Part shown: positions 1 through 31,105 of the stretch, piece after piece
Layout of the letters: every line of letters starts with the position of its first letter
How positions within the stretch are numbered: position 1 is the first letter of the stretch
The notes under the pieces: model-generated
Told to the model about the DNA's origin: nothing
The model's input: the letters and a program-made list of their open reading frames with translations, nothing else
Database searches by the model: none
From: Deltaproteobacteria bacterium TL4
GTDB lineage: Bacteria > SAR324 > NAC60-12
Length of the DNA stretch: 31,105 nt
Assembly (NCBI GenBank): GCA_051382335.1
Contig: JBBCAX010000336.1
Location: 1 to 31,105, forward strand
Direction: 5' to 3'
Translations under genes and position numbers: made by a program

Positions 1-255
1 TCGGAATAAGCGCAGCGATTCCGACACAATGTCGATAAAATGTAGGTCGGAATAAGCGCAGCGATTCCGACACAATGTCGATAAAATGTAGGTCGGAATA
101 AGCGCAGCGATTCCGACACAATGTCGACAAAATGTAGGTCGGAATAAGCGCAGCGATTCCGACACAATGTCGATAAAATGTAGGTCGGAATAAGCGCAGC
201 GATTCCGACAAGATGTAGACAAAATGTAGGTCGGAATAAGCGCAGCGATTCCGAC
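1..255 (+). repeat. Tandem array of GTAG-type REP (GTAG-GTCGGAAT-AAGCGCAGCG-ATTCCGAC), 46-bp period, 6 copies visible (first truncated by window edge)
   Basis: GTAG starts at 42, 88, 134, 180, 226; 8-bp stem GTCGGAAT/ATTCCGAC; 16-bp near-identical linkers (ACAATGTCGATAAAAT and variants); adjacent to a RAYT gene. Confidence 0.93.
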
Positions 256-271
256 AGAACCAACATTCATG

Positions 272-787
272 TTATTCAATCTCCATCTCCTCAATATTTT
301 GTGGCATCTGGCTTCCCCAACTCTCCGGATAAATTCCCTCAGCCACCATTTTTTCAAATGATCCATAAGGCCAATCTTTTGGTGAATTGACCAAACCATG
401 TTTAACCGGATTATAATGAATATAATCCATGTGTCTTCGCCAATCGTCTTCATCACGGATCAAATGTTCCCAAAATCGGTGTTGCCATATCTGTTTTTCT
501 CCTCTGGAATTGACGGGGGTTGAAATGCCTTTTGAAAAACAGGATTTAACCAGACGCCAACGTGTTGAAAAATTATGATCTCCTTCAGGCATCCTCCATA
601 GGGCATGCAGGTGGTCTGGCAAAATCACGATGGCATCAATATGGAATGGATACCGGGTCATTACTTTTCCAAAGCAAGAACGCAGTCGATTGATATTGTC
701 CGGTTGTGTTAAAATCGGAATACGCTGGTGTGTCACAACAGTAAAAAAATAAGTTCCTCCTTGTTGATACCATCGACGATATTGCAT
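272..787 (-). CDS. REP-associated tyrosine transposase (RAYT/TnpA-REP, Y1 HUH family)
   Basis: GGTYFFTVVT N-terminus, HUH motif LPDHLHALW, IWQHRFWEHLIRDE, catalytic Tyr in YIHYNPVKHG; AAGGAG RBS upstream; REP arrays on both sides. Confidence 0.95.
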   Translation of the reverse strand: MQYRRWYQQGGTYFFTVVTHQRIPILTQPDNINRLRSCFGKVMTRYPFHIDAIVILPDHLHALWRMPEGDHNFSTRWRLVKSCFSKGISTPVNSRGEKQIWQHRFWEHLIRDEDDWRRHMDYIHYNPVKHGLVNSPKDWPYGSFEKMVAEGIYPESWGSQMPQNIEEMEIE

Positions 788-828
788 GCCTTATCTCCTT
801 TCGGAATCTGCACTTATTCTACCAATCT

Positions 829-1362
829 GTCGGAATCGCTGCGCTTATTCCGACCTACCAATCTGTCGGAATCGCTGCGCTTATTCCGACCTACCAATCT
901 GTCGGAATCGCTGCGCTTATTCCGACCTACCAATCTGTCGGAATCGCTGCGCTTATTCCGACCTACCAATCTGTCGGAATCGCTGCGCTTATTCCGACCT
1001 ACCAATCTGTCGGAATCGCTGCGCTTATTCCGACCTACCAATCTGTCGGAATCGCTGCGCTTATTCCGACCTACCAATCTGTCGGAATCGCTGCGCTTAT
1101 TCCGACCTACCAATCTGTCGGAATCGCTGCGCTTATTCCGACCTACCAATCTGTCGGAATCGCTGCGCTTATTCCGACCTACCAATCTGTCGGAATCGCT
1201 GCGCTTATTCCGACCTACCAATCTGTCGGAATCGCTGCGCTTATTCCGACCTACCAATCTGTCGGAATCGCTGCGCTTATTCCGACCTACCAATCTGTCG
1301 GAATCGCTGCGCTTATTCCGACCTACCAATCTGTCGAAATCGCTGCGCTTATTCCGACCTAC
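829..1362 (-). repeat. Tandem array of the same 30-bp GTAG REP in opposite orientation, 36-bp period, 15 copies
   Basis: Plus-strand unit GTCGGAATCGCTGCGCTTATTCCGACCTAC-CAATCT starting at 829, 865 ... 1333; last copy has one substitution; a degenerate copy lies at about 801-823. Confidence 0.95.
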
Positions 1363-4300
1363 CAAACAAATCCTCTTGCACAGGTGCCGTGTGTTTCACG
1401 TCTCTGGCCAGTTTTTCCATTTCTGGCCAGGACACGATCAGGGTGTTGTAGGCCAGGGCTTCCTGTGCCCAGCCCTTTCGTTCACAGAGGTTGTACAGGC
1501 GATAGGCCAGTTCCCGTGTGGTTTCCTTCAGGGAAGCGTCGTAATGGGAAAACAATTCAGCGGCTCCGGACTCGCCCCTCTGTTCCAGTTCACGGATCAG
1601 GTACTGCACCCCTTCCCAGACGGTGAGCCGTTTGTCGGTTTCCGGCAGCCAGTCCTTCAGCAGTTCGTTCCGTTTCAGCAACCGAACCTTGCCCGTGCGG
1701 GATTCCAGAATTCCGGCTTCCACCACCCCCGACACACTGGTGTTCTTGGCCTTGGAAAGCACTTCCGCTTCCCCGTAAGGCCCTTCCTTGAAGGCATACT
1801 GTTCGTACCAGGACAACGCCCAGCGGGTGTCGGCTTCGTACTCCCCTTCCTGCTCCGTCAGGAATTCATCCATCATCTGATTGATGAGTTGTAACGCCGT
1901 CCGTACCGACATCCGACTCCCATCGGCTTCCACCACCTTCCGGTAACGGGAATAAATGGCCATGCCTGGACCGATGGACGCCTGAGCCAGATCCACAGGA
2001 GCGATGTTGCCCAATTGAAGCTGGATCAAGGCTTTGGGCATCTCCTGTTTGAGTTGAGCGATGAACTCCCGCCGGTCAATCATCGGGGCCGTTTCCAGAC
2101 GGGGACGACACACCAGCACAATGGAGGAGGCCAGAGCATTGGTACCAATACTCACACTACGGGCTGATCTCTCGGTTCGCATGGGCCAGGTTCCGACTAT
2201 GGCAAACCCTGCCTGAATCAGTCCTTCCAGCATGGTTTCCCAACCCGTTGAAGCGGAACTGTCGGAGGGAGAGCGTCCCGCTCTCCCTGAGGGCGAGACG
2301 CCCTCACTCCCAGACAAATCACTCTCCGATTCTTCTGTCTGTTTGAAAGCATAGTACACCGTCAAAGGGAATTCAGGATGGGCGGATTCCCTGGCTCGCT
2401 GAAACACCTGCCCCAACCCTTCTTCAAAAAACTGACGGGCTTTGTTCTTGTTGCCGCCAAAACGGTAAGGCGTGGCAACCAGTTCAGGAGCTTTGGGAAC
2501 CAGCATCGTGCTGAACAGTTGAGGGTGTACCTTGTTCAGGGACCGCCGGAGCCAGACATAAAAAAAATCCGATAAATCAGCGTAACCGATGTTGTCATAA
2601 TACGGTGGGTCGGTGGAAATCAAAGGTGCGTTTTCTGGGAGCGCGGACGTCTCGTCCGCTTTTTCCTGCAGGCGGGACGCCTGCGCTCCCAGGTTTTTCC
2701 ACCCTGTCGCGGCATCTTTTTGATGAACCATTCCCTGGACTCCTGCTGGGGATTGCTGAACCACTTTCCAGATCCAGTCTATACAAGAACTAAAATTTCC
2801 TGTTGAATCGCTAAAAGGATTTCCTTCCGCATAATCCCACACCATCGGAATGGCTTGGCGTCCAAATGTGTTACGAATTGTATCTCTTCCAGAATTCCAA
2901 CTACAAACTGCTGACCAATAATCGGATCCTTTATCCACAGCAAACCCCAAATAGGTGGCGACGGCATCGGCGTAGGCGGTGGCTCCGGTTCCGCCTTCGG
3001 ACAGGGGGATTTCATCTTGGGAGGAATGTCCCTGGGAGCGTAGGCGTCCCGCCTGCATTTTTTCCTCTCTCGTGCTACTCCACTTCCATTCCTGAGGTTC
3101 GGACACCAACCCTGCCTTCACCGGATTATATTCAATATACTCGCACGTTCGATTCCAATGTTCCTGATTACGAATCATGCGATCAAAATATTCTTCCTGC
3201 CAAAACGCGCCCTGCCGATGAAGAAGACGATTGGCTTCTTTCGCCGTATAGGATTTCCAGGAATGCACAATACCGGACAAACTGTTCTGGTGTAACGGAG
3301 TGATGAGCACATGCACATGATTGGGCATGATGCACCAGCGATGGAGTTGATAACGTATCCCATCAAAATGCAATAAGGCGTTTTGTAGGATCTCCGCGAT
3401 TTCAGGACGTTTCAACCAACACTCGCCGATGCCCTGATCCAGCGATTCTTCAATGCGGTGCCTGCGCTCTTGTTGACGATCCTCTTCGGAGAGGTGTTGC
3501 AGTTCATGCTGCCATTGCTGAAGCAAGGATTGGGGTAAGGAATCCCGCAAACGAAACGTGATGCTCTGTGGCTGTTCGCCCGCCTCAAAATGGGGCAAAT
3601 AGCCCCGTGAGTGCCATGCCTTTCGTGAACGTACCTTGGAAGACGATCCTGGGAGCGCGGACGTCTCGTCCGCTTTCTTTTGCAGGCGGGACGCCTGCGC
3701 TCCCAGGTAATCTTCCTTCACTTTTTCCCTGGCCTCCCCCACCAGATCGCTGAAGGTGGTCAGGGCCACCAGTTGACGGGGGGTGAAGAGGTCAGCAAAG
3801 GATGTCATGCCATAGTTGGGGGTTTTAAAATCTCTTGGATTATGAGGCAGGTCATGCTCTGGAATCCATGTTGGATTAGCTTTTGATGCCAACTGTTCAT
3901 GTTCTTCCGTTGGGGAAAGATACACTCTTCCTGATTTGCCTTCAGCAACAATTGCCATCAGTTTTTCTTTGACACGACCTGCTTTTCCCTCTTTCCTAAT
4001 GTAATCAAATGGCATTGGGCTTTCCGTCAATAAGCAAGTACCCCCTTTTCTCCCAATAACTCCTTCTCTAGGTTTTCCTGTACCTGACCGTACCTCAAAG
4101 CGATAGGTCATGCTCTGATGGTCAAGGATGGGTTCCACCCAGGCTTCCTTGCCTTTTTTAGTGGAGAGGGAGAACGAACGGACCAGAGGGACATGATTTC
4201 CTTTAGCGGCAGGATTGGGGCTGGCCACGGTTCTGGCCCAGAGCCAGGCGATGACGGTGGCTTCGCCGCCGCCTTGATCTTCGGGAAGCTGGACTTTGGG

Positions 4301-4927
4301 GTAGAGGTGACCAATCCTTTTAAAAGCTTCATCCCGCATCCACTGGCCGTAGTAGCGGATGTCTTCCGCCAACCCTGTCGCTCCATGCCAGCTTCCGCCA
4401 TGCCCCATCTGCTTTCGTGAATCAGGGTTGACGGGAGCCTGTCCGGCAAACTTGGGAGGGATTTCAATCAGGGCTTTGGTGATGAGGACGGCTACCGGAT
4501 TGAGATCACTGCCGTGAGCTTCCAGCCCCAAACGCTGGGCTTCCAACGGAATCGAACCTCCACCACAAAAAGGGTCCAGCACGGGAGGTGGGTTGCCGTC
4601 GGTGGATTTCAGGATTTCTTTTCGTGCTCGCTTGAGTACGTCCTCATTGTTGGAGTTTTCCCACAGCACCAGTTCTTCGATCAAACGAAATAACCGCTGA
4701 CGTTCCACATTTTGGGCTTCTTCCGTGGGAAACTGATCCGGCAGGCTGGAAGGGTCATCCACCAGGGAGGCAAACAACACGGCCCGGCACGTCGCCAGGG
4801 GGCGTCGTGCCCACCACAAATGTAATGTCGAAGGGTGTCCATGCCGAATGGATTTTTCACGGGCTGAAGCGGTATTGATCGCTTCCAGCGGCAAGGCCAC
4901 TTCAATCAGTTTTTTCTTTTGGGTCAT
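1349..4927 (-). CDS. DUF1156-type adenine DNA methyltransferase with an internal in-frame RAYT domain
   Basis: N-terminal KKLIEVALPL...LHLWWARRPL (DUF1156), SAM-binding motif VLDPFCGGGSIP, catalytic TDPPYYDN; residues ~438-620 form a Y1 transposase domain. Confidence 0.92.
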   Translation of the reverse strand: MTQKKKLIEVALPLEAINTASAREKSIRHGHPSTLHLWWARRPLATCRAVLFASLVDDPSSLPDQFPTEEAQNVERQRLFRLIEELVLWENSNNEDVLKRARKEILKSTDGNPPPVLDPFCGGGSIPLEAQRLGLEAHGSDLNPVAVLITKALIEIPPKFAGQAPVNPDSRKQMGHGGSWHGATGLAEDIRYYGQWMRDEAFKRIGHLYPKVQLPEDQGGGEATVIAWLWARTVASPNPAAKGNHVPLVRSFSLSTKKGKEAWVEPILDHQSMTYRFEVRSGTGKPREGVIGRKGGTCLLTESPMPFDYIRKEGKAGRVKEKLMAIVAEGKSGRVYLSPTEEHEQLASKANPTWIPEHDLPHNPRDFKTPNYGMTSFADLFTPRQLVALTTFSDLVGEAREKVKEDYLGAQASRLQKKADETSALPGSSSKVRSRKAWHSRGYLPHFEAGEQPQSITFRLRDSLPQSLLQQWQHELQHLSEEDRQQERRHRIEESLDQGIGECWLKRPEIAEILQNALLHFDGIRYQLHRWCIMPNHVHVLITPLHQNSLSGIVHSWKSYTAKEANRLLHRQGAFWQEEYFDRMIRNQEHWNRTCEYIEYNPVKAGLVSEPQEWKWSSTREEKMQAGRLRSQGHSSQDEIPLSEGGTGATAYADAVATYLGFAVDKGSDYWSAVCSWNSGRDTIRNTFGRQAIPMVWDYAEGNPFSDSTGNFSSCIDWIWKVVQQSPAGVQGMVHQKDAATGWKNLGAQASRLQEKADETSALPENAPLISTDPPYYDNIGYADLSDFFYVWLRRSLNKVHPQLFSTMLVPKAPELVATPYRFGGNKNKARQFFEEGLGQVFQRARESAHPEFPLTVYYAFKQTEESESDLSGSEGVSPSGRAGRSPSDSSASTGWETMLEGLIQAGFAIVGTWPMRTERSARSVSIGTNALASSIVLVCRPRLETAPMIDRREFIAQLKQEMPKALIQLQLGNIAPVDLAQASIGPGMAIYSRYRKVVEADGSRMSVRTALQLINQMMDEFLTEQEGEYEADTRWALSWYEQYAFKEGPYGEAEVLSKAKNTSVSGVVEAGILESRTGKVRLLKRNELLKDWLPETDKRLTVWEGVQYLIRELEQRGESGAAELFSHYDASLKETTRELAYRLYNLCERKGWAQEALAYNTLIVSWPEMEKLARDVKHTAPVQEDLFGRSE
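2262..2313. repeat. In-frame inverted pair of CTGGGAG-type REPs in the methyltransferase (encodes SGSEGVSPSGRAGRSPS)
   Basis: Hairpins GAGAGCG-TCC-CGCTCTC (+) and CTGGGAGT-GAGGGCG-TCT-CGCCCTC (-). Confidence 0.8.
2635..2692. repeat. 58-bp inverted REP pair (REPIN-like), in frame just before the DPPY motif
   Basis: CTGGGAGC-GCGGACG-TCT-CGTCCGC, 7-bp linker, TGCAGGCG-GGA-CGCCTGC-GCTCCCAG; encodes LGAQASRLQEKADETSALP; matches 3649-3706 except in the linker. Confidence 0.9.
3032..3706 (-). mobile_element. REP-bounded RAYT element (675 bp = 225 codons) inserted in frame in the methyltransferase gene
   Basis: WHSRGYLPHF...ITFRLRDSLP, HUH motif IMPNHVHVL, WKSYTAKEAN, FWQEEYFDRMIRN, YIEYNPVKAGL; REP pair at 3649-3706 and single inverted REP at 3032-3057. 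Confidence 0.9.
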
Positions 4928-5622
4928 AAGGTTTCGTTGTTGGATGGTGAGGTAAAAAGTCGGTTCAGCCAGTCAATAAAGGGTTTCACTTCAGCAACAT
5001 CTGAATCTAAAAAACGAGCGTGAATGGCCTGTCCCATTGGTGTACCAGGTCTTTCCTGCCAAGCCAGCCATGTATGGATTTCTGCCTTCCGCACGTCAAC
5101 ATCAATGAATCGTTGTTGCACCTCTCGTATGGCTTTAACGGACTGTTCGGCATGAGGCCAAAGTTGATCGTCGGCAGGGGTCATGAAGCGGACGAAATCT
5201 TCCAGTGCGCCAGGAAGTTGGTTATTGGGCATGATCCAAATTCCCATGGTGGCCCAATCTTCGGATTGCAGGATGCTCCCCTCTGGAATCGGTTGTTCAG
5301 GAAATTGATATCCGAGTGGGGCTAGACGGTCTTTCAGGGATTGCCAACGATTCTTTACACCCTTCTTATGTTTTTCTTCCGTATCCGCATCAATAATCAC
5401 TCCCACAAGTCCATCAGCATTGCTTTGAACAGCTTCTGGCACGCTTTCCAGAACCGTTTCAGCATTACCCAAATCTTTGATCTGAATTTTTAGATTTTGA
5501 TCTTTCAAAATCAATTGCTGATGCGGCGTATCCTCTATGATTGCAAAATGTCGTTTGATCAGATGAATGAGGACATGTTTGTCATCCAAACCTTCAACCA
5601 AAAAAATACAGGAGGTTTTCAT
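4924..5622 (-). CDS. DUF3226-like (TOPRIM-like) protein
   Basis: LVEGLDD, GVIIDAD, GIWIMPNNQLPGALEDF, KAEIHTWLAWQERPG; TGATG and ATGA overlaps with its neighbours. Confidence 0.8.
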   Translation of the reverse strand: MKTSCIFLVEGLDDKHVLIHLIKRHFAIIEDTPHQQLILKDQNLKIQIKDLGNAETVLESVPEAVQSNADGLVGVIIDADTEEKHKKGVKNRWQSLKDRLAPLGYQFPEQPIPEGSILQSEDWATMGIWIMPNNQLPGALEDFVRFMTPADDQLWPHAEQSVKAIREVQQRFIDVDVRKAEIHTWLAWQERPGTPMGQAIHARFLDSDVAEVKPFIDWLNRLFTSPSNNETL

Positions 5623-6662
5623 CAGCGAACCTCCAGTTGATCTCGAACGAGAATTTTCAATGAATCTCTATCAAAAAGGTCAGCACGAATATTCTCTTTT
5701 TTTTGTCTTAATCGTATAAGCAAAGCGTCTACTTCAGGATTTTCCTGGGTGGCTCTTTGGAAACCATCAATACAATCCCAACTGTGAGTGGTGGCAAACA
5801 CCTGGACGTTCAGCCGTTCGGCCACCTCAAAGATGAATTTCCATACGTCCGGCTGGATGGAATAATGAAAACCGCTTTCGATTTCGTCGATCAAAATCCA
5901 TCCGTCTTTGGCATTGACCAGGGCCAGAGCAATGCCGAACAGCCGATTCATTCCTTCTCCCAGGTTTCTCAAAGGAATCCGCTCTTTTAGTCCTTGGATC
6001 TTTACGATAGGAATCCGGGAAGTACTGTACTCTTCCGCTACAATAAAATTAACCCGCTGGATTTCAGGGTTTAAGAGTCGCAGGCAACTGTTTACATCTT
6101 CCTCAAATTCCGTACTGGCAATTCTATCCCATAAGACTGCCATCAATTGTCGATGCGACCCATGAGCAGGGATAAATCTGCATTGAATTTGTTGAAATTT
6201 TTTTTGATCCCATATTGCTGCCGCACGTGCAAAGTTTTCATATTCAGGAATAGCGACATTTCCTTGCTTACCGTAAAAAATCCTAATCGTTGCCACGGAT
6301 TGTTCTATAGTGAATCCTATGGAAAACAGGTTTTCTTCAGAAGTCGCTTTGATCTTAATAAAGATATCATCTTGTTCTGAGCGAGAACTTCTAGGCAATA
6401 AATGGCGGACATGTTTTAGAAGAGTTAAGTTCTGATTGTTTGGAAAGTTATCTGCATTTGTTTCATCTCGATTGTTTAAAATGTTCCATAATATGAACGG
6501 ATTGCCTCTGTTCGCATATAAATCTAGACTTTCTAAAAGACACGTTTTCCCCACATTATTTTTGCCGACAATCAGGTTGATTCTGCCGAGTCGTTCAATT
6601 TTTAAATGCTCGAATACACGGAAGTTTTGGATCTCTAATGAGTTGATGAAGAAATCAGGCAT
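5622..6662 (-). CDS. AAA_15/AAA_21-type (ABC-like) ATPase
   Basis: LEIQNFR, Walker A GKNNVGKT, LGEGMNR signature, Walker B LIDEIESGFH, ATTHS; start moved to the ATG at 6662 because the track's upstream extension runs through a REP. Confidence 0.88.
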   Translation of the reverse strand: MPDFFINSLEIQNFRVFEHLKIERLGRINLIVGKNNVGKTCLLESLDLYANRGNPFILWNILNNRDETNADNFPNNQNLTLLKHVRHLLPRSSRSEQDDIFIKIKATSEENLFSIGFTIEQSVATIRIFYGKQGNVAIPEYENFARAAAIWDQKKFQQIQCRFIPAHGSHRQLMAVLWDRIASTEFEEDVNSCLRLLNPEIQRVNFIVAEEYSTSRIPIVKIQGLKERIPLRNLGEGMNRLFGIALALVNAKDGWILIDEIESGFHYSIQPDVWKFIFEVAERLNVQVFATTHSWDCIDGFQRATQENPEVDALLIRLRQKKENIRADLFDRDSLKILVRDQLEVR

Positions 6663-6692
6663 GGTGACCTTTTCAATAATGTTGATACGCTT

Positions 6693-6728
6693 GTCGGAAT
6701 CGTCGCTCCGCTCCTTATTCCGACCTAC
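6693..6728 (-). repeat. Single variant GTAG REP overlapping the helicase stop codon
   Basis: GTAG-GTCGGAAT-AAGGAGCGGAGCGACG-ATTCCGAC; same stem as the arrays at 1-255 and 829-1362, with a longer loop. Confidence 0.88.
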
Positions 6729-9700
6729 AGGTTGGGAGCTATTCCCCGTTCCCATAATTCTTTCAGGTTGTAATTCACGCTGTTGACGCCAAAGTCAGGT
6801 TCTTTGGTGAAGGGTTTCCAGACGTAACGCAGCTCACACTGGAGATGGGCATTGAAGGCTCCATCCTCCTCAGAAACCTCAAAGACGTCTGTCTGTCCAA
6901 AGTTTTCTGAAAGCGGAACTTCCACTAGAGCCAGAACCCAGTTTTCCGGTTTGTTGAGGGCGGTCAGGATTTCGTTTTTGGTGATCGTGACCGTGGTGGC
7001 TCCCTGGATGCGTCCCTTCACTTCCAGGAACCGCAAGGCAGGCAAGATGCCTGCGCTCCCAGGTGTTTGGATGCCCTTGCTCCCAGGAACCAGCGATTCA
7101 ATATCATAGCCCACCTTTTCCTGACTGACATCCCTGGGGATATGCCCCAATCGTTGTTCAGCGGCCATCACCGCCTGCATGGCGAGTTGCTCTACCCGTT
7201 GGCGTTCCTGAGCGTACAATCCTGGCGTTTGTTCCCGTTCTCCACGGAGTCGGGCCAGCAATCCTCCTGGAATGATCAAGGCGCCCCCCAGGGCCACTGG
7301 AGGCAAGGGAGCGAGTTGGCGTTCCTGTTCCAGTTCGGTCATGCGTTTCTGCAAGCGGGCCTGCAGGTCGTCTGCCCGTTGCCGTGCCTTGTCTGAATTC
7401 AGTCTGGCGTTGATCTTTCCCGCTCGCTCCTGAGCTTTTAAATCTTCCGCACGGTGGTCCCAATAGTTGATTTCCTTGGTCAGGCGGCTGTGAACCTCAA
7501 GACGGGTTTTCTCAACCAGGGGTTCCTTGAAGCTTTTGATTTCCTGGAGATGTTCAGGAACCAGTGCCTGAATGACATAACTGATGGCCTGATTTTCCCA
7601 ATCCTGAGACGACAGGGTCTGTTCCACCACGGAACGAATCAAAGGTGTTTCGGAATCCTGCAACGGTCGGTAATCCAGATAGGGGGCGGGTCCGGCATCA
7701 CGAATGAGAGGAGGGAGGGCGTCTCGCCCTTCCATGCGGGCAAGATGCCCACACTCCCAGGTAGGAATGCTCAACTCCACAAACTGGAGTTTCCTGGATA
7801 CCACACGGCGGCTGCCGTCGGTATTGCTCCGGCCATCCTGAATGGAATGATCCATGTAAAACAGGATGCGTAATTCTTCCTCAGGATCATTGTCATCCAC
7901 CAGAATGGCCCCCTGTTTCATCAGATCACGATACCGTTCCAGAACCAGATCAAGGGTGGCATCCAACAGGGGATGGCCTGGACAGATAAAAGCTGCTGGC
8001 GGTTTGTCAGGAACATGGATCAGCCCTTTTTCAAAGCAGATGCGTTCATAACGGGGAAGCACCACTTCTCCCCGCCCGATCAGGCGATCCCGTTGACGGA
8101 TCGTGGCCGGAACATGGGTGAGTTCAAAACGATTGGTCTCCCGCTCATGGAGGCTCCCCCCCAGTAACCGAAAGGCTTCCTTGAAAAAAGCGGCAATGAA
8201 ATGAGGTTGCAGGCGACGGGCTTCCATTCGTTCCATGTCCTGACGGATTTTCTGGATGGTGGCCGGCTCCAGCATATCACGAGCCAACGCTCGTTCCTGA
8301 ATCAGGGAATGGAGCTTCTGATGATCCAAAGCCCCTTCCACGGTCTGATTCAGCCGTTCCCTCACTTCCGGCTGGTTGCCGTAACGGATGGCTTCAATCA
8401 TGAGTTTTCGTAACTCTGCCCCGTCAATCGCCAGTCCCAGCACATCGAACACGGCTCCGCCCAGAGCTTCTTTCTCCTGCTCCAGTTTTTTCAGCAACCG
8501 GAGATAAACATCGCCTTCACGGGTTTCCGCCGCCACCAGATTCCACAAATGGCAGACTTCGGTTTGACCTATCCGGTGAATACGTCCAAAACGCTGTTCC
8601 AGACGGTTGGGGTTCCATGGGAGGTCATAATTCAGCATCAAATGAGCACGCTGGAGGTTGATCCCTTCCCCTGCCGCATCCGTAGCAATCAGGATTTGAA
8701 CGGACTTGTCCTGAGTGAAGGCTTCCTGAGACTTGAACCGTTCTTCCCGTCCGATACCACCATGAATCACCACGACCGCATCGACCTGTCCCAGCAGGGT
8801 ACGAATCCGGTCTGTCAAATAGTTGAGTGTGTCCTTGTGTTCCGTAAAAATAACCAGCTTCCGCCGATGCCCAGCGGCATCAAACATTTCGGCGTTGTCC
8901 TGCAGCAGGTTGGACAGTTCGTCCCATTTTTTATCCTTGCCGCTGCTTTTGACTTTCATGGCGAGTTGTTCCAGATCTGTGAGAACGCCTATTTCTATCT
9001 TCAATTCCTCAATGGTCTGGGCCGCTGTGGCCTGATCCATGATCTGTTCTTCCAGTTCCTCCAATTCCTCGGCGGGAGTTTCATCCAGATCGTTGATATC
9101 GTCTTCGTTGAGGAACACCTCTTTGACGGTTGAACCTCTGGACAGCAATTCCGTTTCCCGTAATCGGCTTTCCAGCCGTTCCCGTCGTCGTTTCAGCGAT
9201 TGATAGATGGCTTCAGGAGAGGAGGCTAACCGACGTTGAAGGATGGTCAATGCAAAGCCGACAGTGCCTTTCCGGCCGTCATCCTCCAGCATTTCCACAC
9301 GGTTGAACTCGTTCCGGACATATTCGGTGACGTCGTTGTATAGAGAGGCTTCGAGCTCTGAGAGCTTGTAAGGGACCGTGTAGGCTTTACGTTCAGGAAA
9401 CAAGGGGGTGGCATCGAATTTATAAAGTTGTTCCTTCACCATACGGCGCATCAAGTCCGACGCATTGGAGGTATGCACGCCATCACGGAATTTCCCTTCA
9501 AAGCGATCTCCATCCAGCAGGGACAGGAACAACTGAAAATCCGCTTCTTTCCCATTATGAGGCGTGGCGGTGAGCAGAAGGAAATTACGGCACACTTCCG
9601 ACAGCTTTCTCCCCAGACGGAAGCGTTTGGTGTACTTGGCCTCCCCTCCGAAATAAGTGGCGGACATTTTATGGGCCTCATCGCAAACGATCAGATCCCA

Positions 9701-10369
9701 ATCGGTCTGAGCCAGTTTTTCCTGGAGTTCTTCGTTTCTGGACAATTTATCCAGGCGAGCGATCAACAGGGGGATTTCCGTGAAGATATTACCTGTGCGT
9801 GAGGCTTCAATGCGGTCGTTGGTGAGGATTTCAAAGGGGAGTTGAAAACGGCGATACAACTCATCCTGCCACTGTTCCACCAGGTTGCCAGGACTCACGA
9901 TCAGGCATCGTTGCAAGTCGCCACGGATCTTGAGTTCCTTGATGAATAACCCTGTCATGATGGTTTTTCCAGCTCCAGGATCGTCAGCAAGCAAAAACCG
10001 AAGGGGCTGACGGGGGAGCATCTCTCCATAAACCGCTGTGATCTGATGGGGAAGCGGATCGACCATGGAGGTATGAACGGCCAGGTAGGGATCAAATAGA
10101 TGAGCTAAGCGGATACGCTGAGCTTCAGAGGCCAGGCGGAGCTTGTCTCCATCGGCATCAAAACTCCAGGGCTTGCCCTTTGTCACAATTTCCAAAGTGG
10201 GTTCGTTGTCACGGTATAACAGTTGGGTTCCCGTCTGCCCCGTGGCATCCTTGTAAAAGATTTCGACCACAGCCGTCCCATGCCATTTGATCTCCACCAG
10301 GGTGACATGAGATAGCGGTAAAATCCCTTTAACAACCGCACCACGAGACAGTTCTTCCAGTTTGGCCAT
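6725..10369 (-). CDS. SNF2-family helicase with C-terminal DUF3883-type PD-(D/E)XK nuclease domain
   Basis: LLADDPGAGKT, DEAH, LTATPH, TDAAGEGINLQ, LPWNPNRLEQRFGRIHRIGQ; C-terminal GYDIES...FLEVKGR. Confidence 0.93.
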   Translation of the reverse strand: MAKLEELSRGAVVKGILPLSHVTLVEIKWHGTAVVEIFYKDATGQTGTQLLYRDNEPTLEIVTKGKPWSFDADGDKLRLASEAQRIRLAHLFDPYLAVHTSMVDPLPHQITAVYGEMLPRQPLRFLLADDPGAGKTIMTGLFIKELKIRGDLQRCLIVSPGNLVEQWQDELYRRFQLPFEILTNDRIEASRTGNIFTEIPLLIARLDKLSRNEELQEKLAQTDWDLIVCDEAHKMSATYFGGEAKYTKRFRLGRKLSEVCRNFLLLTATPHNGKEADFQLFLSLLDGDRFEGKFRDGVHTSNASDLMRRMVKEQLYKFDATPLFPERKAYTVPYKLSELEASLYNDVTEYVRNEFNRVEMLEDDGRKGTVGFALTILQRRLASSPEAIYQSLKRRRERLESRLRETELLSRGSTVKEVFLNEDDINDLDETPAEELEELEEQIMDQATAAQTIEELKIEIGVLTDLEQLAMKVKSSGKDKKWDELSNLLQDNAEMFDAAGHRRKLVIFTEHKDTLNYLTDRIRTLLGQVDAVVVIHGGIGREERFKSQEAFTQDKSVQILIATDAAGEGINLQRAHLMLNYDLPWNPNRLEQRFGRIHRIGQTEVCHLWNLVAAETREGDVYLRLLKKLEQEKEALGGAVFDVLGLAIDGAELRKLMIEAIRYGNQPEVRERLNQTVEGALDHQKLHSLIQERALARDMLEPATIQKIRQDMERMEARRLQPHFIAAFFKEAFRLLGGSLHERETNRFELTHVPATIRQRDRLIGRGEVVLPRYERICFEKGLIHVPDKPPAAFICPGHPLLDATLDLVLERYRDLMKQGAILVDDNDPEEELRILFYMDHSIQDGRSNTDGSRRVVSRKLQFVELSIPTWECGHLARMEGRDALPPLIRDAGPAPYLDYRPLQDSETPLIRSVVEQTLSSQDWENQAISYVIQALVPEHLQEIKSFKEPLVEKTRLEVHSRLTKEINYWDHRAEDLKAQERAGKINARLNSDKARQRADDLQARLQKRMTELEQERQLAPLPPVALGGALIIPGGLLARLRGEREQTPGLYAQERQRVEQLAMQAVMAAEQRLGHIPRDVSQEKVGYDIESLVPGSKGIQTPGSAGILPALRFLEVKGRIQGATTVTITKNEILTALNKPENWVLALVEVPLSENFGQTDVFEVSEEDGAFNAHLQCELRYVWKPFTKEPDFGVNSVNYNLKELWERGIAPNL
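7038..7086 (-). repeat. One full plus one partial CTGGGAGC REP, in frame in the helicase nuclease domain
   Basis: CTGGGAGC-GCAGGCA-TCT-TGCCTGC (7062-7038) and truncated CTGGGAGC-AAGGGCA-TCC (7086-7069); encodes PGSKGIQTPGSAGILPA between GYDIES and LEVKGR. Confidence 0.8.
7707..7760. repeat. In-frame inverted REP pair in the helicase (encodes WECGHLARMEGRDALPP)
   Basis: GAGGGCG-TCT-CGCCCTT (+) and CTGGGAGT-GTGGGCA-TCT-TGCCCGC (-). Confidence 0.78.
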
Positions 10370-10613
10370 GATTCATAAATTTTATCAATATGTTGAACAA
10401 AACTGAGGAACACTCAGGTGGGAAACTTTCGCTTGGCTATTCATAACGAAGTGATGTATTACTCGCAAGCTGGATATGGGAGATCTTGAAGAAAATCTGC
10501 GGTGACCACCAACCCCAGGCTTCCTTAGTAGAAAAACCGGTTTATGCCCGTGGAAAGGTCAAAGCTGGAGAATCAATCTATTAGTTTCAAAGAAATGGGA
10601 GCACGAGAAATTT

Positions 10614-10901
10614 TTGAATATTCTTCAAAGGTACGTTTCTCTTCCGTACGAACTCAAACAAAGTGAGGATAAACTTACCTTGTTATCAGAACACCAAAAT
10701 TTGTTGGAGAACATGATTTTGGAACACCAGCGGAAGTTAGATCATATCTTGGGTCAATATATTTTGATACCAAAAAAATGGGAGAATAAACAAAAAGAAT
10801 CCTGCTCTTCCACTGACATTTTAGCTACAGCTTTTGATGAAGCTTATCTTCGTGCGGAAATCTCAATGAACGAAATTTTTCAACGGTCAATGTCATTGTA
10901 A
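10614..10901 (+). CDS. Hypothetical small protein (doubtful, TTG start)
   Basis: Only non-overlapping ORF in the gap; no motif recognised. Confidence 0.3.
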   Translation: MNILQRYVSLPYELKQSEDKLTLLSEHQNLLENMILEHQRKLDHILGQYILIPKKWENKQKESCSSTDILATAFDEAYLRAEISMNEIFQRSMSL

Positions 10902-10984
10902 AATAAAACCGAATGTCACAATGCGGTATCCCGAATAAGTGCCTCAGGTCTAAAGCGGGAGAGCCGTAAATAAAATGTTCCTTA

Positions 10985-11029
10985 TCTCGTTCCAAAGGAT
11001 GCATTACAAGGCAGAGCCTTGGAACGAGA
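10985..11029. repeat. CGT-type REP-like palindrome just after the MCP stop; may double as a terminator
   Basis: TCTCGTTCCAA...TTGGAACGAGA inverted ends with inner AAGGC-AGA-GCCTT hairpin. Confidence 0.6.
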
Positions 11030-11034
11030 CAGTG

Positions 11035-13575
11035 TCAATGTTGCTTGTTGTCTGCCAGCTTAAAATAGGAAATCGTTTGTTTCAAGGCCTCAGCCATTTT
11101 TGAAAGCTCTTTTGCGTTGTTAAGGATAAAGGAGACTCCGCCATTGACTTCCTCCACAGCAAATTGAATTCCTTGAATACTTTGGTCAACGTTGTGAATT
11201 TCGACAGAGACCTTTGCTGAGGTTTGCGCTACTTCTCTTACTCCGAAAGAAGCCTCCGATAAGTTTCTGGCGGATTCCTGGGATGCGTGTGAGGCTTCCA
11301 CGGTTGACCGCTGGATTTCCTTGATATCTTCCGTAGCTTTCCGGATACTGAGCGTCGACAAATTACTTGCCGAGGCAATGGCTTCAACAAAACGATTGAT
11401 TTCCGTAGAAACATCACTTTGCTGTCCAATGGCTCCTGAAATAAAATGAATTATTTCTTCAAGCTTATTGATGATGTCTACAACCGCCTGAGTTCGCGAC
11501 AAGGCATTTTCAGTATACTGCTGAATCGTATCAATGCGCTCTCCGATATCATTGTTAAGAGCCGAAGTTTGAGCTGCCAGCGTTTTAACTTCTTTCGCCA
11601 CAATTTCAAAACCTCTGCCGGCCTCTCCCGCTTTTGATGCCTCAATCGCGGCATTGAGCGCCAACATATTGGTTTGATCCGAAATATCATCAATTTGTTT
11701 AACAAAATTACCAATATTATTTGCTTTCTCTCCTAAGTTATTCATGGTTTCCAAGGTGGCACTCACATTGGTTTTTGTCACCTGAGCAATCATGGCGGCA
11801 TTTTGGGTTTTTTCAGAGACATGGACCAGAGAAGAGGACATTTTTTCTATAGAGGTGGCCACTTGATTAATATCACGTGAAATTTGGCCGATATTCAGAC
11901 TCATGCCCTCCATATTGGACGAGGCATTTCCTGAATTTGTCGCAATATTATTGATCATCGCGCTCAGTTCCTCAACTGTGGCCGTAATGGTGAGAACATT
12001 AGTGGAGGACTCTTCGGCGGCAGCCGCAATGGTATTCACATTACTGGATAATTTTGAGGAAAAGAGGGCAATGGTAGAAGTTTGTTTTTCCATGGCCTCG
12101 GAGTTGGTCGCGATTTTTGAAGAAAAAGCATTCAGTTCTTGTGAAGCGTGAACGACAATATCAACATCTTCGGTTATTTCCCAAATCGTTTCTTCCAATT
12201 TTTCTGACAAATGATCCATAGTCCTCGCCATTTGAATGATCTCCTGAGAATAGCTATAGAAATTACTGATCAAGGACCGTGGACTTTTCTTTTTAATAAA
12301 AATACCAACACGTTCTCTCAAATCCCCAGCGGATATTTTCTCAGAAATCCGGATAAACTCTTTGAAAGACACCACCATATTCCGCACAATCAAGAAAGCG
12401 ATCAACACGCCGATAATCAAGGCCAATACGGAAAAAAACAACATCCACAGTTGCCCCTTTCTAGTGTATTCTTTAATGGCGTCCTGTGCCGCCCGAGTCA
12501 GAAGTTCTTGGTGTTCGACAATCTTTTGCGTCAGTTGAAGTGTATTCTGGATGTGCTGTTTTGAAATAGCAATGTACTCTCTCAATCGGAGCATCACCTC
12601 ACTCCACTGAAGTAAAGCCTCATAATAATCATCCAATATCTCTTTGAGTTTAGCCTTTACCTCCGATCCAATAGTTGTGTCTGCAATGATCAATTTATAT
12701 TGTATTACCATGTCATTAACTTTACCCAGATCTTCCCTATGAGACCATAGCAAAAAGTCCTTTTCATATTTGCGAAGACTCAGATAAACGTTGGTACTGT
12801 CGGGGATGTAATAAGCTTTGATGGTCTTTGTGAGGGTTTCGGCTTTTTCGTCCACTTGTTGATAGAGTTCTTTTCTCGCCAATTTTTTCGGAGCTTCCAC
12901 ATAATTACTCCAACTCTGTTTATAGTCCCGAAATTGATCTTTAATTTGTTTCTTCACCTCCTTATCGGCGGCACTCTGAAATAATTGTGAAGCAAAAGCC
13001 ATCATTGCTTTTTGATGCTCATTGATAAACGTTGGATCTTGGGTTAAATAATAGCCTTTTTCAAAATTACGAATTTGTATGAAATTCTGATAAATACTGG
13101 AAACATCATGTTTTTGACTGGCCTCTCCTATCAGCTCTGCCCTACTGTTGAAGGTTCCTTGAACACCAGACTTCTCATCCAAACCTCGAAATTCAAGAGC
13201 TTTTCTTAATTCTTTAAAATTTTCAATATAAGCATTCGTCTCTGTTTCCGACTGAAGTGCCCATTCTTTAATTTGAGGATCTTCACTCACATTCCCAATT
13301 GCTTGTGCCAGTTCAATCGCTTGTTTCGCATATTCGATGGTTTGATCCGCATACGCCAAATCATTGCGCATCAGTAAATTATTTTCGTTAGTTTGAATTT
13401 GAAGGGAAGCGGTACTGAGGTCTTTGGCTTTTCCGTTGATCGATAAAGTGCTCAGCACTTTAGACTCATACTCTTCAATAATCTGATTACTCATTTGATA
13501 GCCCAAAACAAAGACCAAAAGCAGTAATCCCAATACAAGGCCAAACCCTCCCCCTAATTCTTTTTTAATCGTCAT
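11035..13575 (-). CDS. Methyl-accepting chemotaxis protein with large periplasmic domain
   Basis: Two TM segments, HAMP-like region, signalling tip QTNMLALNAAIEASKAGEAGRGFEIVAKEVKTLA. Confidence 0.95.
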   Translation of the reverse strand: MTIKKELGGGFGLVLGLLLLVFVLGYQMSNQIIEEYESKVLSTLSINGKAKDLSTASLQIQTNENNLLMRNDLAYADQTIEYAKQAIELAQAIGNVSEDPQIKEWALQSETETNAYIENFKELRKALEFRGLDEKSGVQGTFNSRAELIGEASQKHDVSSIYQNFIQIRNFEKGYYLTQDPTFINEHQKAMMAFASQLFQSAADKEVKKQIKDQFRDYKQSWSNYVEAPKKLARKELYQQVDEKAETLTKTIKAYYIPDSTNVYLSLRKYEKDFLLWSHREDLGKVNDMVIQYKLIIADTTIGSEVKAKLKEILDDYYEALLQWSEVMLRLREYIAISKQHIQNTLQLTQKIVEHQELLTRAAQDAIKEYTRKGQLWMLFFSVLALIIGVLIAFLIVRNMVVSFKEFIRISEKISAGDLRERVGIFIKKKSPRSLISNFYSYSQEIIQMARTMDHLSEKLEETIWEITEDVDIVVHASQELNAFSSKIATNSEAMEKQTSTIALFSSKLSSNVNTIAAAAEESSTNVLTITATVEELSAMINNIATNSGNASSNMEGMSLNIGQISRDINQVATSIEKMSSSLVHVSEKTQNAAMIAQVTKTNVSATLETMNNLGEKANNIGNFVKQIDDISDQTNMLALNAAIEASKAGEAGRGFEIVAKEVKTLAAQTSALNNDIGERIDTIQQYTENALSRTQAVVDIINKLEEIIHFISGAIGQQSDVSTEINRFVEAIASASNLSTLSIRKATEDIKEIQRSTVEASHASQESARNLSEASFGVREVAQTSAKVSVEIHNVDQSIQGIQFAVEEVNGGVSFILNNAKELSKMAEALKQTISYFKLADNKQH

Positions 13576-14001
13576 GCTTGATATTCTTTCTTAATTAAAA
13601 TTTGAGACGTGACTTACTTCCAACGTAAGCTATACGATGTCCCCTCGCTCAGGAATTACTCGTAACCTCGATACGTTTCCATGACTTCCGTAAAACATGA
13701 TGGATCACCAGAGGGATGACATTACCACATGAAACGCCAAGATAAAACAAATTAAATTGGGCAATTGAGTCAAGTTGTCCTTTTTATTCTGGTTAATTCA
13801 TATCAAACTCTACTTACCCTGTCTATTAATTTATAATTTGAAATATCGGCTCTTGTTTTACTTTGAGAAACCACTCTCACTGTGATATGCAGGGCAGCAG
13901 AGTGTCTCCACTGATGAAGACATTATGGACAGATGGTTGATTAATAATCCTGGACACAACCCTTCCGAATTTTCTGGGAACGAAATCGCTATGGAGTCTC
14001 C

Positions 14002-15052
14002 ATGATAAAGCAAACGTTAAGCACGCTAATCCATACGGCAAGAACTGGATTATGTCAATTACCCCCTCAACAGCCTAAAGGAGAAGATGCGTTTACGGCA
14101 GACTATTGTTCAGAATGGGATGTAAGGACACTTATTTTGCCGATTACAGGACATGCAGAACTCAAGTTGCTGCTTCTGAATTTATGGCTGGGACCTACAG
14201 GAATTGCCGGTTTTGATGATCAAATGTGTTCTTCTCCCCTGAATTCTAAAGGGTATTTAGTCCTGATGCTTTTAGGCAAGCCTTTACCTCTTCAAGTTAC
14301 ATTGAATTTCACCAAACATGATTACACCGTTCATCAGGCATGTTTGGAGTTCCATGGTTCCTTTGATTATGCACTCAAAGGCGCTTGGCCCAACTATTCC
14401 TTACACTGCAAGATTGCGGCACATGAGTTATCTTTTGATTTCGGGATTTCTGCTTTTTTGACGCACTGGTGGTCAAAAATGGGGCGGCATTATCGACATT
14501 ATTCTACCTTTGGAAAATGTCTGGGGCGACTTGAGTATCAGGGGACGTCCTTATGAGATTGATGAGCGGATTTCTTTGGAACATGGTCGGGGGCGAAATT
14601 TACTTTGGATGTCCCAACGACCAGAAATTCCGATCAGTTATTTTCACTATGAACTAGGCACGTTGGCGGAAATTGGAACCTTTGCGCTTGGTTTCGGCAA
14701 AGCTTGGAATGATTCCCTTGAAGTCTTATCGTCGGGAGTCTTTATTGATCGGTCTGGAAAATCCTATTGGCTTCAAAAATTAAGCAACCACGTTCTGGAA
14801 ACACAATCGGTCAGCGATCGTCGAGGAGAAACAATACAAGTTCCCTGTCGTTGGATAATGGAAGGAAAGGGGCCTTCAATCTATTTGAAATATGAAACCA
14901 TCAAATATTTCGGTTCCTTTGCTGGAATGGGACGACTGTGTAACGGTGGGGCTTTGATTCAGGCAGATGTCCGTTTCAAAAAAGGGAAAACGGTTTTTGC
15001 CCAGGGCAGCGTGTTTCAGGAGCATTCTCACCAATCAAATTTTGCTTCATGA
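14002..15052 (+). pseudogene. Hypothetical gene probably split by a +1 frameshift at about 14551 (ORFs 14002-14556 and 14510-15052)
   Basis: Overlapping same-strand ORFs; deleting one T in ACG TCC TTA TGA GAT gives continuous ...YQGTSYEIDERISLEHG... Confidence 0.55.
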
Positions 15053-15133
15053 ATGCGGTGACTGAGTTGTCTCAAGTTCCAAAATAAATATTTAAACTAC
15101 TGCCTGCACCTTAAAAGCGATTGAGCCCCGCTC

Positions 15134-15793
15134 TCAAACTTTTCGTCCGAACCAAACCACTTTTCCTACGATTTCGGCATGATTTTTCTGCTCAGGGTTG
15201 ATGACGAATTCCTTGTAGAGTTTATTATCACTAATAACGTGAAGGTTCTGTTCATAATCTTTTTGAATACGCTTGGCCATCAAGCCGCCATCAAATTGAA
15301 GCAGATAGATTCCGTCCCGATTGACGTCGCTTTGACTCAAGTCTACCAAAACCAAATCACCATCGCTGAGCGTAGGATACATGCTGTCACCAGTGATCGT
15401 AATGAGTGCGAGTTGAGTGACATTTGTCGCTAAATCATGAGTGATCCACTGGCGTTTAAAAGCCAAATGATCGACAATTTGTTCACTATGGATCACACTT
15501 CCATAACCCGCACTTGCTTGGACATCATATAAGGGAACGTGTATAAATTCGTTGGCATCATCTAACGAGGTTTCTTCCTTCATCCTGCCTTCCCCCAACA
15601 AGAGCCAATGCAGATTGATATGAAACAGGGTTGCCAGCGTGATCAGATATTGCATCGTGAATGAAGTTCTGCCCTTGCAGATGTCGGTAATATGTGACGG
15701 TTTTTTGCCTGTAATCCGGGCAAATTCGCTGCGATTACTCTCAGCAAAGGTATCAATAATCTGCTGAAACCTTGTAATGATTGATGTATCCAT
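15134..15793 (-). CDS. CI/LexA-like repressor (HTH + S24 peptidase)
   Basis: N-terminal HTH ending INLHWLLLGEG, ASAGYG (Ala-Gly cleavage site), GDSMYP (Ser), MAKRI (Lys), ISDN, IVGKVVW. Confidence 0.93.
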   Translation of the reverse strand: MDTSIITRFQQIIDTFAESNRSEFARITGKKPSHITDICKGRTSFTMQYLITLATLFHINLHWLLLGEGRMKEETSLDDANEFIHVPLYDVQASAGYGSVIHSEQIVDHLAFKRQWITHDLATNVTQLALITITGDSMYPTLSDGDLVLVDLSQSDVNRDGIYLLQFDGGLMAKRIQKDYEQNLHVISDNKLYKEFVINPEQKNHAEIVGKVVWFGRKV

Positions 15794-16371
15794 TTCGTTT
15801 TGTTGCTAAAGGTTGAGCCTTGACAGAGGATAAGAATGATAACGTTATTTAGATATAATCACATAAATTACAAAAATACAATATTTATTTTTGATAAAAT
15901 ACGTTATTAATTTAACAATTACAGGGTGGTATTGTTAAAATTAGTAAAACAGGCGAGTGATCTCGTGAGTATTCTTAAGGATTTGTCAGTTTTTCCGATT
16001 TTGAATCCCGGGTTTCACCATTTTTATTTCCCAGGGATTCATAGTAGTTTTTAGTAATCCGGACTCCTTCATTTTTTCCCAGACGAAAGGCGATTCCGCC
16101 AACCACGATAATTAAGGTTCCAATTGAAAATACGTGCAAACTTAATAACATTTGTTTTCCTTTTTATACGAGGGTTTTGCATCAACAGCCACAAAGGCCT
16201 AAAATTGATTTTATCAATCGGGTCCAATCGTACCATCCTTAGGGTGAGAACTCAATATTTCAAAAATATTTTTCGATCCAAATAGTTCAAGGGCGAGGAA
16301 AAAGGCACCTCTTCTGCATAGGTATGATAAAAAATCACTTTCGCTGTTAATTTCAAATAGGGTTAAAAGTA

Positions 16372-16719
16372 ATGAAAAAAGAATCCTTTCACTTGATGGC
16401 TGTTCCCCGGAATTTTACTCAGGAAGTGTTGAAAGCCGGTGGAAAATTCATGAAGTTAAAAGACCAGCAATGGACGGACCCTCTCAACTTACAGTTACTT
16501 CAATGGAATAACTCGCCTGATACGATGATTCATATATTGAATGCCTCTCAACAGCGAAGTTATGAGATGTTGGGACAAAACTATGTTGAGGATATGTCTC
16601 TGTGTCGCGTTATTTTTGAGCAGTCCCGTGCTGAAGGGTACAGTATCTACACGGGGTCGATTGAGCAAGTCACCTGTGAAGAGTGCCTGAAAAAAATCAA
16701 TAAGCCTACCACTCCTTAA
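16372..16719 (+). CDS. Hypothetical protein with C-terminal CxxC, first gene of the GRE cluster
   Basis: 115-aa ORF, VTCEECLKK, 15 bp before the activase. Confidence 0.5.
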   Translation: MKKESFHLMAVPRNFTQEVLKAGGKFMKLKDQQWTDPLNLQLLQWNNSPDTMIHILNASQQRSYEMLGQNYVEDMSLCRVIFEQSRAEGYSIYTGSIEQVTCEECLKKINKPTTP

Positions 16720-16734
16720 GCATAAAGGCCTCTT

Positions 16735-17637
16735 TTGAATGAGTCCGCAGTCATCTTTGATATCCAACGTTTTTCGCTCCATGACGGTCCTGGTATTCGA
16801 ACTACTGTTTTTTTAAAAGGGTGTTCCTTAAGGTGCCTTTGGTGCCAAAACCCTGAGTCACAATCACTCCAGCCTGAAATCGCCTTTTATCGAGAATATT
16901 GTCAAGAATGTTATCGCTGTGAAGCGAGTTGTTCCCAAGGTGCCATCATCCGGGGAAAGCACGCACGCATTTCCTATGAACAATGTAATGCTTGTCAGAA
17001 GTGTGTTGCCGTTTGTAATACTCGTGCTTTGAGATTGATTGGGAAAACCTGGAGTGTCCAGCAATTATATGAGGAAATCCTTAAAGATCGGGATTTTTTT
17101 GAGGATTCTCAAGGCGGCGTAACTTTTTCAGGAGGAGAACCCTTGATACACTCAGCCTTCCTTGCGTCATTATTGCCCCTGTTGAAGCAAGCGGGCATTC
17201 ATGTCACTGTCGAAACCAGTGGCTTGTTTCAATGGCAAAAAATCTCTCCTTTGCTTCCCTACCTGGATCTGATATATTTTGACCTAAAACATACGAAGGC
17301 CACGCTTCATCAAAAATTCACAAAGCAATCCAATAAAAAAATATTGGAAAATTTCGAAAAACTGACCAAGGTTTTTCCTGCGGTACAACCTCGGATGCCT
17401 GTGATTCCAGGAATCAATGATGATGCGGAAACGCTTAAAGCGGTGGCCTTACTGCTCAAAAGCCAAGGTTATGAATCCATTCACTGTCTTCCCTACCATA
17501 ACTTGGGGGAATCTAAAATTCCCAGATTAAACACGCAGATGAAACCCCTGCATCTGCAAAGTCTGGATATAAAAAATTTGGAACTCATTCAACGAACCTT
17601 TAAAAAGGAGGGCATCCATGCTGTCATCTACGATTAA
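16735..17637 (+). CDS. Glycyl-radical enzyme activating protein (radical SAM with ferredoxin insert)
   Basis: HDGPGIRTTVFLKGCSLRCLWCQNPES (CxxxCxxC), two CxxCxxCxxxC motifs, GGVTFSGGEP. Confidence 0.96.
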   Translation: MNESAVIFDIQRFSLHDGPGIRTTVFLKGCSLRCLWCQNPESQSLQPEIAFYREYCQECYRCEASCSQGAIIRGKHARISYEQCNACQKCVAVCNTRALRLIGKTWSVQQLYEEILKDRDFFEDSQGGVTFSGGEPLIHSAFLASLLPLLKQAGIHVTVETSGLFQWQKISPLLPYLDLIYFDLKHTKATLHQKFTKQSNKKILENFEKLTKVFPAVQPRMPVIPGINDDAETLKAVALLLKSQGYESIHCLPYHNLGESKIPRLNTQMKPLHLQSLDIKNLELIQRTFKKEGIHAVIYD

Positions 17638-20005
17638 CCCCGAACTTGCTTATGATGCGGATCGTATCATGCGTTTGAAGCACGCGGTACAAACCGAGCC
17701 TCTGGCAATCTGTACGGAGCGAGCGCATCTCTGGACTCAATATTTTAAAAAGTTTAAGCCTCAAAGAAAGCCCGCGTCAATTCAAATAGCCGAAGCTCTA
17801 AAGCAAGTTCTCAAGAAAAAAACGATTCACATTCATCCCGACGAATGGATTGTGGGGAACTATACTTCGAAACGGGTTGGGGGTTCTATTTATCCTGAAC
17901 TCCACGGAATAACCGCCTTGGAAGATCTTTTTAAATTTTCACACAGACAAACGAACCCTTTGAAAATCTCACCCCTCGAATCCTTAAAATTATTAAAAAT
18001 CATCCCTTTTTGGAGTACCCGGTTTTTGCTGGCAAAGGCCTACAAAAACCCGTTGAAGACGGCGAGACTTATTTCAGAACAGCTTCAAGCACATTATTAT
18101 CTCATCAATGAATCGGCCGGCATTTCTCATATTGCGCCCAATTATGAAAAGTTGCTCAAAATGGGGACAGACGGTTATCTTGCGGAAGTCAACACTTACC
18201 AAAAAAAAGTCAAGAAACGGTCTCCTGCATGGAATTTTTATGAAGGGGTCAAAATCATCGCGGAAGGCCTGGCGCAGTTTGGGGAACGTTATGCTGATGA
18301 AAGTTTAAACTTGGCAAAAAAGGAGCAGAATCCGCAGCGCAAACAGGAATTGGAACGCATTGCGCACGTATGTAAAACGGTCCCTCGAAAGAGAGCCACG
18401 TCCTTTCATGAAGCGTTACAGTCCTTATTTTTCGCGCAAATCGCCATCAATCTTGAAAGTTTAGACAACTCCGTTTGTCCGGGCAGAATGGATCAATACC
18501 TCTTCCCTTATTATGCGGAAGATCTTCAAACAGGACGTATAACTCGCGCAAAGGCCAAGGAACTCGTGGCCGCGTTTTCTATCAAAATGTCAGAAATTAT
18601 CCCGGTGTTTTCAGAGCGAATCACCAAAGTTCATGGCGGAATGTTCAATGGACAGGTGGTTGTGGTAGGAGGCTTGAAACCTGATGGTACGGATGGAGTG
18701 AATGAACTCACTTATATCTTTTTGGAAGTGATGGATGAGTTACGAATGCGCCAACCCAATTACCATGCGAGGATTCATGCGGACTCACCCTCAAAATATG
18801 TAAAGCATCTCAACACGATCCTTTCAAATGGGGGGAACTCGCCCGCATTGTACAATGATGATCAGATTGTCCCAACCCTGATTCAAAACGGGTATACGGC
18901 TGAAGATGCCAGAAATTACACCGGAATTGGTTGTGTTGAACCTGTTTCCCAAGGCAAGAGTTTTGCGTCCACGGATGCCGCCTTAGTCAATGTCCCCATT
19001 ATTTTGGAACTTGCTTTAAATGAAGGAAAACCCTTTGGAAAACAAATCCGTTCAGGTGCGAAAACACAGCCGGTTTCTAAAATGAAAAGCATGGAGGATG
19101 TTAAATTGGCGTTTGAGACACAACTCCAGTACCAGTTTCAAAAACTTCACAAAGATTTGAACGCCATTGAAATCGCAAATAAAACCCTGCATCCAACGCC
19201 CTTGAGCAGTATGCTTTTGGACGGATGCATCGAATCAGGGAAATGTTCCACTGCGGGCGGCGCGCAGTATAATTTTTCAGGGGTTCAGTGTGTCGCGCCT
19301 ACGAATACAGGAGACGCGCTTTACGCCATTGAAAAAGCGGTGTTTGTGGATCAGCAACTGTCTTTAACACAATTGGTTTCACACTTAAAAAACAATTTTT
19401 CAGAGACGCACTGGCTTACGTACTTTCGAAACCTTGATAAATTTGGGAATGATCAGGCTGAAGTGGATCAATGGACACTTTATGTCATCAATACCTTTCA
19501 TCAACGCATCACAAGGTATGAAAATACAAGAGGGGGAAAATACACGATGGGGATCTATTCTGTGACGTGCCACCAGCATTTTGGAGAGATCACCGGAACC
19601 TTGCCTGATGGTAGACGAAAGGGAGAAGCCTTTGCCGCGGGACTTTCTCCAAGCAATGGGATGGACCAAAAAGGGCCGACTGCCCTGCTCAATTCAGTCA
19701 ATCGTATTGATTTTTCAAAAACAGCGAATGGTGTCAATTTTAATGTAAAATTTGACAGTCATACGCTCCGAGGTCAAGGCGGACCTTCCATCCTGGGAAG
19801 TCTCATTAAAACCTATTTTCGCAGAGGGGGCATGCAGATGCAGGTGAATGTCCTGGATCCGCAAGTATTGATTGACGCTCGGGACAATCCGGATTTATAT
19901 CCCTATCTCCTGGTAAGAGTCTCAGGATACTCCGCCTATTTTAATGACTTAACCCCCGCAATGAAAGAAGAGTTGATCCGGCGAAGTAATTTAAAAGTGG
20001 CTTAG
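17618..20005 (+). CDS. Glycyl-radical enzyme, PFL2/glycerol-dehydratase-like, substrate unknown
   Basis: GRMDQYL, single-Cys loop GIGCVEP, C-terminal LLVRVSGYSAYF glycyl-radical motif; overlaps the activase. Confidence 0.93.
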   Translation: MLSSTINPELAYDADRIMRLKHAVQTEPLAICTERAHLWTQYFKKFKPQRKPASIQIAEALKQVLKKKTIHIHPDEWIVGNYTSKRVGGSIYPELHGITALEDLFKFSHRQTNPLKISPLESLKLLKIIPFWSTRFLLAKAYKNPLKTARLISEQLQAHYYLINESAGISHIAPNYEKLLKMGTDGYLAEVNTYQKKVKKRSPAWNFYEGVKIIAEGLAQFGERYADESLNLAKKEQNPQRKQELERIAHVCKTVPRKRATSFHEALQSLFFAQIAINLESLDNSVCPGRMDQYLFPYYAEDLQTGRITRAKAKELVAAFSIKMSEIIPVFSERITKVHGGMFNGQVVVVGGLKPDGTDGVNELTYIFLEVMDELRMRQPNYHARIHADSPSKYVKHLNTILSNGGNSPALYNDDQIVPTLIQNGYTAEDARNYTGIGCVEPVSQGKSFASTDAALVNVPIILELALNEGKPFGKQIRSGAKTQPVSKMKSMEDVKLAFETQLQYQFQKLHKDLNAIEIANKTLHPTPLSSMLLDGCIESGKCSTAGGAQYNFSGVQCVAPTNTGDALYAIEKAVFVDQQLSLTQLVSHLKNNFSETHWLTYFRNLDKFGNDQAEVDQWTLYVINTFHQRITRYENTRGGKYTMGIYSVTCHQHFGEITGTLPDGRRKGEAFAAGLSPSNGMDQKGPTALLNSVNRIDFSKTANGVNFNVKFDSHTLRGQGGPSILGSLIKTYFRRGGMQMQVNVLDPQVLIDARDNPDLYPYLLVRVSGYSAYFNDLTPAMKEELIRRSNLKVA

Positions 20006-20131
20006 GATGTAGCCTTGAACATGGACTTGAGTTTTCGAAAAAATGAGTGTTGACAGATTTAAATCTGTGGCGTACTTTTTGTTGTAAGGCGCTTCCCGCA
20101 AAGAAATATTTTAAAACTCAAGGATGCCGCT

Positions 20132-21754
20132 CTAAGGGGAGGAAGGAAAGAGGACCAGGATGTTATTTCTTTGAATAGGGAGTGTGATTCGAAATTCGGT
20201 CCATTGACCTGGCTCGGACGAAATGGAGACATTCCCTGCATATTTTTCAACCTCTTTCTGAATCACATCGGTTCCCATTCCCCGTCCTGAAACCGTTGTG
20301 ATCTTTTCGGAGGTTGAGAATCTCGGCAGTAATAGTAAACGATAAACCGCTTCGGTATCCCTGGTTTTTTCCAAGTTCAGAAACTCGGCTTCAGTGATTA
20401 ATTGATGTTTTAAAGCGGCTTGCAGGACTCGCTCGGCGTTAATACCAGCGCCGTCGTCTTTCATTTTTAAGACCAACTTTTCAGAATCGAGCTCGACAGA
20501 GAACTCAATCTGTCCTGTTTCCAGCTTATTGACGCTGCTTCTCATTTCTGGAGTTTCGATTCCATGATCTACTGAGTTTTTGAGTACCTGATAAAAAGCA
20601 TTCCAAAGACTTTCAAACACGTCTCTCGGAAAGAAGACATCATAGGGCAAAGGCCGGGCGATAAATTGAACCGATTTTTTTAATTCTTTCGCCAGCTTGC
20701 CCACGGAGCTGTTGAATCGCTCAAAAAGAGTCAACAGCGGAATCGCGTCAATCATCAAGAGCCGATGTCGGAAACTTCCCAGAATTGCAGTGACCTTGGG
20801 GTTCTCTGAGTCTAATAACAGGCTACGGATTTGATCAAAGTCTTTTAACAGATGATAGTATTCGTTTAGAGGCAACACAACCGTTTCCCCTTCTATGGAA
20901 TCAGGTTGGACTCGGGTAATAATGCCTTCTGTCAGTGTCGTTAATAAAAATAATTGATTCAAGTTTTCGCGGATAGGTTGAACGCCATTGCTGGGTTTCC
21001 AACTTGCCCGCAAGCCCTCTAATAACGACTCGGCCTCATGACAGGCTTCGCCCAGAACGCCCAAACCCAAGAAAAACACGGTACCTTTGGAAGCATGAAG
21101 ATTGCGGGAGATCCGTCGAATCAATTCAGGGTCATTATAATATTCCGCATAATAACTCAGACTCAACTTCTCACTCATCTCTGGAAGATACTCACTTAAA
21201 TTATTCAAAACTTCATTGGGCAGTTTGCGCAATTCCTTCATCAGTTCAATGATTTTTCCCGCAAGTTGCTGTTCTTTGGATTCTCCATGAGGTTCCAACC
21301 AGATCAAAACATAGGGGTAGGTGGTTTCAGTCCTAATGGCTTTGAATTCCATTTCGTAATTTTGGCCATTACTCCAGGTGATTGAATAGGAAGGTGCCAT
21401 TTTTACAATATCTTCTGGCATCATCAGTTCAACCAGCATTTCATCCGATAAAATATCCAGCCAGTTTTGCACATTGATTTGCTCCGCTTCCGAAAAAGTC
21501 GATAAAAGAGTTTGATTTAACGGACGATTGAGGTAGGTCTTGAAATCTCCAAAGGTTTGCTCATGCTGCGTACCTGTCCCTGTATGAACATACAAAACAT
21601 GGGTGCTGCCACTATCAATGATGAGCGTGGGATAATCTTTTTTGACTTGGGCTGTTTTAATAAAAAACGCCTCTAACTCTTGAGAAATTTCAGACATGGA
21701 GCAACAAGGAATTAAAAGATCAAAAAGGTCAAAAAGATCATGGATGTGAGTCAC
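20132..21754 (-). CDS. CheA-like histidine kinase (Hpt + HATPase, no CheW domain)
   Basis: Hpt RNLHASKG...CHEAES, N-box KNSVDHGIE, G1 DDGAGI, FST...SGRGMG; ends shortly after the ATPase domain; start uncertain. Confidence 0.85.
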   Translation of the reverse strand: MTHIHDLFDLFDLLIPCCSMSEISQELEAFFIKTAQVKKDYPTLIIDSGSTHVLYVHTGTGTQHEQTFGDFKTYLNRPLNQTLLSTFSEAEQINVQNWLDILSDEMLVELMMPEDIVKMAPSYSITWSNGQNYEMEFKAIRTETTYPYVLIWLEPHGESKEQQLAGKIIELMKELRKLPNEVLNNLSEYLPEMSEKLSLSYYAEYYNDPELIRRISRNLHASKGTVFFLGLGVLGEACHEAESLLEGLRASWKPSNGVQPIRENLNQLFLLTTLTEGIITRVQPDSIEGETVVLPLNEYYHLLKDFDQIRSLLLDSENPKVTAILGSFRHRLLMIDAIPLLTLFERFNSSVGKLAKELKKSVQFIARPLPYDVFFPRDVFESLWNAFYQVLKNSVDHGIETPEMRSSVNKLETGQIEFSVELDSEKLVLKMKDDGAGINAERVLQAALKHQLITEAEFLNLEKTRDTEAVYRLLLLPRFSTSEKITTVSGRGMGTDVIQKEVEKYAGNVSISSEPGQWTEFRITLPIQRNNILVLFPSSP

Positions 21755-21793
21755 TAGACTCTAACCGATGCAAAACTATGGCCATTCCATAAC

Positions 21794-22696
21794 TCACACT
21801 TTTTGTAAATGCACGACCCGGGTCAGGTTTTGGATATCTAAAAAACATTCAACGAAATTTAAGGAGGGACTCGAACCGGTGAGCGTTTCCAGTGCATTTT
21901 TTTGATCAGCGCCAATTTCGAGAAACATGTTTCCTCCTGTCTTTAAGTAGGCTTCTCCCTTTTCAGAAAAATAACGATAGAAGTCCAAGCCGTCGGTTCC
22001 GCCATCTAACGCGATTTTCGGCTCATAGGACGCGACTTCTTTTTGAAGCGTAGGGATGATTTGAGTTGGAATATAGGGAGGATTACTGAGAATATAGTCA
22101 AATGGTGTTTCTAAAGATAACGCACTGAAGCGATCCGCTTGTAGCAAATGAACTTCGTTTTGTCTGGGATCAAGCAATTCATGGTAGTGTTGCCTGTTTT
22201 TGTGCGCGAAACTCAGCGCGATCTCACTAATATCGATTCCAATGATACTTAAATTTCGCAGTTCAGAACATAAAGCGAGAGGGATGGCACCTGTCCCTGT
22301 TCCGAGATCCACGATAGAACAGCGCTGCTCAGGGAATTTTCGCTGCCATTGTTTGATGGATTTGTAAGCGGCTTCCACTAAGGTTTCGGTATCCGGTCTG
22401 GGGATCAAGACCCCTTCTTGAACTTCAAAACTGAGGGTCCAAAAATCTTTTTTCCCGATCAGGTAAGCAACCGGAACACCTTCAATGCGCTTTTTAATCA
22501 ATTCACGATACTGTGTTCGTTCTTCATCGGATAGCGGTTTATCGGCATTCAGATACAGCCCCAGTCTTTCACAGCCACAAATTCGAGCCAAAAGAAGCTC
22601 CGCATCCAGGCGGGAAGAATCCATGTGATGCTGATCAAAATAGCGTGTTGTCCACTGTAATATTTCCTGGATGGTCCAAACCTGATCTTGAGACAT
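21794..22696 (-). CDS. prmC: Release factor glutamine methyltransferase
   Basis: PVAYLIG, VLIPRPDTETLVE, DLGTGTGAI, SNPPYI, EPKIALDGGTDGL. Confidence 0.96.
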   Translation of the reverse strand: MSQDQVWTIQEILQWTTRYFDQHHMDSSRLDAELLLARICGCERLGLYLNADKPLSDEERTQYRELIKKRIEGVPVAYLIGKKDFWTLSFEVQEGVLIPRPDTETLVEAAYKSIKQWQRKFPEQRCSIVDLGTGTGAIPLALCSELRNLSIIGIDISEIALSFAHKNRQHYHELLDPRQNEVHLLQADRFSALSLETPFDYILSNPPYIPTQIIPTLQKEVASYEPKIALDGGTDGLDFYRYFSEKGEAYLKTGGNMFLEIGADQKNALETLTGSSPSLNFVECFLDIQNLTRVVHLQKV

Positions 22697-22705
22697 AAAA
22701 GGTTC

Positions 22706-24502
22706 CTAAGGGACTTGTCTTGAAAGATTATTGTTTTCGTAAAGTTGCTCTATTCTGGTTTTGAAACGTTGAAAAACAGCTCGGCGTTTTATCTTTAAAG
22801 TCGGGGTCAGTATGCCATTTTCAACACTCCATTCTTGGGGCGTCAAGGCAAATTTTTTGGGTCTTTCAAATTTTTTAAATTCCTTGGTGTATGTTGCTAT
22901 TTCTGTTTGAAACAAATCCAGAATTTTTTCATGCTCCAGAAGTTCGTTTTCCTCACAATCAATCTTATGTTTTTTGACATAGAGGTTGACTTGTGCCAAC
23001 TCCGGGATGATCAGCGCGATGTTAAATTTACGATTTTCACCATAAACCATCACATTTGAAATATACGGACTGAGTTTGAGTTTTTCTTCAATCAGCGAGG
23101 GCGTGATGTATTTCCCATTGGCTAAGGGATACCGCTCTTTAAGGGGGCCTGTGATATGAAGAAAGCCCTCTCGATCAAACCACCCCAAGTCTCCTGTGCG
23201 AAAGCCTCCATCTTCAATCGCTTCTTGAGTTAATTTAGGTTGTTTGTGATAACAGACCATCACATTCGGACCATAAATGATGATTTCTCCCATTTTGTGC
23301 CGTTTCTCCACGACCACCGGCTTCAATTTCAGGGTAACGCCAGGGATCGGTTTTCCTACAGAGCCCACACGACGTTCTTGCTTCGAATTAGAGGTGACCA
23401 GAGGACCGGTTTCTGTCAAACCATACCATTCCTCAACGGAGATGCCCAGATTATCAATAAACTCGGCAATCTTTTTTTCCAGGGGAGCGCCCCCACTGAC
23501 GATACAGCGTAACTGTCCTCCTAACAGTTCTCTGATTTCACTGAAAACGAATTGATCCACAACTTCAAGAACGGTGCCGGATAAAAATCCCAGATGACCT
23601 CTACTCCGCTTTATCGCCGCATAGGTCATCCCTGTTTTTAGCAGATACCTGGTCACCAAACCCGTTAACTGTACCTTGGTCTGCAGGTGATTGTAGATCT
23701 TATTCAAGAGGTGAGGTACGCTGACGAGGATGGTGGGACGCACTTCCGCGATATTTTCAATAATTCCTTGGGTAGGCTGTGCAAATGCGGTTGAAAAACC
23801 ACAATAGATCAACGCGTGCAGTTCCGCAATTTGCCCAAAGCTATGGGCCCAGGGTAACAGACACAGACTACGGTCCGAAGGGTCAAAGGATAATAGGTCA
23901 TGAATGGCGCTGATGTTGTTCATCACCGTCTCATGACTGAGAATAACCGCCTTGGGCTCTCCTGTCGTTCCGGATGTGTAACTCAAGCCTATAGGTTCCT
24001 TCGGATGTGGCAATTTCGCCTGTATCGGTTTATTAATCCCCACTGCCAGCAATGCGTCATAACTTAGCGGATTTTTTACATTCCCATCCAAATGAACAAC
24101 ATGCTCCAAAAATTTTAGTGATTGAGGGTAATCTTTCACTTGTGAATAGATTTGATTCGAGGAGACCAATAAAACACTGGCACCGCTCTCATTGAGAATA
24201 GACTTCCACTCCTTCGGATTTTGAGCTTCATAGAGTGGAACATAATGTGCGCCCAGTCCATAAGTGGCATAGGCGCCCACAGCCCACTTCACACTATTTG
24301 GAGCAATTATCGCGACTTTATCTCCTGGCGTTATCCCTAAGGAGGATAAGCCTCCACGAAATTGATTCACCAACATTCCAAAAGCACCATAAGTCAGGTA
24401 TTCATAGCCGTCTGGTCCACGCGTTCCAAACATTGCGTTGTTTTTATATTCCTGACAGGCAGCCTGTTGCATGGCCACCAGATTCGTAAACTTTTGTTGC
24501 AT
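22706..24502 (-). CDS. Long-chain fatty-acid-CoA ligase-like AMP-binding protein
   Basis: YTSGTTGEPK, SGGAPL, YGLTET, FRTGDLG, LTPTLKIKR; ATG at 24502 preferred over TTG at 24565. Confidence 0.88.
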   Translation of the reverse strand: MQQKFTNLVAMQQAACQEYKNNAMFGTRGPDGYEYLTYGAFGMLVNQFRGGLSSLGITPGDKVAIIAPNSVKWAVGAYATYGLGAHYVPLYEAQNPKEWKSILNESGASVLLVSSNQIYSQVKDYPQSLKFLEHVVHLDGNVKNPLSYDALLAVGINKPIQAKLPHPKEPIGLSYTSGTTGEPKAVILSHETVMNNISAIHDLLSFDPSDRSLCLLPWAHSFGQIAELHALIYCGFSTAFAQPTQGIIENIAEVRPTILVSVPHLLNKIYNHLQTKVQLTGLVTRYLLKTGMTYAAIKRSRGHLGFLSGTVLEVVDQFVFSEIRELLGGQLRCIVSGGAPLEKKIAEFIDNLGISVEEWYGLTETGPLVTSNSKQERRVGSVGKPIPGVTLKLKPVVVEKRHKMGEIIIYGPNVMVCYHKQPKLTQEAIEDGGFRTGDLGWFDREGFLHITGPLKERYPLANGKYITPSLIEEKLKLSPYISNVMVYGENRKFNIALIIPELAQVNLYVKKHKIDCEENELLEHEKILDLFQTEIATYTKEFKKFERPKKFALTPQEWSVENGILTPTLKIKRRAVFQRFKTRIEQLYENNNLSRQVP

Positions 24503-24628
24503 ATCACTCTTTTGGGCCTCAGATACAGAGGCCTTTGATAAAAAAAAGAAAACTAATTCATTCAACAGACTGAGGTAAGATTTAAAAACTATTGTAACTT
24601 GGACTCAAGTCCCTTATCTTCGTATGCT

Positions 24629-25441
24629 ATGCACAAAACCTGGAAGAAGAGTCAAGCGTTTGAGAAAGAAGAATTGGACTTTATGGCATCATCCACTTAT
24701 ACGATTCCTGAACCTGAGGATGGCACGATTACTCAGTCTGACATTTACCTGGATCCCACAATCCTGGAGCATATGTTGCAGGAAACATTCACCGAAATAA
24801 AGGGGAATGACACTGATACTATAGAAGAATTATCCTTTACTGTGGAAGATATTGAAGCTGTTAAAACAAGACAGACTTCACCCTTTAAGTTTTCAAAACA
24901 ATTAGACACACAAATCACGAAAATTGCGAAATGTTCACAAACTCCTTTCCAAAATCATCTTAAAAAATGCCTGGGTACCACGTTCCGTGTGCAATTCTCA
25001 GGAAATGAGGTGTTGTCCTTTGAGCAGATCCAACAACAATTTCCTCAATCCAGTTACTTTTCCTTAGTACAATTTACCGAATCCAAAAAACAATGGCTGT
25101 TGCACATTGAACCTGTACTTGCTGAGGAATGGGCGCGAACGGCTTATGAGCAATTACTGCCCTTTGCCAAATGGATTCCTTCCCGCGGAACGGATTCTCA
25201 TATTTTTCTTCATATCGGAAGGCTCCTCAAGGGATACATTCAAATGTACATGAAGCTATGGGCACCTCTTCATTCTTTGGAACTCAAAGCCTGTTATCCT
25301 ACTTTATCGCCAAACCGATGCTCTTTTATGCCGGAAGATATCGCACTTTTGCAAACATTCAGGGTCTCTTCAGAAGTCGTTGACGGAAAATTACAGTGGG
25401 TTATTCCCTGTTCTTTTCTTCAGAACCTTGAGTCCACCTGA
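24629..25441 (+). CDS. Divergent FliM/CheC-fold-like protein
   Basis: C-terminal ~180 aa resemble the FliM middle-domain pattern (SFEQIQQQFP..YFSLVQF..WLLHIEP ... W.P ... GKLQWVIP); start uncertain. Confidence 0.5.
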   Translation: MHKTWKKSQAFEKEELDFMASSTYTIPEPEDGTITQSDIYLDPTILEHMLQETFTEIKGNDTDTIEELSFTVEDIEAVKTRQTSPFKFSKQLDTQITKIAKCSQTPFQNHLKKCLGTTFRVQFSGNEVLSFEQIQQQFPQSSYFSLVQFTESKKQWLLHIEPVLAEEWARTAYEQLLPFAKWIPSRGTDSHIFLHIGRLLKGYIQMYMKLWAPLHSLELKACYPTLSPNRCSFMPEDIALLQTFRVSSEVVDGKLQWVIPCSFLQNLEST

Positions 25442-25533
25442 TTTCTGTCTTTTTGAAAGGTGCAGAAGAAGGGATCTTGATAGAAATGAAAATAAAACTT
25501 TTTATGATCCACACCCTACATTAAAGAGGAAAT

Positions 25534-26829
25534 ATGCTTCGTTTGATTGATAATCGACTTATAACGATTCCCAAGGATCTCGGTACGGTCACTTCTTATG
25601 ATTCGGAGGAGGAAGTGGAACCTGAAGAAGTGGGGATGACTGCGAACCAAGTCAATGCGATTTGGAAAGCCTTGGAAGCGGTGTATCGGACACGGAGCTA
25701 TCCTGCCATTTCCTTTTGTTTGAGGCGCTCTGGTAAAATTGTTCTCAAACGGGCGATTGGACATGCGAAAGGCAATGGCCCCGACGATTCGCCTGACGCG
25801 GAAAAAATTCTGGTGACTCCCAAAACGCCGATTTGTATCTTCTCCGCCTCCAAAGTGGTTACCGCAATGCTGATGCATTTGTTGGATGAACGCGGAGAAA
25901 TTCATTTGCTCGATCCTGTTTCCAATTATCTGCCTGAGTTCGGCAGAGGCGGAAAACGAAATACCACCCTTTATCAACTTTTATGTCACAGGGGAGGCGT
26001 TCCCAATGATGCCATTGAATATGACGTCGATATCAATCTATTGGCAAATTCTGACAAGATCCTCCAGCTTCTCTATGAAGCCGAACCGTTGACGCAACAC
26101 GGCAGAGAAGTCCTCTATCACGCAATCACCACAGGCTATATTTTTGGCGAGATCATACGTCGGGTTTTGGGTAAGGACATCCGTGCGTTTCTAAAAGAAA
26201 CCTTTCAAGACCCTTTGGGGTTTCGTTATTTTAATTATGGCCTTCCCGAAGAAGCGATCGATCAGGTTGCCATCAATTATTTCACTGGTCCCAGAGGCTT
26301 GCTCATGGCTCCTTTTCTTAAAACGGCAAAAAGAGCACTCAGTGCACCGTGGAACATGATTGTAGAAGCCTCCAATGACCCGCGATTTTTTCGGGCCATC
26401 ATTCCTGCCGGAAATATTATTGCCACCGCTGATGAAATGTCACTCTTTTTTCAAATGCTGCTCAACAAGGGAGAGTTGAACGGGAAGCGCTTTCTCAAAC
26501 CGATGACCATTGTTCATGCAACAACGGAAATGAACAGTCTCCGATATGATCCCAACATCATGCTGCCCATGCGCTACAGTCCTGGGATGATGCTGGGACA
26601 CGATCCTTTTGGCTTGTTTGGACCTCATACGGGGCAAGCGTTTGGGCATATGGGTTTTATGACACAATTGTTTTGGGCGGACCCCTCCCGAGATATTACG
26701 GTCTCTTTTCAAAATACGGGCAAGGCCATGGTTGGGAATTATCTTTATTATTTGGAAAAATTATTGTTCAGCATCGCTAAAAATTGCCCCAAAAGGAGTT
26801 GGAATCAAAGGGATCGACGTCAAACTTAA
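25534..26829 (+). CDS. Beta-lactamase-family serine hydrolase (class C-like esterase)
   Basis: SxxK motif FSASK, LLCHRGG, YHA, AFGHMG, WADP; GAGGA RBS. Confidence 0.92.
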   Translation: MLRLIDNRLITIPKDLGTVTSYDSEEEVEPEEVGMTANQVNAIWKALEAVYRTRSYPAISFCLRRSGKIVLKRAIGHAKGNGPDDSPDAEKILVTPKTPICIFSASKVVTAMLMHLLDERGEIHLLDPVSNYLPEFGRGGKRNTTLYQLLCHRGGVPNDAIEYDVDINLLANSDKILQLLYEAEPLTQHGREVLYHAITTGYIFGEIIRRVLGKDIRAFLKETFQDPLGFRYFNYGLPEEAIDQVAINYFTGPRGLLMAPFLKTAKRALSAPWNMIVEASNDPRFFRAIIPAGNIIATADEMSLFFQMLLNKGELNGKRFLKPMTIVHATTEMNSLRYDPNIMLPMRYSPGMMLGHDPFGLFGPHTGQAFGHMGFMTQLFWADPSRDITVSFQNTGKAMVGNYLYYLEKLLFSIAKNCPKRSWNQRDRRQT

Positions 26830-26895
26830 ATGTCATTCCGCTTACTCACTTAACCCTCATGAGACAAGTCTCACAACGAAGCATGAAAGTAATTG

Positions 26896-26947
26896 GTAGG
26901 CCGGGATTCATGCCCGGCAAAGTGAGGGGCACGTAGTCCCCTTCTAC
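26896..26947. repeat. Inverted pair of a second GTAG-type REP between convergent genes
   Basis: GTAG-GCCGGG-ATTCATG-CCCGGC (+) and GTAG-AAGGGG-ACTACGTG-CCCCTC (-). Confidence 0.7.
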
Positions 26948-27064
26948 CACTTTCTTACAAAGGTGGGACAAACGTGGGTGGGTGAGCTTGCAAACGTAAC
27001 GTACCATCCCCTGTTTATTGCTGCGTTACGCCTTCCGGTTAATACCCCATGAAATGTTGTCTCT

Positions 27065-28813
27065 TTACTCTCCGACAGCGCTGCGGTGGACGAGTTCCCA
27101 GCCGTGATAAACCAACACCAGTCCCTTGAACCGGACATGCTGACCATAGTGAGCGAGGCGTTCATCCTGGAGATATTTTTTTAACTGCTGTTCGGCCTCA
27201 CAGACAGTTTTCTGAACTTGGGTTTTGGAAAGTTTTCCCCGTTTGAAGTATTTGAGTTCAATGAGATACCCCCAAGGCATGTCAGGATACTTGGCTGTGA
27301 AAGGTTCGAGAAACAGATCTGAAAATCCTTTGTTCAGTTCCTGCTCAGGACGCACCAGAAAAAAATCGCACAGATGCAGGTACGCCAACAAGAAACCCTG
27401 AATTACTTTCTCTCCTTCCAGATAATCACGCACACTCGTTTGCTGCTGAATGGCCTTGGCTAAATAATCAAAAAACGGCTCCCATGTTCCTTGCCAGGCC
27501 ATGTCTTGCAGTAGTGGATCAAGTTTCCAAAATTCAGCACGAAAGGTACCAGTATCGAGATAGGCTTCCCGTAAATAACTATACATCAAGTGCCAGACCG
27601 TCAAATTGGGCACCTTCATGTGAAAGCGTCCATGCTCTGAGGATTCAATACCCAACAATCCGAAGTAATACAGCAAAGCGGTAAAGTTATCCGGTTGGTT
27701 CAAGCGCTCCAGAGGAAAGCTGATGGGGAGGGGACTGACGGTCTGTCGTTCTGCCAAGATGAGCTTCAATTGATCAAAATTGCCGTTGAGTTGACGGTTG
27801 ACGAGCAACAAATGCCTCAACTTGCCGTAGTCGATACGGATGTTTGGGTCAATCAGATCACGGGGAGGATGCCCCACTTGAATGGATTTCTGCACAAAAT
27901 AGAGCACCATGTCGGTATTGAAGACCGTGGGTTGATCCGGGGCACCAAAGCGATAGCCATTGTACCACTCCCGAAAGAGGTGCAGGGTTTCCTCGATCTC
28001 CTGCTGAAACAGACCATGACTTTGATAATACTCCAGCATCAAGCGGACTTCCGCTTCGGTGAAACCAACCATTTCATTGAGCCGTTCGTCCAAACTCAAA
28101 TTACTTCCAATATTGAAGCCGCTGGTAACATCATCCATTGTGATGGGAGAAACCCCTGTAATGAACAAGCGTTTTAGGCCGGAACCACTCTGGCTGGTGC
28201 CTGATTTAAGCACTGTAAAAAAATGACGGAAGAACCCCTCCCCATGAGTCAGATCATGATAGGCGTGATTCCCCGCTGTGGAGAGAATGGTGTTGGCAAA
28301 GTTGTCATATTCGTCAATCAGAATATAGAGGGAACATTGGGTCTCCCGTATCCCTGTCAACAGTGCACTCAATCGGGAAGCAAATGTGGAGGATTGTTTC
28401 ATCTGCGCCAAGGTCAACTCTCCCAGTAGTGACGCGTATTTATGCGCAAAAAACTCTAGAACCTGATTGCCATACTCTTCAAAACTTTGCTCCACTTTTT
28501 GAACATCGGCGATCACTGCTGAAAAATTGAAAGTCAGTACCAGGTAAGCATTATGTTCTTGAGTAGGATGCTCGCCAATCCAGGTTCCCTGAAAAAACGT
28601 TTCAAATTGCTCCTTTTTGGCAAGATCATAATAAGTTTCCAGGATGGAAACCCACAGGGATTTGCCGAAACGTCGAGGGCGGATAAAGAATATAAAAGGA
28701 TTTTCTTCCAACAACGGGATAAAACGCGTTTTGTCGACAAAGTAATGCTTTTCACTTTGAATGCGCTCAAAGTCAGAAACGCCATAGGCAATATTTTTGA
28801 TTCCTGGGGACAT
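27065..28813 (-). CDS. AAA-ATPase-like protein with C-terminal PD-(D/E)XK nuclease domain
   Basis: YGVSDFERI..YFVDKT, RPRRFGKSL, LIDEYD, WYNGYRF, E...GFSDL...IELK. Confidence 0.92.
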   Translation of the reverse strand: MSPGIKNIAYGVSDFERIQSEKHYFVDKTRFIPLLEENPFIFFIRPRRFGKSLWVSILETYYDLAKKEQFETFFQGTWIGEHPTQEHNAYLVLTFNFSAVIADVQKVEQSFEEYGNQVLEFFAHKYASLLGELTLAQMKQSSTFASRLSALLTGIRETQCSLYILIDEYDNFANTILSTAGNHAYHDLTHGEGFFRHFFTVLKSGTSQSGSGLKRLFITGVSPITMDDVTSGFNIGSNLSLDERLNEMVGFTEAEVRLMLEYYQSHGLFQQEIEETLHLFREWYNGYRFGAPDQPTVFNTDMVLYFVQKSIQVGHPPRDLIDPNIRIDYGKLRHLLLVNRQLNGNFDQLKLILAERQTVSPLPISFPLERLNQPDNFTALLYYFGLLGIESSEHGRFHMKVPNLTVWHLMYSYLREAYLDTGTFRAEFWKLDPLLQDMAWQGTWEPFFDYLAKAIQQQTSVRDYLEGEKVIQGFLLAYLHLCDFFLVRPEQELNKGFSDLFLEPFTAKYPDMPWGYLIELKYFKRGKLSKTQVQKTVCEAEQQLKKYLQDERLAHYGQHVRFKGLVLVYHGWELVHRSAVGE

Positions 28814-28910
28814 CAGTGTACCTTGGGGAAAGAAGGTTAAGGAGCTTCCTGTTCAACAGGATCGGTCTTATTTTAACGAACTTTGCCGCAAACATCAATC
28901 TTCAATCTCT

Positions 28911-29015
28911 TATAGTGCTCAAGATAAGTTTTGTCCTGGGAGCGAGGGCGTCCCGCCCTCCGGTGAGGGCAAGATGCCCTCGATCCCAGGGAAAAAACTT
29001 TCCTGGACAGCTATA
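28911..29015. mobile_element. MITE-like element with imperfect TATAG-ended inverted repeats enclosing a CTGGGAGC REP pair (28936-28989)
   Basis: Left TATAGTGCTCAAGATAAGTTTTGTCCTGGG versus reverse complement of right TATAGCTGTCCAGGAAAGTTTTTTCCCTGGG; inner hairpins GAGGGCG-TCC-CGCCCTC and GAGGGCA-AGA-TGCCCTC. Confidence 0.6.
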
Positions 29016-29093
29016 CAAACACAGCATTCCATGCAAGATGGGATGGTTTTAAAAATCCATTAAAGCATAAAAATCTGTGTCCAATTCATCGCC

Positions 29094-30722
29094 CTACTCA
29101 AAGGGGTGGGGAATGTATTCTCCTAATGCTGTGGAAAAGAGGACTCCTTGGAGTTTAAGGTTTTGGATGCGATAGAGAAAAGCAGCTCCTGTCATGAGGT
29201 GTTTTGCGACATCAACCACTTTACGATTTTGGAGATCCGCCAGATAGGAATTTTGAGTCCAGGCGTTGAAGGCTCCCATTGCGGGGCCTGTCCAGATTTG
29301 ATAATCCATCTCCCGTCCTTTTTCACCACTATTCGACCAGCGTGAGGAGAGTCCCAAATACCATCTGAAAATCAAGGCCATTTTTCGTTTGGGATGATTT
29401 TCGGTTCGTTCAATTTGATGAGGGTCCCGCTCTTTAAAATAGTCAACCGTGGTCTTCCAAATATCCTCTAAAGAGCTGCGGAAAATTTGTTTTTCTATTT
29501 TTTCACGTTCTGCTGCCGGAATTTCTTCAATGGAATTATAGGTTTGATAAAGCTCATACAATTTTTGCGCTCTCATCGGGAAGAGGGTTCCCCGCTTCAG
29601 GACTTGAAGTTTTACGCCCATTTCAAACATATCCGCGGCAGGCGCCATGGTCACGTCCGCCATATCCGCTTGTGCCAAAAGTTTCCGGGTGTGCTCTGAA
29701 GATCCGGCCTCAATACAGGCTTGGTTGACGGATCCTGTCACAATATAAGAGGCTCCCATCATGAAAGCGGCCAAGGCGGCATTCGGCGTTCCAATCCCAC
29801 CACCACCACCCACACGAAGAGGGGTTGCGTAGTTATATTGTGCCTGAATTTTATCCCGTAGAGAAAGGATGGTTGGAAGGAGTGTCACAAAAGGACGGTT
29901 ATCGGTATGCCCGCCAGAATCCGCTTCCGCTGTAATATCATCGGCCATTGGAACTTGTTGAGCCAGTTGCGCTTGTAGCTTGGTGATCAATCCCTTTTGA
30001 ACTAACGGGCTGAGAAATTTTTCTGTGGCGGGCTGCATGAACTTGGTGGCAACTTCCGTCCGTGAAATTTTGGCAATCACTTTGTTTTTGATTTGGATAG
30101 TTCCTTGAGCGTCCACACTCAGTCCCGCGGCACGATATTGAACAATTTGCGGTGTCAGATCCAAATACGCCGAGGCTTCAACCACAGGGACCTGATACTT
30201 GAGAAACAAATCCACACTCCCTTGCTCCAAAGCCGGCTCACTGGGACTGTGAATCAAGTTAAAGGCATAAGGTCCTTGAGGAAGAGCTTGTTGAAGCTGT
30301 TTGATGGCTTCTTCCACCTTAGCTGGAACTAAACCCGCTGCCCCAAAGGAGCCTAAGAATTTGGCCTTTCCTAACGCGACCACTTGTTTTACGGACGCAA
30401 TCCCATTGGCCATTGCTCCGGTATAATAGGCATACCGAGTTCCATATATTTGCTGATACTGAGCATCACCCAACCGTTCTATTGGCAAAGGCGCGACAAA
30501 AGCCAGGGCTTCCCAATAGCTCTCAGGCATCGCTCCACTCCTTAAAATCGCTTCATGGCTGACACCCACACGATTTCCGTCCTGGACCACATAGCAGGGT
30601 TGACTTAAATCGAGCAGTTTCGCTTTGATCGCGTCGCTGTCAAAGACGATACTCTTGATAGGAACAATCCATCCTGAAGGAAAGCGTTCGGTTTCAGTAA
30701 AACGAAGTCCGTTGTCTTGCAT
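29094..30722 (-). CDS. pfaD: PfaD-family PUFA/polyketide enoyl reductase
   Basis: GAMANGIAS, VEASAYL, AEADSGGHTDNRP, TGSVNQ, MAPAADMFEMGVKLQVLKRGTLF, DYQIWTGPAMGAFN. Confidence 0.95.
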   Translation of the reverse strand: MQDNGLRFTETERFPSGWIVPIKSIVFDSDAIKAKLLDLSQPCYVVQDGNRVGVSHEAILRSGAMPESYWEALAFVAPLPIERLGDAQYQQIYGTRYAYYTGAMANGIASVKQVVALGKAKFLGSFGAAGLVPAKVEEAIKQLQQALPQGPYAFNLIHSPSEPALEQGSVDLFLKYQVPVVEASAYLDLTPQIVQYRAAGLSVDAQGTIQIKNKVIAKISRTEVATKFMQPATEKFLSPLVQKGLITKLQAQLAQQVPMADDITAEADSGGHTDNRPFVTLLPTILSLRDKIQAQYNYATPLRVGGGGGIGTPNAALAAFMMGASYIVTGSVNQACIEAGSSEHTRKLLAQADMADVTMAPAADMFEMGVKLQVLKRGTLFPMRAQKLYELYQTYNSIEEIPAAEREKIEKQIFRSSLEDIWKTTVDYFKERDPHQIERTENHPKRKMALIFRWYLGLSSRWSNSGEKGREMDYQIWTGPAMGAFNAWTQNSYLADLQNRKVVDVAKHLMTGAAFLYRIQNLKLQGVLFSTALGEYIPHPFE

Positions 30723-30757
30723 AAAAACTCCTAATCCTTTGTGTGATAAACTGCTTA

Positions 30758-30856
30758 GGACTCAGGATTTAATAACTTCCGCAGTTTTTTTTTAATCCCC
30801 CGTGTCCGCTTTGTCAAAGGTGGAATTGTTGTCGGGAGCTATTTAATCCTGAGTCC
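30758..30856. mobile_element. 99-bp MITE-like element with ~23-bp terminal inverted repeats and apparent TTA target duplication
   Basis: GGACTCAGGATTTAATAACTTCC ... GGGAGCTATTTAATCCTGAGTCC, flanked by TTA at 30755-30757 and 30857-30859. Confidence 0.72.
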
Positions 30857-30894
30857 TTAGGGATAAAGAAAGAAATAAAGTACCAGAACACCTT

Positions 30895-30965
30895 TCGTTA
30901 CCAAGGTCCACCTTGGTAACGCTCTGCGGGCGAAGCTCCTGCTTCGCTGGAAGAAGCGGAGCTTC
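30895..30965. repeat. CGT-type REP-like cluster
   Basis: CGTTACCAAGG-TCCA-CCTTGGTAACG, GCGAAGC-TCCT-GCTTCGC and GAAGC-GGA-GCTTC hairpins. Confidence 0.7.
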
Positions 30966-30974
30966 TGATAATCA

Positions 30975-31105
30975 CTATAATAGTTGCTGTTTCAGTTGCT
31001 TAAGCATCAACTCTAATTCTTCCATTGTTTTCGCCATCAACTCTTCTTTTGAGTTCTGAGTTTGCTTAAGCATTAATTGAAAGGCTCTAACCTGTCCAAT
31101 CAAGT
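30975..31105 (-). CDS. 3' end of a gene running off the window; tail resembles Rpn/PD-(D/E)XK transposase-like C-termini
   Basis: Open frame ...LIGQVRAFQLMLKQTQNSKEELMAKTMEELELMLKQLKQQLL*; family call rests on 42 aa only. Confidence 0.45.
   Translation of the reverse strand, partial: LIGQVRAFQLMLKQTQNSKEELMAKTMEELELMLKQLKQQLL

Follow-up and report, generated by a model that had tools for sequence, protein, structure and literature searches.

An in-frame REP-RAYT-REP cassette within an hmaB methylase gene of the Hma defence system

The hma locus and the insert in hmaB

The window (i.e., the whole stretch of DNA analysed, 31,105 bp) corresponds to the whole of contig C336 from the draft genome of Deltaproteobacteria bacterium TL4 (6.6-Mb, 43% GC, 445 contigs, repeat-rich), and was found to contain the following features.

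1..1365, minus strand: separate free-standing REPtron between hmaB and hmaC (RAYT at 272–787, GTAG-type REP arrays)
1349..4927, minus strand: hmaB, a DUF1156 N6-adenine methyltransferase-type gene of the Hma system (1192 aa including inserts)
2261..2313, minus strand: third in-frame REP-type doublet in hmaB
2600..2611, minus strand: catalytic DPPY motif (residues 773–776), invariant in 111 aligned proteins
2635..2692, minus strand: second in-frame REP doublet, just before DPPY, a direct repeat of 3649–3706 at a distance of 338 codons
3017..3031, minus strand: 15-nt remnant after the right REP, encoding G-H-S-S-Q and missing in most filled (i.e., RAYT-bearing) relatives
3032..3706, minus strand: in-frame REP-RAYT-REP cassette (codons 408–632), an insertion at residue ~406–414 relative to the empty reference P0017
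3032..3056, plus strand: downstream single REP arm, inverted, with one stem position altered
3068..3616, minus strand: RAYT/TnpA-REP core (residues 438–620), with Pfam, NCBIfam, PDB sequence and fold matches
3137–3139, minus strand: catalytic Y597
3311–3319, minus strand: HUH residues H537/H539
3649..3706, minus strand: upstream REP doublet (58 bp, two 7-bp stems, 3-nt loops, CTGG foot), its translation predicted to be a disordered linker
4556..4576, minus strand: SAM-binding motif DPFCGGG (residues 118–124), with D118, P119, F120 and G122–G124 invariant in 111 aligned proteins
4924..6755, minus strand: PDC-M38-like ATPase and DUF3226 pair, nested between hmaA and hmaB (profile matches)
6725..10369, minus strand: hmaA, SNF2 helicase-nuclease (Pfam and PADLOC), with in-frame REP inserts at 7038–7062 and 7710–7760

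The hmaB frame (1349–4927) stays open for 1192 codons, and its product matched the PADLOC HmaB profile with 1233 bits, in two stretches on either side of the insert, and the Pfam DUF1156 profile over residues 11–81. With both methylase motifs intact (as judged from an alignment of 111 proteins, 69 of which are filled), HmaB is a putative methylase. Since the methyltransferase matches in a Foldseek search with the host part of the predicted model were weak (E about 0.1), its fold assignment is based on sequence profiles. HmaC is encoded at the start of contig C349, which has a REP array in common with the end of the window; we infer that hmaB and hmaC are contiguous through this array (C336 to C349), and hmaA, hmaB and hmaC together (the latter via this presumed join) would make the locus an Hma system. 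Because the GC content of hmaA and hmaB (53–55%) deviates from that of five other genes in the window (41–48%; 43% for the genome), the hma operon is probably foreign.

The cassette measures 675 bp and is located between DPFCGGG and DPPY. As the initial annotation had proposed, this length amounts to whole codons (408–632) through which the frame remains open, and an in-frame ATG is absent ahead of the HUH motif: neither ATG nor GTG occurs from codon 408 to M534, and the five in-frame TTG codons upstream of M534, which may still act as starts, lack an evident ribosome site. No internal promoter was detected on the coding strand in a consensus scan of 3500–4000. Among site-C proteins (i.e., with a RAYT at the site occupied here), 100 of 127 linkers were likewise without Met, versus an upstream Met in 41 of 49 free RAYT frames. 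In the predicted model of HmaB (mean pLDDT 80, pTM 0.68), pLDDT was mostly 75–95 across residues 451–620 of the RAYT, and low-confidence linkers (412–445 and 623–635) were situated between helices 383–408 and 649–670. The RAYT is thus predicted to fold as a separate domain tethered by disordered REP-coded linkers, without disrupting the methylase core. The same hmaB gene holds two further in-frame REP inserts (2635–2692 and 2261–2313).

Although the draft assembly is repeat-rich and split over 445 contigs, an assembly artefact that fused a free REPtron to the methylase gene is hardly conceivable, given that 124 proteins from other sources, including complete chromosomes, carry a RAYT at this site and that the junction sequence is shared.

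The embedded RAYT and its REP ends

Residues 438–620 matched the Y1_Tnp profile over its cut-off (E 3e-10), as anticipated by the initial annotation, and scored 91.7 bits against the NCBIfam model REP_Tyr_transpos (NF047646; cut-off 80). E. coli TnpA-REP (4ER8) was the best match both by sequence (E 1.7e-6) and by Foldseek on the predicted model (E 9e-6). The RAYT motifs are intact, i.e., H537-V-H539 and Y597 followed after three residues by N601-P602, and this YxxxNP arrangement is the signature of class 2 (TnpA-REP) enzymes (10.1101/279083, accessible text). An IS200/IS605 insertion sequence was considered and rejected: the motif is not YxxxQ, the IS200 model scored 22 bits versus a cut-off of 55, and instead of several near-identical copies the nearest relative within the genome was only 39% identical.

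Throughout 151 embedded domains (collected by similarity, which entails some bias), the catalytic residues were retained almost without exception (151/151 and 150/151 for the HUH histidines, 150/151 for the tyrosine). Moreover, in a clade of 43 proteins in which cassette and host have co-diverged, 33 of the 37 positions conserved in free RAYTs were invariant, versus 49 of 144 others, suggesting that the active site has been under purifying selection while embedded. According to the accessible parts of the respective reports, TnpA-REP is a monomer (10.1101/279083) that cleaves ssDNA between C and T near REP hairpins, followed by strand transfer (PMC8266576).

The inverted CTGGGAGC ends annotated at both cassette borders proved real, but the arrangement is asymmetric, with an upstream doublet versus a downstream single arm. 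The doublet had a folding energy of –26.1 kcal/mol (z –7.7), and the downstream arm with its flanks folded no better than shuffles (z –0.5). REP ends do lie at the annotated edges of 3032 and 3706, but since the 15 extra nucleotides at 3017–3031 resemble a decayed REP end, which they probably are, the true right edge is probably 3017. The REP foot is CTGG, four bases ahead of the 7-bp stem, and not the GT[AG]G by which REPtrons are defined.

REP-like arms on both sides were subsequently scored at the DNA level for 77 loci with sufficient flank among the best 80 of at least 585 genome loci matching the RAYT. They were present at 14/14 hmaB loci (control stretches 2/14), at 13/17 other long-frame or unclassified loci (control 1/16), and at 25/46 free RAYTs (control 4/38). 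A set of 46 arms was then selected for similarity to the arm seen here, comprising 43 out of 45 (two being excluded as out of register) and three of the window itself. In this set, the 7-bp stem was 98% paired with 27 two-sided changes, which was reached by 0 of 500 shuffles. Because part of these compensatory changes alter the encoded residue, thereby preserving pairing at the cost of the protein sequence, the hairpin constraint appears to act on DNA.

The two doublets at 2635–2692 and 3649–3706 are identical at 55 of 58 nt and are the sole copies of that variant genome-wide, suggesting that they arose by local copying or conversion. Genome-wide, 337 CTGG-type arms were counted in 171 loci (0 in a reversed control), and six of the eight REP loci inside long frames were in hmaA or hmaB. 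The exact REP pattern had 69 matches here and was present in 1 of 40 relatives. Among 17 Y1/RAYT loci, a CTGG-type REP within 500 bp was seen solely at the embedded RAYT and at one truncated RAYT on C135, which belongs to another type and whose initial doublet was read as a MITE insertion. Indeed, 65 of 110 genomic REP doublets reside in a ~105-bp TATA-ended MITE-like element (background 4/5000), and MITEs are mobilised by another transposase. Since most doublets lie in this element, the REP count does not reveal RAYT activity, and a bloom of 171 loci driven by the embedded RAYT was dropped as proof. No longer element with the same TATA ends was found in the genome (4 end-only matches); the end sequence of a Correia-type MITE is similar (10.1101/2021.07.10.451892, accessible text).

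These genomic data bear on the improbable alternative that the cassette is a passive passenger, i.e., that it stems from rare in-frame landings in tolerant loops, with the RAYT kept for REP upkeep and any swaps due to ordinary host recombination in a variable defence gene, unaided by the enzyme. This would fit the embedded RAYT being the only intact one with a nearby CTGG-type REP, and the abundance here of a REP family found in so few relatives. Two further genomes containing an embedded RAYT were compared. One showed 57 REP matches together with a free RAYT; in the other, a complete genome, REP matches were confined to hmaB, so that the embedded RAYT can persist without dispersed REP matches.

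Distribution among HmaB alleles and other hosts

In 194 HmaB-like proteins, a RAYT was present at site C in 124, at position ~170–179 (site A) in 14, at both sites in 4, at ~272 in 4 and at ~219 in 1, leaving 47 with none; the 151 domains (four proteins having two) thus occupy four reference positions, i.e., ~170–179, ~219, ~272 and ~406–413. All four fall between motif I and DPPY. In the DUF499-centred, BREX-related methylases the target-recognition insert is placed after core strand 2 (10.1101/2025.10.09.681413, accessible text), and the four RAYT sites are probably within the corresponding insert of HmaB.

A RAYT was found in 73 of the 120 best whole-protein matches, a ranking that favours filled alleles. 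When proteins were ranked on host sequence instead (residues 150–400), it was present in 2 of the 119 nearest, and in 3 of 80 metagenome loci ranked likewise, two of these three probably being near-duplicates. Over 755 host columns with insert loops excluded, taken from 165 proteins at least 850 aa long, the 25 nearest hosts were all empty, with P0009 (75% identical) as sister. In a smaller tree of 28 proteins picked by hand, this sisterhood with empty P0009 had an SH-aLRT of 100, and the 14 site-C hosts were rejected as a monophyletic group (p-AU 2e-44). The site-C label changed 7 times on this tree versus 9.7 times in shuffles (34 of 500 shuffles being as low), and repeated loss could explain part of the patchiness. 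None of the empty alleles was near-identical (at best 75% among proteins and 71% in 80 metagenome loci), which is too distant to date the arrival here or to tell it from a loss in P0009.

Host and RAYT identity were weakly correlated over 102 site-C proteins (rho 0.27). P0191 and L035 have RAYTs that are 91% identical within hosts that are 56% identical; conversely, P0018 and L051 have 88% identical hosts with RAYTs of 56% identity at the same site. Cassettes in the clade of 43 have diverged in step with their hosts (rho 0.86, based on 37), which points to long residence rather than frequent movement. Of 87 other genomes in the phylum, two had hmaB-like genes, which shared 42% identity across the queried part, and no RAYT match was present there (open frames of 968 and 674 aa). 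Plasmid and phage collections, searched at E 1e-25 and 1e-15, yielded no match.

The survey of hosts called for by the initial annotation thus recovered 124 site-C proteins, and 11 other restriction-modification enzymes. The latter were among the 31 of the best 80 RAYT loci with a surrounding frame of at least 380 aa, i.e., 15 hmaB, 5 MmeI-type, 4 Type III Mod-type, 1 Eco57I-type, 1 HsdM-type, PurH, and 4 with a terminal RAYT, a list biased toward HmaB by a RAYT query taken from HmaB. The remaining 49 loci had short frames and no hmaB match nearby. A protein search additionally found a MetH with two RAYT-like inserts, and this very genome holds a second case, in which a RAYT with a different REP is located inside a shortened PglXI-type gene (contig C345). 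Embedded and free RAYTs interleave in a FastTree phylogeny with many weak nodes. The frame of the 15 hmaB loci was broken at the cassette edge in two (L047 and L074) and elsewhere in L057, and one was cut by a contig end. Since insertion at random would put roughly two thirds of the cassettes out of frame, selection for frame is likely to have operated.

Such hosts might also be expected if HmaB had recruited the HUH domain for itself, in order to nick phage or host DNA in defence or for a change of specificity. This domestication, which the initial annotation had offered as one of its two readings, would agree with 26 of the 31 long-frame hosts being Hma or restriction-modification enzymes, with the purifying selection on the embedded active site and the co-divergence in the clade of 43, and with the two 58-bp repeats enclosing both the RAYT and a variable segment. 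We nevertheless disfavour it as an improbable explanation, since the cassette fills only 2 of the 119 nearest hosts, occupies four different sites, recurs in PurH and MetH, and has its DNA hairpins kept by compensatory changes at the cost of residues. The query, moreover, favours HmaB hosts, and HmaA by itself conferred defence in Halomonas (PMC11232893, accessible text). For the co-diverged clade of 43, domestication may still apply.

Filled site-C alleles mostly read D-(A/Y), followed by the REP from its CTG codon onward, with the reverse REP abutting D-D/E-x-P-L. In empty alleles, some ten residues separate that D from the P/L (junction and scar patterns being read by eye from protein alignments). 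The insertion therefore replaced five or six host codons, because of which clean removal would not restore the empty loop. The earlier suggestion that removing the segment yields an uninterrupted homologue consequently failed, as the rejoined loop differs from the empty loop D-A-x-x-A-G-L-P-D-D-x-x-x-L. The loop length among empty alleles varies from –18 to +15 residues, and one allele holds a DUF559 nuclease in the loop, with palindrome-like peptide flanks, from which we infer that the loop at site C is dispensable. REP-coded or linker-like scars without RAYT were seen at site C in P0041, P0111, P0043 and P0266, and direct-repeat doublets of 98% identity flank the cassette in L081, an arrangement that could offer a ready path to such REP-coded scars. 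A sliding-window analysis of flank co-conversion gave a weak signal, the window's flanks being nearer to filled (75%) than to empty alleles (71%) within a single 30-residue stretch.

That hmaB alleles are mosaic in general, and that the loop accepts a DUF559 cassette too, would also suit a passive passenger. However, the same junction is found to the codon in hosts of many phyla, and RAYTs as similar as 91% occur in hosts as different as 56%, both of which argue against it.

Inteins have an N-terminal Cys or Ser and a C-terminal His-Asn before Cys, Ser or Thr. The cassette ends (L408, and Q632 followed by G) hold no splicing residues, and no Hint match was obtained in Pfam or NCBIfam. An intein- or intron-like element that excises or splices precisely, restoring the methylase at the DNA, RNA or protein level, would explain the whole number of codons and the CT at the start of both ends, a dinucleotide at which TnpA-REP cleaves (PMC8266576, accessible text). 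Nevertheless, precise excision, as envisaged in the initial annotation, is very improbable, given the lack of intein terminal residues, a rejoined loop unlike that of empty alleles, and losses that leave REP-coded scars.

A candidate mobile REPtron and its relation to known systems

Taken together, we favour the explanation (with a probability of roughly 0.7) that the cassette is a REPtron, likely mobile, which is translated as a domain of its host, likely nicks ssDNA at its own hairpins, and likely moves between hmaB alleles by recombination while riding the defence island. In this model, the cassette would be read through as part of HmaB, with the host gene supplying promoter, start and stop, and a single embedded monomer domain could act without release from the protein (as extrapolated from E. 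coli TnpA-REP). The embedded RAYT would nick ssDNA at its own REP hairpins, and the nicks or ssDNA intermediates would promote transfer of the cassette plus short flanks between alleles, with the defence island carrying it between species and across phyla. Out-of-frame arrivals would be purged and in-frame arrivals tolerated in a dispensable loop, and loss would be imprecise, leaving REP-coded scars. A more specific version, in which an unspliced HUH/Y1 nickase homes by copying itself into empty hmaB alleles, and in which the twin 58-bp repeats swap the segment before DPPY so as to alter specificity, is unlikely.

Inteins with homing endonucleases are in-frame nuclease inserts that form site-specific lineages and are patchy among alleles, and the cassette resembles them in each of these respects. 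It differs in having no splicing residues, in occupying variable loops rather than conserved motifs, and in encoding an ssDNA HUH/Y1 nuclease. The other initial reading, i.e., an intein-like parasite that spares its host gene, thus stands as far as an in-frame parasite is concerned (patchy, at four sites, in several hosts, with discordant trees and with conserved active site and hairpins), but its intein-like part is an analogy only, as the RAYT has no terminal splicing residues and is predicted to stay in place as a folded domain. IStrons, in turn, are removed by RNA splicing. As IS605/IS607 elements in group I introns (10.1101/2023.11.20.567912), they are similarly related to Y1 transposases and spare the host gene, but the cassette is about 0.7 kb, contains no intron and keeps the frame open. 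The order of hmaA, hmaB and hmaC and the nested defence genes agree with the Hma and DUF499-centred BREX-related systems, although no transposase domain is mentioned for HmaB in the accessible text of those reports (PMC11232893; 10.1101/2025.10.09.681413).

With known RAYTs and REPtrons, the cassette shares the HUH and YxxxNP core, the 4ER8 fold, the inverted hairpins with a tetranucleotide foot, and its single copy. The REP family dispersed in this genome (171 loci, with 65 of 110 doublets in the MITE-like element) is a candidate cognate family. Unlike known REPtrons, the cassette lies, with no start or stop of its own, inside a gene, and has a CTGG rather than a GT[AG]G foot. Published accounts present RAYTs as extragenic genes that are inherited vertically and do not occur in mobile elements (10.1101/2021.07.10.451892, accessible text); in contrast, this one is part of a horizontally moving defence island and its tree is discordant with that of its host. 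It would therefore qualify as a REPtron by its enzyme and ends, and not by its position or inheritance. In-frame REPs within genes were already known (PMC3733652, accessible text), also inside tnpA-REP itself. Palindromic elements that insert in frame are translated as loop peptides, like the REP-only inserts of this operon. These elements span 20–30 codons and encode no enzyme, whereas the present insert comprises an entire enzyme gene.

Full-text searches of the mainly open-access literature, including the accessible text of 10.1101/279083, PMC3733652, PMC11232893, PMC8266576, 10.1101/2021.07.10.451892, 10.1101/2025.10.09.681413 and PMC5581495, returned no account of a complete RAYT embedded in frame in a host gene; the supplements of PMC3733652 (on intragenic REPs and REPtrons) and 10.1101/279083 may list cases. 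According to its accessible text, the main RAYT classification discarded long fusions as fusions or annotation errors (10.1101/279083), and the present finding points back to these sequences. It also explains mis-named entries, such as a 1200-aa 'REP-associated tyrosine transposase', and indicates that HmaB loops accept a 200-residue nuclease.

For the RAYT family, a subfamily embedded in defence methyltransferases and some housekeeping enzymes would have found a vehicle in defence islands, shelter where no gene is broken, and borrowed expression. This bears on how RAYTs, described as immobile and vertically inherited, may reach new lineages. Their in vivo mobility is unreported in the accessible literature covered here, and filled versus empty hmaB alleles would provide a direct assay for it.

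REP inserts and nested genes in the hma operon

In addition to the RAYT cassette, the Hma defence operon and its flank hold the following features:

Window 2635-2692 and 2261-2313: in-frame REP-only inserts in hmaB
Window 7038-7062 and 7710-7760: in-frame REP-only inserts in hmaA
Window 4924-6755, minus strand: PDC-M38-like ATPase and DUF3226 pair, nested in the operon
Window 1-1365 and G000:C349:1-220 (G000, TL4 draft genome): free-standing RAYT with GTAG-type REP arrays, between hmaB and hmaC

Six of the eight REP loci situated inside long frames of the TL4 genome fall in this operon. The nested pair has a GC content of 42-45%, versus 53% for the surrounding operon. The GTAG-type arrays have periods of 36 and 46 bp, the stop codon of hmaB sits at the array edge, and we infer that the window contig and C349 are joined via such an array.

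A MITE-like element carrying a REP doublet

Window 28910-29015, plus some 65 or more further places in the TL4 genome: MITE-like element of ~105 bp, with ends TATAG...CTATA

Within it lies a CTGG-type REP doublet of 54 bp, a REP that this different kind of mobile element seems to have taken up. A full-length cognate element was looked for and not found. On another contig (G000:C258:2190-2243), this REP-bearing MITE is situated in frame within a transposase-like open frame.

In-frame cassettes in other hosts and the site-C loop

G000:C345:8706-10592 (L184:2710-4593), minus strand: second in-frame RAYT of TL4, in a PglXI-type methyltransferase frame
L088:5266-7617: RAYT in frame within PurH
P0134: MetH with two RAYT-like inserts in a single protein

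The REP type of the C345 RAYT differs from that of the window cassette, and its shortened host frame (628 codons) seems to miss part of the C-terminal half. In the protein P0289, a DUF559 nuclease (residues ~450-630) flanked by palindrome-like peptides occupies, in frame, the same variable HmaB loop as the RAYT cassette (site C), possibly representing a second kind of in-frame cassette.

The native site-C codons of hmaB loci L036 and L053 are REP-arm-like (a close match to one in L036), a sequence likeness that may help explain the repeated hits on this loop.
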